DNA from: a virus
Direction: 5' to 3' (one strand)
Length of the DNA: 61,265 bases
IMG/VR virus record: IMGVR_UViG_3300037420_000518
Span: 1 to 61,265 of that record
The notes under the pieces were generated by a model. That model was not told where the DNA came from. It did not search any database and saw nothing but the letters and a program-made list of their open reading frames with translations. The translations under genes were made by a program, and so were the position numbers. Shown piece by piece: positions 1 through 61,265 of this stretch. Within the stretch, counting starts at the first letter, position 1. Each line of letters starts with the position of its first letter.

Positions 1-127
1 GCCAGAGATCACCAAGCGCGATCAACTCCGAAACCTAATCAAAGGAAGCGGAATCACCGAATCGCAGGTTTGCGCGTACAAGAGCGAGCTTTCAATCGAC
101 GGCATGAGCGACGAAACCGTGTCGGAT
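1..127. repeat. Terminal direct repeat copy A (127 bp), identical to 61139..61265. It is the assembly overlap of a circular or terminally redundant 61,138-bp genome
   Basis: Compared base by base: 1..127 equals 61139..61265 exactly. An ORF open at the window end continues in frame across the junction. Confidence 0.9.
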
Positions 128-184
128 CTCATTGAGTTTTGGGCCAATCACGCTCCGGAAATCATGAACCAAGGAAAGGAGTAA
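1..184 (+). CDS. 3' end of the putative single-strand annealing recombinase gene that starts at 60369 and wraps the junction
   Basis: The frame is open from base 1 to TAA 182..184. It is in frame with the ORF open at 61265 once the 127-bp overlap is collapsed (317 aa in total). Confidence 0.65.
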   Translation, partial: PEITKRDQLRNLIKGSGITESQVCAYKSELSIDGMSDETVSDLIEFWANHAPEIMNQGKE

Positions 185-185
185 C

Positions 186-1031
186 ATGACCCCAGGCGTA
201 CACATTGGTTTACCGGCAGAGAAGTATTTCAACTCCCCTGGAATTTCAGCTTCGATGCTCAAGATTCTGCGGGACAAAACCCCTCTGCACCTCAAGTGCA
301 TGATGGACCGCAGGGAAGACCCTGAGGCGACAGACTCACAAATCTTCGGTTCCCTCTTCCATTCATGGGTGCTGGAGCCTGAAAAGGTTGAATCCACGTT
401 CTATGTTCGCCCAACTGTTCTGGATGGCGAACCGTGGCATGGTAACCGGAAAGTCTGCAAGCAGTGGGTGTCAGACCATGGCGACCGTCAGATAGTCACG
501 CTCGACCAGATCGAGCACGTCAAAGGCATGTCCGAGGGGCTGCGGCGCAATAAACGGTTCATGGAACTATTTGAGTGTGGCGAGTCAGAGGTTTCCCTTG
601 CTGCCTTGGAGCCGAATAGCGGAATGATGCTACGCGGACGGCTGGACAGGTTCCACCGAACAACTCCGTACATTCTGGACCTGAAATCCTGCGTCTCCGC
701 TCACCCGGATGAATTCGGGAAAACACTCTGGAACTTCGGGTACTTCGCACAGGCGTTCTTTTACATCTGGTTGCGACAACTCTGCGGGTACGAGACCGAT
801 ACTTTCCATTTCGTGGCTGTGGAGAAAACGCCACCATACGCCAACAAGATTTATACCCTCCGGATTGGCAGCCCGTGGCTAGATGCTGGGGCGCTCATGG
901 TAAAGCGCGACTTGGCCCTATACGCTCACTGCGTTCTAAACGACTACTGGCCAGGATACGACCAAGAAGAAACAGAACCACTCATGCCACGCTGGGCAGC
1001 AAACGAACTCGCAGAAATCGGAGTCGCTTAA
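186..1031 (+). CDS. PD-(D/E)XK exonuclease (RecE/YqaJ-type, DUF3799-like), partner of the annealing protein
   Basis: 281 aa. 'GRLDRFHRTTPYILDLKS' fits a D...(D/E)xK nuclease core. The start lies 2 nt after the recombinase stop, and an SD AAGGAG lies upstream. Confidence 0.7.
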   Translation: MTPGVHIGLPAEKYFNSPGISASMLKILRDKTPLHLKCMMDRREDPEATDSQIFGSLFHSWVLEPEKVESTFYVRPTVLDGEPWHGNRKVCKQWVSDHGDRQIVTLDQIEHVKGMSEGLRRNKRFMELFECGESEVSLAALEPNSGMMLRGRLDRFHRTTPYILDLKSCVSAHPDEFGKTLWNFGYFAQAFFYIWLRQLCGYETDTFHFVAVEKTPPYANKIYTLRIGSPWLDAGALMVKRDLALYAHCVLNDYWPGYDQEETEPLMPRWAANELAEIGVA

Positions 1032-1035
1032 ATTT

Positions 1036-1359
1036 ATGATAAAGTTGAACATCGACGTAACAAAAATTCCGAAGGAGCGGATCAAATCCAAGCCTGAGTG
1101 GAAAGGGAAGTTCCTGGATGTGGTTTTGGTGGACAAGCCAGACGACAGGGGTAACGCCGGTTTTATTGCCGTGGAAGTATCCAAAGAAGAACGCCAATCT
1201 GGAGCACGCGGCGAGATTATTGGGAATTGGCGCTATATCGGAAGCAACAACCAGCAACAGGCAAGCGGATCACGCCAGGATCAACGCAGGCCACAGGGTA
1301 AGCCTACGCCGCCTCGGGATGTAGACCTTGACCCGGAGTCGGATGATTTAGATTTCTGA
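1036..1359 (+). CDS. Small SSB-like protein (107 aa) with an acidic C-terminal tip ...DPESDDLDF
   Basis: Third gene of the annealase/exonuclease module. It has a basic N-terminal domain, a Gln/Pro/Arg linker and an acidic tail ending in Phe, like SSB 'DDDIPF' and T7 gp2.5 tails. Confidence 0.45.
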   Translation: MIKLNIDVTKIPKERIKSKPEWKGKFLDVVLVDKPDDRGNAGFIAVEVSKEERQSGARGEIIGNWRYIGSNNQQQASGSRQDQRRPQGKPTPPRDVDLDPESDDLDF

Positions 1360-1368
1360 TCCAATTTG

Positions 1369-1493
1369 TGCAATCGGCGGCGTGGACGGTGACACGCTAA
1401 AAGAACAGTGCTGCTCTTTCTGGTTCGATCCCAGACTTGAACTTGGTAGGCGTGAAGGAAGTACACAGAAGGTTCAATTCCTTCCCGATTGCA
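1369..1493 (+). ncRNA. Oversize tRNA-like RNA (125 nt) with a 9-bp terminal helix, a D-like arm and two T-arm consensus hairpins, but no canonical anticodon arm
   Basis: Terminal helix 1369-1377/1485-1493. D-like arm GCGTG-GACGGTGA-CACGC at 1380-1397. T-arm GAAGG-TTCAATT-CCTTC at 1468-1484. Extra T-like arm TCTGG-TTCGATC-CCAGA at 1419-1435. Confidence 0.55.
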
Positions 1494-1524
1494 CCCATTT
1501 TCAACCCAATACAGACACACAAGC

Positions 1525-1752
1525 ATGACCCGTCAAGAATCACTGAAAACCGCTATCGCTGAAGCGAACCGATTTATAAAAAAGGCCAGGGAAGCCTTGA
1601 ATGTAGAAGATAACCGAAAAACAGCAGAATCCGAAGGCAAGTACGTGTATCACTACGATAAGCCTGGAGATTCGTGCAAATTCGCTTCCGCCGAGCGTTC
1701 CAGTATGGATTTAACGCGATGCTTAGCCCAGTTGAGGAAATCAGAGAGGTAA
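1525..1752 (+). CDS. Hypothetical protein (75 aa)
   Basis: The internal ATG at 1525 was chosen because the longer ORF (1489) would overlap the tRNA-like element. The protein is helical and charged. Confidence 0.55.
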   Translation: MTRQESLKTAIAEANRFIKKAREALNVEDNRKTAESEGKYVYHYDKPGDSCKFASAERSSMDLTRCLAQLRKSER

Positions 1753-1756
1753 TCCT

Positions 1757-2041
1757 ATGTCCCGAAAACCAACTCCCAAGAAGCCTAAGATAGACTGGAG
1801 CCAGAGAACGCTACTGGTTAATCCTGACAACGGAATGGTTGTTCAGACAAGCGGTAACTCAACCGAGAAATCGTTTGAGGCAACCGTAGTATGGACAGGA
1901 AAAAGTCCATTTGGACTTGGATATTACGGAAAAGCGTGGAGGAAGCTTTCCTTCAGCCTGTACGAAGGCGCAGTTCTCCTCTCTCGATTCCCTGAGCGTT
2001 TCCAGGTAACGGCTGTAGACCCTATCAAGGAGGCGAAATGA
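1757..2041 (+). CDS. Hypothetical protein (94 aa)
   Basis: An SD GAGAGG precedes the ATG at 1757. The stop overlaps the next start (ATGA). Confidence 0.6.
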   Translation: MSRKPTPKKPKIDWSQRTLLVNPDNGMVVQTSGNSTEKSFEATVVWTGKSPFGLGYYGKAWRKLSFSLYEGAVLLSRFPERFQVTAVDPIKEAK

Positions 2042-2199
2042 TGTATTTTTATTCAATTGTACTCTGTAATATTATCGGTATTACAAGGTTGTACTGTGGA
2101 GACACAGTATCCGCATCAGTTCTATTTGTAGGAAGCTGTCTTATTTGGTGCGCATTGGACATCCGTGACACGATCAGAGAAAATAAGGAGTCCAAATGA
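2038..2199 (+). CDS. Small hydrophobic protein (53 aa), not in the ORF track (<60 aa)
   Basis: SD AAGGAGG upstream. ATGA overlaps at both ends. The sequence 'MMYFYSIVLCNIIGITRLYCG...VLFVGSCLIWCAL' looks like a membrane peptide. Confidence 0.5.
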   Translation: MMYFYSIVLCNIIGITRLYCGDTVSASVLFVGSCLIWCALDIRDTIRENKESK

Positions 2200-2369
2200 T
2201 CGGCTGGCTATGGCGGGTTATCGTTGGCCGCTTCTCTTCGTGTGAGCACAAGTTTGAAGTGCATCAAGAAATTGACGTTGTTTCACCGTATGGAGGTAAA
2301 TGGCACGCCTACGATCTTAGGTGTGAGCACTGCGGAAAGATGAAGCGGTTTGATAGCAAGTCTAGATGA
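2196..2369 (+). CDS. Small Cys/His-rich protein (57 aa), not in the ORF track
   Basis: SD AAGGAG upstream and ATGA overlaps at both ends. Contains 'SCEHK...RCEHCGK'. Confidence 0.5.
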   Translation: MIGWLWRVIVGRFSSCEHKFEVHQEIDVVSPYGGKWHAYDLRCEHCGKMKRFDSKSR

Positions 2370-2685
2370 AACGCACCCGACTAAAGAGCGCCAGTAGTGA
2401 AAGAGCCAAACAGCTAAGGCAGTATAAGAAACTACGGGCTGAATATCTCAAGGAACATCCAATTTGTGAGGCTTGCGGAAAAACCCTTCTTACGACATCC
2501 ACCATAAGGTTTCCCGCGTTTCCGATTGGTTAAACTATACCCCTTACTGGATGGCTGTGTGCCGGGTTCCTTGTCACAATTTCATCCACCAACAACCCGC
2601 TATTGCGGAGGATCGAGGATGGATTATCCGCATCCGAGAAACTTTCAAAGAACACATTCAATCCCTGAACCAAGATGACCTATGA
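2366..2685 (+). pseudogene. HNH-type endonuclease reading frame split by a -1 frame change at the A5 run 2479..2483
   Basis: Frame A reads 'MKRTRLKS...HPICEACGK' and stops at 2531-2533. Frame B (the track ORF 2473..2685) continues 'NPSYDIHHKVSR...AVCRVPCHNFIH'. Joined, they give a contiguous CxxC...HH...CH..IH HNH core. Confidence 0.6.
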
Positions 2686-3029
2686 GCTACTGCCGATTCA
2701 GCAGTGATGATTACCAGTGTGACGTGTATTGCTACGCAGACGTTTGTGGTGGCTTCAGAACGCATGTTGCTTCCGTTCGGTTTGTGCTTTCTGGAAAGCT
2801 TCCGCCTCCCGTGGATAAAAGCGATATCACGGCTTGGCTTGCGCGACATAGAGCCGTCACCGTATTAGTCAAAGATTGTGAACGTGTTGACATTGGGTTG
2901 CCTTACGATGGTGAGGTTTTTAACGACGATACGGCACAGGAGGCAGCGGACAGATTAGAGATGTTGAAGTCGACCGGGTACAACGTCCCGCAATACGCAA
3001 TCGACGCCCTAAGAGACGAAGCAGATTAA
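2682..3029 (+). CDS. Hypothetical protein (115 aa)
   Basis: ATGA overlap with the upstream frame. Globular composition. Confidence 0.6.
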   Translation: MSYCRFSSDDYQCDVYCYADVCGGFRTHVASVRFVLSGKLPPPVDKSDITAWLARHRAVTVLVKDCERVDIGLPYDGEVFNDDTAQEAADRLEMLKSTGYNVPQYAIDALRDEAD

Positions 3030-3042
3030 CATTTCAAAGAAC

Positions 3043-3294
3043 ATGGACGAACTATTCCCTATCCCGAATACGCAGTCACCTCGACTTCAACAGTGGGTGG
3101 AACGGAACCAAGTACGTACAACACCGCCCATTGGTCTTCAAGGACCGTGGTGGATGGCATGGAGTCACGGCATTGAGGCATTTGGTGAAACTGAACTTGA
3201 GGCTCTTGAGAATCTTGCTGTACTCCTTGGTTCATCTTGGAAAGACGATAGCAAACCGGAACCTGAACAACAACCTGCACGGAACACGAGGTAA
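3043..3294 (+). CDS. Hypothetical protein (83 aa)
   Basis: Co-oriented ORF that fills its gap. The overlapping ORFs in other frames look like shadows. Confidence 0.5.
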   Translation: MDELFPIPNTQSPRLQQWVERNQVRTTPPIGLQGPWWMAWSHGIEAFGETELEALENLAVLLGSSWKDDSKPEPEQQPARNTR

Positions 3295-3300
3295 ATCCCG

Positions 3301-3708
3301 ATGCCTACTGATCTCCCAACAATAAAGAAGTGCCTTGAAACGCAAGACAACCGTATCACGGCGCACCCGATGTTCATCGTTCAACAGAAGCGCAAGATTT
3401 CCTCTGAGAATAGCGACGAATACGAGTGGGTGGATGATGAATGGTGTGAAGTCGATGCGAAAAAGTCCGCTGCCCTGGATAGATACTACGAGCGTTTCGA
3501 CCGTGCTCCAGAGGGCTACACGCGCCATCAAATCGCCATCATCTGGGAATTCGTAACCGCCTGCTTCACGGAACAGGGGTGCAAGGATTACATCGCTTGC
3601 AATGGTCACAACCTCCATGAGCCGCGCATCTACGTTGAGAGCGCCCACAGAAACGCCGAGTGGCAATTCTTGCGTGCTCACTTGATGGGAATTGAATTCC
3701 CTGAATAA
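3301..3708 (+). CDS. Hypothetical protein (135 aa)
   Basis: Co-oriented ORF with globular composition. The 159-aa minus-strand ORF over it is Arg/Leu-rich shadow. Confidence 0.6.
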   Translation: MPTDLPTIKKCLETQDNRITAHPMFIVQQKRKISSENSDEYEWVDDEWCEVDAKKSAALDRYYERFDRAPEGYTRHQIAIIWEFVTACFTEQGCKDYIACNGHNLHEPRIYVESAHRNAEWQFLRAHLMGIEFPE

Positions 3709-3754
3709 CAACCCGCCGCTAAGATGTGGTAAACCCTGACAAGTAGAATCCCTT

Positions 3755-4027
3755 ATGGCAAAAGCACTGTTTAATTTTCACTTTGACTGCGGCAGAGGCG
3801 GATCGCTTTACGGTACGTTCATTGCGGACACCGCTGACGTAGAAAAGCTGATTAAAAATGAGACCGAAATCTACTTCGGTGAAGTCCTTGGAAAGCACTC
3901 CGACATTTCAGGGCCAGTGGAGGAATGCGACATTACGAAAGTTACCGAAGACCAAGAACTAATTGAAAAGCTCCAAAGTCTCGGCATCGCGAATGGAATC
4001 AATCCTTTCGACTATTTGAACGGGTAA
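3755..4027 (+). CDS. Hypothetical acidic protein (90 aa)
   Basis: Co-oriented ORF rich in Glu and Asp. Confidence 0.55.
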   Translation: MAKALFNFHFDCGRGGSLYGTFIADTADVEKLIKNETEIYFGEVLGKHSDISGPVEECDITKVTEDQELIEKLQSLGIANGINPFDYLNG

Positions 4028-4189
4028 TCACTTCCTCTCCCAGAACCACTGAACAGGGCCAAGCATGGGAATAACCCGGCGTTTCCCACGGAGATCCGGG
4101 TTAACCCAAATGGCGGGTTTCCTCTCTTCTTTCTTGAGTTTAGGAAGCTGGCAAACGGGACAATTGTGCTGGTGTTTGGTGTTTTTCAT
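4028..4189 (-). CDS. Possible small CxxC protein (53 aa) on the opposite strand, not in the ORF track
   Basis: ATG at 4189 and TGA ending at 4028. 'MKNTKHQHNCPVCQLPKLKKEERK...' fills an otherwise empty 200-bp gap. No clear SD. Confidence 0.3.
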   Translation of the reverse strand: MKNTKHQHNCPVCQLPKLKKEERKPAIWVNPDLRGKRRVIPMLGPVQWFWERK

Positions 4190-4230
4190 TCGGCAACACT
4201 TCGTTTAACGCGGAAAAATCAGACGTACTT

Positions 4231-5043
4231 ATGAGTAACAAAATCCAAGTTTTTTCAAGCGGTGGAGGAACTCAATCAGCAGCCATTGCCGCTTTAATCA
4301 TTCAGGGTCGCCTTCCAAAGCCTGACTTCGTTGTGATCGCAGACACCGGGCGCGAGCGACAAACGACTTGGGACTACCTGGATTCGGTGATACGACCAGG
4401 ACTTAAGAAGGTTGGCCTTGAGGTTCACCGTATTGGTCCTGAATGGCAGAGCATTCCGGCGCATGGAAAAAACTGGAAGAGCCACAATAACGCAACAATC
4501 ATTCTTCCTGGGTACACGTCGCAGACCGGCTCAACTGGAAAGTTTAGCGGGTTCTGCTCTGCGCGGTGGAAGCAGGAGACGCGTGACAGATACCTTTCAA
4601 AGCAACTCGGTCTAACGCGTTCGATGTTCCGCTCATGGATAGGATTTTCGGTGGATGAGCCGAGACGATATTTGCGAATGATGAACGGTGAGGAATACAA
4701 GAAGGGTCAATTATGGTTTCCGTTAGTAGAAGGTGTTCGCCTGCGCCGATTCGAGTCCATTGATGTAGTCAAAAAGATGGGATGGCCGGAACCGCCTCGT
4801 TCGGCCTGCTATATGTGCCCGAACCAAGGCGACGATGAATGGATAGACCTAAAAGCCAATTCACCGCAAGAGTTCCAAATGGCTGTTGAGTTGGAGCGCC
4901 AGGTTCGACAGGAGGACCGGTTTTTCTGGTTCCATCCATCATGCGTCCCGCTGGATCAGGTAGACTTCACAAAGCCTACAGAGAGCAGCCAGATCGAGCT
5001 TTTCAACCGCAGGGAATGCAGTTCAGGAGTATGCTTTGTATGA
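4231..5043 (+). CDS. PP-loop ATP-pyrophosphatase family enzyme (PAPS-reductase-like)
   Basis: 270 aa. The N-terminal 'VFSSGGGTQSAAIAAL' matches the SGGxDS-type PP-loop. A C-terminal 'CYMCPNQ' Cys pair is present. Confidence 0.6.
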   Translation: MSNKIQVFSSGGGTQSAAIAALIIQGRLPKPDFVVIADTGRERQTTWDYLDSVIRPGLKKVGLEVHRIGPEWQSIPAHGKNWKSHNNATIILPGYTSQTGSTGKFSGFCSARWKQETRDRYLSKQLGLTRSMFRSWIGFSVDEPRRYLRMMNGEEYKKGQLWFPLVEGVRLRRFESIDVVKKMGWPEPPRSACYMCPNQGDDEWIDLKANSPQEFQMAVELERQVRQEDRFFWFHPSCVPLDQVDFTKPTESSQIELFNRRECSSGVCFV

Positions 5044-5201
5044 ACAAAAGATTATTATGGAAGGCGTTTCTAGGGTGTGTTATCGCAAACATCATTGCGC
5101 AGCCCATAGCCATTGTGCTTGATGCGCCTCCTAATTTGGGCGTTATGCTGGGATTTACGGTTTCAATGATCGTTTGCAGCGTACTCATTGCAAGGGCTTA
5201 A
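5040..5201 (+). CDS. Small membrane protein (53 aa)
   Basis: The internal ATG at 5040 overlaps the upstream stop (ATGA). Two hydrophobic stretches. Confidence 0.5.
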   Translation: MNKRLLWKAFLGCVIANIIAQPIAIVLDAPPNLGVMLGFTVSMIVCSVLIARA

Positions 5202-5203
5202 CC

Positions 5204-5377
5204 ATGACCCCCCTAGAGCAGCTACAGGCATACCTTCGCGTAAACCCGGAGGACCTTGAACAGGTCTTGGAGGGCATAGACAGGAATATACTGCGAGCCG
5301 GTTTCATGGGAAACGACGCCGAGGTTTTGCGCCTCCTGGAACTCAGCGGGAATTTGCTTTTGGATGCGGATAATTAA
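5204..5377 (+). CDS. Hypothetical protein (57 aa)
   Basis: The ATG at 5204 follows the previous stop by 2 nt. The longer track ORF (5174) would overlap. Confidence 0.45.
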   Translation: MTPLEQLQAYLRVNPEDLEQVLEGIDRNILRAGFMGNDAEVLRLLELSGNLLLDADN

Positions 5378-5398
5378 AATTTTTTTGTAGTTGCGTGT

Positions 5399-5411
5399 CA
5401 GTGAATCACTG
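5399..5411. promoter_or_regulatory. Palindrome CAGTGA-A-TCACTG inside a wider TTTGTA...TACAAA dyad; operator or hairpin candidate
   Basis: Perfect 6+1+6 inverted repeat in the 68-bp A/T-rich gap upstream of the T5orf172 gene. Confidence 0.35.
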
Positions 5412-5445
5412 ATTACAAAGTAGGGAAACAACGCGCTAACCACTG

Positions 5446-6075
5446 GTGGAAAGCGCCCGCACTAGCACTGCGGACCACAAAAAGAAGACTATGTTGACAA
5501 CCAGCCGTTTTTACAGCCCAGCAGTTGAAAAGTGCCGTCGTCTTACTACGGGTGCTACGCTTTTCAACGCTGGGCTGCTTCGTTCTATGGATCATCAGTT
5601 CCCCGGATTTGTTTATTTCATGAGGCACGGACGCACTGGTCTTATCAAGATCGGCTATTCGTCCAAGCCAGCGGCAAGAGAGAAGACGCTGCAAGCCGAA
5701 GATCCTGGATTAGAGCTTGTATTCTCGATGTCAGGAAGCCGTGAGACTGAACGGCGATTGCACTTGAAGTTTCACTCTAAGCGCGTCCGTGGTGAGTGGT
5801 TTTCTCTGGATTCAGACGACCTTGAAAATGCGGTAGGTGTGTTGGTTTCAGAGGAACTGAAACGCGTCAAGGTTGTGATGCAGCCGAAAAATCTCCCTAA
5901 TAAGTCGCTCCTTGACGAGAAACCGTCTACATCCGGTTACTATTTTGACAGGAGGGGCAGAAAGCACTGGTACTCATTAGGCGAATCAACCACCCCAGAA
6001 CCAAACCTAAACCCGTCGATCCCAGCCTCTAAAAGCCGTTTTGTAGCGATGAAGGAGGCGCTGGGACGTGGCTAA
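5446..6075 (+). CDS. T5orf172 / GIY-YIG-like domain protein
   Basis: 'GFVYFMRHGRTGLIKIGYSSKPAAREKTL...ERRLHLKFHSKRVRGEWFSL' matches the T5orf172 pattern. The start is uncertain: GTG 5446, ATG 5491 or ATG 5587. Confidence 0.6.
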   Translation: MESARTSTADHKKKTMLTTSRFYSPAVEKCRRLTTGATLFNAGLLRSMDHQFPGFVYFMRHGRTGLIKIGYSSKPAAREKTLQAEDPGLELVFSMSGSRETERRLHLKFHSKRVRGEWFSLDSDDLENAVGVLVSEELKRVKVVMQPKNLPNKSLLDEKPSTSGYYFDRRGRKHWYSLGESTTPEPNLNPSIPASKSRFVAMKEALGRG

Positions 6076-6781
6076 GAGATTTTCTGACACTAACCGTTTT
6101 GATGATCCTTGGTACTGCCAGCTCAGCCCAACGGCCAAGCTAACTTGGGAGTTCATCACCGCCAAGTGCGACAACGCAGGCGTTTGGGAGCCAAACTTCC
6201 ACATTGCTAAAGCATACCTTGGGGATTTTGATTTCAAGCGAATCCTGAAAGAGTTCGGAGACCGTATAAAAGTACTCACGAACGGAAAATGGTGGATTGT
6301 AAAATTTGTTCGATTCCAATACGGAGAGCTTCTCGAAACCTGTAGACCCCATGCGTCAGTGATAAGGCTTCTTAAGGCTCATGGCCTTTGGGAGTATTAC
6401 TTAGATACCCTATCCGAAGGGTATCCAAAGGGTATAGATACCCTTAAGGATAAGGATAAGGATAAGGATAAGGATAAGGATAAGGATAAGGATAATACCA
6501 CCGGTCAAACAGGAAAATCCTCAATCGAGGTAAATCCTCAGGTGTCCGTTCCAAATTTGGAGCAAGTGCTCAATGTGGCGTCAATGCGGGGTGTGGGGAA
6601 AGACATCGCTGAGAAGTTTTACTACACCATGATCGGATGCGGATGGGTAGATGAGCGTAAACGTCACGTGGTGGATTGGACGGCATACCTGGTTCGGTTT
6701 GGAACGAGCTGGAGAAGCGCGGATACCCCATCACAACGAGACCCTCAAAAAAGAACCGTACGCCAAATAACCGCCCTCTAA
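6068..6781 (+). CDS. Replication organiser/initiator-like protein with an internal (KD)8 linker
   Basis: GTG start preceded by AGGAGG. The gene overlaps the dnaB start (TAATG). The N-terminal domain 'WYCQLSPTAKLTWEFITAKCDNAGVWE' is typical of phage replisome organisers, judged from memory. Confidence 0.5.
   Translation: MAKRFSDTNRFDDPWYCQLSPTAKLTWEFITAKCDNAGVWEPNFHIAKAYLGDFDFKRILKEFGDRIKVLTNGKWWIVKFVRFQYGELLETCRPHASVIRLLKAHGLWEYYLDTLSEGYPKGIDTLKDKDKDKDKDKDKDKDNTTGQTGKSSIEVNPQVSVPNLEQVLNVASMRGVGKDIAEKFYYTMIGCGWVDERKRHVVDWTAYLVRFGTSWRSADTPSQRDPQKRTVRQITAL
6446..6493 (+). repeat. Perfect hexanucleotide microsatellite (AAGGAT)x8 encoding (KD)8
   Basis: Eight perfect tandem units counted within the replication-organiser ORF. 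Confidence 0.95.
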
Positions 6782-8073
6782 TGGATCACAAGCTACTCCC
6801 TCAAAGTCAAGACGCCGAAGAAGTGCTGATTGGTTCGATATTCCTAGACCCGAAAAGAGTTTTTGGTATCTGCGATGATCTTGGAATAACGCCTGAATCG
6901 TTCCACGTAGCCGCTAACGCCGTAGTGTTCTCCGAGCAACGAGAAATGTACGACGCCGGAAAGCCGGTTGAGTTGACTGCTCTCACCATTTCGATGCGTG
7001 ATAAAGGGACTCTCGATGTAGTGGGAGGGGCCCACCGGGTGACTTCACTGGCTACCTCTGTACCGACCGCAGCCGCCGCAACGCACTACGCGCAAATCCT
7101 TCGTGATAAGTGGCGCTTGAGACAAGTTATCAGTAAATGTACAGAGGTTATTCAACTCGCGTATGATCAGACTAACGAACCAAACAGCGTTTATGAATTC
7201 GCTCAGCGTGCGTTGATTGGGTTTACTAGCTTCGATGACAATAAGCAGGAGATTCGACCGATTAAGGATGTGGTTATAGATACCCTTGACAGGCTAGAAT
7301 ACATCTCGGAAAACCCAGGAAAATTGAAGGGGTATTCCTACGGAATCAAAGGATTGGATCAGAAAACCGGTGGACTATGCGCCCCGGATTTGATTGTGGT
7401 GTCGGGACAGACGAGCGACGGAAAGACAGCATTCGCTATGAATGTGGTGGAATCTGTTTGTATAGCACAACGTATTCCCACACTCGTGTTTTCATTGGAG
7501 ATGACCGATAGCGAAATAGCAGAGAGGATTCTTCAGGCAAACGCCGAAGTGGATTTGTTCAAGCTGAGAATCGGCGTCAGTCTTACAGAAAAGAACTACC
7601 ACGATTTGACTGTTAGCGCAGGTAGACTCTCCGAATCACCCCTTTACCTATGCGACGACTCTGATTTAACGATGCGTCAAATTCGCGCAAAGGCCAGAAG
7701 GTATAAGGCTAAACACGGAATCGGGTTTATCGTGATCGACTACACTCAGCTTGTAGGCCCCGATGACAGTAAAGAGAACCGGGAGCGTCAGGTCGCCAAT
7801 ATATCCGGGCAGGCGAAACAGATGGCGAAAGAGTTAAAAAGTCCGGTGATGATTTTGAGCCAGTTAAACGACGACGGAAAGCTGCGTGAAAGTCGCGCAA
7901 TCGGGATGGATGGAAATGTAGTTCTTAAGCTCGATACGCCGGACCCAGAGAACGCCCCAAACGAGCGCGACCTATGGATTTGCAAGCAACGTGAAGGCCC
8001 TCGCAACGTACCGGTTCCATTGACGTTTATTCCACATTTCACCCGGTTTGTAGACCGCATTAAAACCTCTTAA
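6781..8073 (+). CDS. dnaB: Replicative DNA helicase, DnaB family
   Basis: 430 aa. N-terminal 'PQSQDAEEVLIGSIFLDP', Walker A 'GQTSDGKTAF', Walker B 'FIVIDYTQL' and 'PVMILSQLN'. The ATG at 6781 was chosen over the upstream ORF start. Confidence 0.85.
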   Translation: MDHKLLPQSQDAEEVLIGSIFLDPKRVFGICDDLGITPESFHVAANAVVFSEQREMYDAGKPVELTALTISMRDKGTLDVVGGAHRVTSLATSVPTAAAATHYAQILRDKWRLRQVISKCTEVIQLAYDQTNEPNSVYEFAQRALIGFTSFDDNKQEIRPIKDVVIDTLDRLEYISENPGKLKGYSYGIKGLDQKTGGLCAPDLIVVSGQTSDGKTAFAMNVVESVCIAQRIPTLVFSLEMTDSEIAERILQANAEVDLFKLRIGVSLTEKNYHDLTVSAGRLSESPLYLCDDSDLTMRQIRAKARRYKAKHGIGFIVIDYTQLVGPDDSKENRERQVANISGQAKQMAKELKSPVMILSQLNDDGKLRESRAIGMDGNVVLKLDTPDPENAPNERDLWICKQREGPRNVPVPLTFIPHFTRFVDRIKTS

Positions 8074-8134
8074 ACCGAGCAACTAGCGCCCGAGCATTAC
8101 AGCGACAAGTAAGGACAAAATATACTTTTCCAAA

Positions 8135-10345
8135 ATGACACATAAACAGACCTACGATGATTACATTAAAACCAAGCTTAAATCGGCGGATTGCACCGGA
8201 TTTGAACCCACCAAACCGATTAACCCGATGCTGTTTGACTGGCAGAGGCTTATCGTCCGGTGGGCGCTAAAACGTGGATGCGCAGCTTTGTTTGAGGAGT
8301 GCGGACTCGGCAAGACGGGACAGCAGATTGAATGGGCGGATCACGTATCCGATTACACGCGCAAACCTGTATTGATTCTTTGTCCTCTGGCGGTGGCACA
8401 CCAGACCGTAAAGGAGGGTGATAAGTTCGGAACCAAAGTGACGCACGTCCGAGAAAATAGCGACGTGGTTGATGGAATCAACATCACCAACTACGACAGA
8501 TTGGACCACTTTGACTGCTCGAAATTCGGTGGTGTTGTTCTCGATGAGAGCAGCATTCTCAAATCACTGAACGGAAAAACGAGGCGGACACTAACGGAAG
8601 AATTCGCCAAGACGCCATTTAAGCTAGCGTGTACCGCAACGCCCGCTCCGAACGATTTTACCGAATTGGGCCAGCACGCGGAATTCTTGGGTGTGTGTAC
8701 TGCGGCAGAGATGCTGGCAACCTACTTTATCAACGACACGTTCGACACGGGAACATGGAGGCTAAAGGGGCACGCTGTGGAACCGTTTTGGAAATGGGTG
8801 GCAAGTTGGGCCGCGTGTGTATCAAAGCCTTCGGATTTAGGATTTAGCGATGAAGGATACGATCTCCCACGAGTGGTTGTTCATGACGTGGTGGTGAAGG
8901 TGGATCATCGAGACGACAGCGGCGATGAGTTGTTCAGGAATCCTCATGTTTCTGCCACTCAGTTCCACGCTGAACAACGTCGAACACTTACGGAACGCGT
9001 ACAAGCTACGGCTGAAATTGTAAACGCTTCCACTGAGCCGTTCATTGTGTGGTGTGAATCCAACGAAGAGAGCGAGGAGTTAAAGAAATCCATACCGGAT
9101 GCGGTGGAAGTGCGGGGGGGAGATTCTCCAGAAAAGAAAGAAGATCGATTAAATTCATTCTCTGATGGGGTTTCCAGAGTGCTTGTTACGAAAGCGTCAA
9201 TTGCAGGATGGGGCTTAAACTTTCAACACTGCTGGCAGGATATTTACGTCGGTATGAATCACTCATTCGAGAAGTTCTACCAGGCTGGAAAGCGAATCCA
9301 TCGTTTCGGACAGAAGCACGAAGTTCACCGGTACATTGTACGCGCCGACAACGAGAATAGCGTAGCATTAGCGATCAGCAGAAAAACAGATCAACACAAC
9401 CAAATGCGGGAGCTGATGAAGTTCACCCGCGACAACCTTATGGAAAACACATCGTTTGTTTCGATGAATACGGACATCGTAAAGGCAGAGTCGGAAAACT
9501 GGACGTTTTACAATGGCGATTGCGTTCGCGTGGCAAAAACTCTGGATGACAACTCTATCGGATTCTCGGTTTTTAGCCCTCCGTTCGCGGACTTGTTCAC
9601 GTACAGCAACGACATTCAGGACATGGGGAACTGCAACGGAATCGACGAATTTATGGTGCAGTTCGGATACCTGATTGATGAACTTCACAGGATCACCATT
9701 CCGGGCCGGGAATGCGCTGTGCATTGCAATGATCTTTTGGCAACAAAGTGGAAGGATGGTGATATTGAGTTCAAAGATTTCTCATCTGCGATAGCCACGG
9801 CGTTCCGTGAGCGAGGATGGTTGTTTCATTCCCGTATTACGATATGGAAAGACCCGGTTACAGAGATGCAACGCACCAAGGCGCATGGGTTGCTTTACAA
9901 AACACTCAAGACCGATTCCAGCAAGAGCCGAGTAGGTGCGGCAGAATATCTGCTTGTATTTCGTAAGCGCGGCGAGAATCCGAAACCAATCACCCACACA
10001 CCAGAAGATTTGCCTCTCGACCGATGGCAACAGCTAGCATCTCCTGTGTGGATGACGATAGACCAGGGGCGCGTTCTGAATGGAAAATTTGCACGTGGCG
10101 AACAGGACGAAAAGCATATTTGCCCGTTGCAACTTGATGTGATCGAAAACGCACTGACGTTGTGGAGCGCCCCAGGCGACACCGTTTTCTCTCCGTTCGG
10201 CGGAATTGGAAGTGAAGGATATTGCTCGGTACGGATGGGTCGGAAATTCATCGGATCTGAATTAAAGCCCCAATATTGGAAACACGGGTGTGAATATCTT
10301 AAAGCGGCTGAATGTGAGGGACGCGACTTGTTTTCATTCGTGTGA
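8135..10345 (+). CDS. SNF2-family helicase fused to a beta-class N6A/N4C DNA methyltransferase (736 aa)
   Basis: Helicase motifs: GLGKT (8303), DESS (8543), 'ACTATP' and 'QAGKRIHRFGQ'. Methyltransferase motifs: IV 'SPPF' (9575) precedes 'HICPLQLDV' and motif I 'FSPFGGIGSEG' (10187). Confidence 0.8.
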   Translation: MTHKQTYDDYIKTKLKSADCTGFEPTKPINPMLFDWQRLIVRWALKRGCAALFEECGLGKTGQQIEWADHVSDYTRKPVLILCPLAVAHQTVKEGDKFGTKVTHVRENSDVVDGINITNYDRLDHFDCSKFGGVVLDESSILKSLNGKTRRTLTEEFAKTPFKLACTATPAPNDFTELGQHAEFLGVCTAAEMLATYFINDTFDTGTWRLKGHAVEPFWKWVASWAACVSKPSDLGFSDEGYDLPRVVVHDVVVKVDHRDDSGDELFRNPHVSATQFHAEQRRTLTERVQATAEIVNASTEPFIVWCESNEESEELKKSIPDAVEVRGGDSPEKKEDRLNSFSDGVSRVLVTKASIAGWGLNFQHCWQDIYVGMNHSFEKFYQAGKRIHRFGQKHEVHRYIVRADNENSVALAISRKTDQHNQMRELMKFTRDNLMENTSFVSMNTDIVKAESENWTFYNGDCVRVAKTLDDNSIGFSVFSPPFADLFTYSNDIQDMGNCNGIDEFMVQFGYLIDELHRITIPGRECAVHCNDLLATKWKDGDIEFKDFSSAIATAFRERGWLFHSRITIWKDPVTEMQRTKAHGLLYKTLKTDSSKSRVGAAEYLLVFRKRGENPKPITHTPEDLPLDRWQQLASPVWMTIDQGRVLNGKFARGEQDEKHICPLQLDVIENALTLWSAPGDTVFSPFGGIGSEGYCSVRMGRKFIGSELKPQYWKHGCEYLKAAECEGRDLFSFV

Positions 10346-10611
10346 GCAAAGAAGTAACGATAAAGCTCAATCCATGCGACTACGAGAACGCGGGAGTAGG
10401 CGGGCGGAACTGTCCAGTGGCGCGAGCGATCCGGCGAGTGCTGAAAAAGCCGCCCGAAATCGTGGTTTGCATCTGGACGGACCACGTACAGATAGGAGAT
10501 AACGTCTACAGGCTACCCGATGAATCCAACATGGCTGACGTAGCTTGGACAAAGAGCAGAGAGAAGCGACTGATAGAGTTTCAACTTAGCAACGAGAAGA
10601 TAAACACATGA
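10342..10611 (+). CDS. Hypothetical protein (89 aa)
   Basis: The GTG start overlaps the upstream stop (GTGA). Co-oriented. Confidence 0.5.
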   Translation: MSKEVTIKLNPCDYENAGVGGRNCPVARAIRRVLKKPPEIVVCIWTDHVQIGDNVYRLPDESNMADVAWTKSREKRLIEFQLSNEKINT

Positions 10612-10793
10612 CACCGCAAATTGAGCAATTAACCCAGCTATCCAAAGGCCCTGTTTGGGACGGAAACCTAATCAGCAAAGAAGCCAGGGATTGGCTGCAT
10701 AAGCATGAACTGATCGACCGACTTGATGGGTGGAATTTCCTGACAAGAACAGGAATGGCACACTGCATCACGCTTGGAATCCTGAAACCTTAG
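10608..10793 (+). CDS. Hypothetical protein (61 aa)
   Basis: ATGA overlap with the upstream gene. Confidence 0.5.
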   Translation: MTPQIEQLTQLSKGPVWDGNLISKEARDWLHKHELIDRLDGWNFLTRTGMAHCITLGILKP

Positions 10794-10811
10794 CAACGAG
10801 ATAATCCCAAT

Positions 10812-11384
10812 ATGACAAAAGAAAAACCAATATTGTTTTCCGGCCCGATGGTAAGAGCCATCCTGAACGGATCGAAAACGCAAACTCGGCGGATTGTAAA
10901 GCCGCAGCCCAAAAACAGAATCATACGAGGGCTTAACGGTGTTTGGTATGATGCCGACTGCATCAACCCAGGCAAGGAAATCAAGTGCCCGTATGATGTC
11001 GGTATGCGATTGTGGGTGAAGGAGACGTTTCGTGAATCTGATTCATTTGATGAAGGATATGAGTTTGAGCCATTACCTCCTTACCAATACGCTTCCGATT
11101 ACAGCGACGAAGATAGAATCGGTTGCGGACCATGGAAGCCTTCGATCTTCATGCCGCGTGCAGCGTCTCGAATCACGCTGTATATTACCGGAGTACGAGC
11201 AGAGCGATTGAAGCAGATCAGCGGTCCCGACTGCTGGGCGGAAGGAATAGAGTCCGCTGGCTGGGACTGCGAGAAGTATGGAAGTGTTACCGAGTGCTAT
11301 AGAGACCTTTGGGAGTCCATAAACGGCCCTGGATCTTGGGATGCATCACCTTACGTGTGGGTAATCGAATTCAAGAAGCTGTAG
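10812..11384 (+). CDS. Conserved phage protein, ASCH/PUA-like (tentative)
   Basis: 'ILFSGPMVRAILNGSKTQTRRIV', 'LWVKETF' and 'PSIFMPRAASRITL..VRAERLQ-like' match a widespread phage family I recall as ASCH-like. Confidence 0.45.
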   Translation: MTKEKPILFSGPMVRAILNGSKTQTRRIVKPQPKNRIIRGLNGVWYDADCINPGKEIKCPYDVGMRLWVKETFRESDSFDEGYEFEPLPPYQYASDYSDEDRIGCGPWKPSIFMPRAASRITLYITGVRAERLKQISGPDCWAEGIESAGWDCEKYGSVTECYRDLWESINGPGSWDASPYVWVIEFKKL

Positions 11385-11388
11385 CCCT

Positions 11389-11820
11389 ATGACCACACCA
11401 CTACAGATCGAAGCAGGGAAGCATTACCGTCTACGAGCAGGGCATGAATTTCGGTGTTACGCCACAGGATGCGGAGGAGTGTACGACATTCACGGCGCTG
11501 TGAAAGTTGGCGACCACTGGGAGGGTATTGTGCTTTACGAGGGCGGAAAAGATAACTGCGACGAAAGCGAAGCGCCTTACGACATCATCTCCGAATGGCG
11601 CGACGAGCCGGTTGTAGACTGGTCGGTTATTTCGCCGTGGTTTAATGCAGTCATTCAGAACCCGTCTGGTAGATGGAATGCAGTCGTGTGCGATAGCGAG
11701 CCTAAGATTCTGGACGATGAAGGATGGTGCAACTACGGACAAAGCATGATGATCCCGACCGAGTACGCCCCGAAGTTTCGAGGAGATTGGAAAGACTCAC
11801 TCGTTAGGAGGCCGGTATGA
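11389..11820 (+). CDS. Hypothetical protein (143 aa)
   Basis: Co-oriented ORF whose stop overlaps the next start (ATGA). Confidence 0.6.
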   Translation: MTTPLQIEAGKHYRLRAGHEFRCYATGCGGVYDIHGAVKVGDHWEGIVLYEGGKDNCDESEAPYDIISEWRDEPVVDWSVISPWFNAVIQNPSGRWNAVVCDSEPKILDDEGWCNYGQSMMIPTEYAPKFRGDWKDSLVRRPV

Positions 11821-12044
11821 CCATACAGAAACCAGACGGATGGATCGAGCTTGGAATTAGCGGTTGCTGTTGCCCACCAGGGAAGGCCAGGCCAGGAATG
11901 CACACGAATTGCGCAACAAGTTGGTGGCGTAGAGACGGGGGTGAGTGGGTATCGTACACACGACAAAGCCACGTGCGAACTTTAGCCGCTGCTGCTGAAT
12001 CGGTTGAAGAGTTCTTGGACTGCATGAAGACAGGGCGTGTATGA
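11817..12044 (+). CDS. Hypothetical Cys/Trp-rich protein (75 aa)
   Basis: ATGA overlaps at both ends. Confidence 0.5.
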   Translation: MTIQKPDGWIELGISGCCCPPGKARPGMHTNCATSWWRRDGGEWVSYTRQSHVRTLAAAAESVEEFLDCMKTGRV

Positions 12045-12613
12045 GCAAGAAATCCGGCCCACGGATGACGCTACAGGAGATTGAGGAGCACCAGCGTAGA
12101 CACGGATTCTTGCCTCCGGTTGTACAGTCCGCTACCACCACACCGGACACCCAAGAAAAACCCGTTGTAGGCGATACGGTGAAGCAAGGACGGGGAATTA
12201 AAAAGCAGAGGACACCCAACCGAACCGAGCAACGCTACGGCGACATACAGGAAGCGAGGAAACGGAGGGGTGATGTCATTGAATACGCCTATGAGCCGTT
12301 CCCAATCCGGTTAGCTGAAAAGTGCGTGTATCACATTGATTGGGTGGCACGCACCAGCGGCGACGTAACGTTGGACGAACTCGCCAAGCTGGCGAAGGCA
12401 TCGGCTTTGGAGGTTGTAGGAGACAAAGGACTGCAAGACATCCTGAATCGGTTGCTGAATCAGCAGCCCGCGTTTGAGGCCGTGGAGATAAAAGGAGGTG
12501 GACCGGTTCAAGAGGACTCCAAGATCAAGTTTAAGACGGCCAGGGCGCACAACCCTTGGGCTGTGTTCTCCATGCTCCAGTGGAAGAACGGAGAATTCAT
12601 TCAAATTCTGTAG
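12041..12613 (+). CDS. PD-(D/E)XK nuclease, DUF1064 / T7-endonuclease-I-like (putative Holliday-junction resolvase)
   Basis: 'NRTEQRYGD...YEPFPIRLAEKCVYHIDWV...FEAVEIKGG' shows E...D...ExK spacing like phage resolvases. Confidence 0.45.
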   Translation: MSKKSGPRMTLQEIEEHQRRHGFLPPVVQSATTTPDTQEKPVVGDTVKQGRGIKKQRTPNRTEQRYGDIQEARKRRGDVIEYAYEPFPIRLAEKCVYHIDWVARTSGDVTLDELAKLAKASALEVVGDKGLQDILNRLLNQQPAFEAVEIKGGGPVQEDSKIKFKTARAHNPWAVFSMLQWKNGEFIQIL

Positions 12614-12629
12614 TTTCCTATTGCCTTTC

Positions 12630-12647
12630 CGGTAATAACGATTACCG
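12630..12647. promoter_or_regulatory. Inverted repeat CGGTAAT-AACG-ATTACCG with a third GGTAAT at 12652; operator candidate for the XRE gene
   Basis: Perfect 7-bp arms immediately upstream of, and overlapping, the regulator gene start. Confidence 0.4.
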
Positions 12648-12655
12648 TGTGGGTA

Positions 12656-12898
12656 ATGACAGAGAAAACAAAACCAACGTTGTTGAAGTTTCACAAAGTA
12701 CGAACCATTGACCACAAGAAGACCGGACACGCGGCAAAGATGCTGCGGGTAAGCAAAGGGTTGTCTCAGACCCTTATCGCTGAACGTATCGGCGTTTCCC
12801 AAGGGCTTTTGAGCCAGCTTGAGAACGGCGACACCACATGGACGGAGCAGCGCGTAATTGAGTTCATGGCTGCTTGCGAGAAAGGGGTGGAGGCGTGA
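12656..12898 (+). CDS. XRE-family helix-turn-helix regulator (80 aa)
   Basis: 'MLRVSKGLSQTLIAERIGVSQGLLSQLENG' is a classic HTH_XRE signature. The start is ATG 12656 or GTG 12647. Confidence 0.7.
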   Translation: MTEKTKPTLLKFHKVRTIDHKKTGHAAKMLRVSKGLSQTLIAERIGVSQGLLSQLENGDTTWTEQRVIEFMAACEKGVEA

Positions 12899-13200
12899 AG
12901 ATTGAACAGCTTGCGCCGGGACAGATCGTTTACGACGTTCACTCGCACCGGATGGGGAACACCACGCTACGTAGCTGGGGTGTGTGGAGAATCCGAATTC
13001 ACGCCATTGCTGAAGACAAAAGCTTCGTTGAGGCGTCATGGAACGGGAACAGGGTTGAGAAGTACTATCCACGCGATGTTGAGCGGTGGAAGAAGAACGA
13101 GCCGCGCCTTGTTAGCACGGGCATGATGGGACAACAGCGCCGGATGACGCGAGCAGAGATAAAGGCAGAGAAAGAGAAAGCGGCGCAATCCAATGGCTAA
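12895..13200 (+). CDS. Hypothetical protein (101 aa)
   Basis: A GTG at 12895 after GGAGG overlaps the upstream stop (GTGA). The track ORF starts at 12874. Confidence 0.55.
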   Translation: MKIEQLAPGQIVYDVHSHRMGNTTLRSWGVWRIRIHAIAEDKSFVEASWNGNRVEKYYPRDVERWKKNEPRLVSTGMMGQQRRMTRAEIKAEKEKAAQSNG

Positions 13201-13606
13201 GGAATTCACCAACCGAGACCTTGAGCACATGGAGAACCGTTTACACGCAGAGGCGTTCAGCGAAGACCGTGAACCCGGACAGCCTTTCACCAGCAGGCAG
13301 GCGCGTATGCGGTTCGCGTATGAGTGCCGCAGGATTGTGGAGTCGTTCACCGCCAGCGACAACGACAAGGCTATAGCGACTTGTGCGATTGCGCGAGTGA
13401 TGGCGCTACTCGACGGAAAACTTGAAGGCGCACACCACCCGCAGTGCATCGTCACTCCAGTCCAATCCCTAGAAGAACAGCAGTATTACCAAGAAGGCGG
13501 AAGCCAATACTACGCCGACGAAAGAGAACTCAACCCAGGGGACGAACAACTGCACGACGCATTTCGCGAGATGATGCAGGCGAAAGTCCCACAATCTTTG
13601 TTGTAG
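13193..13606 (+). CDS. Hypothetical protein (137 aa)
   Basis: Co-oriented ORF with an 8-nt overlap on the upstream gene. Confidence 0.6.
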   Translation: MAKEFTNRDLEHMENRLHAEAFSEDREPGQPFTSRQARMRFAYECRRIVESFTASDNDKAIATCAIARVMALLDGKLEGAHHPQCIVTPVQSLEEQQYYQEGGSQYYADERELNPGDEQLHDAFREMMQAKVPQSLL

Positions 13607-13608
13607 CT

Positions 13609-13842
13609 ATGCACACGCCAACTGAAAAGCAATGGAGGATAATCGCGTTTATTGAGCGTACTTACAACGGTTCCGTAAAGTTCGACGTAAACGGAGACCA
13701 AAGCCCTTACGACTTCATTGGCGAGTACCATGAAGCCGCCCAGATTATTCACGACACAACGCCACCGGACTTACGCCCAGCCCCAGCGTACGACGGCACG
13801 CAACTTAGAGCAGACGAATGGGGTGGAATACCGAACTTTTAA
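13609..13842 (+). CDS. Hypothetical protein (77 aa)
   Basis: An internal ATG lies 3 nt after the previous stop. The upstream part of the track ORF (13444) is Arg-rich out-of-frame overlap. Confidence 0.55.
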   Translation: MHTPTEKQWRIIAFIERTYNGSVKFDVNGDQSPYDFIGEYHEAAQIIHDTTPPDLRPAPAYDGTQLRADEWGGIPNF

Positions 13843-13855
13843 CCCCTCCTAACCT

Positions 13856-15529
13856 ATGACAGACCCACAGAAAATCGTTTACGTCCCGCGCCAAGGCGAC
13901 GGGAAATGGATCGTGCCGGAATTATCGCTTTACGAGCACGATGGAAAATGGCGCACAACAGGAATTCACAACCAGCCATCAGATAAAACTCGAACCTACC
14001 TAATCCCCATCCCCGCTGTTGAGCGGTGGGTGCTGCTGGAGCGGGGAGAGGATGTGTTCCAAGAAGGAGACGCGTTTATCAGCATCTCTAGTGAAATCCT
14101 ACAAATCGCCACAAACTATATTGGAAATCGCGTATTCCAAGACGCTCAAACACAATATGTACGCCGCCAACTCTTCCCCGACATCGACGCGCTTTTGCGG
14201 GAACGGGATGAGGCGAAAGAGCGTGAAGCGTTGGCTGTAGGAATCGTTCTCAAGGTCAACGAACTACTAGGATTCTCTGATTTCAGCGACCCGTCACCAC
14301 TTTACGGAGAGATTAAGCGCCTCCAGTCCCAGCTTGAGAGCGTGACGAAGGATAGGGATGAATCCAGGAAAGAAAACCACTCGCTTCGAATCGCTCTGCA
14401 ATTTTATGCCAACGGGGATCATTTCCAACGCGAAAAGCATGACGGCGAAGAGTTTTGCATCTGCACAGACCAAGGCGCAACTGCTCAGGAGGCTCTAAAT
14501 GGTCAAGAAGCGGAAATTTTCAATGAACTGAAGTCGGCCAACGAAAACGCCGCGAGGTTGCGTAGTGAGGTTCAATCTTTGTCAGATCGCTACAAGAACT
14601 CTCAAAACAAGTTAGCGGCCACGACTCGCGAGCGCGACGCCCTGCAAGCCAAGCTCACCGACGCAGAAATCGAGGTGAATAACTGGAAGAAATGGCAGGC
14701 TGAAGCTGTTTCACTCACCAACAGCAGAACCATTGAGCGCGACGAATGGAAAGCTAGATATGAGCACACGCAAGCCAAGCTCACGGCAGCGGAGAGTCGA
14801 ATTCAAATGAAGGACGAAAATTATCTTCATTTGCGTTCAATAGCAGAATCCGCAGAGGCGCGGGTGAAGGAGTTAGGAGATAAACTCAGCCATGTCGCCC
14901 ATGAGCGGATGCAGCTCGAATCAGAACTTTCCACCATCCGCGCCGAGCACGAGAAGCTGAAGGAGTCGGTATGTACGGCGTTAGGAATGCCCGTAGTTCC
15001 CAATGACGGCCAGTTGATTATTGATCGAATCAACAAGGGTAGGAAGAAGTATCTTGATATAACTACTAGGATTCACGAATTGGCTCACGCGTACACAACC
15101 GAATCGGCCAGCCTAGATGATGCGTTTAACGCTCTGGATATGTGCGTCAAATGTTTTGAGATGGATAAGCAGCACAGGGCACAGGCTTTTCAGGAACTCG
15201 ACGCCCTAAAATCCTCCCTCCGCTGGATTGCGGTGTCAGAGCGGATGCCGAAGCAGGAGGATGCAGGAGAAAACAATCTAGTGGAGGTTGTTAGGTACGA
15301 TGGTCAGAGGCGGTATATGGCATGGAACTTTGTGCAATATGACCAAGTCATTAAGTTCTTCCGTAAGCTTACCCCCGGCCCCGAACCCGCCAAGACCGAG
15401 GCGCAGAGGATCTATGAAGCGTATTGCGCTAGCCGTCACGACGCAGATTTCGGAATCGCGGAGCAAGCACGAGTCATCGGCGCAATCGAGTTCACGCAGA
15501 ACTACCTGGCGAAGAAGGAGGCGGAATGA
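13856..15529 (+). CDS. Long coiled-coil protein (557 aa) with a C-terminal DUF551-like domain
   Basis: About 300 aa of heptad-like E/K/R/L/A/Q sequence. C-terminal 'RWIAVSERMPKQEDAGENNLVEVVRYDGQRRYMAWN' fits the DUF551 pattern. Confidence 0.6.
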   Translation: MTDPQKIVYVPRQGDGKWIVPELSLYEHDGKWRTTGIHNQPSDKTRTYLIPIPAVERWVLLERGEDVFQEGDAFISISSEILQIATNYIGNRVFQDAQTQYVRRQLFPDIDALLRERDEAKEREALAVGIVLKVNELLGFSDFSDPSPLYGEIKRLQSQLESVTKDRDESRKENHSLRIALQFYANGDHFQREKHDGEEFCICTDQGATAQEALNGQEAEIFNELKSANENAARLRSEVQSLSDRYKNSQNKLAATTRERDALQAKLTDAEIEVNNWKKWQAEAVSLTNSRTIERDEWKARYEHTQAKLTAAESRIQMKDENYLHLRSIAESAEARVKELGDKLSHVAHERMQLESELSTIRAEHEKLKESVCTALGMPVVPNDGQLIIDRINKGRKKYLDITTRIHELAHAYTTESASLDDAFNALDMCVKCFEMDKQHRAQAFQELDALKSSLRWIAVSERMPKQEDAGENNLVEVVRYDGQRRYMAWNFVQYDQVIKFFRKLTPGPEPAKTEAQRIYEAYCASRHDADFGIAEQARVIGAIEFTQNYLAKKEAE

Positions 15530-15798
15530 GCAATATCATTCCACTAATTACGCACCCAATGGGTAGACATTGGGATCAACCTCCATTGGAATGTATTCTC
15601 ATTGACGACAAGCACGCCTTAATGTCGAAGTTTTCATTCGACCGGCTTGCTGAATATTCCACGTCAATGCCGTCTGGAGTTTATCCCGGCAAAATGTGGA
15701 AACGCAATCAACGCGGCATCTGGTTCCTGGGTTGGTACGGTGAGTGTGAAGACCCAACAATGTGTACTAACAACTGGAGGGAAATTCTCATAGCATGA
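15526..15798 (+). CDS. Hypothetical protein (90 aa)
   Basis: ATGA overlaps at both ends. Confidence 0.6.
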   Translation: MSNIIPLITHPMGRHWDQPPLECILIDDKHALMSKFSFDRLAEYSTSMPSGVYPGKMWKRNQRGIWFLGWYGECEDPTMCTNNWREILIA

Positions 15799-16115
15799 AC
15801 CTGACCCCCGAAGAACTAGACAGGCTGGAGAGGCTGCTCGAATGCGAAGATGCTATCAGCGATGAAGAGAATCAGGAGTTGTTAGCAAGCATTCCCACCC
15901 TAATCCGCGAGGCCAGAGAGGCAGCTAGACTGAGGGATGCGATTGACGGTCTTAAGCAAAATGCCGCTTTTGGTATCGGAGACTGTAAATCTAGCAGGGA
16001 TTATGCAGAAGCAGTTAGAGATAACGAAAAGATAGCAAGATGCGACGGTGCGTTAAAAGTCTTGCAGCTAATAACGAATGAGATTGAAGCCCTACAGCAA
16101 CCCGGAGAACACTAA
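15795..16115 (+). CDS. Hypothetical acidic helical protein (106 aa)
   Basis: ATGA overlap upstream. The tRNA-like element follows. Confidence 0.6.
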   Translation: MNLTPEELDRLERLLECEDAISDEENQELLASIPTLIREAREAARLRDAIDGLKQNAAFGIGDCKSSRDYAEAVRDNEKIARCDGALKVLQLITNEIEALQQPGEH

Positions 16116-16124
16116 ATAATAACT

Positions 16125-16258
16125 TGCGACCTGTGGCGAAATTGGTAGACGCACCTCTCGATAGAGGATTCACGAAACGGAGTAGAACGAGTAAGCCGTT
16201 AGGGCTGAGGGACGAAACGAAGTAGCGAATGATGGTTCAAGCCCATCCAGGTATCGCA
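16125..16258 (+). ncRNA. Oversize tRNA-like RNA (134 nt). It has type-II (Leu-like) 5' half and a consensus T-arm, but a 78-nt core without an anticodon loop
   Basis: GCGACCTGT-GGCGAAATTGGTAGACGC at 16126-16152. T-arm GATGG-TTCAAGC-CCATC at 16231-16247. Terminal helix 16125-16133/16248-16258 has a 2-nt bulge. The core has a CCTCT-CGAT-AGAGG mini-hairpin. Confidence 0.6.
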
Positions 16259-16273
16259 CAGCGGAGAACAACA

Positions 16274-16498
16274 ATGAGCACTACAAAACAAATCACGTAC
16301 GACGGAATTCCGTCTGACCAAATCACTCAGGAGCAACTTGAGGAGTATGCGCGCAAACACAAGGACGACTACATCAAAGGATTCGATAGTGTCAGCGAAG
16401 CAGTTCGGCTTTACGATTGCCTAATCAACTTAGTGGAAGAAGGCGATGTAACAGGCGCGAATCTTCACGAATACGGAATGAGCGATCAGGACCTATGA
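16274..16498 (+). CDS. Hypothetical protein (74 aa)
   Basis: The internal ATG at 16274 was chosen because the longer ORF (16229) overlaps the T-arm of the tRNA-like element. Confidence 0.55.
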   Translation: MSTTKQITYDGIPSDQITQEQLEEYARKHKDDYIKGFDSVSEAVRLYDCLINLVEEGDVTGANLHEYGMSDQDL

Positions 16499-17151
16499 GC
16501 ACACCGTCACAAGCTGCATTCCAGGCAGCAATTAACGAAATCAACCGTACCGTAGCCGAAGAACCACACCGGCCTTTCGGGTATTATGTTCAAGAACTCC
16601 TCGACACCCAGCGCGAGCAGGACGCTAAGCGGATCGAAGAACTGGAGGACACAATCGAACAATGGAAGGAAGCATCGGGACTTCTGTGCGGAGGTGATCC
16701 AGACGGTGTTAAACCGTACATGCTTCAGGCCGATTTACAGAAGCGAGATGAAGAGGTCACGGAGTTGACAAAGCGGGTAGAGGAGTTGGAAGCCAGTGAG
16801 AAACGGATTATCGAAGACTGGCACACAAATAGAGCGGCTCTGGAAGAGTCTCTTCACCACTTCAAGCAGGAGTTCTATAAGGCAGAAGCCTCCGTTGCGG
16901 AGATGTTCAGTATATTGCGCCGGGTTAAAGTTTGGGATTTCGCTTGGAGTTCAGACTTAAAAGACGAGGTCTCCAAGATACTTGGCAACTCAACCACCCT
17001 CGGCCAAGGATGGAAGTCGCCGGAGCGGTTGATTGACGAATCCATTATCGGGATTCACGAGTTAGGCAACAGCGTTCCCGCGCCAACGTCCAACCCGGAG
17101 GCGCGGGAACGTCACTTCGAAAGATACGTAGATCCAACACAAATAGACTAG
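16495..17151 (+). CDS. Hypothetical coiled-coil protein (218 aa)
   Basis: ATGA overlap at 16495. E/K/L-rich central region. Confidence 0.6.
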   Translation: MSTPSQAAFQAAINEINRTVAEEPHRPFGYYVQELLDTQREQDAKRIEELEDTIEQWKEASGLLCGGDPDGVKPYMLQADLQKRDEEVTELTKRVEELEASEKRIIEDWHTNRAALEESLHHFKQEFYKAEASVAEMFSILRRVKVWDFAWSSDLKDEVSKILGNSTTLGQGWKSPERLIDESIIGIHELGNSVPAPTSNPEARERHFERYVDPTQID

Positions 17152-17153
17152 CG

Positions 17154-17876
17154 ATGACCCCACTAACACCAGACAATCTTCCGCTTCCTTACGACTTACA
17201 AACCGACTCGAATATTCGAGAAATCGCCCGCCTACAGCAGCGCGAAGCCGAGGCCAAGTTTATCATCCGTGAAGTGCTCTCGATGCTGCCAACCAAGCGC
17301 GACTGGCTGAACCCTGACACCGAAAAGCTGATGAAGGAATTCATCGCAGGCGCTACCGTCTCCACGCAAGACCATCCCGTGCAACCTCACGAAATGGTGC
17401 GTACAATCGACGAAGAACAGCTAAAACGGCTGTGGGAGAACGGCAGAAAAGCTTGGGCTGGCGTTAAAACAGAGGATGTCAGCGATGTCTCCACGCACCC
17501 AGCCCTAGAAACGCTTTGGAAATGCGGACTGCTACCGTCACATTACGATACGTTGGAAAAGGCCGCAGAGGGCGTTTCTCGTCTTTTAGCAACACTGCGC
17601 CATGAGCTAAGCGATCCGTCTCCAGACCTTCAGGAAGCGGTGTTGAAGAAGCTGGGCATCGACAAGGCGTTTCGAGACTGGGATGGAAAGAGCGAGATTG
17701 TCTCCACGCACCCAGACACGGAGGAGTGGATGAAGCAACTACGTGAGTGTGCGTTGTCGAGCTTCGGAATGCTCCCAGCGAGCGCAGAACACCTTCGGTT
17801 TGAAGATTACAGGTGCTTTTACGAACAGGGCATGTGTCCAGAAGACGCATTTAGAGAGGATCTACACAACGCATGA
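17154..17876 (+). CDS. Hypothetical protein (240 aa)
   Basis: Co-oriented ORF starting 2 nt after the previous stop. Confidence 0.65.
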   Translation: MTPLTPDNLPLPYDLQTDSNIREIARLQQREAEAKFIIREVLSMLPTKRDWLNPDTEKLMKEFIAGATVSTQDHPVQPHEMVRTIDEEQLKRLWENGRKAWAGVKTEDVSDVSTHPALETLWKCGLLPSHYDTLEKAAEGVSRLLATLRHELSDPSPDLQEAVLKKLGIDKAFRDWDGKSEIVSTHPDTEEWMKQLRECALSSFGMLPASAEHLRFEDYRCFYEQGMCPEDAFREDLHNA

Positions 17877-18004
17877 ATATCATGTTAGCAATATTCGGAA
17901 TCATCATAAGCAACGCCCTAATATGCTGTGCAGTGGCGCTGTGGAATATCCAGTCGGATGTTTTGAAGATCCGATCAGCCATAGACAACGCTAGGAGGAA
18001 ATAG
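17873..18004 (+). CDS. Small membrane protein (43 aa), not in the ORF track
   Basis: ATGA overlap at 17873. 'MNIMLAIFGIIISNALICCAVALW' forms a single TM helix. Confidence 0.45.
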   Translation: MNIMLAIFGIIISNALICCAVALWNIQSDVLKIRSAIDNARRK

Positions 18005-18225
18005 TGAGCGCAATCAAGATAACCCAAGGGCCATCTTTCTACAAAGGCATCGAACTGCTTCCGACTGGAACCAAGATAGCGATGCTTAATAAGGTGTGGA
18101 TGTTAACGCAAGAGAAGCGCCGGTATCGGCTAGAATACCATGGTGAAACCGTATCAGGCAGAACCTACATTAGTTTCACTAAAACCGACATTCTAAAGAG
18201 ACACATAGCCAAGGAGACCCCATGA
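18004..18225 (+). CDS. Hypothetical protein (73 aa)
   Basis: GTG start preceded by AGGAGGAAA. Confidence 0.55.
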   Translation: MSAIKITQGPSFYKGIELLPTGTKIAMLNKVWMLTQEKRRYRLEYHGETVSGRTYISFTKTDILKRHIAKETP

Positions 18226-18557
18226 GCCACGTAGAGACGCTGGAGCATTTAAAGCGATGCTTTGAACTTGATATAGACACTCTCCGAAAGGGAAGTAAGT
18301 CGCCGTACTTAATCCAAGCCTACGAGAATCAAGTTGCGGCCCTCACCGCCGCAATAGAGGCCCTGAAGCTAATTGAGGGGGCGAAGAGGCAATATTTCGT
18401 ATTAGGTGCAGGTCCGAGAGAAAGACGGTGGGATCTGGGACCGTATACCAAACCTTACGCAGAGTCTGAGCTTCGGTTCTACAAGCGCGAGTTTCCTGAC
18501 TGCCAGTTCAAGCTCATAACGAGACTTACGATCGACATAGAGGAGCCGACGACATGA
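18222..18557 (+). CDS. Hypothetical protein (111 aa)
   Basis: ATGA overlap at 18222. Confidence 0.6.
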   Translation: MSHVETLEHLKRCFELDIDTLRKGSKSPYLIQAYENQVAALTAAIEALKLIEGAKRQYFVLGAGPRERRWDLGPYTKPYAESELRFYKREFPDCQFKLITRLTIDIEEPTT

Positions 18558-18569
18558 GGTAACACTTTC

Positions 18570-18658
18570 AAGCGAGCGGATGACCCAGGCGCGAGAACCT
18601 CACCTGCTAAGGGGATAATCACCGCCTGCCCTGTACCTCGTAAACAGGGCGCTCGCTT
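18570..18658 (+). ncRNA. Structured 89-nt three-helix element (leader or small RNA) ending 5 nt before the next ATG
   Basis: 9-bp closing helix 18570-18578/18650-18658. 6-bp helix 18586-18591/18623-18628. 5-bp hairpin 18629-18633/18645-18649 abuts the closing helix. Confidence 0.4.
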
Positions 18659-18663
18659 AATTT

Positions 18664-18954
18664 ATGGAAAAAGAACAAATGCAACCGTGCCCGTACTGTG
18701 GCGCGGCTTTTCGGTATCACCGAAGGGGGTTGGAGTACGACTATTGGGAATGTAAAACCGCCAGGACTCCTGAGGGACACTTCTTTCAGGGGACGGTATG
18801 CATGAAAAAGCAACTGGAGCAACTGAAGAAGGAGAATGCCGAGCTTAAGAAGGCCAACGATGAAAGGATAATGTGGAACGTGGCACAAAACCCGAAGTTC
18901 TGGAAGCTCCTGAAAAAGAAGCGAAAAGAGATAAAGAAGAACAACCGAAAATGA
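18664..18954 (+). CDS. Zinc-ribbon plus basic coiled-coil protein (96 aa)
   Basis: 'CPYCGAAF...WECK...' followed by a Lys-rich helix. It is the last gene of the rightward arm. Confidence 0.6.
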   Translation: MEKEQMQPCPYCGAAFRYHRRGLEYDYWECKTARTPEGHFFQGTVCMKKQLEQLKKENAELKKANDERIMWNVAQNPKFWKLLKKKRKEIKKNNRK

Positions 18955-18957
18955 AAA

Positions 18958-18983
18958 CAGGCCGGGCGATTAAACCCGGCCTG
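18958..18983. terminator. Hairpin between the convergent arms (CAGGCCGGG-8 nt-CCCGGCCTG)
   Basis: Perfect 9-bp GC-rich stem 4 nt after the + strand stop. The T-run is on the minus-strand side only. Confidence 0.6.
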
Positions 18984-19032
18984 TCCCTGATCTCATCTCC
19001 CAATATAACAAAGCAACCGTCTCTCTAAAGCG

Positions 19033-19452
19033 TCAGCGTGTCAAGGATTGCCTTGAAATCCTTTCGTAGTGCTCTCGCTTAATGCGCATCTCCTCTGAGG
19101 AAACAGCCGAAATTACAGCGTCAAGCCAATCAGAGAGAGCGCCTTCTACGGTGGTGGCCAGTTGGATTTGTGGAGTCTCTGGCTCCTGTGATTCAACGAA
19201 ATCGGGTTCGGGTTGTGGTTGAACAGGTTGAATAACCATGGCTTGCCGCACTTTACGCTTGAGAGCCATTCGCTTCTCATGCTCGTAAACATGGCATGCC
19301 TCGCACGTCTTGAGTTTCTTTCCATCTTTGGACGCACTCGCTGGGAATTCACCGCACCTTGTGCAGATATTATTACGGACGCGCTCCCGATAAATCCGCT
19401 GCCTTCGCTCTTCTCTCGTTTCGCGTTCTTCTGACACTGTTTTATGGAGCAT
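19033..19452 (-). CDS. Zinc-ribbon protein (139 aa)
   Basis: 'CTRCGEF...KTCEACHVYE' has two CxxC pairs. The internal ATG at 19452 abuts the upstream gene stop (19454). Confidence 0.55.
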   Translation of the reverse strand: MLHKTVSEERETREERRQRIYRERVRNNICTRCGEFPASASKDGKKLKTCEACHVYEHEKRMALKRKVRQAMVIQPVQPQPEPDFVESQEPETPQIQLATTVEGALSDWLDAVISAVSSEEMRIKREHYERISRQSLTR

Positions 19453-19453
19453 A

Positions 19454-19840
19454 CTATCGTGGGTTAAAGGCGTACCGTAGCACACACGGCGGGATGTCGA
19501 TAGCAGCCTTGAGTTCTGCAACCCAGCCACAGAGACCAGGCTGTCGGTTAAACAGGCGAACATACCGCGACTCCAGGAACATCACAGCAGCGTAGTGCAG
19601 CCATCGGGCCGTATCTGACAGCGCAGGATTAACGTGGTCCTTCTTTAGTCGTTCCTGGTGAATTCGACTCGCCATAGAAGTTACGGTTGTAGCTACGATG
19701 TGAACCCCGTCGCAGTCAAGAAACGTGATTTCATTGCCAAGCTGTACGCCTACGTTTCGGATCTCTGCGTCTGTCGCCAGATTAACCGGGATCTTCGCAA
19801 TCATACCGTTGGGCGTGGATAGGAGTTGAACTGAGGTCAT
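19454..19840 (-). CDS. Hypothetical protein (128 aa)
   Basis: Co-oriented in the leftward arm with a 4-nt overlap upstream. Confidence 0.6.
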   Translation of the reverse strand: MTSVQLLSTPNGMIAKIPVNLATDAEIRNVGVQLGNEITFLDCDGVHIVATTVTSMASRIHQERLKKDHVNPALSDTARWLHYAAVMFLESRYVRLFNRQPGLCGWVAELKAAIDIPPCVLRYAFNPR

Positions 19841-20073
19841 GGATCCTTCGGTATCGATTCTACGTACTCCTTAGCCCTTAGGAAGCACTCCTCCACAGAA
19901 GTGCCCACAAATCCTTCGCATTTATCTGGAGGGGTGTGTACCGAGATTCGGTGTGTCTCACGATACCCCGGAGGCATAAAGGAGTAAACCTGATACCAGT
20001 AGTCCGTACCACATGAGTACGTAAGGATTGGGTTGAGTTCCACGAGCTTCTGTAGAGCTTCTTGTGCTGTCAT
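19837..20073 (-). CDS. Hypothetical protein (78 aa)
   Basis: Co-oriented and tightly packed. Confidence 0.55.
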   Translation of the reverse strand: MTAQEALQKLVELNPILTYSCGTDYWYQVYSFMPPGYRETHRISVHTPPDKCEGFVGTSVEECFLRAKEYVESIPKDP

Positions 20074-20074
20074 A

Positions 20075-20284
20075 TTAGGATTTGATCAGTTCCGAGTCCT
20101 TAAACTCAGAGATAGCGTTGCGCAACCCGTGCTGTACGAGCCAGACTCGTGTTGACACCGTGGATTCTGAGGACTCACCGACAACAAGGCCAGTACGTCC
20201 GAAAAACGGATCAACAACGATTGTAACTTGCACAGCAACTGCGATTGCATGGATTGTTTTCTGGGGGGTATTGTATGTTTTCAA
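20075..20284 (-). CDS. Hypothetical protein (69 aa), TTG start
   Basis: TTG is the only in-frame start and no SD is present. The packing fits. Confidence 0.4.
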   Translation of the reverse strand: MKTYNTPQKTIHAIAVAVQVTIVVDPFFGRTGLVVGESSESTVSTRVWLVQHGLRNAISEFKDSELIKS

Positions 20285-20321
20285 TTTGAGGGATGGTTAG
20301 AGTGTTCCCTCCATTCTGCTG

Positions 20322-20717
20322 TTATCTCGTGGCAGACCGTTCGCGCCGGGTGTCTTTGGCGAAGGTTCCGTTTACCTTTGCTTGAACTTGATCCATTGTA
20401 GTTCCTTCGGGATAAACGCCTTCGCACTTCTGCGTGAAGTGGGTGTGAGAAAAGGTGTGCCAGTCGATCTTTGTTCGGTCCAATTCTCGCAGCTTATGCT
20501 CAAAAATCCGGCCAGTTTTCCTATCGACCTTCATCACGTACCCGTTCATGTATTCGGTTTTAGGTTCCTGCCAACCGCATACAGGACACAGTAAATAGCG
20601 CGACGTGCAATCTCCGCATGGTGGACTGATGTGACAAGAGCATTTCTCTGATGGACTTAGGCTGAGAACGCCTTCACAGCCGGGTTTGGAGCATTTATCG
20701 CCTTCTTCGTAATTCAT
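20322..20717 (-). CDS. Cys-rich zinc-binding protein (131 aa)
   Basis: 'CSKPGCEG...CSCHISPPCGDCTSRYLLCPVCGW'. The internal ATG at 20717 was chosen because the upstream 69 codons are Arg/Ser-rich. Confidence 0.5.
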   Translation of the reverse strand: MNYEEGDKCSKPGCEGVLSLSPSEKCSCHISPPCGDCTSRYLLCPVCGWQEPKTEYMNGYVMKVDRKTGRIFEHKLRELDRTKIDWHTFSHTHFTQKCEGVYPEGTTMDQVQAKVNGTFAKDTRRERSATR

Positions 20718-20839
20718 AAAATTTGCCCTGATTGTTGTCGCACAACCAGGAAAGCGGTGCGTCGTTATGAATTCGCACCCCACAGGCTTGAGCAACCGAT
20801 CTATGCTGCACCGGGAGACCGATGCAGGGTTAGAGGGGG

Positions 20840-21229
20840 TTAACTCCAGTTTAGAACCGTGTCGTCGTCGTTTAAGGGTTGAATGGTCCGATAGGAGTTG
20901 GTGTTCACGACGATGCGGTCCCATTCATTGCATTCCATGTTGCCGATTAGGATTTGTTCCTTTGGCATCTCGGATTTTACTTCATCCAAGGTCATAACAC
21001 GCCCGCCGAGGTAATATCGCCCACTACGATTTACAACCTTGCTGTCTAGCTCGTCGTCCTTTCTGGCGCGAGTAGAGAACTCGAACGCAAACGGTTTAGC
21101 GCCATGCCGCTCCTTGATGTCTCGCGCCATCTCCGAGGCTTTTTCTGCATCCCATGATTCAATAGGCTTGGTTGTCTCCTCGAACACAAAAGTTCCAGGG
21201 CTTAAGAATGTTACAAAGTGTGCTTCCAT
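20840..21229 (-). CDS. Hypothetical protein (129 aa)
   Basis: Globular composition and co-oriented. Confidence 0.6.
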   Translation of the reverse strand: MEAHFVTFLSPGTFVFEETTKPIESWDAEKASEMARDIKERHGAKPFAFEFSTRARKDDELDSKVVNRSGRYYLGGRVMTLDEVKSEMPKEQILIGNMECNEWDRIVVNTNSYRTIQPLNDDDTVLNWS

Positions 21230-21270
21230 ATTGGGTTGTGTTTGTTATGAAAGTTTCTGCTGTCGGTGGG

Positions 21271-21522
21271 TTAATGCACTATTGTTTCCACGCGCCCCAC
21301 GATCACCCAATCACGCTCCGACTGGGCTGTCTGAGCAAGTTCGAGTTGTCGAATGGATTCGGTGAGATTGTCGCACTCGCGCCCAAACGAATCGGTACTC
21401 ATTCCACCTTCTGAGTTTTCGTGATACTCAACAGTAAACTTGATGGTGTACTTGGTTTTAACTTCGATAATCATAAACGGGAGATTTTCTGCTGTCGGTT
21501 TATCAGTGCTGCGGAGACTCAA
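21271..21522 (-). CDS. Hypothetical protein (83 aa, or 67 aa from ATG 21474)
   Basis: The track start is TTG. An ATG alternative lies at 21474. Confidence 0.45.
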   Translation of the reverse strand: MSLRSTDKPTAENLPFMIIEVKTKYTIKFTVEYHENSEGGMSTDSFGRECDNLTESIRQLELAQTAQSERDWVIVGRVETIVH

Positions 21523-21724
21523 AACGCTTCCAGTTCAGAAGTGTAACAAGGTGGTCAGAGATGCCGAGAGAGACCGCAATTTCGTGCTCGATGGCGCGAA
21601 CGTCTTCAATATTGCGAATGGTTTCCTCACGATCTACGGGTCGTCCTGTTATCTGGAACCTCCCGCAATGGTAGACTTGCGCTGTAACGTAGTAGGAGAG
21701 CATAAGGGGGTTTAAGCGAACCAC
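21503..21724 (-). CDS. Hypothetical protein (73 aa, or 66 aa from ATG 21703)
   Basis: The track start is GTG. An ATG alternative at 21703 avoids overlap. Confidence 0.45.
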   Translation of the reverse strand: MVRLNPLMLSYYVTAQVYHCGRFQITGRPVDREETIRNIEDVRAIEHEIAVSLGISDHLVTLLNWKRFESPQH

Positions 21725-21876
21725 TTGCTTACTTTATTGTATTCCTCGACCACGTCGGAATATCCGAGGGATTTCAGAAGCTCACAGAGTACGTCATCAG
21801 CGTCTGCGTGTGCTGTTTCAGTGTCTCCGTTTAATTGCGCTTCTTTCAGTTGTTTGATTGCTTCTTGGCGATCCAT
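21712..21876 (-). CDS. Small acidic helical protein (54 aa), not in the ORF track
   Basis: ATG at 21876. 'MDRQEAIKQLKEAQLNGDTETAHADADDVLCELLKSLGYSDVVEEYNKVSKWFA'. The 105-aa plus-strand ORF over it looks like shadow. Confidence 0.55.
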   Translation of the reverse strand: MDRQEAIKQLKEAQLNGDTETAHADADDVLCELLKSLGYSDVVEEYNKVSKWFA

Positions 21877-21935
21877 AAAAGGTTTTGAGAGTCACCGGGG
21901 CCACAAGCACCCCGGCGTTTCCTCTCACAGAAAGG

Positions 21936-22184
21936 TTAATCTGCGTTCTCCTGCTCTGCAGCGGCGTAGCAATCGGGACAGAGGCCGCATTCTAAGTCCC
22001 TCGCTGGAGTGCGTTCCGTGCATTGGTTGCAGGCAAAGGTGATATCGCGCATCCAGGCGTCCTTACCTGCTGCTAAGCTGCATATTTCGGCGGGGATTTG
22101 CATTCCGCGTACAACTGCGTACCGAATCCCTGTGCGATTATTGCGAAAGGTTTCAACCGTGTGGTTTCTGATAGTCTGTTTCAT
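21936..22184 (-). CDS. Zinc-ribbon protein (82 aa)
   Basis: 'CNQC...ECGLCPDCY'. It is preceded by the leader motif GTGAGAGAG (plus-strand reading). Confidence 0.55.
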   Translation of the reverse strand: MKQTIRNHTVETFRNNRTGIRYAVVRGMQIPAEICSLAAGKDAWMRDITFACNQCTERTPARDLECGLCPDCYAAAEQENAD

Positions 22185-22277
22185 ATTCTGCGAGAGTGAG
22201 AGAGGTTTATCTAAGGCGTGATTGCCTTCGATGGTTTGAGATTAACTGTTTTTCGTTAAAAGGCAATAAGATATTAG

Positions 22278-22436
22278 CTAAAATCCAATACCAGCTTGCC
22301 GAATGTTGCGGGGCTTAGACGTGCGGAATCCAAGAGGCGAGCGCCGAACGATCGTATCACGCACAATCCCAAGAGCGTCAGGACGCGAGACCGAGAGTTG
22401 CCAGATGCCGAGGATGAATCGGAGAAGAGGGTTCAT
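22278..22436 (-). CDS. Possible small protein (52 aa), not in the ORF track
   Basis: ATG at 22436. 'MNPLLRFILGIWQLSV...'. Weak support only. Confidence 0.3.
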   Translation of the reverse strand: MNPLLRFILGIWQLSVSRPDALGIVRDTIVRRSPLGFRTSKPRNIRQAGIGF

Positions 22437-22440
22437 TGGG

Positions 22441-22617
22441 CTAGGCTTCTAAGTAAGCGTTGATGCACTTCCTGAGATGCGGGACATTCAAATCGAGGTT
22501 GCGCGAAAGCTTCTTTAAGCCCTCTTCGGAAGGCTTAAACGCGTAACCATTAAGACGGACGTATTGAAACCAATAATCACGCCCCATATTAGCGTGATTG
22601 CGTTGTTCTAGTGTCAT
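22441..22617 (-). CDS. Small protein (58 aa), not in the ORF track
   Basis: ATG at 22617 preceded by the leader motif. 'MTLEQRNHANMGRDYWFQYVRLNGYAFKPSEEGLKKLSRNLDLNVPHLRKCINAYLEA'. Confidence 0.5.
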   Translation of the reverse strand: MTLEQRNHANMGRDYWFQYVRLNGYAFKPSEEGLKKLSRNLDLNVPHLRKCINAYLEA

Positions 22618-22651
22618 ACTGTGAGAGAGTTTAGAAGTCGCGGGGCCAGCA

Positions 22652-22930
22652 TCATGCCAACCCCGCTCTCTTCTGACGGAGATATTTCAGTGTTTGTTTC
22701 GCTACCGCCGCAACCTTATTGCCTGTTTTGCTTCTTTCCTGGTTGCAGCGGTTGCATGAGATGTAGAGGTTGTCTATTCCGCTCTTTGCAGTGATCCACT
22801 TAGGGATCTTGTGTTCCGTCGTAGATGTCCTGAGAGTCAGATTCACACCGCAATAGCAGCACGGCCCCGTCTTCTCTATGCCGAACCGATACATCCATGC
22901 TCTGCGGCGGATATTCTGGCTTTTGCTCAT
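22652..22930 (-). CDS. HNH endonuclease (92 aa)
   Basis: 'CCYCGVNL...TEHKIPKW...NLYISCNRCNQERS'. The internal ATG at 22930 clears the upstream stop (22947). Confidence 0.7.
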   Translation of the reverse strand: MSKSQNIRRRAWMYRFGIEKTGPCCYCGVNLTLRTSTTEHKIPKWITAKSGIDNLYISCNRCNQERSKTGNKVAAVAKQTLKYLRQKRAGLA

Positions 22931-22946
22931 TATCTTCTGACGGAGA

Positions 22947-23465
22947 TTAGGCTTCCAGGCGAACGATGTCCGCGCCGTTGTCGATGAGTTCCGCACATTT
23001 AGCAATCATCTCTTCGGAGCCGACGGCTATAGGACGAAAGAGGTAGGACACTTCGTCACAAAAGCGGTCGTAGTTGCTAACGGAAATTTCTCCATTATCA
23101 GCGACCCATTGCTTCATCTCGCCGGTCAGAACTGGATACCGTACCTGCCCGTCGTCGATGACCGTGATTAACTCAGCAGGTACAAGCTTGTCGGGTTTTC
23201 CGGCCTTTGCGTCTGCCTCAATCTCGTTGTTCCAAGCGTCATTTTTCGAGCCCGAAACAACCATTGGAGCCACGCACGAGAGCATGTTGATTTCGTTGCC
23301 GTCCGCGTTGTATTCGCGCACCGTAACGCGCTGAGTGTCGCCCGGTTCCCAAGCTCCCTTTCGGGATTGCTCAATAGCCAGATCAAGCGCGGCGTGAATC
23401 CCTTGATCCGTCTCAACCGCGAAGTCGCCGCTGTCGTTCGTCGCTGTGTATTTTGTGAGAGTCAT
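22947..23465 (-). CDS. Hypothetical acidic protein (172 aa)
   Basis: The internal ATG at 23465 is preceded by the leader motif. The longer ORF would overlap the upstream gene. Confidence 0.6.
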   Translation of the reverse strand: MTLTKYTATNDSGDFAVETDQGIHAALDLAIEQSRKGAWEPGDTQRVTVREYNADGNEINMLSCVAPMVVSGSKNDAWNNEIEADAKAGKPDKLVPAELITVIDDGQVRYPVLTGEMKQWVADNGEISVSNYDRFCDEVSYLFRPIAVGSEEMIAKCAELIDNGADIVRLEA

Positions 23466-23485
23466 TTTGTCAGAAGAGTTGAGGG

Positions 23486-23710
23486 TTAATCGTTGAATTC
23501 GTCCAATGCCGCACCAGCCGCGTCTTTTATAAACCGGTAGTGCCCAACAGTTTCCCACCCGTCCCAGAATGAACCGTCACGCATTGTTTGCGGGGAGGAG
23601 GTTTGAACTTTAACCACATAGTTTGCGCCCGCAAAACGGCGGCGGTTACGATACCGCTTAACCATTACGTGCGGCCCTACTTGAGCGTTTATTTTTTCAA
23701 GAGTTTTCAT
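23486..23710 (-). CDS. Hypothetical basic protein (74 aa)
   Basis: ATG at 23710, with GTGAGAAGAG 1 nt upstream (plus-strand reading). Confidence 0.55.
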   Translation of the reverse strand: MKTLEKINAQVGPHVMVKRYRNRRRFAGANYVVKVQTSSPQTMRDGSFWDGWETVGHYRFIKDAAGAALDEFND

Positions 23711-23721
23711 CGTGAGAAGAG

Positions 23722-24039
23722 TTATTCCACGATCCTGTTTATTTCCGTGAGTTCGTCGTTTTCCTCGTCATACACCTGCGTGACCTCGACCTTCACGCGG
23801 CGACCATCAAATGCCTGTAAAGCGTCGTCATTCCAACATGAAACCCACGATTCAGTTTTGCTATTACCCTCCAGTTTGGAGTCTTTCGGAAGAATGGAGA
23901 GAAGCGAATCCAGACTATTCAATGACACGCCGTCGTGCTCGGAAAAGTAAACCTCGCCTTCCGTCACCATCGGAACCAGCGAGAGATTATTCGGTTGGTG
24001 AGAGAAGAGGATTGTTACAGAACCAGTTACAGTTTTCAT
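23722..24039 (-). CDS. Hypothetical protein (105 aa)
   Basis: ATG at 24039, with GTGAGAAGAG 2 nt upstream (plus-strand reading). Confidence 0.6.
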   Translation of the reverse strand: MKTVTGSVTILFSHQPNNLSLVPMVTEGEVYFSEHDGVSLNSLDSLLSILPKDSKLEGNSKTESWVSCWNDDALQAFDGRRVKVEVTQVYDEENDELTEINRIVE

Positions 24040-24142
24040 AAGTGAGAAGAGGTTTCGCTCAGCCTTATTGCCTCGCGATGTGATGACTATCCCAAGAAAT
24101 TAACCAAACGTCAATAGAAAATTAACAAGGTGAGTGAAATAC

Positions 24143-24349
24143 TCAGGGGTGACAGCCAATATCCGGTGGTAACCTGGGGTGTTGCCCGTCCCGCATCAAC
24201 GCCCGATAAAACCGCATACGGGCTTTCAAAAACCGTTTTGAGGCCCTATCCGCCTGTTCATCTGTTATCTCCCGAGATCCCAAATGCCACGCAACCAGTA
24301 TCAGACAATACCGATCTGCCGCTAACAGCCATACCCAGGGCTTGATCAT
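24143..24349 (-). CDS. Possible small DNA-binding protein (68 aa), promoter-proximal gene of the leftward arm
   Basis: ATG at 24349. 'LAADRYCLILVAWHLGSREITDEQADRASKRFLKARMRFYRAL' is loosely like sigma region 4. It competes with a 71-aa plus-strand ORF. Confidence 0.35.
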   Translation of the reverse strand: MIKPWVWLLAADRYCLILVAWHLGSREITDEQADRASKRFLKARMRFYRALMRDGQHPRLPPDIGCHP

Positions 24350-24481
24350 ACGTAAAAATACCCCAGACAGGGAAAACCTCACGCGCAACACACCCAATTC
24401 AGGGAAACCTTTACAACCAAATCAGCCTACCACTACTCCCCCAACCACTGCCCTCCTAGGAAAAGCATTGCATCGAAAACG

Positions 24482-24537
24482 GTTAACATGTTAACACTTT
24501 TACCGAATTCCAAAATCCCACGTTAACAATTGTTAAC
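24482..24537. promoter_or_regulatory. Two perfect palindromes built from four GTTAAC half-sites: GTTAAC-AT-GTTAAC (24482..24495) and GTTAAC-AATT-GTTAAC (24522..24537)
   Basis: Both palindromes lie in the divergent intergenic region, 26-81 bp upstream of the first rightward gene. Confidence 0.65.
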
Positions 24538-24562
24538 AATTTGACCCTGAAAACAGCCAAAA

Positions 24563-24871
24563 ATGTCATTCGTAAGCTCCTCAAAATCAGAACGTTTCGT
24601 AGAATTGGTTAACATTTCTCGCGAGACCCATCTGAAGCTCGCTGAAGTCGCCAAAGAGCAGGTGAATTTGGCCCATGAGATCAATCTGGAGATTATCCGA
24701 GAGGCTTTTCCGGGCGTAGAAGTGGCGCACGAAAACATTCTGGTGATCGTTAAGCCGTCTGATCTGGCGAAGTCTGCGAACGATGCTGTAGCGTATTGCC
24801 GAGAAAACGGGCTGACTCCAAGCGCGATTATCGTTGAGCCCACGCTGAAGTGGATTCTGCTCATAAAATGA
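24563..24871 (+). CDS. Hypothetical protein (102 aa), first gene of the rightward arm
   Basis: The ATG follows the operator cluster. Helical N-terminal half. Confidence 0.6.
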   Translation: MSFVSSSKSERFVELVNISRETHLKLAEVAKEQVNLAHEINLEIIREAFPGVEVAHENILVIVKPSDLAKSANDAVAYCRENGLTPSAIIVEPTLKWILLIK

Positions 24872-25221
24872 CCTCGATAAACACACCTCCACCCCACTAT
24901 ACCGGATATGGGCGAAAGCTTCTATCCGGTGAGATAGTCCCTGTTATCAGGGGTAGACCGGTACGAGATGAGCCTTCTACCCGTCGTGTAGTCAGCCGTC
25001 TGCCCCGCGTGGCGCGCTTAACTGGCCTGCGGTGTCTGGTCTCTGACGGAACCAGTTGGGAGTCGCGTGGGGTTGAGTCTCGCTCCCCTGAAGCGGCATG
25101 GAGCATTACCATGTGGCCCAGTACGTTCCCGCAGTGTAACCCCTGCGGTGCTTTCGTGGATACCCTGACGTGCGAGAGTGCGCAAACAAAACATCAATAC
25201 TTTTTAGGCATCGCTGAATGA
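24868..25221 (+). CDS. Arg-rich hypothetical protein (117 aa)
   Basis: ATGA overlaps with the neighbouring genes at both ends (24868, 25218). The composition is odd (R/P/S/G-rich) and the DNA is hairpin-rich. Confidence 0.5.
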   Translation: MTSINTPPPHYTGYGRKLLSGEIVPVIRGRPVRDEPSTRRVVSRLPRVARLTGLRCLVSDGTSWESRGVESRSPEAAWSITMWPSTFPQCNPCGAFVDTLTCESAQTKHQYFLGIAE

Positions 25222-25589
25222 ACACCCCAGGCCCAGACGCAGCAGCTTTAGCGCAATGCATTTCCGCCATCATCGTGGGATATGGTCACGGTGGTCTTAC
25301 GCACGTAGCCGAACGTCTCGGCATGTCCCCCAGTGCATTCCGAAAGCGTCTGTTGTCTAAGCCTTTTGATGAACCGACTATGAGGGCAACCCTGTTGGTT
25401 GCTCAGAGCAAAGCTGAGAACTACGCGCAATGGCCGGTGGAGACTTCGCAGATCGTGGGGCCCTACGTGATAGAGACGCGCAACGTAGACGGCGAGATTA
25501 TCCCGACTTGGCGACAGATTGAACCTGGCGAGCTAGGCGAAGATACTCAGGCTCAGGAAGATCAAGAGAGTCAACAATCTTTGTTATGA
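25218..25589 (+). CDS. Putative DNA-binding protein (123 aa)
   Basis: HTH-like 'GLTHVAERLGMSPSAFRKRLL' with an acidic C-terminal tail. Confidence 0.55.
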   Translation: MNTPGPDAAALAQCISAIIVGYGHGGLTHVAERLGMSPSAFRKRLLSKPFDEPTMRATLLVAQSKAENYAQWPVETSQIVGPYVIETRNVDGEIIPTWRQIEPGELGEDTQAQEDQESQQSLL

Positions 25590-25770
25590 TGGCACCCCAC
25601 GCCCCTTTACGCAGCCCGTTGGATTCAGCAAACCTGTTCAGCTTGGCTTTTACCTGTGGATGCAACCTCGCGTGCATCTCCACATTTGATTTCATCGGTT
25701 GCCCGGCACCAGGACGTTTGCCGCCGTTCTGGTTGCGCTTGTCACTAGGGGTATCACTGAGCTTTCCCAT
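25498..25770 (-). CDS. Ribbon-helix-helix-like protein (90 aa) on the opposite strand
   Basis: 'NGGKRPGAGQP' arm followed by 'VEMHARLHPQVKAKLNRFAESNGLRKGAWGAIITKIV'. The plus-strand ORF 25586..25792 has L/S/P/F/C shadow composition. Confidence 0.5.
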   Translation of the reverse strand: MGKLSDTPSDKRNQNGGKRPGAGQPMKSNVEMHARLHPQVKAKLNRFAESNGLRKGAWGAIITKIVDSLDLPEPEYLRLARQVQSVAKSG

Positions 25771-25784
25771 CGGAGGAAGTTGTA

Positions 25785-26429
25785 ATGGGTAAGCTGAGAA
25801 ACGCCAAGCACGAATTATTTTGCCAAAAGCTTGCCTGTGGGGTTGGTGCCAGCGAGGCGTATATGTCAGTTAACCCCGAAGCTCGTGGAGCAGCGGCCCG
25901 TGCAGCAAGCTCCCGGCTTCGCGCTCAATCCAACATAAAAGAGCGAATCGAAGAGATCCGGGCGGACATGCGGGAAGCTGACCGACTGGAAAAGGTTGAC
26001 CCAGCTATTGACCCCATTGTTATGGACCGAGTGGAAACAATCGTCAAAGCAGCGACCGAAGAAGCTTCCAAGATGGCCACAAAGCGTATAGAGGAATGCC
26101 TGAGCGAATTCCTCGATTGGGCAGAACGTCGCCGGTATCTCGCTCGAATTGTGCGCACACCGATTTGCGAAGTGTCTCCCAAAAGTGACCTCTGCCAAGA
26201 GTACAAAGAGATCCCGACCGAATATGGAACCGCAATTCAGGTCAAGATGCCGAACAAACTTCAGGCTGTGATCGAAGACGCGAAACTTGCTGGCGAGTAC
26301 GGAAACCCAGATGGAGGCGGGGACCAAAACAACGACTCGAAGCAACCTAAGGGGATTATCGTTGTGATGCCAAGCGCCATTGCGCAACCCAGAATAACCA
26401 AGCAACTACCGCCCACACTGGATGTATGA
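25785..26429 (+). CDS. terS: Terminase small subunit
   Basis: SD GGAGGA upstream. 'KHELFCQKLACGVGASEAYM...AASSRLRAQSNIKERIEEIR' fits the Terminase_2 pattern. It lies two genes before terL. Confidence 0.65.
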   Translation: MGKLRNAKHELFCQKLACGVGASEAYMSVNPEARGAAARAASSRLRAQSNIKERIEEIRADMREADRLEKVDPAIDPIVMDRVETIVKAATEEASKMATKRIEECLSEFLDWAERRRYLARIVRTPICEVSPKSDLCQEYKEIPTEYGTAIQVKMPNKLQAVIEDAKLAGEYGNPDGGGDQNNDSKQPKGIIVVMPSAIAQPRITKQLPPTLDV

Positions 26430-26755
26430 ACACACGCAAAGACTTACAACTAGACCTAATCGGCTACAAAATCGTTATGAAGCTCTACTCCCAGGTGCGA
26501 ATGATCTTCGCAGAACTTGGCGAGAGTGACACGCTGCTTCTTCGGGCACTTCGCGATGGCCACGGCATCCAATTCAACAGCCTGATTGAAGACCCGATGC
26601 TCTATTTCGTAGTGGGAAGCGACCAAATGGAGGCGCTGAAAGAGTCTGGAGCAGGAAATCCAACGTTTCTTCAGCTTCTCGGAACCTGCGAGGTGATCGA
26701 CACGAACAAAGAGCGTGCAATGCAGCGGTTTGAAAAACTCAAGCGAGGCGAGTGA
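26426..26755 (+). CDS. Hypothetical protein (109 aa) between terS and terL
   Basis: ATGA and GTGA overlaps at its two ends. Confidence 0.6.
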   Translation: MNTRKDLQLDLIGYKIVMKLYSQVRMIFAELGESDTLLLRALRDGHGIQFNSLIEDPMLYFVVGSDQMEALKESGAGNPTFLQLLGTCEVIDTNKERAMQRFEKLKRGE

Positions 26756-28353
26756 CAGCAGCCCCAGAAGTCACAGAACAGGAAACGCAGGAGTGGTACA
26801 GGCCGGGGAAGTCAATACAGGATTTTCACAATTCTAGGGCGTTTGTTCGTGTGCTGGTTGGAGGCCGGGGAAGCGGCAAAACATCGGGCATTACCGTAGA
26901 CGTAATTCGCCACTGCTGGCAGAACGCAGGCGCTAAGGCAATGCTCTTGCGTAAGACAGAAGCGTCTCAGACCGATTCCACTATTGAGACGATGCTTATT
27001 TGCTTTGAGCAGATGGGCCCGCTCTACAAAGACACGGGCGATTCTCTGTTCAAAATCTGGAACGGTGGACGAACGATCCGAATGCCGTCTCTTAAAGCTG
27101 TTGAGGCGTTCAACGAGGCGCTTCCAACATGGAAAACGAAGTCGGACCGGATGCGATGGCTGGCTAATGAGGGCACGCGTCTTTGCTCGTTTATTGAGTG
27201 CCGGGGGCTCCCGCATATCAACATTTCACAGAGCAAGCTTCGTGGCTTCGAGTGCTCAATGATGGTGTTTATTGAGGCGGATCAGATTGACGAAGCTTCG
27301 TACAACCTATCGCTCGCGTGTTTGCGATGGAAGGGTTCAGACCCCGACACGTGCGACGATAAAGGGTTCATTATCGACAAAGGAGCGATTCTCGACACCA
27401 ACCCTCCAAGCCCTTCGCACTGGATCGCAAAACTCGAAGAGGAGGAAATGAAGAAGCCAGAGGCCGAAAGTACCATGGAGTTCTGGCACATTTCCACGTA
27501 CGAGAACGAACACAACTTGCCACCGGGATACATCGAGAATTCAATCATCCTTCCGTATCGAAAAAACCCAGCGATGATCGACCGAATGCTCTGGGGACGG
27601 TACGCAGACGCATTTGATGGAAACGCGGTTTACTATGCCTTTGACCCTCAGAACCACGTAGGGGAAAACCTGCCATGGCCAAAGGGGGCTTACTTAGTGC
27701 GTGGATGGGACTTCGGGACTCGAAACTCTGTTGTCTGGTCCGCCTATTGGGTAGAGGACGGCTGCGAATACTGGCATGTACTTGCAGAGCAATACCTTGA
27801 ATCGAGCGACACGGAGCGCCAATGCCGTGAGGCTTTGAAGCTCACAGACCTTGAATTCCCATTCTGGAACAATCGCGACATTTGCGCCGGGGTGTTGGAT
27901 TTCTGCGACCCGGCTGGACGAAACAGCAGTTACTTGGTCTCAGACGCCCGGATGCGCGACCCTATTGCAGTGCTAAAAACATTCGGGATTTATCCGGGGT
28001 ACAAGACGGCTATAAACCAGCGTGGATTGCAGGTCTCAATCTCTCTCGTAAACCGACTAATGGAAAAGAGAGACGCAAAGGGGCATTTCGTGTTCCGTGT
28101 AGACCGAAAGAACTGCCATAGGCTCTACCGAGGATTCGCCGGAGGGTATCGCTATCCGAAGGTTGGAGAAGCCAATTATGGTAAAGATGAACCCCTAAAA
28201 GGTATACTTTGCGACAATTTAGACCATTTGCAGGACGGTTTCAGATATAGCGCCATAAATTGCTTACGCTTATTATGGGCAGAATTCACGAAAAAGAACC
28301 CTCCAAACTTCGCTGCGCATAGGGTGAATCCTAACCCAAATAGGCAGATTTAA
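26752..28353 (+). CDS. terL: Terminase large subunit
   Basis: 533 aa. Walker A 'VGGRGSGKTSG', Walker B-like 'MMVFIEADQ', and a C-terminal nuclease-size domain. Confidence 0.8.
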   Translation: MTAAPEVTEQETQEWYRPGKSIQDFHNSRAFVRVLVGGRGSGKTSGITVDVIRHCWQNAGAKAMLLRKTEASQTDSTIETMLICFEQMGPLYKDTGDSLFKIWNGGRTIRMPSLKAVEAFNEALPTWKTKSDRMRWLANEGTRLCSFIECRGLPHINISQSKLRGFECSMMVFIEADQIDEASYNLSLACLRWKGSDPDTCDDKGFIIDKGAILDTNPPSPSHWIAKLEEEEMKKPEAESTMEFWHISTYENEHNLPPGYIENSIILPYRKNPAMIDRMLWGRYADAFDGNAVYYAFDPQNHVGENLPWPKGAYLVRGWDFGTRNSVVWSAYWVEDGCEYWHVLAEQYLESSDTERQCREALKLTDLEFPFWNNRDICAGVLDFCDPAGRNSSYLVSDARMRDPIAVLKTFGIYPGYKTAINQRGLQVSISLVNRLMEKRDAKGHFVFRVDRKNCHRLYRGFAGGYRYPKVGEANYGKDEPLKGILCDNLDHLQDGFRYSAINCLRLLWAEFTKKNPPNFAAHRVNPNPNRQI

Positions 28354-28439
28354 AGAAAAAGTGTTTGCACAACGTTTGGATTGGGTCGTAAACAGGAGCC
28401 CGATTCAGGTTCTGTTTGTTCTCTTGCTTCATAGCGTCT

Positions 28440-28477
28440 CAGCCGGTTGGGGTAATCCCTGACCGGCTGTTTCGTTT
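28440..28477 (+). terminator. Intrinsic terminator after terL
   Basis: CAGCCGGT...ACCGGCTG 8-bp stem with an inner GGG-TAAT-CCC, followed by TTTCGTTT. Confidence 0.65.
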
Positions 28478-28533
28478 AGTGCTTGCGTTTATGGTTTCAT
28501 CGGGGTATCACGCAATGAAATATCCGGATAAAT

Positions 28534-28866
28534 ATGAAACCTTCCGACACACTGGCCGATGCTACGCCGCCCGCATCGTCTTCCTTGTCTCTTGACGCGG
28601 CGCAAACAAAAAGTGCTGGTCTGTCGGATGTGATGGACGGCGACCAAGTTACAATCACGGCTACCGTCAATCGCGACGGCGACATGCTGACACTCAAAGA
28701 TGTCACGGTAGAAAAAGCTGGCGGGACTGGTGAACCTGAAGATCAGGAGGACCAATCCGCATCAACTAAGGGTACACCACCAGAGACCGCCGCCGAGCGC
28801 ATGGGTATCAAACCCAAGAAATCCAAGTCACTCTCACCGGCTGACGCACTAGGGGAGGAATACTAA
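28534..28866 (+). CDS. Hypothetical acidic low-complexity protein (110 aa)
   Basis: Co-oriented ORF in the head module. Confidence 0.55.
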   Translation: MKPSDTLADATPPASSSLSLDAAQTKSAGLSDVMDGDQVTITATVNRDGDMLTLKDVTVEKAGGTGEPEDQEDQSASTKGTPPETAAERMGIKPKKSKSLSPADALGEEY

Positions 28867-28867
28867 T

Positions 28868-29062
28868 ATGGGCCTCGGAAACAAACTCTGGGATCTCCCA
28901 AAAGAATCGGACGCTGGGCACGCCAAGGTGGAGAAGCAGTCTCCAATGGATCGCTGGTGCACTCCTCAGAACGACGTGAACAACCAGACGGCTACAAACG
29001 CCTTTGAGCATCCCGATTTTGAGAAGCAGAAGGAAGAGCGCCAAGCACGGAGGGAACGGTAA
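28868..29062 (+). CDS. Hypothetical protein (64 aa)
   Basis: The ATG lies 2 nt after the upstream stop. Confidence 0.5.
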   Translation: MGLGNKLWDLPKESDAGHAKVEKQSPMDRWCTPQNDVNNQTATNAFEHPDFEKQKEERQARRER

Positions 29063-29370
29063 TGGCCATACCTCTGTTTGATTACGGTTCGGATATGCCA
29101 ATGGGGCAATCTGCTAAACCGCCCATGGATGCAGCAAGTGTTGTTGCTCCGGTTCCAGCCGCACCGCCGCAAGCCGCTGGCGTTATGCAGTCACCTCAGG
29201 GTGGTGCAATGGGATTTCCCGCTCCATCTGCACCAACAGAACCGCCTTTCGTTGTAGAGCTTCAGCCCGATGGTTCCAGCATCTATAAGAGCAAGACGGA
29301 ACCTCCCATTGTCCTGGGTGTGAACAAACCACCTAAGCTTCCCAAGGCTCTGAATGGAGGTGCACAGTGA
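29062..29370 (+). CDS. Hypothetical Pro/Ala-rich protein (102 aa)
   Basis: TAATG overlap. Confidence 0.55.
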   Translation: MAIPLFDYGSDMPMGQSAKPPMDAASVVAPVPAAPPQAAGVMQSPQGGAMGFPAPSAPTEPPFVVELQPDGSSIYKSKTEPPIVLGVNKPPKLPKALNGGAQ

Positions 29371-29534
29371 AGACGTTTTTGGTTTCCATTCCAGGTTACG
29401 CGACTCCTGTTAGGGTAGAGGCCGATCGCTACGGTATTGATGACGGTGTCCTGTATTTGTTCGATACATCAAACACTGTTGTGGCGTGTTTCAGTAGGTG
29501 GGATTTCTTCTTGTTTTCCCTTCCCAATGAATGA
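29367..29534 (+). CDS. Small protein (55 aa), GTG start, not in the ORF track
   Basis: GTGA overlap upstream. The stop overlaps the next start by 8 nt. Confidence 0.4.
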   Translation: MKTFLVSIPGYATPVRVEADRYGIDDGVLYLFDTSNTVVACFSRWDFFLFSLPNE

Positions 29535-29853
29535 AAAGCCGTTCAACCCCGACGATGAGGACAACGATGTTCTGTTCACATGTGAATTGTGCGGTAAGCA
29601 ATTCGAGCCGACTCCTGACGCAATGGTCGAATGGGAATGGGGGCCAGAGCTTCTTACACCTGAACAATCGCAATCGCTTGCTCACCTAACCGTAGAGGAT
29701 TTGGAGGAAATGGAGCATCTGGATTATCAAGCGGTCGGATTGACCAAAAATGAGGTCCAGAAGTTACTAAATGGGGATCGGGTTAAAAAAGGAGGATGCG
29801 TTTGCTTGCAGTGCCAAGATGAATTTATAGAGGAAAACCCCGAATCAAAATGA
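29527..29853 (+). CDS. Acidic zinc-ribbon protein (108 aa)
   Basis: 'CELCGKQF...GGCVCLQCQDE'. The internal ATG at 29527 was chosen. Confidence 0.55.
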   Translation: MNEKPFNPDDEDNDVLFTCELCGKQFEPTPDAMVEWEWGPELLTPEQSQSLAHLTVEDLEEMEHLDYQAVGLTKNEVQKLLNGDRVKKGGCVCLQCQDEFIEENPESK

Positions 29854-30083
29854 TTTCCACTCCTAAAATCCCAGTGCTCAAAAAGGTTGAGTCTACTACA
29901 ATTAAGGGCATTGGACATAGAGACTCGACTTTGTTCTTGGAGTTCATTAGCGGATCGGTCTATAGCTATGCCAACGTGAACGAGGCGCTGTATTTGTCCA
30001 TTCTCCACGCTTCATCTGTTGGTAAGGCGTTCGCCAAGGTGCGAGACGACTCGAAAAAATACCCGTTCAAGAAACTGCAATAG
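29850..30083 (+). CDS. KTSC-domain protein (77 aa)
   Basis: 'VESTTIKGIGHRDSTLFLEFISGSVYSYANVNEALYLSILHASSVGKAFAKVR' matches the KTSC pattern. Confidence 0.6.
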   Translation: MISTPKIPVLKKVESTTIKGIGHRDSTLFLEFISGSVYSYANVNEALYLSILHASSVGKAFAKVRDDSKKYPFKKLQ

Positions 30084-32252
30084 ATGGATAAGATAATTGC
30101 CGCCAAGCTTGACTCGAAGAGCGGGATGTATGACGCGTCATTGTGTACCAAACTGGCAAAGCAGACACGGGACTACGTGAATGCAGGGCTGCAATGTCTC
30201 AACTACTATGTCTGCGACCTAGACGCCGCGAACGACATGGTTCAGTGCTGGGCTCAGGTATCAGGCGACACGGCAAAGACATGGGACAGCAACCAATCTG
30301 AGCGCAACAAGCCAGAGCGGTTCATTCATCCAATGGCCGCTACACAGATGGCGACCTTAGCGACATTCATCAGCCAGATTCTCTTCGGAAGTGCTACGTC
30401 TCGACGAGTAGAGGCTCGCAGGGATGAAGAGGAGAAGTCAGCAGACATGATGAACGAGCTTCTCCAGTGGAATGACGATCAGCAACCAACCTACCTACAA
30501 GGCTATCTTTGGATATGGGACTCTCTAACGTTCAATCGGGGCGTAATGTACGATCATTGGCAAGACATCGCAAAAGTCGAGCTAGAGAAAGTCGAGGAAG
30601 AAGACCCGTACGCGGAAACACCGGATGCAGTGGAGGGCCAACCAACTCCAGAGCGACCGAAGTACACACGCTACCGGAAGCGCCGGAAGGTGATAGCGGG
30701 ATTCAACAAGGTTGAGTTAATCAGCCCGTACGACTTCATTAGTGACCCGATGTTGCCACACCTCCGATTTCAGGAGGGAAGATATGCTGGGCATCGCACG
30801 ATGATCCCATGGCAGGAGCTTAAACGCCGATCAGAGCTTCCTGTTGAGGATTACATGTATGTGACCCCGGCTGTAGTAGAGAAGCTGAAGAACCGTCCAA
30901 CGGCTGGTGGAAACCGGATCACAAACGCCCTTAGTCAGCCAATGACAGCCAGCCGTAGCCGTTCCTTTTACGAGCGTACACGGCGCGGGAATCCTGCGGG
31001 ATACGAGGGCGGCACAGAAGCCGTAAACAAAGAAGACGGCGGCATGATTGAATGCTTCTGCGTTCACATCCGAATCCCTCCAAAGTCGTTCAATCTTTTT
31101 GACGACGATGAGCCCGAGATTATTGAGGTGTTAATGGGTGGAGAGCAGGAAATCCTGAGCGTCAATATCATGCCGAACGTGCATGACGAGTACCCGTATG
31201 CCGTGGGCGAAGCGCGACCTAATGCGCATTATCAATTTGCACCATCGTGGGCTTTGATCATTAAGCCGATTCAGGATTGGGTTGATTATCTCAAGAATCG
31301 GCACGCTCGATCAATCGCCAGGACTTCAGGGAACATCTTCATTGCCGACCCAACGAAGGTTGATATTCAGGCGTTCACGGACCCGGACAAAGACGGGTTG
31401 ATTATTCCTCTGAAAGAGGAAGGGCAAGGAGTCCCAATTGATCAAATCATTAAGCAGGTGCCCGTTATCGACACCACGGCCAATTTCCATGCCCAAATGG
31501 AGATGTGGATTCAACATGGCGAGGTAACCACAGGGGCACACGCATTCGTTCAGGGCCAAACCGAGGACTCGGGGCAGACTGCCACTCAATTCACAGGGGT
31601 TCAGCAGATGGCTACAGGTCGCATTAGCAGCGTTGCTCGAATTTTGTCTGTTTCTGGACTGGTGCCTCAAACACGCCGCTTTGTGTGCAATTTCCAGCAG
31701 TTTGCGCCGGATGAAATGACGATCCGAATCACTGGTAACTCTACGGACTTTGACGCCGACGACTCACAGACAAAGTTCCTGACCATCCGCCGCGATAACG
31801 AAGCTTTCCCTCCGACTGATCCACGGTTCGCCATGCCGGACATTCAAGCAGAGTTCGACATCAGGCCACATGATGGAAGCTTGCCGGGAACTGACGCTCG
31901 AAAGGTTGCAGCGTTATCAAGGGCCATTGAAGCGTTCGGGGCCAATCCGCAACTTGCCACGTTCTTTGACGACACAGTTCCGGGCAACCTTAACGCCAAA
32001 AAGATTTGGTACGAAGTGCTTAAGGCTTCAGGAATGCCAGTGCGTAATTTCGTGGTAAGTGCTGAGCAGGCGCAAAAGAACCTTATAGCGAAGATGCAAG
32101 CCACAGGCACACCAATGATGCCAGCGGGCGCTGATCCAAATGGACAGGGACCACAATCCGTTAATGTGGGAGGCGGTCTAAAGATTCCAGGTGCGGGACT
32201 TCCACCGCAATCAACGGCTGCACATGCTTTACCTAATCCCGCAAGCGTATGA
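30084..32252 (+). CDS. Portal protein (722 aa)
   Basis: Large ORF downstream of terL and upstream of scaffold and capsid. The call rests on size and position only. Confidence 0.6.
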   Translation: MDKIIAAKLDSKSGMYDASLCTKLAKQTRDYVNAGLQCLNYYVCDLDAANDMVQCWAQVSGDTAKTWDSNQSERNKPERFIHPMAATQMATLATFISQILFGSATSRRVEARRDEEEKSADMMNELLQWNDDQQPTYLQGYLWIWDSLTFNRGVMYDHWQDIAKVELEKVEEEDPYAETPDAVEGQPTPERPKYTRYRKRRKVIAGFNKVELISPYDFISDPMLPHLRFQEGRYAGHRTMIPWQELKRRSELPVEDYMYVTPAVVEKLKNRPTAGGNRITNALSQPMTASRSRSFYERTRRGNPAGYEGGTEAVNKEDGGMIECFCVHIRIPPKSFNLFDDDEPEIIEVLMGGEQEILSVNIMPNVHDEYPYAVGEARPNAHYQFAPSWALIIKPIQDWVDYLKNRHARSIARTSGNIFIADPTKVDIQAFTDPDKDGLIIPLKEEGQGVPIDQIIKQVPVIDTTANFHAQMEMWIQHGEVTTGAHAFVQGQTEDSGQTATQFTGVQQMATGRISSVARILSVSGLVPQTRRFVCNFQQFAPDEMTIRITGNSTDFDADDSQTKFLTIRRDNEAFPPTDPRFAMPDIQAEFDIRPHDGSLPGTDARKVAALSRAIEAFGANPQLATFFDDTVPGNLNAKKIWYEVLKASGMPVRNFVVSAEQAQKNLIAKMQATGTPMMPAGADPNGQGPQSVNVGGGLKIPGAGLPPQSTAAHALPNPASV

Positions 32253-32491
32253 TGGAATCAAAAGCCTTGATGGAAGCAACGCGGCTTCGTGGAGACGAGA
32301 TTCACTCAGCGCGTGAGTTATGGCACAAATCTCATCCTATGCGGCTGATTCTAAACGCTGAATCTGACAGGATGATTGCCGAAGTTCGAACAAAACTTGA
32401 GTCTTGCAAGCCCGATGATCTTGCATCGCTTCAGGGCGAAATCCGAGCCATTCGCAAAATGAAGGGGATCATCAACGAGCAGAACCCATGA
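32249..32491 (+). CDS. Hypothetical protein (80 aa)
   Basis: ATGA overlaps at both ends. Confidence 0.55.
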   Translation: MMESKALMEATRLRGDEIHSARELWHKSHPMRLILNAESDRMIAEVRTKLESCKPDDLASLQGEIRAIRKMKGIINEQNP

Positions 32492-32862
32492 TAACGATTA
32501 AAACCATACCACACGATCAGCAGAGATACGAGACCGTTGGAGATTGGAAGATTTCACCAAACGGAGACATAGAGATTCTGGTCTCTGATATGGGCAATCC
32601 CGACTATGAGTTTTTAGTCGGACTACATGAACTGGTAGAGGTGTATCTCTGTAAAAAGCGAGGCATCACTGACGACCATGTAACAGCGTTTGATGTTTCG
32701 TTTGAGTCATCTCGCCTACCCGGAAACGTTGATGAACCAGGTGACGACCCAAGGGCCCCATACCAGAACGAACACTGTATTGCTACTGGAATCGAACGAC
32801 TTGTATCCGCTGCTCTTGGTGTTCCTTGGAAGGAATACGAAACGGCTGTTAACGCCCTCTAA
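32488..32862 (+). CDS. Hypothetical protein (124 aa)
   Basis: ATGA overlap. Globular, acidic composition. Confidence 0.6.
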   Translation: MITIKTIPHDQQRYETVGDWKISPNGDIEILVSDMGNPDYEFLVGLHELVEVYLCKKRGITDDHVTAFDVSFESSRLPGNVDEPGDDPRAPYQNEHCIATGIERLVSAALGVPWKEYETAVNAL

Positions 32863-32866
32863 ACCT

Positions 32867-33175
32867 ATGCTGGATATTGTTTCTACATGGACTCAAGAGG
32901 TAGACATCAAGTCCGCATATAAGGAATCGATGGAACTGGATGCGTCGTTCTCTGAGCGATGGAATCGCTTTGAGCAAAAAGTTAAAGAGAAACGCCTAGA
33001 AGCGGGGTTGAACTTCCTTAATCGCATTGAAAAATCATCGGACCCAGATCTAAATCACTTCATAACGCTAGAACCGGTCATCAATGATAATGATTCGTAC
33101 AAGGAGGAGTTCGTCATTGATTTGTCCGCCAATTCGGAATGGTTCAAATGTTTGAAAGCGCATCAAAAGACTTAA
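32867..33175 (+). CDS. Hypothetical protein (102 aa)
   Basis: The internal ATG at 32867 follows the previous stop by 4 nt. Confidence 0.55.
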   Translation: MLDIVSTWTQEVDIKSAYKESMELDASFSERWNRFEQKVKEKRLEAGLNFLNRIEKSSDPDLNHFITLEPVINDNDSYKEEFVIDLSANSEWFKCLKAHQKT

Positions 33176-33186
33176 CCAACCCACCT

Positions 33187-34398
33187 ATGCCTACCTACAA
33201 CCCTATTCGTGCGGTTTCGATGTTTAAGCCGCAGATTAACCCGCTGTATTCAGTGTTTCGCGTGTTCTTTGACCCGGACGACGGAGGCGCTGCCGTAGCC
33301 GCTGTTGATTCTCCTACAGGATCACCAATTGCTGCCGTAGAACCGCCTTCTGTATCCGCAGAGCCAGCTTCGGTTATTCCCGCTGGACCTGAACCGACCT
33401 CATCCAAGGTCATCAGCGCAAAGGATGCTCTTGGTCTTCCTGAGTCTCCAAAGGACGCAATCAAGGGAATGGAGGATGCGCTAAAGAAGCGTGTGGATAG
33501 TACCACAACACCGCTTCCGAAAAAGCCAAAGGCCGAAGCTCCAAAACCGCCTGTTTCAAAGCCTACGGAACCCGTCAAAAAGCCGGATGCTCCACCGGTT
33601 GCACCGAAGCCACCGGAACCGCCCAAGATCACATACAAGGGTAAGGAGTACACCCAAGATGAACTAACGAAGCATCTTGAGGAGTTGGAAGCTAAAGCGG
33701 CAGTATCTAAACCGCCCGAAGCACCAAAGCCCGTCGAACCACCGAAACCAACCAAGCCTGAGAAGTCCGTCAAAGAGCAAGATCTTGAATTTATCAACGG
33801 TCGCTTGCCGAATGTGAATTTGGAGGACTACGGCATCAAGCTGGGTGAAGAAGAACTCGACACGATTCTAAGCGGTGGGAAGGAGGCGGCTACATTGTTC
33901 ACCCAGACTCTGGCTAAGGCTATGATTGGCGCTGAGCTATCCGCCCGCAAGTGGATGGCCGAACAAATGAACCCAGTGCTGTCACAAATCAGCCCAGTTA
34001 TTGAGGCTCAACAGTCCGTTGCTCAGTATCAGGCAGAGCAGTCGTTCTTTCAGCAACATGAAGACCTTAAACCGTATCAGCAGATCGTTCGAAATGCGGC
34101 AACCAACATTGCAAAACAAAACCCTGAATGGGTAAAGACCGCGTCGCAGGAAGATTTCAACAAGTTTGTTGCTGAAAATGTTCGAGCGCATTTGAAAGAA
34201 CTGGAAAGCATGGGATTCGTTCCGAAGTCTCAGCAGCCCGAACCAGTAGCGCCAGTTCCTCCCGTATCCTCTCCAGTGCCTACTCCTGCTGCTCCAGTAA
34301 GGCCACAGCCTCCACGTGGACAAATTGGAGGGCACCAAGCCCCTGCCGCGCCGAATCTACAGCGGTCCTTGGCTCAAGATCTATTGGCGCACAGTTAA
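33187..34398 (+). CDS. Scaffolding-like protein (403 aa)
   Basis: Extended Pro/Ala/Lys/Glu-rich, helical protein between portal and major capsid. The start could also be 33139. Confidence 0.5.
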   Translation: MPTYNPIRAVSMFKPQINPLYSVFRVFFDPDDGGAAVAAVDSPTGSPIAAVEPPSVSAEPASVIPAGPEPTSSKVISAKDALGLPESPKDAIKGMEDALKKRVDSTTTPLPKKPKAEAPKPPVSKPTEPVKKPDAPPVAPKPPEPPKITYKGKEYTQDELTKHLEELEAKAAVSKPPEAPKPVEPPKPTKPEKSVKEQDLEFINGRLPNVNLEDYGIKLGEEELDTILSGGKEAATLFTQTLAKAMIGAELSARKWMAEQMNPVLSQISPVIEAQQSVAQYQAEQSFFQQHEDLKPYQQIVRNAATNIAKQNPEWVKTASQEDFNKFVAENVRAHLKELESMGFVPKSQQPEPVAPVPPVSSPVPTPAAPVRPQPPRGQIGGHQAPAAPNLQRSLAQDLLAHS

Positions 34399-34404
34399 AC
34401 CTTT

Positions 34405-34508
34405 GACGGGCGGCGGCGTGGTTAGACACGCGTACGCTGAGCTGCGGGATATGTAGGTGGAGAAGGGTAGCCGCTATCCACTAGAGTTGAGAAATCAACC
34501 CGCCCGTC
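34405..34508 (+). ncRNA. Structured 104-nt RNA element whose 5' part is related to the 1369..1493 element
   Basis: 9-bp closing helix 34405-34413/34500-34508. D-like GCGTG-GTTAGA-CACGC. GAAA-capped hairpin 34486-34499 abuts the closing helix. It shares CGGCGGCGTGG and ACACGC with 1375-1397. Confidence 0.45.
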
Positions 34509-34623
34509 ATTCCTTGACTTTGGATATAAACGATTTACGGTAGCCTCACAACCAAAGGCCGCGAATTAGACGCCGCCACGGCGGTTCAGTTCGGATCTTA
34601 GCTTCGGTTGTGAATAACAAGTG

Positions 34624-34660
34624 AGCCCCGGCCCGTGTGTGCGGTGTCCGGGGTTTTTTG
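34624..34660 (+). terminator. Intrinsic terminator downstream of the scaffold gene and structured RNA
   Basis: CCCCGG...CCGGGG stem followed by TTTTTT (34654-34659). Confidence 0.75.
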
Positions 34661-34677
34661 CGTTGCGGGATATCCCG

Positions 34678-34899
34678 TCACGGAACATTCTGGTATTTCG
34701 CTATCACGCCGGACAGGATTCGTGCTTCTCCCTCAGTCCTACCGAACCCACCCTTTTCGCCACAGTACCGGCATTCATATCGAACAAGGGAAAGTATCTC
34801 AATCTCGCTATCTTCCCTAAAAACCATGCGCTCAGTTACACGTAGCGTTTGCAGATTGCCGCACTGGCATTTAAGCGGAGGCGTGTGAACCCAGGACAT
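34678..34899 (-). CDS. Zinc-ribbon protein (73 aa), possible Ogr/Delta-like regulator
   Basis: 'KCQCGN...(24 aa)...YECRYCGE'. It is a lone minus-strand gene with TGTCTC palindromes just upstream. Confidence 0.5.
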   Translation of the reverse strand: MSWVHTPPLKCQCGNLQTLRVTERMVFREDSEIEILSLVRYECRYCGEKGGFGRTEGEARILSGVIAKYQNVP

Positions 34900-34904
34900 A
34901 ACAA

Positions 34905-34962
34905 TGTCTCACTTTTAGCGTTTCGCGAGACACAAGGGAAGCAATGTCTCACGCGTGAGACA
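34905..34962. promoter_or_regulatory. Operator-like repeats: TGTCTC-N16-GAGACA (34905..34932) and the perfect 18-bp palindrome TGTCTCACGCGTGAGACA (34945..34962)
   Basis: Four TGTCTC/GAGACA half-sites lie within 58 bp, 6-63 bp upstream of the minus-strand zinc-ribbon gene. Confidence 0.6.
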
Positions 34963-35310
34963 AAAGAAAAGCCCCACCAGTACCTACATTAGTCTCTGAC
35001 GCTCTAGACGTCAGGCTTCGGTCTGGCAGGGCTGTTGTGAGCGCCCAATATTAACGACCTTTGGTTGTCAGGCAGGAACGGTCATGCTGCCGCGCTCGTT
35101 TACCGGAAAGGCTTTCGTTTTCCCATACGTCAGGTTTTCCAGTGACAGCCAGGTAATGTTATTCCCGGAACCTGCATCCCTCACGCATTGCCTGTTAAGG
35201 CTTCCGATGCATGAACCGTACAACAGCCAGAACATCACAGTAAAGCCCAAACTTATCAGGCAACGCTATTGACTACGCCTAGGGGTTTGCCGCATACTGC
35301 GTCATCCAAT

Positions 35311-35535
35311 ATGACAAACGATTCTTCTTCCTCGTCTGGGATCGGGTTTACTGGTCTGCTCACTGTTCTCTTTATCGCGCTCAAGCTCACGCACTACATT
35401 GATTGGTCGTGGTGGTGGGTGCTGTCTCCGATTTGGATTTCGATACTCATCGGACTTGGGTTTCTTGTTGTGGTGTTTGGGGGTGCGGCTCTATGGGTTG
35501 CATTGGCGGCATGTATGGGAAGGAAACGCAAATGA
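35311..35535 (+). CDS. Small integral membrane protein (74 aa)
   Basis: 'GFTGLLTVLFIALKLTHYIDWSWWWVLSPIWISILIGLGFLVVVFGGAALWVALAA'. ATG 35311 was preferred to the TTG at 35269. Confidence 0.55.
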   Translation: MTNDSSSSSGIGFTGLLTVLFIALKLTHYIDWSWWWVLSPIWISILIGLGFLVVVFGGAALWVALAACMGRKRK

Positions 35536-35747
35536 GCCTCGATGAGCTTATCAGCTACGCGAAGGACTTGCGCAAGGATCACACTGGAGATACCGAGATC
35601 ACCATTCTATCGAACGGCGCTGTTGAGTCTGTAAATGCCGTGTTCATCTCAACGCTTGTCGGCGGACAATATGATGGGATGCCGGTTCTCGTATTCGTTC
35701 CAATTTCATCGATGGACCATTTCAAAACTCTAGACGCCCAACCATGA
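35532..35747 (+). CDS. Hypothetical protein (71 aa)
   Basis: ATGA overlap at 35532. Confidence 0.5.
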   Translation: MSLDELISYAKDLRKDHTGDTEITILSNGAVESVNAVFISTLVGGQYDGMPVLVFVPISSMDHFKTLDAQP

Positions 35748-35836
35748 ACTACTACCTACTCGGCTACCTCGCGTTTGTGACGCTGTTCTACGGCTGCATA
35801 AACCTCTGCTTGGTGAAGGAGAACCGGAAGCTGTGA
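35744..35836 (+). CDS. Tiny membrane peptide (30 aa), not in the ORF track
   Basis: ATGA overlap. 'MNYYLLGYLAFVTLFYGCINLCLVKENRKL'. Confidence 0.35.
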   Translation: MNYYLLGYLAFVTLFYGCINLCLVKENRKL

Positions 35837-35855
35837 AGCCATTGCCTTAGAATTT

Positions 35856-36086
35856 ATGCAGCCTTACGAATGGAAAACCCGCAATGACATCCCGGAGAAA
35901 TATTACGGCCCGTACTGCGGCGGCGTGAACTGGTGTTGCGATGGCGGACTGCTTAATGGCAACCCGTATCCTCCATTCACCGGGAGACATCACGCATTCA
36001 GGGTTGGATGGATTGAGCAGAACCGGGAGATCAAAGAGCACGGGCGAATCCTCACAGCGGAGGAGTACGCATCAAAAGAAAGCTGA
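35856..36086 (+). CDS. Hypothetical Cys/Gly/Trp-rich protein (76 aa)
   Basis: ORF with 'YYGPYCGGVNWCCDGGLLNGNPYPPF'. Confidence 0.5.
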   Translation: MQPYEWKTRNDIPEKYYGPYCGGVNWCCDGGLLNGNPYPPFTGRHHAFRVGWIEQNREIKEHGRILTAEEYASKES

Positions 36087-36201
36087 CACTGACAAGTTTA
36101 GAAACGGTCCTGGTTTCTATTCAGGAACCCTCGCCAGTGCCAGCAAAGAGAGTATCGGGACTCGGATGCCACTGTAATTCCACTAAACCCGAAAAAAGGA
36201 T

Positions 36202-36345
36202 TTGACGATAGGCGTGTAGGGGATAATCTCACACCTTGTTCAGTCGGAGTCGCATTCCGGTAGAACGAACCAGATTTTTGGGAAACTCGTACTTCCCATC
36301 CTCTAACCCGTTCAGAGATGCGACCTCTGAGCGGGTTTTTCTTTT
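36202..36345 (+). ncRNA. Candidate small RNA unit: promoter-like TTGACG...GATAAT to a strong terminator
   Basis: No convincing ORF. Internal hairpins are present (e.g. GGGAA-8 nt-TTCCC at 36280-36297). It ends in an 11-bp-stem terminator. The promoter spacer is only 14 nt, which is a weak point. Confidence 0.35.
36307..36345 (+). terminator. Strong intrinsic terminator
   Basis: CCCGTTCAGAG-ATGCGAC-CTCTGAGCGGG (11 bp with one G-U) followed by TTTTTCTTTT. Confidence 0.8.
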
Positions 36346-36627
36346 AAACCCCTGAATGGAACTACGCCGGTTCGACATACACACGGCGGACCCCGAGGGG
36401 CTTTGATACTGCTTCAAATGCTGGCGGCGAGCTACGGCTACAAGGATCAACGTACCCGTTGACAGGGTGAAACTCCCAACAGCGAGACGGAAAACGATCA
36501 GCCTCGAATTAAACGGGGCTGCGGTTTTCTTTCTCTCTTTTAGCCTTTTGGTTCTTCTGGGGGGACTTGTTTCTTTTCGTCGTTTTGTCTCTTTGTTTTA
36601 AGGTTGATTGAAATGGTTGTTGATACC

Positions 36628-36671
36628 CGGTCCCGTTTATCAATCTCTCGGTTGTTTTGTCCATTTGGACA
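36628..36671 (+). promoter_or_regulatory. Conserved upstream motif, copy 1: CGGTCCCGTTTATCAATC ... TTGTCCATTTGGACA
   Basis: A near-identical bipartite motif recurs at 54136..54174. This copy lies 69 bp upstream of the capsid ATG. Confidence 0.55.
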
Positions 36672-36739
36672 TAATTAAATCGAGGCGTGAAATTAAAACC
36701 TCAGACGCTTAGCGTCAACAACAACGGGGGGAACCTGTA

Positions 36740-37948
36740 ATGGCTAACGTCGCGGGTTTCCTTTCTACATCGAACGCGCAGGCCACCGACTTGGTGGGAG
36801 AATGGCAAGAAACCGTTCTGGTCCGTAACAGCAAGGGGTTCAATACCGGGTCTACGCTGTTCGGGCTCATGTCTCGTCTGAAAAGCGAGCCTGCGGACAA
36901 CGTAACATATAACTGGTGGGAGCGCGATCCAACTCGGATTACGTTCTACAGCAATGCCGGGTTTGACAACGCCGTCACAACCCTTACTTGGGACGACGGA
37001 AGCGGAAACGCTGTTTATCCGCTGTTCGATGTAAACCAGATTCTTCTCAACGACCGCACCGGTGAACGCGTTCGTGTTACAGCGGCCCCCACAAGCGCCA
37101 ACGTATCTGTGACGCGTGGTGTTCAGGGCACAAGCGCGGCAGCGATCAATGACAACGACGTCTGGACGCTGGTAACGCTGGCAAAGGATGAAGGCGCGGA
37201 CCCAGTTCGGGCCAGCTATGAGGAGCCTACAAGCTACTCGAACCTTATCCAGACTTTCAATGAAACCGTGTTGCTCACCAATGCTTACAAAGCTGGTGTG
37301 CTCCGCACGGACATTGAAGGCCCTCTCCGGGAGCGTCGCTCTCATGCTCTGGAAAAAATCGCGAACCGTATTGAATTCGCCTACTTCCTCGGCGTTAAGG
37401 AGTCCGCCACCGGTATGAACGGTAAGATTTACTACACGGGCGGCATCAAAGACGCCATCGACACTGCCGGACTTACTGCCAACGCTTTGAATGGTAACGG
37501 ATCGTCCGGCGTGACGCTGGATGCATTCAAGACATGGCTGCAGTCGTTCATGCAGGTTGGTTCCGATGTGAAGCTTGCCTTCTGCGGTCCAAAAGCGTAC
37601 GCGGCGATCAGTAACTATGCCAACACGGCGGCGGGCGGTTTCCGCATCATGAACAATGAGACGGTGTTCGGTATGAACATCACGAACATTGTCACTCCGT
37701 TTGGTGAACTCTCGCTGGCGATGCATCCTCTGTTCAAGAATTCGCTGGTGCACAATGACTGGATGTTCGTCGTGGATCTTCAGCTCATCGTTCAAAAGGT
37801 TCTTGAGCCTCTGTTCCTGGAAACCAACATCCAGACACCGGGTCAAGATAGCTACAAGGAACAGTTCCGTGCCAAGCTCGGCATTAAACAGAAGTTCCCG
37901 GAGGCGTTCGGTTACGCCTACGATCTCAGCGTAATCACCGCAACGTAA
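36740..37948 (+). CDS. Major capsid protein (402 aa)
   Basis: Strong RBS GGGGGGAA. Its position after the scaffold and its size fit an HK97-fold coat protein. A 445-aa antisense shadow ORF is typical of highly expressed genes. Confidence 0.65.
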   Translation: MANVAGFLSTSNAQATDLVGEWQETVLVRNSKGFNTGSTLFGLMSRLKSEPADNVTYNWWERDPTRITFYSNAGFDNAVTTLTWDDGSGNAVYPLFDVNQILLNDRTGERVRVTAAPTSANVSVTRGVQGTSAAAINDNDVWTLVTLAKDEGADPVRASYEEPTSYSNLIQTFNETVLLTNAYKAGVLRTDIEGPLRERRSHALEKIANRIEFAYFLGVKESATGMNGKIYYTGGIKDAIDTAGLTANALNGNGSSGVTLDAFKTWLQSFMQVGSDVKLAFCGPKAYAAISNYANTAAGGFRIMNNETVFGMNITNIVTPFGELSLAMHPLFKNSLVHNDWMFVVDLQLIVQKVLEPLFLETNIQTPGQDSYKEQFRAKLGIKQKFPEAFGYAYDLSVITAT

Positions 37949-37961
37949 TAGCTCTTCAATT

Positions 37962-38177
37962 ATGGCACGCGAAATTGCAGAGAAATCAGCCGTTGTGGCG
38001 ACGAGTGCGGAGACCGAACAGGGAACCGTGTTCATCAAGAATCATCTCAACGAAATCATTCACCTCCCTAACGGCGACACATACAAGTTCGCCAAAACCA
38101 GGGAACTCATCACCGATCCTGAACTAGCGTCACAGCTAAAGAAGGTCGCTGACAAATACAAAATCATCGTAGCCTAG
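37962..38177 (+). CDS. Small head-associated protein (71 aa)
   Basis: Directly follows the capsid gene and shares its transcription unit up to the terminator at 38393. Confidence 0.5.
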   Translation: MAREIAEKSAVVATSAETEQGTVFIKNHLNEIIHLPNGDTYKFAKTRELITDPELASQLKKVADKYKIIVA

Positions 38178-38192
38178 AAAGAAGGTTAAATT

Positions 38193-38366
38193 ATGGAATC
38201 CAAGTCCAAAAACGCGCCAAAGAGTGACACAAGCTCCCCGGCTGAGACCAATAAAGAAGAGGTTTCTTACTGTGGCGGTATGCCTCCTGAAAAGGACGTT
38301 AAAGCCATCGCAAAGGTAAACTCTCCGTCCGGTCGCGGCAAGGCACCAGGCAGCGTCAGAGTGTGA
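38193..38366 (+). CDS. Small Lys/Ser/Pro-rich protein (57 aa), not in the ORF track
   Basis: ATG at 38193 after GAAGG. It ends before the terminator. Confidence 0.4.
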   Translation: MESKSKNAPKSDTSSPAETNKEEVSYCGGMPPEKDVKAIAKVNSPSGRGKAPGSVRV

Positions 38367-38392
38367 TGTAAGCACTCAACAGTCACCGTTTT

Positions 38393-38438
38393 AGGGCGCT
38401 CGGCTCGGCGTTGCTGGGCATGAGCGCCCTTATTCTTT
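38393..38438 (+). terminator. Intrinsic terminator after the capsid operon
   Basis: AGGGCGCTC...GAGCGCCCT 9-bp stem followed by TATTCTTT. Confidence 0.6.
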
Positions 38439-38440
38439 AA

Positions 38441-39112
38441 ATGACTCTTTCAGATTTAATCTATAACGTTGGCGAAGTAGGCTTAAATAAGCCCTACCTA
38501 GACAATGATTTGAAGGGATTCATCAACCGCGCCATGAAAGCTATCGGGCAACGGCGTGATTGGTCGTTTCTTCACGATCAAATCTCGGTTGTCATTCCAG
38601 CCGGTCAAACTAGCGTTGCGCTGCCGGATAATTTCAAACAACTGGCACCAGAAAAGAGCCCGGTAACGTACACCGACAATTCGACGGGGCGAAACGTGCC
38701 TGTAACGGTCAAATCCCGAGCTGAGATTGAGCGATACAACTATTGCCTTGGCTATCCGTACAGCCGTCCTATTACCGTTGTTTATATTGAGATAACAGCT
38801 TCGGGAACCAACGCGGGAAAGTGGACGCTGAATCTTCCTGTCGCTGACCCGAACTTGCAAGACATCACGTTTAACGTCTCTTGCTTTACGCTTCCAACAC
38901 CTTTGGTATTGGGCACTGACAGCAACGCTATGACCAACCACGGCGAGCTGGGGGAAGCCATCATCAACAAGGCTAAGGCGCTGGCTTACTTTGCTGAAGA
39001 CCCTTCGGACCCAAAGGGAGTAGCTGCAAACGCTTTGTACGAGTCGCATTATAAAACGGCAGCATACTCAGACGCTCGGCAGCAAATCGTCGGACAATCT
39101 GTGAGGATGTAA
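38441..39112 (+). CDS. Virion structural protein (223 aa), adaptor-size
   Basis: First gene after the capsid terminator. The call rests on position. Confidence 0.5.
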   Translation: MTLSDLIYNVGEVGLNKPYLDNDLKGFINRAMKAIGQRRDWSFLHDQISVVIPAGQTSVALPDNFKQLAPEKSPVTYTDNSTGRNVPVTVKSRAEIERYNYCLGYPYSRPITVVYIEITASGTNAGKWTLNLPVADPNLQDITFNVSCFTLPTPLVLGTDSNAMTNHGELGEAIINKAKALAYFAEDPSDPKGVAANALYESHYKTAAYSDARQQIVGQSVRM

Positions 39113-39816
39113 TGAACACAATCGGCGACATAAAAAACTTGGTTGCAGCGTATCTGAAAAACGATACCGGGAAGTTCATTCAGAACGATGTGGACCTTCT
39201 GTTGATGGCGATCAACAACGCCCGTCGAATCGCTGAGAGGCTGCACGATTTCAAATATTCTGAGGACCCGGTCTCGCTCTCTATTTCGTCCTCTGGCGGT
39301 GACATAAGCAGCCTGTCTATCAAGCGCGTGCAGCGGGTTCTATTGCCCATCGCCGGGGGCGACTACATTCCTATCGAGTTCATGACCAATGACGAGTGGC
39401 TTGGACGCTTGCGCAGGCAGACTGGTAGAACAGCGTACACCCCATCACAGACCCTTACTCAGTACGGTGTTTCGGCGTCTAATCCAGTTTGCTACCAACA
39501 GGGTCAAAAGCTGTTCCTTGCTCCGGCCTCACAGTTCACGCTTCCCATCACCGTGCAACTGGATGCCATCAAGTTCCAGCCGGACTACACGGCGGATACT
39601 GACACGGATTTCTTTGTTCAGTACGCCCCGGAATACCTTCAATGGAAAGCTATCGTTGAAGGAAACAAGTATTGGAAAGAGTTCGTCTCACTTAGGCAGG
39701 AAGGCAATGTAGAAGAGCCTACACAGTTTGCAGATGAGGCGTTACAATCCCTTCTAACTTGGGATCAGTCACTTTCTTTGAGTACCAGCACTCCGCAGCG
39801 CAATGGCTCAACGTAA
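39112..39816 (+). CDS. Virion structural protein (234 aa), tail-tubular-A-size
   Basis: TAATG overlap. The call rests on position and size. Confidence 0.45.
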   Translation: MNTIGDIKNLVAAYLKNDTGKFIQNDVDLLLMAINNARRIAERLHDFKYSEDPVSLSISSSGGDISSLSIKRVQRVLLPIAGGDYIPIEFMTNDEWLGRLRRQTGRTAYTPSQTLTQYGVSASNPVCYQQGQKLFLAPASQFTLPITVQLDAIKFQPDYTADTDTDFFVQYAPEYLQWKAIVEGNKYWKEFVSLRQEGNVEEPTQFADEALQSLLTWDQSLSLSTSTPQRNGST

Positions 39817-41989
39817 TCCAGGCTCAATACTAACATCGAACGACATCGGTGCGTCAGAAATGCTTCCGTTGTCGATGCGGTTTGCCGTCAAAATTACAAA
39901 GACGCATCAGGCGAATCCGTTAGATTCAGCGTTTCCATCGCTGTCGGGAACGATCATCGCCATTCGAGATTCCCAGACTCGAACAGATGAACTTGATCGG
40001 GATATTTACACGATACCGAACCAGACGTACACTGTAGCAAACAAGGAAGTACAGAGTGACGGACAAGTCGCCACTGTTACGATGATTCTCGCTCCGGGGG
40101 ATCAAAGTATCACCCCGGACGCTCTGCTCGTTTCCGGTGACGTTCAATCGCTTGGTAATTGGAGTCTAAAGACGACTACAACTGTTGGCGAGGTATTCCC
40201 GGCTACAGTACTTTCCAATCAGCATGCCACCAAAATTCCAGAAAGGTTCTATGCGGCTGGCACGGTTGTTCGAAGAACAGAATCAAGCGCCGCTGGTGAT
40301 ATCGCAACACCCGCTACACTCGGAACAGACGGCACGGGAATCATAGAGGCTACTGCGCAACGGATTCACGAAAAGCGCGTCAGAAACTCGCAAACAGAGA
40401 TTGTCGGAACGGTACACACCACACTCACGACGTATCGGTCTCTGCCTGACGGACAGAGCGCAACAATTGTTGAGACGCGAGGCGCGAGCAATTCTCTTCC
40501 CTCAATAGACGGCAAAACCGTTTCCGCTGAAGTAACCGCAATTGGTGGGGATCAGTACATCATACGCGATGAGCGGGTTGATTTAGTTCAGCCATTCCCG
40601 GTTAAGACCGTTAAGCAGACAGTTATTCCTCCACGTGAGTTTCTGACGATTACGGCGGATGTTACTCTAAAGCAGACCATAGAAGATAGCAGTGTTCAAC
40701 CAGCCTCGCTTGGATCAAATGGGCTCGGAGTAGTCGAATCAACCGCTGCTCAAAATGAAGTCTACAAGGGCGATGTCACAACCCGAACTCTCACTGGTAG
40801 CTTTTCAGACACGCTCACCGAGCATCAGAGAAACCAGTTTGGACAGGTTGTTCACATCACAAAGAGTTGGGTAAATGACGGCTCTGCTCCGGTTCTGGAC
40901 GCTCTTACAGACATAGCCACTGTTCAGGCTGTGGGCGACGGAATATTTCTTCGAACAATCGGAGTTGTTGACACGTTATTCGCACAGGCGTCTTACTCTG
41001 TTGAAAAGACGAACCGTGTTCCTTCTAAGTTTCGTCAACTCATTCCAGAGGTTGAGACAAGCAGCGTTGTTGCTGGAACCGCCACAACTCCAACACTTGG
41101 AGCGGATGATACTTTTGCGAGTGAAAGTCAGCTAACAGACTTCACTAAGCGAGTAACACGCCGAACATTGGATTTCAGCGGCGGAACCACCCAGACACTT
41201 ACGGGTTCTAGATACATCCCGGAACTGAATGTAATCGCAACGGTCACAGAGGTGTACTCAGATGCGGGTGGCTTAACCGTCAGCACTGGAGAGAACATAC
41301 TGGAATCCGAAGTGGAGACCTTTGGAAGCGGGAATCAGATCAAGACAACGGTTTCCTTCCAAGATCCGGCCCCAATTCAGAGCGGAGGTGAGAGCGATCC
41401 GTTTACCGGGACTCCAATTATTGAAACTCGGCAGCGTGTTCCAATGGGGTTCCCCGTCCCTGCCGCTAAAACTGGTACAGTCTACAGCGTAGAGGTTCAC
41501 GGTAACTATTGCTGGCTGGTTACAAGGGTCTACCAAATCCCGAAGAGTTACACCAAGCCGGGTCTGGTTAGCATACGTCTCCCCAATGTACTAAAAGGCA
41601 TAAACATTTACCAATCTCCACCAGATCCAACCACGGGCGCACTTTCTCCAATACAGCTTTACGCCCAGTATGACAGAGGGGGAGGGGTTACTTGTCCGGC
41701 TCGTATCGTGGTAAAATTCACAGCTAGCCCTCAAAAACCCACCATTCCAGTCTTATTCAAAGAAGCATCTTGGGATCTTCCTGGGTTCTCTGGTTCGGGA
41801 TTGACGGATGCCCAGCCCGTTAGGTTTCTAGGAACATCCAACGAAATCACTGCAACGCTCCCAGCAAGTACACCAAGTGCGCAAACGTGGCTCGGCATGG
41901 TTGGAACGGAACAGCTTTGCGACTACCACTGCTCTGAATGGGTTGCTGGCATATTCAAAGAGGAAAATTATTACGCCGTTGTCCCATGA
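39803..41989 (+). CDS. Virion structural protein (728 aa), tail-tubular-B-size
   Basis: Thr/Ser/Val/Gly-rich, beta-type composition. The call rests on position and size. Confidence 0.45.
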   Translation: MAQRNPGSILTSNDIGASEMLPLSMRFAVKITKTHQANPLDSAFPSLSGTIIAIRDSQTRTDELDRDIYTIPNQTYTVANKEVQSDGQVATVTMILAPGDQSITPDALLVSGDVQSLGNWSLKTTTTVGEVFPATVLSNQHATKIPERFYAAGTVVRRTESSAAGDIATPATLGTDGTGIIEATAQRIHEKRVRNSQTEIVGTVHTTLTTYRSLPDGQSATIVETRGASNSLPSIDGKTVSAEVTAIGGDQYIIRDERVDLVQPFPVKTVKQTVIPPREFLTITADVTLKQTIEDSSVQPASLGSNGLGVVESTAAQNEVYKGDVTTRTLTGSFSDTLTEHQRNQFGQVVHITKSWVNDGSAPVLDALTDIATVQAVGDGIFLRTIGVVDTLFAQASYSVEKTNRVPSKFRQLIPEVETSSVVAGTATTPTLGADDTFASESQLTDFTKRVTRRTLDFSGGTTQTLTGSRYIPELNVIATVTEVYSDAGGLTVSTGENILESEVETFGSGNQIKTTVSFQDPAPIQSGGESDPFTGTPIIETRQRVPMGFPVPAAKTGTVYSVEVHGNYCWLVTRVYQIPKSYTKPGLVSIRLPNVLKGINIYQSPPDPTTGALSPIQLYAQYDRGGGVTCPARIVVKFTASPQKPTIPVLFKEASWDLPGFSGSGLTDAQPVRFLGTSNEITATLPASTPSAQTWLGMVGTEQLCDYHCSEWVAGIFKEENYYAVVP

Positions 41990-42189
41990 GCGAAGAAGTA
42001 GACCATCTAAAGAAGCGTGTCGAATTTCTGGAGAAAGAGAACAAACGGCTCCAGATCGAAAAGGGCGGGGTGAATGCTCAACAAGTGGAAGCGATAGCTA
42101 GGCGAATCGCACAGCAGCTTCGGTTTGTTGGTGGTGGTGATATCCGTGTGAATTACTCGTTTCCTGTGTGCACTGTGGATTCAATATGA
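41986..42189 (+). CDS. Small coiled-coil protein (67 aa)
   Basis: ATGA overlaps at both ends. Contains 'LKKRVEFLEKENKRLQIEK'. Confidence 0.5.
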   Translation: MSEEVDHLKKRVEFLEKENKRLQIEKGGVNAQQVEAIARRIAQQLRFVGGGDIRVNYSFPVCTVDSI

Positions 42190-42638
42190 ACACCCAAGAA
42201 GTAGAAGATATTTGCTGGAGGGTGTTTGACGAACTCCAAGTTGGTGGAGAGTTCGGTAGGGGATCGGCGCGCTCTGGGTTCACGATTTCAGGCCAACTAG
42301 GAGGCGGATCAAAAGGGCTCACGAACCTATCGTTTAGCGCCGTTGTGGACTTTATCACGTTCCTTCACGTATTTCCAGATGGCCGCTACTCTTTGGAGAA
42401 CATCTTAGCGAGCGACATTGCCCCGCCTGCGGTTGATGTATCTGTAACGCTTGGTGGGTTCGTGAAAGGATACTCCAAGCCTAAATCTGCCATGGTTAAT
42501 AAGACCGCTGGACGCGGACCGGTCACAATTACGCAACATCCATCCCCATCAAACAGCTACGAGACCATAATCAAGATTGACGACGCTGATCCTCCGAGCA
42601 CTGATTTCTATGCATTCACCGTAACATGGTCTAAATAA
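42186..42638 (+). CDS. Virion-associated hypothetical protein (150 aa)
   Basis: ATGA overlap at 42186. Confidence 0.55.
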   Translation: MNTQEVEDICWRVFDELQVGGEFGRGSARSGFTISGQLGGGSKGLTNLSFSAVVDFITFLHVFPDGRYSLENILASDIAPPAVDVSVTLGGFVKGYSKPKSAMVNKTAGRGPVTITQHPSPSNSYETIIKIDDADPPSTDFYAFTVTWSK

Positions 42639-42643
42639 GTCCT

Positions 42644-45397
42644 ATGCCCCTAACCGCACCCACAGTTACAAGCTCCCGTTGTTATTACGGATACGTTGGA
42701 AGCAAACCGAATACGCTTTTCGATTTGTCAAACATCGGACTATCGGGAATCTCGACACCATACCAAGCTCTTGCAGGAGGATTCCTACTTTACAGGGTGA
42801 CATTCACCTCTCCTGATACGACATGCTACCACCGAATCTCACAAACGGATTCTGGTACATCCGCAACACTGGTTCTTGATCCAGGGGTTAGAACAGGAAC
42901 AATCAAACTCCAGATACCAACGGGATGGCCCACGCTTATATCTGGAATCGGCAATTTTGGTCTTGGAACCACCGCTCTGCATATTCAAATCAGGGCCGAG
43001 TCAGCAACAGATACGTCTTCATGGGTGACGTTGAATTCCATACCTCAAAAGCCTACAGAGACTTTTGGAAGCTTCGAGTTACAAGAGGAGCAATTTGTTT
43101 ACCAAGTTGCTTCGGCAACCGGTCAAACCGACCGATTCACCGTAGGATTTAGTGCTACTGATACGGATTTGATTCCTGCCCTAAGCGGCGGCGGGATAGT
43201 GGTTCATGACACCAATCTGGATTACGACATAATAAATTTGCAGTCGTCTACTCTGTACGGAATTCCACAGGGCTCTGTGGTTTTTAACCCATCAAGCACT
43301 CAAGCGGGATACTCAGCATTCAATTCGTCCGAAATATTCGCTGCTCAATATGTGTCTGGTGGATGGCCTCCTTTGAGTGTTACGCTTAACCCCTTAGCAT
43401 TTACGCCATTGGTGATACGCGGCGGCCCTGGTGGGTTAGATATTGGAGGCGGGCAAACGTCCGGCCAGTTCCTAACGTGGCTTGCATATTCCCTAATCGG
43501 ACCAGGAGCAACAGTTCGACAGGTTGAACAGCTTCAAGCTCTTATCTTCAATCAAAATGAGACGATACTGTTTGGAGCTCCCTCTTCTCCAGCGTCAAAT
43601 CACACAATCACTGTTATTCCGCTAGATGTTACAAATCCACTGCTTCCCCCATCGGTAGAATTGGAGGGGGCAACACAGTTTCTAGGGTATTCACAACAAA
43701 TCCCATTAGGCCCAAGCGCATCATCCGCAAGCGTTTCGGGACTGCCAACAGGAATGACGTATTCCGTTGTTCTTGCCACAGAAAACCCTGGTTACATTCA
43801 GCTATCAGGAACTCCTTCAGTCAATGGGGTGTTTGCACTAACCATAACTGCGACAAACTCAGATCATACGGACACGCTTACCCCAAGCTTAACGGTCTCA
43901 GTGGGAACTAATCCAAATAAAGCAGGGCTTGATTCTTCTACTACGTTCTCTGTCGTTACTGGAGTTGCATTTAGCACGACCATCGTACCCAATGCATTCA
44001 CTGCGACGACTGTGAAGATTGATCCTACGGTTGCGCCGTATCTCCCGGCCGCTTCTTGGATTGGATTGTCTGGAACAACGCTTTCTGGAACTCCAACAGG
44101 TTCAGGGGCTCAATACACGATCATTCGGTGCACGGACTCGTACAGTATCGATTACGATGTTCCAATTACGTTTAACGTCGTAGCGATCATCATCACGTCG
44201 TCACTCACAGAATCCACTGATCAGAATTCGGCGTTCTCGTATCAGATCACCACAGACGGAACAGCTACAAGCTACGGCGCAACCGGTTTGGATGTGGCGG
44301 GATTGGAAGTTACTGGAATCACTGCGGGCGTGGTAACGACATCAGTAGACCATAACCTATCGGTTAACCAAGCGTTCCGGTTTCGTTCTTTGGTGAGTGG
44401 TTCTGGAGGAATCGCAACAGGTACGACGTACTACGTAAAAACCACCCCAACTAGCACAACATTCACCTACGCTGCAACAGCAGGTGGATCGGCGCTGTCT
44501 GGTCACGCCGCAACATCAGGAGTTATGGAAGGTCTTACGATAAACCCGAGCACGGGGCTAATCGCTGGAACTCCCACAGGGTACGGCACGCTCAATATCG
44601 GAATGACCGCCACTAATTCGGACGGTTCAGATAACAAAACGCTCGTTTTGACCATCAATCCGGTTGGACTGTCGCAGTTTACATCCCCGCTTATAGCGTA
44701 TTTCGAGAAAGGATCGGCGGGAACGTACACCATCACTGCGGACACGACACCGATAAGTTACAACGCAACCGATTTACCCACCGGAGCGACGTTCGACGGA
44801 ACAGACACGATCTCATGGACCCCTGGGGCGTTCGGGATGTTTAAGGCGACCATATCGGTCACCAATGCCAACGGCACCAATACAGCCACGCTTGGAATTC
44901 TGGTTTCTCACGTCTCTAGTGCAGACCTTACAAGCGGAAGCCTAGAGGTTGAGAGTGGGAATGTTGGTGACGATGTTTCGTTTGAACTTTCCGCTCCACG
45001 CAACATTCTGACGCTCGATACACCATCGGAAACATACTTCTTCGTGGTGAAGTCCGGGGAGACAATCATCCTGAACACATGGCCAAGGAAGGAGAACCAT
45101 TTGGTGGATTTGGATGTGACAGGAATTCAGTTCTTGGTTCGTTCTGTGGCCACCAACGCCCTAATATCTGTTCCAACAACATTTACGAGGGTCGCAAACT
45201 CCGTAGCTCCGTTCTTCATCATTAAGGCAGTCCCATCCACGGACAACATCAACAGCCTTAAGACACAACTCAGCGCGACCAGTGGAACGCTGGACATTAT
45301 CGGGAAGCTGATTCTGACGGTGAACGCTCCATGGCTTGGATCTGGGCAAACCCTTCAGATGAGCAGCAATGACTTCAAAGGCCAACTCCAATTGTAG
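42644..45397 (+). CDS. Large structural protein (917 aa) with repeated putative Ig / cadherin-like (He_PIG-type) domains
   Basis: At least four repeats of the pattern 'LP.G.T...G.LSGTP...G.....I.ATNS.G..', e.g. 'GLIAGTPTGYGTLNIGMTATNSDGSD'. Confidence 0.6.
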   Translation: MPLTAPTVTSSRCYYGYVGSKPNTLFDLSNIGLSGISTPYQALAGGFLLYRVTFTSPDTTCYHRISQTDSGTSATLVLDPGVRTGTIKLQIPTGWPTLISGIGNFGLGTTALHIQIRAESATDTSSWVTLNSIPQKPTETFGSFELQEEQFVYQVASATGQTDRFTVGFSATDTDLIPALSGGGIVVHDTNLDYDIINLQSSTLYGIPQGSVVFNPSSTQAGYSAFNSSEIFAAQYVSGGWPPLSVTLNPLAFTPLVIRGGPGGLDIGGGQTSGQFLTWLAYSLIGPGATVRQVEQLQALIFNQNETILFGAPSSPASNHTITVIPLDVTNPLLPPSVELEGATQFLGYSQQIPLGPSASSASVSGLPTGMTYSVVLATENPGYIQLSGTPSVNGVFALTITATNSDHTDTLTPSLTVSVGTNPNKAGLDSSTTFSVVTGVAFSTTIVPNAFTATTVKIDPTVAPYLPAASWIGLSGTTLSGTPTGSGAQYTIIRCTDSYSIDYDVPITFNVVAIIITSSLTESTDQNSAFSYQITTDGTATSYGATGLDVAGLEVTGITAGVVTTSVDHNLSVNQAFRFRSLVSGSGGIATGTTYYVKTTPTSTTFTYAATAGGSALSGHAATSGVMEGLTINPSTGLIAGTPTGYGTLNIGMTATNSDGSDNKTLVLTINPVGLSQFTSPLIAYFEKGSAGTYTITADTTPISYNATDLPTGATFDGTDTISWTPGAFGMFKATISVTNANGTNTATLGILVSHVSSADLTSGSLEVESGNVGDDVSFELSAPRNILTLDTPSETYFFVVKSGETIILNTWPRKENHLVDLDVTGIQFLVRSVATNALISVPTTFTRVANSVAPFFIIKAVPSTDNINSLKTQLSATSGTLDIIGKLILTVNAPWLGSGQTLQMSSNDFKGQLQL

Positions 45398-45412
45398 TGT
45401 GGGTCATAGGGT

Positions 45413-45444
45413 GCCCCGGCCTGGCGGGTGCCAGTGTCCGGGGC
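45413..45444 (+). terminator. GC-rich hairpin after the Ig-repeat gene (weak T tail)
   Basis: GCCCCGG...CCGGGGC 7-bp stem with an inner CTGGC/GCCAG helix. The tail is ATTACTGCTTT. Confidence 0.45.
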
Positions 45445-45495
45445 ATTACTGCTTTAGATTCGACAAACGCAAGAAAAATTGTTAGACGCTGATTT

Positions 45496-46302
45496 ATGGC
45501 TTTAGATTTTGAACTATCCGCTTACGACTCCCGGAAACGGGATGCAACTTCTAATGCCCTTAATAAACCGGCATTTGGAGACGTTCCTGACCCCGAAGCA
45601 GAAGCACGTAGGGAAAGGAGCCTTGGAAAACGCGCGGGCTCTACTCCGATTCAACGCCAGAATCTTGACCCAAATTACAGGTACGGATACGGGACACCCG
45701 CCAAAGGCAATGCTTCTGCGTCATCGTTTGATATTTGGAAAGACCGCGCTGCATCCCATACGCCGCCCACGCAGATTTCCCCATATTCCGCACCCTCTGT
45801 TCCGCACCCCGTCAATCTTAACGCTCCATTAACGGATGCCGAGAAACTGGCATCAGGAGCAAGGATTGATACTACGCCATTGACTCAGCCGTTGGCTGCA
45901 ACGGGCCGCATTATTGACGACACAGGAGACAGAACAAGCGGGATTGCAGTGTCACAACCGCAAGTCGCATCTCAATCTTTATCACCGTCATCTGTGCATC
46001 CTCAAACTCTTGAATTAGACCCTCCCGCACCACCCATCGATTCGTTGACGGGAACGATCCTAAATTCCGGCCCTGTACCAACTCCTATCAAGCCAATGCC
46101 TAACGTGGCTACAGCACATCAGATAAACGCATATTCAACACCACAGACTGCAACACCAGTGCTGTCAGGACATAAACCGAGCGGTGCTCCACAGGCGAAT
46201 GCCTATAACGACGGAATGGACTTTGGACCATGGGCGTCTGGAGCAAAAAAGGCTGGAAGCGTATTATCGAGCTTCTTCCAATTCCACCCTAACCGATTCT
46301 GA
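45496..46302 (+). CDS. Internal-virion-size protein (268 aa), Ser/Pro/Ala-rich
   Basis: Low-complexity protein. Its position matches T7 gp14-type genes (inference). Confidence 0.45.
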   Translation: MALDFELSAYDSRKRDATSNALNKPAFGDVPDPEAEARRERSLGKRAGSTPIQRQNLDPNYRYGYGTPAKGNASASSFDIWKDRAASHTPPTQISPYSAPSVPHPVNLNAPLTDAEKLASGARIDTTPLTQPLAATGRIIDDTGDRTSGIAVSQPQVASQSLSPSSVHPQTLELDPPAPPIDSLTGTILNSGPVPTPIKPMPNVATAHQINAYSTPQTATPVLSGHKPSGAPQANAYNDGMDFGPWASGAKKAGSVLSSFFQFHPNRF

Positions 46303-46303
46303 T

Positions 46304-47422
46304 ATGCCAACTCCGCTTTCATTCGCTGATTTCGTTCCTGCGCATACGCCTTCTGCAACGGACACGGCAGAGGTTCAGATGTCGCAGGACATAGCACGCA
46401 AACGCCGCGAGGACAAGCTGCGTCTAAATGCCCTCAAGAATCAGGACTTGTCTCAAACAATGGCATCGGATGCTACTGCATGGGCTCAGAATCCCGCCTA
46501 CGCTGGAAAGTCGTTCTCTCAGCTTCCAGAGGAGGCCAAGCGCCATTTTGGTATGGATGTCTACGGGCAAGCTTCGGCGCAGTCCCCGGCCGCTTTTAAT
46601 TCAGCGCAACGGGAAGTTACAGGGAACCCGATGGTTGGAGTTGATCCCGAAAAAATCCCCGACGGCGCTACATACACGGTGCACCCAAACGGTGGTGGTG
46701 TAACCATAATGGGCGGTAAAGAGATGAATTGGGAGAAACCCAGCCAGGCGCTTTTGGATCAAGCAGACGAAGCTGGCGTTGAAATTACGGACGATCAAGG
46801 AAAGCCCCGAAAATCATCAGAGATTCGAGCAGACCTCAGAAAGTACCGCTCTTATAATGGTATGCTATCTCCAAATGAGGAAAAGCTTGTAGGAAGGCTG
46901 AATGAGCGTTTTTCCGCCAGCAAAGAGTTTAGGGATGCTACAGAAATGAACCTTGCGTATCAAACCGCTAAATCACAACTCAATAGCGGAGACAAAAGCG
47001 GGCTTGCGGGGATAGCGGCAATGGAGGCATTTGCGCGGGTTCATAATCCAGGCGTGTCTGTTAGGCAGGGCATGATGAACATCTTGGCTGGACATCAAGG
47101 TGTTTTAGGGAAATTACGGGAAGACTACCTAAAGGGAAAAATCACAGAAGGCACTTTCCTTACCGATGAAACACTCAGGGCGATGAATGATGTTCTTGAT
47201 AGAACATATCAGGCGCGATCAAAGGAATTCAACCGGAGCGTTTTGCAACAGTTTAGGAATGGTCTTCGTCCAGAGCTTCAGAAATATATCAAGAGCCCGT
47301 TTCCTGAAGACGTAGAAGCTTTAAGCGAAGGCCCGAAAGTGATTACCAGCCAGGAAGAATACGACAAGCTTCCCGCTGGTGCTCAATACATCGCCAACGG
47401 TAAAACCTACAAAAAACGGTAA
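46304..47422 (+). CDS. Internal-virion-size protein (372 aa)
   Basis: The internal ATG at 46304 lies 2 nt after the upstream stop. Confidence 0.5.
   Translation: MPTPLSFADFVPAHTPSATDTAEVQMSQDIARKRREDKLRLNALKNQDLSQTMASDATAWAQNPAYAGKSFSQLPEEAKRHFGMDVYGQASAQSPAAFNSAQREVTGNPMVGVDPEKIPDGATYTVHPNGGGVTIMGGKEMNWEKPSQALLDQADEAGVEITDDQGKPRKSSEIRADLRKYRSYNGMLSPNEEKLVGRLNERFSASKEFRDATEMNLAYQTAKSQLNSGDKSGLAGIAAMEAFARVHNPGVSVRQGMMNILAGHQGVLGKLREDYLKGKITEGTFLTDETLRAMNDVLDRTYQARSKEFNRSVLQQFRNGLRPELQKYIKSPFPEDVEALSEGPKVITSQEEYDKLPAGAQYIANGKTYKKR

Positions 47423-61265: not shown

What the first reader, a model, noticed from the sequence alone, without database searches (positions are those of the whole stretch)
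1369..1493. Oversize tRNA-like RNA with two consensus T-arms and no anticodon arm
A 125-nt element lies between the SSB-like gene and the next ORF. It is closed by a perfect 9-bp helix (TGCAATCGG 1369-1377 / CCGATTGCA 1485-1493). A textbook T-arm (GAAGG-TTCAATT-CCTTC, 1468-1484) abuts the 3' strand of that helix, just as the T-arm abuts the acceptor stem in tRNA. A D-like arm (GCGTG-GACGGTGA-CACGC, 1380-1397) follows the 5' strand after 2 nt. The core is about 47 nt too long for a tRNA. It contains a second perfect T-arm consensus (TCTGG-TTCGATC-CCAGA, 1419-1435) and an imperfect hairpin (1400-1419). I tested every 5-bp-stem/7-nt-loop register from 1398 to 1467. The only hit is the internal T-like arm, whose loop has U rather than a purine at position 37. 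So there is no ordinary anticodon arm. The element could be a non-decoding tRNA mimic (a decoy for tRNA-targeting enzymes or a chargeable scaffold). It could also be a tRNA with an unusual insertion or intron, or a decayed tRNA.
Basis: partly seen in the sequence, partly recalled or inferred. Interest (0 to 1): 0.72.

Follow-up and report, generated by a model that had tools for sequence, protein, structure and literature searches.

The report
Conserved phage tRNA-like RNA, two T-loops
A phage carries a 125-130-nt RNA gene that copies the top half of a tRNA but has, where the anticodon arm should be, a branched arm holding a second T-loop hairpin; an unrelated phage has a matching copy with compensating base changes, so it is probably a working non-decoding tRNA mimic of a kind not yet catalogued.

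Summary
Window 1369-1497 (+) has a perfect 9-bp terminal helix (10 bp with G1368-C1494), a D-like arm, a consensus T-arm abutting the 3' strand, and a second internal consensus T-arm. ARAGORN at default settings and Rfam 15 call nothing there. It is not an intron-bearing tRNA. The best ARAGORN score after any internal excision is 102.2. Controls with a shuffled middle score 106.5 +/- 4.2, and 71 of 80 reach the real value. It is not a copy of a host tRNA 3' end.

A covariance model of the element found a homolog in an unrelated 150-kb IMG/VR phage contig (L074 5269-5396, 37.5 bits, E about 6e-8). Unpaired motifs are conserved: AAAGAACA, CUU, CUUGGU and CGUGAA. Twelve of 32 pairs change on both sides and stay paired, in all five helices. 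These include the internal T-like hairpin and a long-range helix (P3).

So this is a conserved structured RNA. It is a tRNA-like cloverleaf whose anticodon arm is replaced by a branched arm with a second T-loop. The T-hairpin / YUGGU..GUGAA / T-hairpin core recurs in two further phage loci.

Function is inferred only: most likely a non-decoding tRNA top-half mimic. Only two full-length members are known.

The parts
1369..1377 (+). 5' strand of the acceptor-like terminal helix (G1368 can add a tenth pair).
   Evidence: Perfect complement of 1485-1493. Pair probabilities are about 1.0. In homolog L074 two pairs change on both sides (A-U to U-A, U-A to G-C) and two to three are mismatched.
1379..1398 (+). 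D-like arm: 6-bp stem GGCGUG/CACGCU and 8-nt loop GACGGUGA with a GG.
   Evidence: Pair probabilities 0.9-1.0. Two pairs change on both sides against L074 (G-C to A-U twice). RNAalifold recovers the arm independently.
1399..1407 (+). Conserved unpaired linker AAAAGAACA. It sits where a tRNA has one nucleotide (position 26).
   Evidence: L074 has UAAAGAACA at the same place.
1408..1415 (+). 5' strand of long-range helix P3 (GUG-c-UGCU).
   Evidence: Pairs with 1460-1466 in the minimum-free-energy fold. In L074 the equivalent segments GAUCGGGUA/UACCUGAUC form 9 contiguous pairs (p = 0.0004-0.008 against shuffles). The window helix alone is weak (p = 0.13). Three pairs change on both sides.
1416..1418 (+). 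Conserved CUU between P3 and the internal T-like hairpin.
   Evidence: Identical in L074.
1419..1435 (+). Internal T-arm-like hairpin T1 (UCUGG-UUCGAUC-CCAGA).
   Evidence: Conserved with covarying stem in L074, L021 and L144. Three of 5 pairs change on both sides and 95% of cells are paired. RNAalifold recovers it.
1436..1459 (+). Internal joining region with the conserved block CUUGGUAGGCGUGAA (1442-1456). It contains a second GG and a copy of the D-stem 5' strand (GGCGUG, 1449-1454).
Evidence: CUUGGU and CGUGAA are identical in L074. YUGGU..GUGAAGG is also present in L021 and L144.
1460..1466 (+). 3' strand of long-range helix P3 (AGUA-CAC).
   Evidence: See the entry for 1408-1415.
1468..1484 (+). 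Terminal T-arm T2 (GAAGG-UUCAAUU-CCUUC). It abuts the acceptor 3' strand.
   Evidence: Three of 5 pairs change on both sides across four sequences and 100% of cells are paired.
1485..1493 (+). 3' strand of the acceptor-like terminal helix.
1494..1497 (+). CCCA tail. It reads either as discriminator C plus CCA, or as pair C1494-G1368 plus CCA. It is not conserved.
   Evidence: L074 has UUCAC at this place.

Best explanation
The element is a gene for a conserved, non-decoding tRNA-like RNA of about 125-130 nt, transcribed with the phage early genes on the + strand.

Shown here:
- It folds as a cloverleaf-like four-way junction.
- The first arm is an acceptor-like helix stacked on a consensus T-arm (8/5 or 9/5 pairs, against 7/5 in a normal tRNA).
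- The second is a 6-bp D-like arm whose loop carries GG.
- In place of the anticodon arm and variable loop there is a conserved 9-nt linker (AAAGAACA).
- That linker is followed by a long arm (P3). P3 encloses a second consensus T-loop hairpin and a conserved purine-rich strand (CUUGGU..CGUGAA) that has its own GG.

Inferred:
- The acceptor/T-arm stack and the D-loop/T-loop elbow make the transcript a substrate for the host tRNA-processing enzymes (RNase P, 3' trimming, CCA-adding enzyme, TrmA/TruB). These would cut it out of the operon transcript and stabilise it.
- Because it has no anticodon arm it cannot decode.
- It would act through its tRNA-like top half plus the extra T-loop/GG module, binding and so occupying or redirecting a host or phage factor that recognises tRNA acceptor ends or elbows.
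- That makes it a tRNA mimic or decoy rather than an adaptor.
For: The features are real and non-random.

No tRNA, tmRNA or Rfam family matches.

A single-sequence covariance model found L074 5269-5396 at 37.5 bits, E about 6e-8, among about 1 Mb of double-T-arm phage loci. The flanking genes are unrelated.

Comparison with L074:
- 90.5% of cells are paired.
- 12 of 32 pairs change on both sides, against 0-3 for slid controls and 0 of 500 shuffles. Every helix has at least 2 such pairs.
- RNAalifold independently recovers the acceptor, the D arm, the internal T hairpin and the T arm, with 9 compensatory pairs.
- P3 in L074 is 9 contiguous pairs, p = 0.0004-0.008.
- The unpaired blocks AAAGAACA, CUU, CUUGGU and CGUGAA are identical while the stems differ.

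Both T hairpins covary across four loci: 97.5% of cells are paired and 6 of 10 pairs change on both sides.

The excision scan gives no hidden anticodon arm. True insertion-bearing phage tRNAs do pass it.

No promoter-like site lies between the upstream gene and the element, and no terminator-like site was found on the + strand. This is consistent with co-transcription and processing.
Against: - Only two full-length members are known, so covariation rests on one pairwise comparison.
- The alignment was fitted to a structure derived from the window sequence.
- The window's own P3 is not significant (p = 0.13).
- The minimum-free-energy fold z-scores are weak: -1.5 for the window and -0.7 for L074.
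- The encoded CCA is not conserved, and L074's acceptor has two to three mismatches.
- The 13-15-bp acceptor/T stack differs from the 12 bp that tRNA enzymes measure.
- Canonical U8 and A14 are absent, so processing by tRNA enzymes is an assumption.
- No expression data exist and no partner protein has been identified.
- A competing pairing of the D 3' strand with 1449-1454 is also conserved (alignment; note).
Confidence: 0.55

Rival explanations
1. It is a cis-acting element of the early operon transcript. One version is a tRNA-like 'punctuation' site where RNase P or RNase Z cuts the polycistronic mRNA, uncoupling the stability of upstream and downstream genes. The other is a conformational switch in which the D 3' strand pairs either with the D 5' strand or with its downstream copy, controlling the gene that starts at 1525.
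For: - The element lies between same-strand genes. No promoter-like site lies between the upstream gene and the element, and no + strand terminator-like site was found.
- It ends 28 nt before an ATG that has no Shine-Dalgarno sequence.
- The hexamer GGCGUG occurs twice (1379-1384 and 1449-1454).
- The repeat follows the D stem in L074 (GACAUG/GACGUG), so two mutually exclusive helices are both kept (alignment; note).
Against: - The flanking genes are unrelated in the two phages.
- The downstream ORF has no homolog anywhere, so nothing ties the element to a regulated gene.
- A mere cleavage site would not need a conserved second T-loop and conserved unpaired motifs.
- The alternative helix rests on one three-way change.
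Confidence: 0.2
2. It is a tRNA gene (for example Thr-GGU) interrupted by a short insertion of about 45 nt that carries a T-arm-like hairpin. This would resemble the short insertions seen in other phage tRNA genes and the 'enigmatic introns' of Lak megaphages. The insertion would be removed to give a decoding tRNA.
For: - ARAGORN at 80% threshold in intron mode proposes Thr(GGU) with a 45-nt insert at 1398-1442 and anticodon stem CACGC/GCGUG.
- Canonical phage tRNAs with 44-nt T-arm-bearing inserts exist: L116 and L141.
- Lak phage tRNA introns are reported (PMC6784885).
- The CACGC/GCGUG pairing is largely kept in L074 (alignment; note).
Against: - The best score after any excision is 102.2, against 106.5 +/- 4.2 for shuffled middles (71 of 80 at least as high). 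L116 and L141 score 121.5 and 119.0, above their controls.
- The model sacrifices the perfect, covarying D arm for a 3-bp one.
- The putative anticodon loop differs in L074 (CUUGGUG or UCUUGGU, without a consistent U33/purine-37 reading).
- The insert would sit at 31/32, and no bacterial mechanism is known for removing it.
Confidence: 0.08
3. It is a non-functional relic: a rearranged or chimeric tRNA pseudogene made by recombination between tRNA genes at their conserved T-loops.
For: - Double-T-arm elements that ARAGORN does not call are common in phage tRNA arrays. Thirty-six of 125 sites in one IMG/VR scan have a helix enclosing both T-arms, and they are heterogeneous.
- The window phage has no other tRNA.
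- Relatives of the neighbouring gene lack the element.
Against: - A homolog in an unrelated phage keeps five helices through 12 double changes and keeps unpaired motifs.
- The terminal helix is perfect over 9-10 bp.
- A relic would not show stems that vary while the loops stay fixed.
Confidence: 0.12
4. It is a phage attachment site or a captured fragment of a host tRNA or tmRNA gene.
For: Phage attP sites often carry the T-arm and 3' acceptor strand of a host tRNA (established knowledge).
Against: - No integrase was found among the ORFs scanned.
- The 21-mer covering the T-loop, 3' T-stem and acceptor 3' strand has one match in 185,579 species genomes. That match lies outside any tRNA gene and reads like coding sequence.
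- The element has both acceptor strands.
- The ARAGORN tmRNA search is negative even at 70% threshold.
Confidence: 0.02

Closest known systems
Bacteriophage T4 species 1 RNA (rnaC, 139 nt), a small stable RNA of the T4 tRNA cluster
   Same: It is a phage-encoded, oversize (about 140 nt), non-decoding RNA. A consensus T-arm (CCGGG-UUCGAAU-CCCGG) abuts a terminal helix formed by its 5' and 3' ends. No function is given in the record; to my knowledge it remains unknown.
   Different: There is no sequence or model similarity: the family model R3 gives no match at E <= 0.01 on the T4 region. rnaC has no second T-loop hairpin and no clear D arm. It sits inside a tRNA array, whereas the window phage has no tRNA.
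Canonical and non-canonical tRNAs (including bacterial tRNA-Sec 8/5 and allo-tRNAs 8/4 and 9/3; PMC5389517)
   Same: It has an acceptor helix, a D arm with GG, and a T-arm with loop UUCAAUU closed by G-C and abutting the acceptor 3' strand. Like tRNA-Sec it has a 13-bp acceptor/T stack (in the 8/5 reading) and a 6-bp D stem.
   Different: There is no anticodon arm. A conserved 9-nt linker replaces position 26, and only 1-4 nt separate the long arm from the T stem. It is 125-130 nt long. U8 and A14 are absent. It is not called by ARAGORN or Rfam.
tmRNA tRNA-like domain
   Same: A tRNA top half (acceptor plus T-arm plus a GG-containing D-loop analogue) is joined to a long helix that leaves the core where the anticodon stem would be.
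   Different: It has no G3-U70 pair, and no tmRNA (tag reading frame included) is detected. At about 130 nt it is shorter than a typical tmRNA of 260-400 nt (from my own knowledge). The ARAGORN tmRNA search is negative and there is no Rfam tmRNA hit.
Bacterial Y-RNA-like YrlA (tRNA-mimicking module; PMC4201824)
   Same: It is a non-decoding bacterial or phage RNA of about 100-130 nt containing T-arm, D-arm and acceptor-like helices.
   Different: As I recall the published YrlA structure, the RNA ends form the Ro60-binding stem on the anticodon side and the acceptor-like stem is closed by a loop. Here the ends form the acceptor-like helix. No rsr/Ro60 homolog was seen among the ORFs scanned, and there is no Rfam hit.
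Phage tRNA genes with short T-arm-bearing insertions (L116, L141; Lak megaphage 'enigmatic introns', PMC6784885)
   Same: They have the same overall size (116-121 nt between acceptor ends) and an internal T-arm-like hairpin about 51-54 nt from the 5' end.
   Different: Those are canonical tRNAs once 44 nt are removed from the anticodon loop (ARAGORN 119-121.5). The window element is not (102.2, below its controls). Their inserts share GGGUA before the hairpin, which is absent here.

Membership tests
tRNA (decoding) | Anticodon arm: 5-bp stem and 7-nt loop with U33 and purine 37, one nucleotide after the D stem. | tested here: not met
   ARAGORN at default settings makes no call. The only 5-bp/7-nt hairpin in the core is the T-like arm, which has U at position 37. 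A conserved 9-nt linker follows the D arm.
tRNA (decoding) | 7/5 acceptor/T-stem stack (12 bp) and a length of about 73-93 nt. | tested here: not met
   The stack is 8/5 to 10/5 and the length is 125-129 nt.
tRNA (decoding) | T-loop consensus with a G53-C61 closing pair, and GG in the D-loop. | tested here: met
   GAAGG-UUCAAUU-CCUUC and D-loop GACGGUGA. Both are conserved in L074.
tRNA (decoding) | Match to the Rfam tRNA covariance model. | tested here: not met
   There is no tRNA hit even at E <= 10 on 261 nt or on 1.1 kb.
Intron- or insertion-bearing tRNA | Removing one contiguous segment yields a cloverleaf that scores above chance. | tested here: not met
   The best of 1830 excisions scores 102.2. 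Shuffled-middle controls score 106.5 +/- 4.2, and 71 of 80 reach the real value. Positive controls L116 and L141 pass.
tmRNA | tRNA-like domain with G3-U70, a tag reading frame and pseudoknots. | tested here: not met
   ARAGORN -m is negative at default and at 70% threshold. The acceptor pair 3-70 is C-G or A-U. There is no Rfam tmRNA hit.
YrlA / bacterial Y RNA | A Ro60-binding stem formed by the RNA ends, and an adjacent rsr gene. | tested here: not met
   The ends form an acceptor-like helix abutting the T-arm. No Ro60-like hit was found among the ORFs scanned. There is no Rfam hit. Not every small ORF was scanned.
T4 species 1 RNA (rnaC) | Sequence or structure homology to rnaC. | tested here: not met
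   Model R3 gives no match at E <= 0.01 in T4 69500-73500. blastn of the element against 50,697 phage records gives only three chance-level hits.
Functional structured RNA (general) | Homologs in unrelated genomes keep the helices through compensatory changes. | tested here: met
   Against L074, 12 of 32 pairs change on both sides and slid controls give 0-3. RNAalifold finds 9 compensatory pairs. T1 and T2 covary across 4 loci. Caveat: there are only 2 full-length members.
tRNA mimic processed by tRNA enzymes | Cleavage by RNase P, CCA addition, and T54/Psi55 modification. | not testable with these tools
   This needs in-vitro cleavage or RNA-seq end mapping.

The most novel reading that the evidence does not exclude
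This is a new class of phage tRNA mimic with two T-loop/GG 'elbows' on one tRNA-like scaffold. The canonical D-loop/T-loop elbow is joined by a second one, formed by the internal T-loop hairpin and the conserved CUUGGU strand. The RNA is cut out by RNase P. It then acts as a decoy or sponge for a host factor that reads tRNA acceptor ends or elbows, for example an anti-phage toxin that modifies or cleaves tRNA 3' ends. Alternatively it toggles between two conserved folds as a switch.
Probability: 0.2. Interest if true: 0.82.

Novelty: new variant of a known kind. Interest (0 to 1): 0.6.

Why it matters
Phage-encoded tRNAs are now known to counter tRNA-targeting defences, but non-decoding tRNA mimics in DNA phages are almost unstudied. 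As far as I know, the function of the T4 species 1 RNA is still unknown decades after it was sequenced.

This work gives a concrete, conserved example with a defined architecture: a tRNA top half plus a nested second T-loop module with fixed unpaired motifs. It also provides a covariance model that recovers a second member. The element is short enough to delete, probe and pull down.

If it acts as a decoy or a switch, that would show a new way for phages to exploit the tRNA-recognition machinery. If it proves to be only a processing signal, it still documents a tRNA-like punctuation element in a phage operon.

Tried and rejected
1. Standard detectors. ARAGORN on the window found 0 genes. Rfam at gathering and at E <= 10 found nothing at the element.

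2. ARAGORN with relaxed thresholds and intron mode gave a weak Thr(GGU) with a 45-nt insert. I rejected it with the excision scan and shuffled controls, and validated that scan on L116 and L141.

3. Close relatives of the phage.
- The exact upstream proteins occur only on one identical Logan contig.
- Homologs of the upstream 107-aa protein (at most 55% identity) have the next gene immediately after it, with no element.
- The downstream 75-aa ORF has no homolog.
- The search for related loci in IMG/VR found nothing with either neighbour.

4. Similarity searches with blastn.
- The window element against phages and plasmids gave nothing real.
- The L074 element against phages gave nothing real.

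5. Exact-pattern scans.
- The 3' 26-mer in IMG/VR had 0 matches.
- The 3' 21-mer in 185,579 genomes had one chance hit outside any tRNA gene. The attP or host-copy idea is rejected.
- A double-T-arm pattern in JGI metagenomes matched 12 loci, none homologous.

6. Motif patterns built from the two homologs, searched in IMG/VR, returned only L074 as a true member.

7. Two-sequence model R3 on about 2.5 Mb of fetched loci found no further full-length member. The best other hits (L131, L169, L133, L144, L075, L019; at most 33.5 bits) lack the conserved unpaired motifs.

8. T4 rnaC and rnaD were inspected as precedents. rnaC shares the T-arm/terminal-helix layout but is not homologous.

9. No integrase, tRNA-enzyme or Ro60-like protein was seen among the ORFs scanned.

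Full report
**Observation**

Window 1369-1497 (+) lies in a 398-nt stretch that one gene caller left uncalled. That stretch runs from the stop of a 107-aa gene (1036-1359) to the 94-aa gene at 1757; a 75-aa orphan ORF at 1525-1752 lies inside it.

- A perfect 9-bp helix joins 1369-1377 and 1485-1493. It extends to 10 bp with G1368-C1494.
- A D-like arm spans 1379-1398. It has a 6-bp stem, and its loop GACGGUGA carries GG.
- A consensus T-arm at 1468-1484 abuts the 3' strand.
- A second consensus T-arm lies at 1419-1435.
- The 3' strand is followed by CCCA.

In the partition function the terminal helix and the D arm have pair probabilities of about 1.0, and the terminal T-arm 0.64.

A simple descriptor tests whether this could be chance. 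It asks for a T-arm consensus directly followed by a 7-mer complementary to a site 30-150 nt upstream. It matches once in the window. It matched in 3 of 300 dinucleotide shuffles. That is before counting the extra helix length, the D arm and the second T-arm.

The window is a tailed-phage genome. It has a DUF3799 nuclease, a DnaB-like helicase, terminase subunits, a portal protein and a major head protein. It has no tRNA gene, and no integrase was found among the ORFs scanned.

**What it is not**

It is not a recognised RNA.
- ARAGORN at default settings finds no tRNA or tmRNA.
- Rfam 15 finds nothing at the element at the gathering threshold.
- Rfam finds only two short chance matches at E <= 10.

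It is not an intron-bearing tRNA.
- At 80% threshold in intron mode, ARAGORN offers a tRNA-Thr(GGU). That model has an 8-bp acceptor, a 3-bp D arm, an anticodon stem CACGC(1393-1397)/GCGUG(1450-1454) and a 45-nt insert.
- I tested this reading by deleting every segment of 10-75 nt inside 1398-1467 and scoring each product.
- The best product scores 102.2.
- When the same 70 nt are shuffled, the best score averages 106.5 +/- 4.2, and 71 of 80 controls reach the real value.
- Two true phage tRNAs with 44-nt insertions, found in passing (L116 Thr-UGU and L141 Gln-UUG), score 121.5 and 119.0. These exceed their own controls in 30 of 30 and 28 of 30 trials.
- So no excisable segment uncovers an anticodon arm.

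It is not a copy of a host tRNA end. The 21-mer spanning the T-loop, 3' T-stem and acceptor 3' strand occurs once in 185,579 species genomes. That match lies in a Hydrogenophaga stretch that reads like coding sequence, and ARAGORN finds no tRNA in the locus.

**Relatives**

The phage itself has no close relative in the collections.
- Its proteins recur only on one identical Logan contig.
- The nearest homologs of the upstream gene (at most 55% identity) have no gap and no element.
- The downstream ORF is an orphan.
- blastn against phage and plasmid records finds nothing.

Scanning IMG/VR for two T-arm cores 25-50 nt apart showed that such pairs are frequent in phage tRNA arrays.
- Most are a normal tRNA followed by a T-arm mini-element.
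- In a looser scan, 36 of 125 sites have a helix enclosing both T-arms and are not called by ARAGORN. They form a heterogeneous set.

A covariance model built from the window sequence alone then picked one clear homolog from these loci. It is L074 5269-5396, from the 150,744-bp contig IMGVR_UViG_3300022890_000014, at 37.5 bits and E about 6e-8. The next hit scored 24.5 bits. ARAGORN finds no tRNA in that locus. Its flanking proteins are unrelated to those of the window.

**Comparative anatomy**

The two sequences share their unpaired blocks exactly, while the stems differ.
- U/A-AAAGAACA after the D arm.
- CUU before the internal hairpin.
- Both T-loops.
- CUUGGU and CGUGAA between the two T-arms.

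On the model-fitted alignment:
- 90.5% of cells pair.
- 12 of 32 pairs change on both sides.
- Every one of the five helices has at least two such pairs.
- Slid controls give 0-3, and 0 of 500 shuffles reach the observed value.
- RNAalifold, run without the given structure, recovers the acceptor helix, the D arm, the internal T hairpin and the terminal T-arm, with nine compensatory pairs.

A fifth helix, P3, joins the nucleotides right after AAAGAACA to those just before the terminal T-arm.
- In L074 it is nine contiguous pairs (GAUCGGGUA/UACCUGAUC; p = 0.0004-0.008 against shuffles).
- In the window it is GUG-c-UGCU/AGUA-CAC and is weak on its own (p = 0.13).

The core module (T hairpin, YUGGU..GUGAAGG, T hairpin) also occurs in L021 (the same contig as L042) and in L144. 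There it has no tRNA scaffold and sits directly behind tRNA genes. Across the four loci both hairpins covary: 97.5% of cells are paired and 6 of 10 pairs change on both sides.

The CCCA tail is not conserved; L074 has UUCAC. L074's acceptor has two to three mismatches.

**Architecture**

The RNA is a cloverleaf-like four-way junction with these parts.
- An acceptor-like helix stacked on a T-arm (8/5 to 10/5 in the window; 7/6 or 8/5 in L074).
- A 6-bp D arm with GG in its loop.
- A conserved 9-nt single strand where a tRNA has one nucleotide.
- A long arm (P3) that ends 1-4 nt before the T stem. It encloses a second T-loop hairpin plus a conserved strand with its own GG.

No register gives the same anticodon-like loop in both sequences. 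The RNA therefore cannot decode, with or without removal of a segment.

**An unresolved point**

- The D-stem 5' strand is repeated inside the conserved strand. The window has GGCGUG at 1379 and again at 1449.
- L074 has GACAUG and GACGUG at the matching places.
- Both copies can pair with the D 3' strand, and one position changes in all three strands together (alignment; note).
- This suggests either two mutually exclusive folds, or a pseudoknot with P3 whose first loop would be the A-rich linker.
- Two sequences cannot settle this.

**Mechanism**

Shown: this is a conserved structured RNA with a tRNA-like top half, a nested second T-loop module and no anticodon arm. It is carried as an independent unit by two unrelated phages.

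Inferred from what is established about tRNA-processing enzymes:
- The acceptor/T-arm stack and the D/T elbow should recruit RNase P, 3'-end trimming, the CCA-adding enzyme and the T-loop modification enzymes.
- These would release a stable RNA from the operon transcript.
- The RNA would then act by occupying a factor that reads tRNA acceptor ends or elbows.

I put about 0.8 on 'functional structured RNA'. I put about 0.55 on the statement as a whole, that is, a trans-acting non-decoding mimic.

The main rival is a cis-acting processing or switch element (0.2). A relic pseudogene (0.12), an insertion-bearing tRNA (0.08) and an attP or host fragment (0.02) are less likely.

**Comparison with known families**

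- The nearest precedent in layout is the T4 species 1 RNA. It is 139 nt, has a T-arm abutting a terminal helix, and has no stated function in the record. It is not homologous.
- The element shares the tRNA top half with tRNA, tRNA-Sec (13-bp stack, 6-bp D stem) and the tmRNA tRNA-like domain. It fails the defining tests of each.
- As I recall the published structure, YrlA has the opposite end topology.
- No Rfam family covers it.

I rate it a new variant of a known kind (tRNA mimics), with interest 0.6. It is real, conserved and uncatalogued. However, it is known from only two full-length copies and has no functional data.

Noticed in passing
window 34968-35035 (-): A full-length match to the Rfam family DUF3800-VIII RNA (RF03075): 49.9 bits against a gathering score of 40.2. 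It lies in the structural-gene region of the phage.
   Followed up: no
L116 about 4230-4350 (+), L141 (- strand copy), L132 about 3708-3832: These are otherwise canonical phage tRNA genes (Thr-UGU, Gln-UUG). Each has a 44-nt insertion in the anticodon loop, and the insertion contains its own T-arm-like hairpin preceded by GGGUA. Removing the 44 nt gives ARAGORN scores of 121.5 and 119.0. This is reminiscent of the 'enigmatic introns' of Lak megaphage tRNAs (PMC6784885). No splicing mechanism is known in bacteria.
   Followed up: partly
L019, L063, L072, L080, L087, L134, L162 (several copies per locus): This is a family with a constant tRNA-Leu-like scaffold (AGUCAGG-UG-GCGGAAUGGUAGACGC ... 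UACAGGUUCGAAUCCUGU-CCUGACU-A-CAA). Its middle part is hypervariable and about 40-110 nt long. It occurs in the tRNA arrays of large phages. The L019 copies lie outside every ARAGORN call made on that locus; the other loci were not checked.
   Followed up: no
L021 2005-2124 (same contig as L042); L144 6876-6988 (-): The core module (T hairpin, GGACUGGUGUGAAGGGAG, T hairpin, then UGAUA(U/A)G) occurs without an acceptor helix or D arm, directly downstream of a canonical tRNA gene. It looks like a scaffold-free relative of the window element.
   Followed up: partly
L026, L039/L050, L043 and others: In these loci a canonical tRNA is followed within a few nucleotides by a 35-60-nt 'minihelix': a 7-bp acceptor-like helix enclosing only a consensus T-arm. 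Examples are the ones after tRNA-Ala(UGC) in L039, L050 and L043.
   Followed up: no
window 1525-1752 (+): A 75-aa ORF starts 28 nt after the element. It has no Shine-Dalgarno sequence and no homolog among 5.8 billion proteins other than itself. One gene caller did not call it.
   Followed up: partly
window 16231-16247 (+): Another hairpin fits the T-arm consensus (GATGG-TTCAAGC-CCATC). It has no closing helix, and shuffled windows give about as many such hairpins (mean 1.4), so it is probably chance.
   Followed up: no
Metagenome-contig collection: The window's own contig was not returned by a pattern that its sequence fits, although a JGI protein record points to a 61,265-bp contig. That collection therefore does not hold it, and a negative search there is weaker than it looks.
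   Followed up: no

Follow-up and report, generated by a model that had tools for sequence, protein, structure and literature searches.

The locus and the parts of the element

The window, by which we mean the whole 61,265-nt stretch of phage DNA that was analysed, carries a tRNA-Leu-like gene of 133 bases at positions 16126-16258 (+). It lies in a long + strand operon, flanked on either side by a gene of the same orientation, and is, in its predicted shape, the upper half of a leucine tRNA without a usable anticodon. The features at the locus, and a second tRNA-like element of the same genome, are as follows.

16103-16111 (+): direct repeat, copy 1, CGGAGAACA, within the 3' end of the ORF 15795-16115
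16112-16270 (+): apparently inserted 159-bp segment, with a new stop codon, an A/T-rich leader, the tRNA-like element and copy 2 of the direct repeat
16126-16133 (+): acceptor 5' strand, 8 nt, GCGACCTG; T16125 is position -1
16134-16153 (+): U8, G9, a tRNA-Leu-type D-arm and A26; D-arm GCG-AAATTGGTAGA-CGC with A14, A15, G18G19 and A20a
16154-16167 (+): hairpin CCTCT-CGAT-AGAGG in the position of the anticodon arm, 5 bp with a 4-nt loop; pair probabilities 0.70-0.86
16172-16185 (+): 14-nt repeat, copy 1, ACGAAACGGAGTAG
16194-16206 (+): weak hairpin AGCC-GTTAG-GGCT in the predicted ensemble, 4 bp with a 5-nt loop
16212-16225 (+): 14-nt repeat, copy 2, ACGAAACGAAGTAG
16230-16247 (+): U48 (T16230), then the T-arm GATGG-TTCAAGC-CCATC (16231-16247), from a hairpin search and the family covariance model
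16248-16258 (+): acceptor 3' strand CAGG-(TA)-TCGC with a 2-nt bulge, then A16258 as discriminator, from the sequence, ARAGORN and the family model
16262-16270 (+): direct repeat, copy 2, CGGAGAACA, which gives the Shine-Dalgarno GGAG for the gene starting at 16274 (gene call, identical Logan contig)
1370-1493 (+): second tRNA-like element, with a perfect 8-bp acceptor stem, a D-like hairpin and two T-arms

All sequence motifs that an earlier note on this DNA had described for the element lie where it had placed them. In BLAST searches the 5' part, GCGACCTG-T-G-GCGAAATTGGTAGACGC, matches annotated phage tRNA-Leu genes, with 23-24 nt identical to the tRNA-Leu of Erwinia and Klebsiella phages, in agreement with the note's view that the element begins with a Leu-type acceptor strand and D-arm. 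The nucleotides of the D-arm region (16134-16153) are invariant columns in the alignment of the family described below. Perfect 5-bp/TTCRANN hairpins number only six in the 61-kb window, and the consensus T-arm that had been proposed at 16231-16247 is among them. This arm was recovered by the hairpin search and the family model, and the acceptor 3' strand with its 2-nt bulge from the sequence, by ARAGORN and by the family model. The element keeps U8, A14, A15, G18G19, A20a, U48, U54, U55, C56 and A58; it retains the parts from which the tRNA elbow and the acceptor/T-arm stack are formed, and is without an anticodon arm.

ARAGORN at relaxed settings and the family covariance model agree that the acceptor closes as 8 bp with a 2-nt bulge, the alternative register having 5 bp and 2 mismatches; the D-arm and T-arm are canonical. 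In the 8-bp register, and only there, A73 is present, and the element shows a Leu D-arm (TTGGTAGACGC), a 5-bp T-stem, U48 (T16230), U-1 (T16125) and a discriminator A followed by C (A16258, C16259). U at -1 is the family norm, present in 59 of the 78 listed members. Since A16258 is followed by C-A, CCA is not encoded.

The 9-bp repeat bears on how the element reached this position. When the 40-nt flanks of family elements are shuffled, about 0.5% of them share a repeat of 9 nt or longer. Deletion of 16112-16270 joins ...CCCGGAGAACA to ACAATGA and so yields an ATGA stop/start overlap, the arrangement also found at the neighbouring junctions 15526-15529, 15795-15798 and 16495-16498. Because removal of the segment restores this overlap, the 159 bp look like an insertion between two formerly overlapping genes, and the perfect flanking repeat suggests that the insertion was recent. 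If so, the arms may be intact because the element is young, and not because it is under selection in this phage. No promoter or terminator matches were found near the element.

The insert and the missing anticodon arm

Between D-arm and T-arm lie 78 nt, a length inside the range of the family. The element lacks the anticodon arm of a canonical decoding tRNA (5-bp stem, 7-nt loop, U33, purine 37): no stem with 5/5 pairs and a 7-nt loop occurs in 16150-16230, where three candidates reach 4/5 pairs only. As the earlier note had observed, the anticodon position is taken by CCTCT-CGAT-AGAGG, which forms in about 85% of the predicted ensemble.

The note had also described the insert as duplicated and as containing a degenerate second T-arm, in parallel with the two T-arms of its 1369-1493 element. 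The 14-nt repeat is real (13/14 identical, spacing 40; by our own estimate the chance of such a repeat within a 78-nt stretch is about 3e-4), but a tandem duplication of a 40-nt unit was rejected beyond the 14-mer, as 42.5% of shuffles score as well as or better than the two units. The supposed second T-arm, AGCC-GTTAG-GGCT, forms in about 11% of the predicted ensemble. Since this hairpin is weak and the 40-nt units are dissimilar, neither the second T-arm nor the double T-arm parallel is demonstrated for 16126-16258.

Predicted structure does not exceed that of shuffles for the whole element (z = -0.06) or the insert (z = +0.25). The tRNA-like fold is only 2.0 kcal/mol less stable than the fold of minimum free energy. 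Readings of CGAAAC/CUGA as a hammerhead, twister or k-turn were dropped by eye, their cores being incomplete and Rfam silent. A role of the insert as antisense guide was likewise dropped, as complementarity to the own locus is at chance for the window element and the 79 listed family members; complementarity to the 26 tRNAs co-encoded in L421 does not exceed chance either (mean z = +0.26).

Standard RNA finders pass over the locus. ARAGORN at default settings, including the tmRNA search, calls no gene in the window; the Rfam tRNA model RF00005 has no match on 16050-16330 even at E <= 10; and at the gathering threshold the only Rfam match in the window is DUF3800-VIII, elsewhere, with no ribozyme or intron family at the locus. 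This accords with the earlier description of a Leu-type scaffold with a replaced anticodon domain. When introns were allowed and the threshold was lowered, ARAGORN called exactly two elements in the window, 16126-16258 and 1370-1493; the background in unrelated phage DNA is about one intron call in 55 kb. Moreover, 92 different artificial deletions of the element turn it into an ARAGORN tRNA call with many different anticodons, which means that the scaffold is of tRNA grade and the anticodon undefined. Standard annotation overlooks such phage elements entirely or, at best, labels them odd tRNAs.

Related elements in this genome and in other phages

The element at 1370-1493, which the earlier note had also taken to be tRNA-like, was recovered both by relaxed ARAGORN and by the family covariance model R1 (19.5 bits, E = 6e-4). 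Its T-arms lie at 1419-1435 and 1468-1484, and its discriminator A is followed by CC. The two elements share an unusual 8-bp acceptor stem, U-1 and A-C 3' flanks, in a genome where default ARAGORN finds no intact tRNA. A third tRNA-like element occurs in the sole relative of this phage. The window element is absent from the syntenic site of that relative; the note had named absence from close relatives as an objection to its reading, and the one relative available is distant.

No similar DNA was found among 50,697 phage records, and searches with the flanking proteins returned one self match, one identical Logan contig, from run SRR35148586, and the one distant relative. The sole other copy of the window element is 100% identical, and the covariation evidence given below belongs to the family and not to this locus. 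The 14-mer pattern has no more than chance matches in IMG/VR; in metagenome and genome contigs the 5' half has no matches and the T-arm half matches ordinary tRNAs only. The small neighbour protein phrog_24427 occurs at 23 viral loci, none of which has a related element.

A wider set emerged from a scan of IMG/VR for a Leu D-arm 65-95 nt upstream of a T-loop, from which members with at least 6/7 acceptor pairs were selected. It matched at least 120 loci, which yielded at least 79 unique phage elements with acceptor and T stems in tRNA register, where about 1% would be expected by our estimate to pass the filter by chance. Among the listed members, both sides change in 7/7 acceptor pairs and 3/5 T pairs, and 99.3% of acceptor cells are paired, a percentage that is inflated because members were picked by our own pattern and pairing filter. 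Despite unrelated inserts, at least 90% of the listed members conserve a T (U48) before the T-stem. Flanks are U-1, mostly A73, and C74, and inserts in this first scan measure 62-92 nt, both among the matches listed. The argument of the earlier note that two loci of the same architecture speak against decay is thereby strengthened: at least 79 unique elements share it, with covarying stems. Judged from the aligned sequences, the class from which such elements would be donated is under clear structural selection.

An anticodon arm is not a consistent feature of the family. A canonical anticodon hairpin is present in 8 of the 79 listed members versus 4.6 in shuffles, and the Rfam tRNA model, which detects many members at 31-47 bits and the window element not at all, aligns them only by skipping the anticodon arm. 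No closing helix or motif is common to the inserts, whose structure is mildly above that of shuffles (mean z = -0.9). One scaffold, AGTCAGG...CCTGACT, is represented by 113 unique sequences, with the 3' half located in 104; its inserts have no relation to one another and measure 23-122 nt, with three longer exceptions, and it occurs in several copies per genome, with up to eight on one contig. Family elements adjoin full sets of normal tRNAs. They have no conserved partner gene, the largest neighbour family being present at 5 of 86 loci only, and a search of 185,579 species genomes finds next to none of them, matches being confined to 5 short MAG contigs. This set of look-alikes in uncultivated phages is large and apparently undescribed.

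R1 aligns the window element over its full length (16127-16257; 47.2 bits, E = 1.4e-12) and is significant in the window only for this element and that at 1370-1493. For comparison, independent members mostly score 60-90 bits and the T4 tRNA-Leu 34.6. The window element differs from the family in having one extra acceptor pair and a 2-nt bulge where the others have an uninterrupted 7-bp stem.

Possible functions, alternatives and known systems

The reading that we favour, tentatively and with slightly less than half of our confidence, is that the element is a non-decoding mimic of tRNA-Leu which is cut out by tRNA-processing enzymes and possibly leucylated. It would be co-transcribed with the operon and cleaved at its 5' end by RNase P, for which the acceptor/T-arm stack, the elbow and the U at -1 would make it a substrate. 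tRNA 3' trimming and CCA-adding enzymes would handle the 3' end, so that a stable RNA of about 133 nt would be released and the operon transcript split. Leucylation without decoding is a more speculative step, suggested because the 8-bp register offers the A73, D/T-loop and 15:48 elements that bacterial LeuRS needs. The idea of charging, already raised in the earlier note, accords with published work: leucylation of E. coli tRNA-Leu survives the loss of the anticodon and variable arms as long as A73 and the D/T-loop contacts remain, according to the review PMC9976931, which cites Larkin et al. (2002). On the other hand, charging could be blocked by the bulged acceptor stem of 8 bp and by the lack of an encoded CCA. 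More speculatively still, the RNA might act off the ribosome, for example as an aminoacyl donor, or as a decoy or sponge that draws away host factors which bind or target tRNAs. The atypical acceptor, the silence of Rfam, the unencoded CCA, the unstructured insert and the absence in the relative would all count against a mimic.

Much of this evidence fits a functionless relic as well, which we consider somewhat unlikely: part of a tRNA or tRNA-like gene from a different phage would have been taken up through illegitimate or microhomology-mediated recombination and would be tolerated because the duplicated 9 bp restore the downstream ribosome-binding site. The direct repeat around the 159-bp segment and the gene overlap restored on its deletion are what such a capture would leave, and the bulged or mismatched acceptor, the unstructured insert, the unencoded CCA, the lack of relatives in phage, viral-contig, metagenome and genome collections and the empty syntenic site also suit it. 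Yet all nucleotides known to matter for the tRNA-Leu core are intact, and the genome, without an intact tRNA, holds two tRNA-like elements with the same 8-bp acceptor, U-1 and A-C flanks. A relic is also at odds with the structural selection on the donor class and with the fact that useless DNA is usually lost quickly from phage genomes.

A broader proposal, which we regard as unlikely, places the window element, as a divergent member, in a widespread and so far undescribed class of phage RNAs that are charged but kept off the ribosome, with a constant, LeuRS-competent upper half and a hypervariable lower domain of 23-122 nt. On this view the RNAs, of which a genome often has several paralogues next to a full set of tRNAs, would be processed like tRNAs and might, for example, act as decoys against defences that target tRNAs or donate aminoacyl groups. 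Within such a class, the variable domain could alternatively give each copy its own binding specificity.

That the element is instead an interrupted tRNA gene seems quite improbable. A 40-nt intervening sequence (about 16157/16158 to 16196/16197) would lie in the 5' strand of the anticodon stem, and its removal gives a class II tRNA with the stem CCTCG/TGAGG, the loop UUAGGGC and a 20-nt variable region, the anticodon loop being 16199-16205 (TTAGGGC) and the 3' stem strand 16206-16210 (TGAGG). Recovery of a canonical anticodon arm after excision of an intron had been named in the earlier note as refuting its reading; the 40-nt removal does give a five-pair stem and a 7-nt loop, but about 6% of shuffled Leu-type inserts do likewise, and the resulting anticodon AGG (A34, Pro codon) does not fit a Leu-type body. 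There is one such split-stem solution (5/5 pairs, split at 29/30 or 30/31), its TTAGG presumably resembles the UAG-Leu loop of E. coli leuW, and relaxed ARAGORN calls the two elements alone in the window, albeit against the background rate given above. The 20-nt "variable arm" barely pairs, and the 78-nt region has no Rfam intron or ribozyme match. A solution of this kind is found in 13 of the 79 listed Leu-type members against 7.4 expected, so that most are without one, and we know of no splicing machinery for such inserts in bacteria.

A control scan of type-I scaffolds does show that a genuine class of interrupted phage tRNA genes exists. After removal of a 45-60-nt insert, 28 of 42 such scaffolds regain a canonical anticodon arm (shuffles, 1.1 of 42). 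Their inserts come after 2-3 nt of the anticodon stem (at 28/29 to 29/30), near the split position in the window element, but the motifs of these inserts (a hairpin plus ACAGCAA, or GTTACTT) are absent from 16153-16230. As an observation in its own right, the scan revealed that some phage tRNA genes are split at position 28/29 by roughly 50 nt of inserted sequence in which a motif is conserved; we found no splicing mechanism described for them.

A DNA-level feature, i.e., a small mobile element that duplicates its target and has tRNA-like ends as terminal inverted repeats, or a recombination or attachment site that mimics a tRNA, is very unlikely: the 9-bp flanking duplication, acceptor strands that are inherently inverted repeats, the several copies of the AGTCAGG scaffold per genome and the HNH, T5orf172/MUG113 and recombinase zinc-ribbon domains encoded in the early region would fit, but target-site duplications in the family do not exceed chance, none flanks 1370-1493 or the relative's element, no integrase adjoins the element, scaffold-sharing copies have unrelated interiors, unlike transposon copies, and what compensatory changes keep is the pairing of the RNA, not its sequence.

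Present discussion treats phage tRNAs as aids to codon usage or as substitutes for host tRNAs that defence nucleases have destroyed. A natural tRNA that has lost the anticodon and keeps the parts for processing, folding and perhaps leucylation, as in the mimic that we favour, points to a role outside decoding. The architecture shared by dozens to hundreds of phage elements, with covarying stems, U48 and variable lower halves, makes such a role testable. As the window element is perhaps only a recently acquired copy, its value would lie mainly in pointing to the class.

Several known RNAs join tRNA parts to foreign sequence. The group I intron tRNA-Leu genes of cyanobacteria and plastids likewise carry foreign sequence in the anticodon region of a Leu-type gene; a group I intron was rejected here, as the insert has 78 nt against a core of about 200 nt or more, and neither an Rfam intron match nor intact loop halves were found. 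tmRNA and YrlA, as the window element, have a tRNA T-arm and acceptor joined to a non-tRNA domain. tmRNA was rejected in the absence of an ARAGORN or Rfam call, of G3:U70 (pair 3:70 is G-C or A-U depending on the register, and thus not the alanine identity pair) and of a tag reading frame. A YrlA or bacterial Y RNA was rejected as well: there is no Rfam match, no Ro/TROVE family protein is encoded among the 54 early-region ORFs, and YrlA RNA reportedly ends in a Ro-binding stem, whereas the ends predicted for the window RNA lie in an acceptor stem.

Non-decoding tRNA shapes embedded in longer transcripts serve as RNase P and RNase Z signals in mascRNA and menRNA, at the 3' ends of MALAT1 and MEN-beta, and in mitochondrial tRNA punctuation. 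By analogy, we propose that the window element may work like these processing signals, which are eukaryotic or organellar and share with it neither sequence homology nor an Rfam match.

Among phage RNAs, the T4 RNAs C and D (species 1 and 2) are stable RNAs of 119-139 nt which adjoin tRNA genes and whose role is unknown (PMC3014915). Like the window element they are phage-encoded and larger than a tRNA, and RNA C has a consensus T-arm. There is no sequence relationship: R1 aligns RNA C via the T-arm only (19.7 bits), and the similarity to RNA C in the shared GTAAGCCG and AGTAGCG was dismissed as being at chance level by estimate. The T4 RNAs also sit in a tRNA gene cluster, whereas the window phage has none.

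A further parallel is with the minimal tRNA-Leu substrates of E. coli, which show that leucylation can dispense with the anticodon domain (Larkin et al. 2002, as described in PMC9976931). Those are laboratory constructs, whereas the phage gene occurs naturally, has 78 nt in place of the anticodon domain and an 8-bp bulged acceptor, and does not encode CCA. In its 8-bp register the window element keeps the nucleotides that mark these substrates, namely A73, the D/T-loop contacts and the 15:48 pair.

Architecture and genomic setting of the tRNA-Leu-like element

The two tRNA-like elements of this phage genome are:
16126-16258, + strand: Leu-type tRNA scaffold with a 78-nt insert in place of the anticodon domain
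1370-1493, + strand: second tRNA-like element, between an SSB-like ORF (1036-1359) and a gene starting at 1525

Among the products encoded by the 61-kb genome are a large terminase, a portal, a DnaB-type helicase and a helicase/methylase. GC makes up about 50% of the sequence, and the + strand is purine-rich. Default ARAGORN predicts no tRNA or tmRNA anywhere in the window, and the sole Rfam match at the gathering threshold is a full-length DUF3800-VIII RNA (34968-35035, - strand, 49.9 bits). The Leu-type element is flanked by an ORF (15795-16115) and a 74-codon gene with its start at 16274. The + strand carries all the surrounding genes, and a search for nearby promoter- or terminator-like sites found none. 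A Pfam scan of 54 early-region ORFs (within 186-26752 and 58308-61153) detected DUF3799 (PDDEXK; ORF 186-1028), T5orf172/MUG113, an HNH endonuclease, a recombinase zinc-ribbon domain and a holin, and no RNA ligase, RtcB, CCA-adding enzyme, aminoacyl-tRNA synthetase or Ro protein.

All sequence features described in the earlier note are present, and its observation is confirmed: the element has the architecture of the upper half of a tRNA-Leu. The acceptor/D-arm of its 5' part matched annotated phage tRNA-Leu genes with 23-24 identical nt (BLAST, phage records), GATGG-TTCAAGC-CCATC is a consensus T-arm, and the acceptor closes with 8 bp and a 2-nt bulge. CCTCT-CGAT-AGAGG occupies the anticodon position, with a predicted ensemble frequency of about 85%, and no 7-nt-loop hairpin with 5/5 pairs occurs in 16150-16230. 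The description as a duplicated insert with a second T-arm was overstated: a 14-nt repeat spaced 40 nt apart is confirmed, but the rest of the 40-nt units is dissimilar (42.5% of shuffles score as high or higher) and the AGCC-GTTAG-GGCT hairpin is weak. The whole element is thermodynamically unremarkable (z = -0.06), and the enforced tRNA scaffold fold lies only 2.0 kcal/mol above the minimum.

The 1370-1493 element has a perfect 8-bp acceptor stem, U-1, a discriminator A followed by CC, two consensus T-arms (1419-1435 and 1468-1484) and a D-like hairpin, GCGTG-GACGGTGA-CACGC, whose CACGC could pair with an upstream or a downstream GCGTG. Since its acceptor stem is also 8 bp long, the 8/5 geometry recurs within this genome.

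A phage family of Leu-type scaffolds

We looked in other phages for a Leu-type D-arm too distant from the T-loop. The pattern TTGGTAGACGC-N(65-95)-GGTTCRA hit at least 120 IMG/VR loci; among the matches listed, at least 86 loci (at least 79 unique) show a 5-bp T-stem, at least 6/7 acceptor pairs and the exact tRNA register, a filter passed by chance at a rate that we estimate at about 1%. Among these listed matches, default ARAGORN called none, and with introns allowed it called 68 with scattered anticodons. The Rfam tRNA model gives 31-47 bits on many of the listed matches, but only by swapping the entire anticodon arm for a local end of 55-64 nt. Neither canonical anticodon hairpins (8/79 versus 4.6 in shuffles) nor split-stem solutions (13/79 versus 7.4) are enriched among the matches listed. 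A 39-sequence alignment from the listed matches, pre-filtered for pairing, shows two-sided changes at 7/7 acceptor pairs and three T pairs. Also among the matches listed, U48, the nucleotide 5' of the T-stem, is T in at least 90% despite unalignable inserts, with U at -1 and A73 and C74 as the flanking nucleotides. The inserts of the listed matches are only mildly structured and share neither a motif nor a fixed closing helix, and no neighbouring protein family is common to more than five of the 86 loci. No antisense match of the inserts was found, either to the loci that carry them or to tRNAs encoded alongside. Searches of the full-text literature, whose coverage is incomplete, turned up no account of Leu-type phage scaffolds that lack an anticodon, and an earlier description is possible.

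The commonest scaffold of the family is AGTCAGGTGGCGGAATTGGTAGACGC...ACAGGTTCGAATCCTGTCCTGACTA (AGTCAGG...CCTGACT), with wholly unrelated inserts. A scan for it returned 113 unique sequences (104 with the 3' half located), with insert lengths continuous from 23 to 122 nt and three longer outliers. Among 185,579 species genomes it occurs on five short MAG contigs only, and it was not found in cultured phage records. Viral locus L421 carries eight copies (984-3291; 79-155 nt) with unrelated interiors, one of them with a type-I D-arm, in an array that directly adjoins 26 ordinary tRNA genes (normal tRNAs at 479-6224); similar arrays occur in L409, L372, L389, L343 and L414. L108 (1-1128) has three oversized tRNA-like genes inside a 700-nt stretch; two of them are on the AGTCAGG scaffold, and one of these two has its insert in the D-loop region. 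The N-terminus of the ORF that follows reads by eye like a putative GIY-YIG homing endonuclease (IYGLY...VYVGKT), an arrangement that we take to be reminiscent of segB in the T4 tRNA cluster.

R1, the covariance model of the family, places the Leu-type element in it (16127-16257, 47.2 bits, E = 1.4e-12), scores 1371-1492 at 19.5 bits (E = 6e-4) and finds no further significant match in the window. Most independent family members reach 60-90 bits, compared with 34.6 for T4 tRNA-Leu and 19.7 for T4 RNA C. The element resembles the family in D-arm, T-arm, U48 and insert length and, with the acceptor read as 8 bp plus the 2-nt bulge and A16258 as discriminator, in its U-1/A/C flanks; it differs by one additional acceptor pair and the bulge.

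Apparent insertion context in the operon

16103-16111 and 16262-16270: 9-bp direct repeat CGGAGAACA, bracketing the Leu-type element
L098 5399-5522: tRNA-like element of the distant relative, non-syntenic, closed by a 7-bp stem and carrying two T-arms

Because of the 9-bp repeat and an ATGA overlap that is restored on removal, the element looks like a 159-bp insertion. When one repeat copy and the intervening 150 bp are taken out, the upstream ORF reads ...CCC GGA GAA CAA CAA TGA and the downstream ATG overlaps its stop as ATGA, a junction type likewise found at 15526-15529, 15795-15798 and 16495-16498. The duplicated end appears to re-create the downstream ribosome-binding site. When the 40-nt flanks of family elements are shuffled, about 0.5% contain a repeat of 9 nt or longer shared between the two sides, and none of this kind was found in the family, the 1370-1493 element or the L098 element.

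No useful relatives of the locus were found. An identical copy of the element lies on a Logan contig, and for the flanking proteins the only relative found is a distant one, the 65-kb JGI contig Ga0395908_0000242 (L098), at about 50% amino-acid identity. Genes are tightly packed at the syntenic junction of L098 and no element is present there, which fits the insertion reading. DNA patterns from the element returned only chance matches and ordinary tRNAs from viral, metagenome and genome collections. The T-arms of the L098 element are GTGAG-TTCGATT-CTCAT and CGGG-TTCGACT-CCCG, and its 3' part weakly matches the tRNA-Sec model (24 bits). An intrinsic terminator-like hairpin follows it at about 5621-5653.

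If the element was inserted, its intactness may reflect recency and not selection. A relic is, in our judgement, a somewhat unlikely explanation.

Interrupted tRNAs, proposed processing and known systems

That the element is an interrupted tRNA appears improbable. Relaxed ARAGORN (introns allowed, threshold lowered) calls exactly two genes in the window, this element, with a 40-nt intron, loop TTAGGGC and anticodon AGG, and 1370-1495. A dedicated search likewise yields one split-stem solution with 5/5 pairs (CCT and CG separated by 40 nt, loop TTAGGGC, TGAGG). However, such a solution also arises in about 6% of shuffled inserts, and relaxed ARAGORN makes about 14 intron calls on 775 kb of unrelated phage loci (about 1 per 55 kb). 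Moreover, default ARAGORN calls a tRNA after each of 92 different artificial deletions in the insert, and the anticodons that it reports vary widely; the anticodon is undefined on a scaffold of tRNA grade.

A control scan with the type-I D-arm TTGGTAGAGC covered IMG/VR loci L220-L336 (e.g., L279, L245, L277, L312, L240). Among the matches listed, removal of a 45-60-nt insert regained a canonical anticodon arm in 28 of 42 unique scaffolds, versus 1.1/42 in shuffles. The insert site in these listed matches follows 2-3 nt of anticodon stem (28/29 or 29/30); a hairpin and then ACAGCAA occur in 25/42 of the inserts, GTTACTT in others. We found no description of 28/29-interrupted phage tRNAs or their splicing mechanism in the full-text literature, as far as its incomplete coverage reaches. 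Since this outcome differs from that of the Leu-type scan, the oversized tRNA-like genes of phages fall into at least two kinds, tRNAs that are genuinely interrupted and Leu-type scaffolds without an anticodon arm. The element lacks both insert motifs and its putative anticodon is at odds with the Leu body, and it therefore fits the anticodon-less kind better.

Two Leu-type matches, L179 (~3275-3403, - strand) and L200, are genuine tRNA-Leu(UAA) genes carrying short inserts. That of L200 (~52 nt) includes ACAGCAA upstream of an intact anticodon arm; that of L179 comprises 44 nt between U34 and A35, the site of the cyanobacterial group I intron.

A DNA-level element is very improbable. As families, tmRNA, YrlA and group I introns were ruled out, with ARAGORN and Rfam silent and no Ro protein among the 54 ORFs (Pfam).

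The element is best filed as tRNA mimicry; within a broad phage family it is a divergent member, and its insertion is probably recent. It may well be a functional non-decoding mimic, a reading that we hold tentatively. Such an RNA would be co-transcribed with the operon and then cleaved by RNase P, a step that U-1, the elbow and the acceptor/T stack would favour; its 3' end would next be trimmed and receive CCA, leaving a stable non-decoding RNA and a cut operon transcript. The interpretation given in the earlier note is partly supported. E. coli LeuRS requires A73, A15:U48, G18G19, A20a and the D/T-loop pairs, and tRNA-Leu variants can still be charged when they lack the anticodon and variable arms (PMC9976931). 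The required nucleotides are kept if A16258 is the discriminator, so leucylation is possible, though the 8-bp bulged stem could block it; an off-ribosome role is speculation.

Among phage RNAs, the closest precedents are RNA C and RNA D of T4, two small RNAs of the tRNA region with roles that are still unknown (PMC3014915). The nearest functional analogues are tRNA-like processing signals, namely mascRNA/menRNA and mitochondrial punctuation, and laboratory minimal tRNA-Leu substrates.
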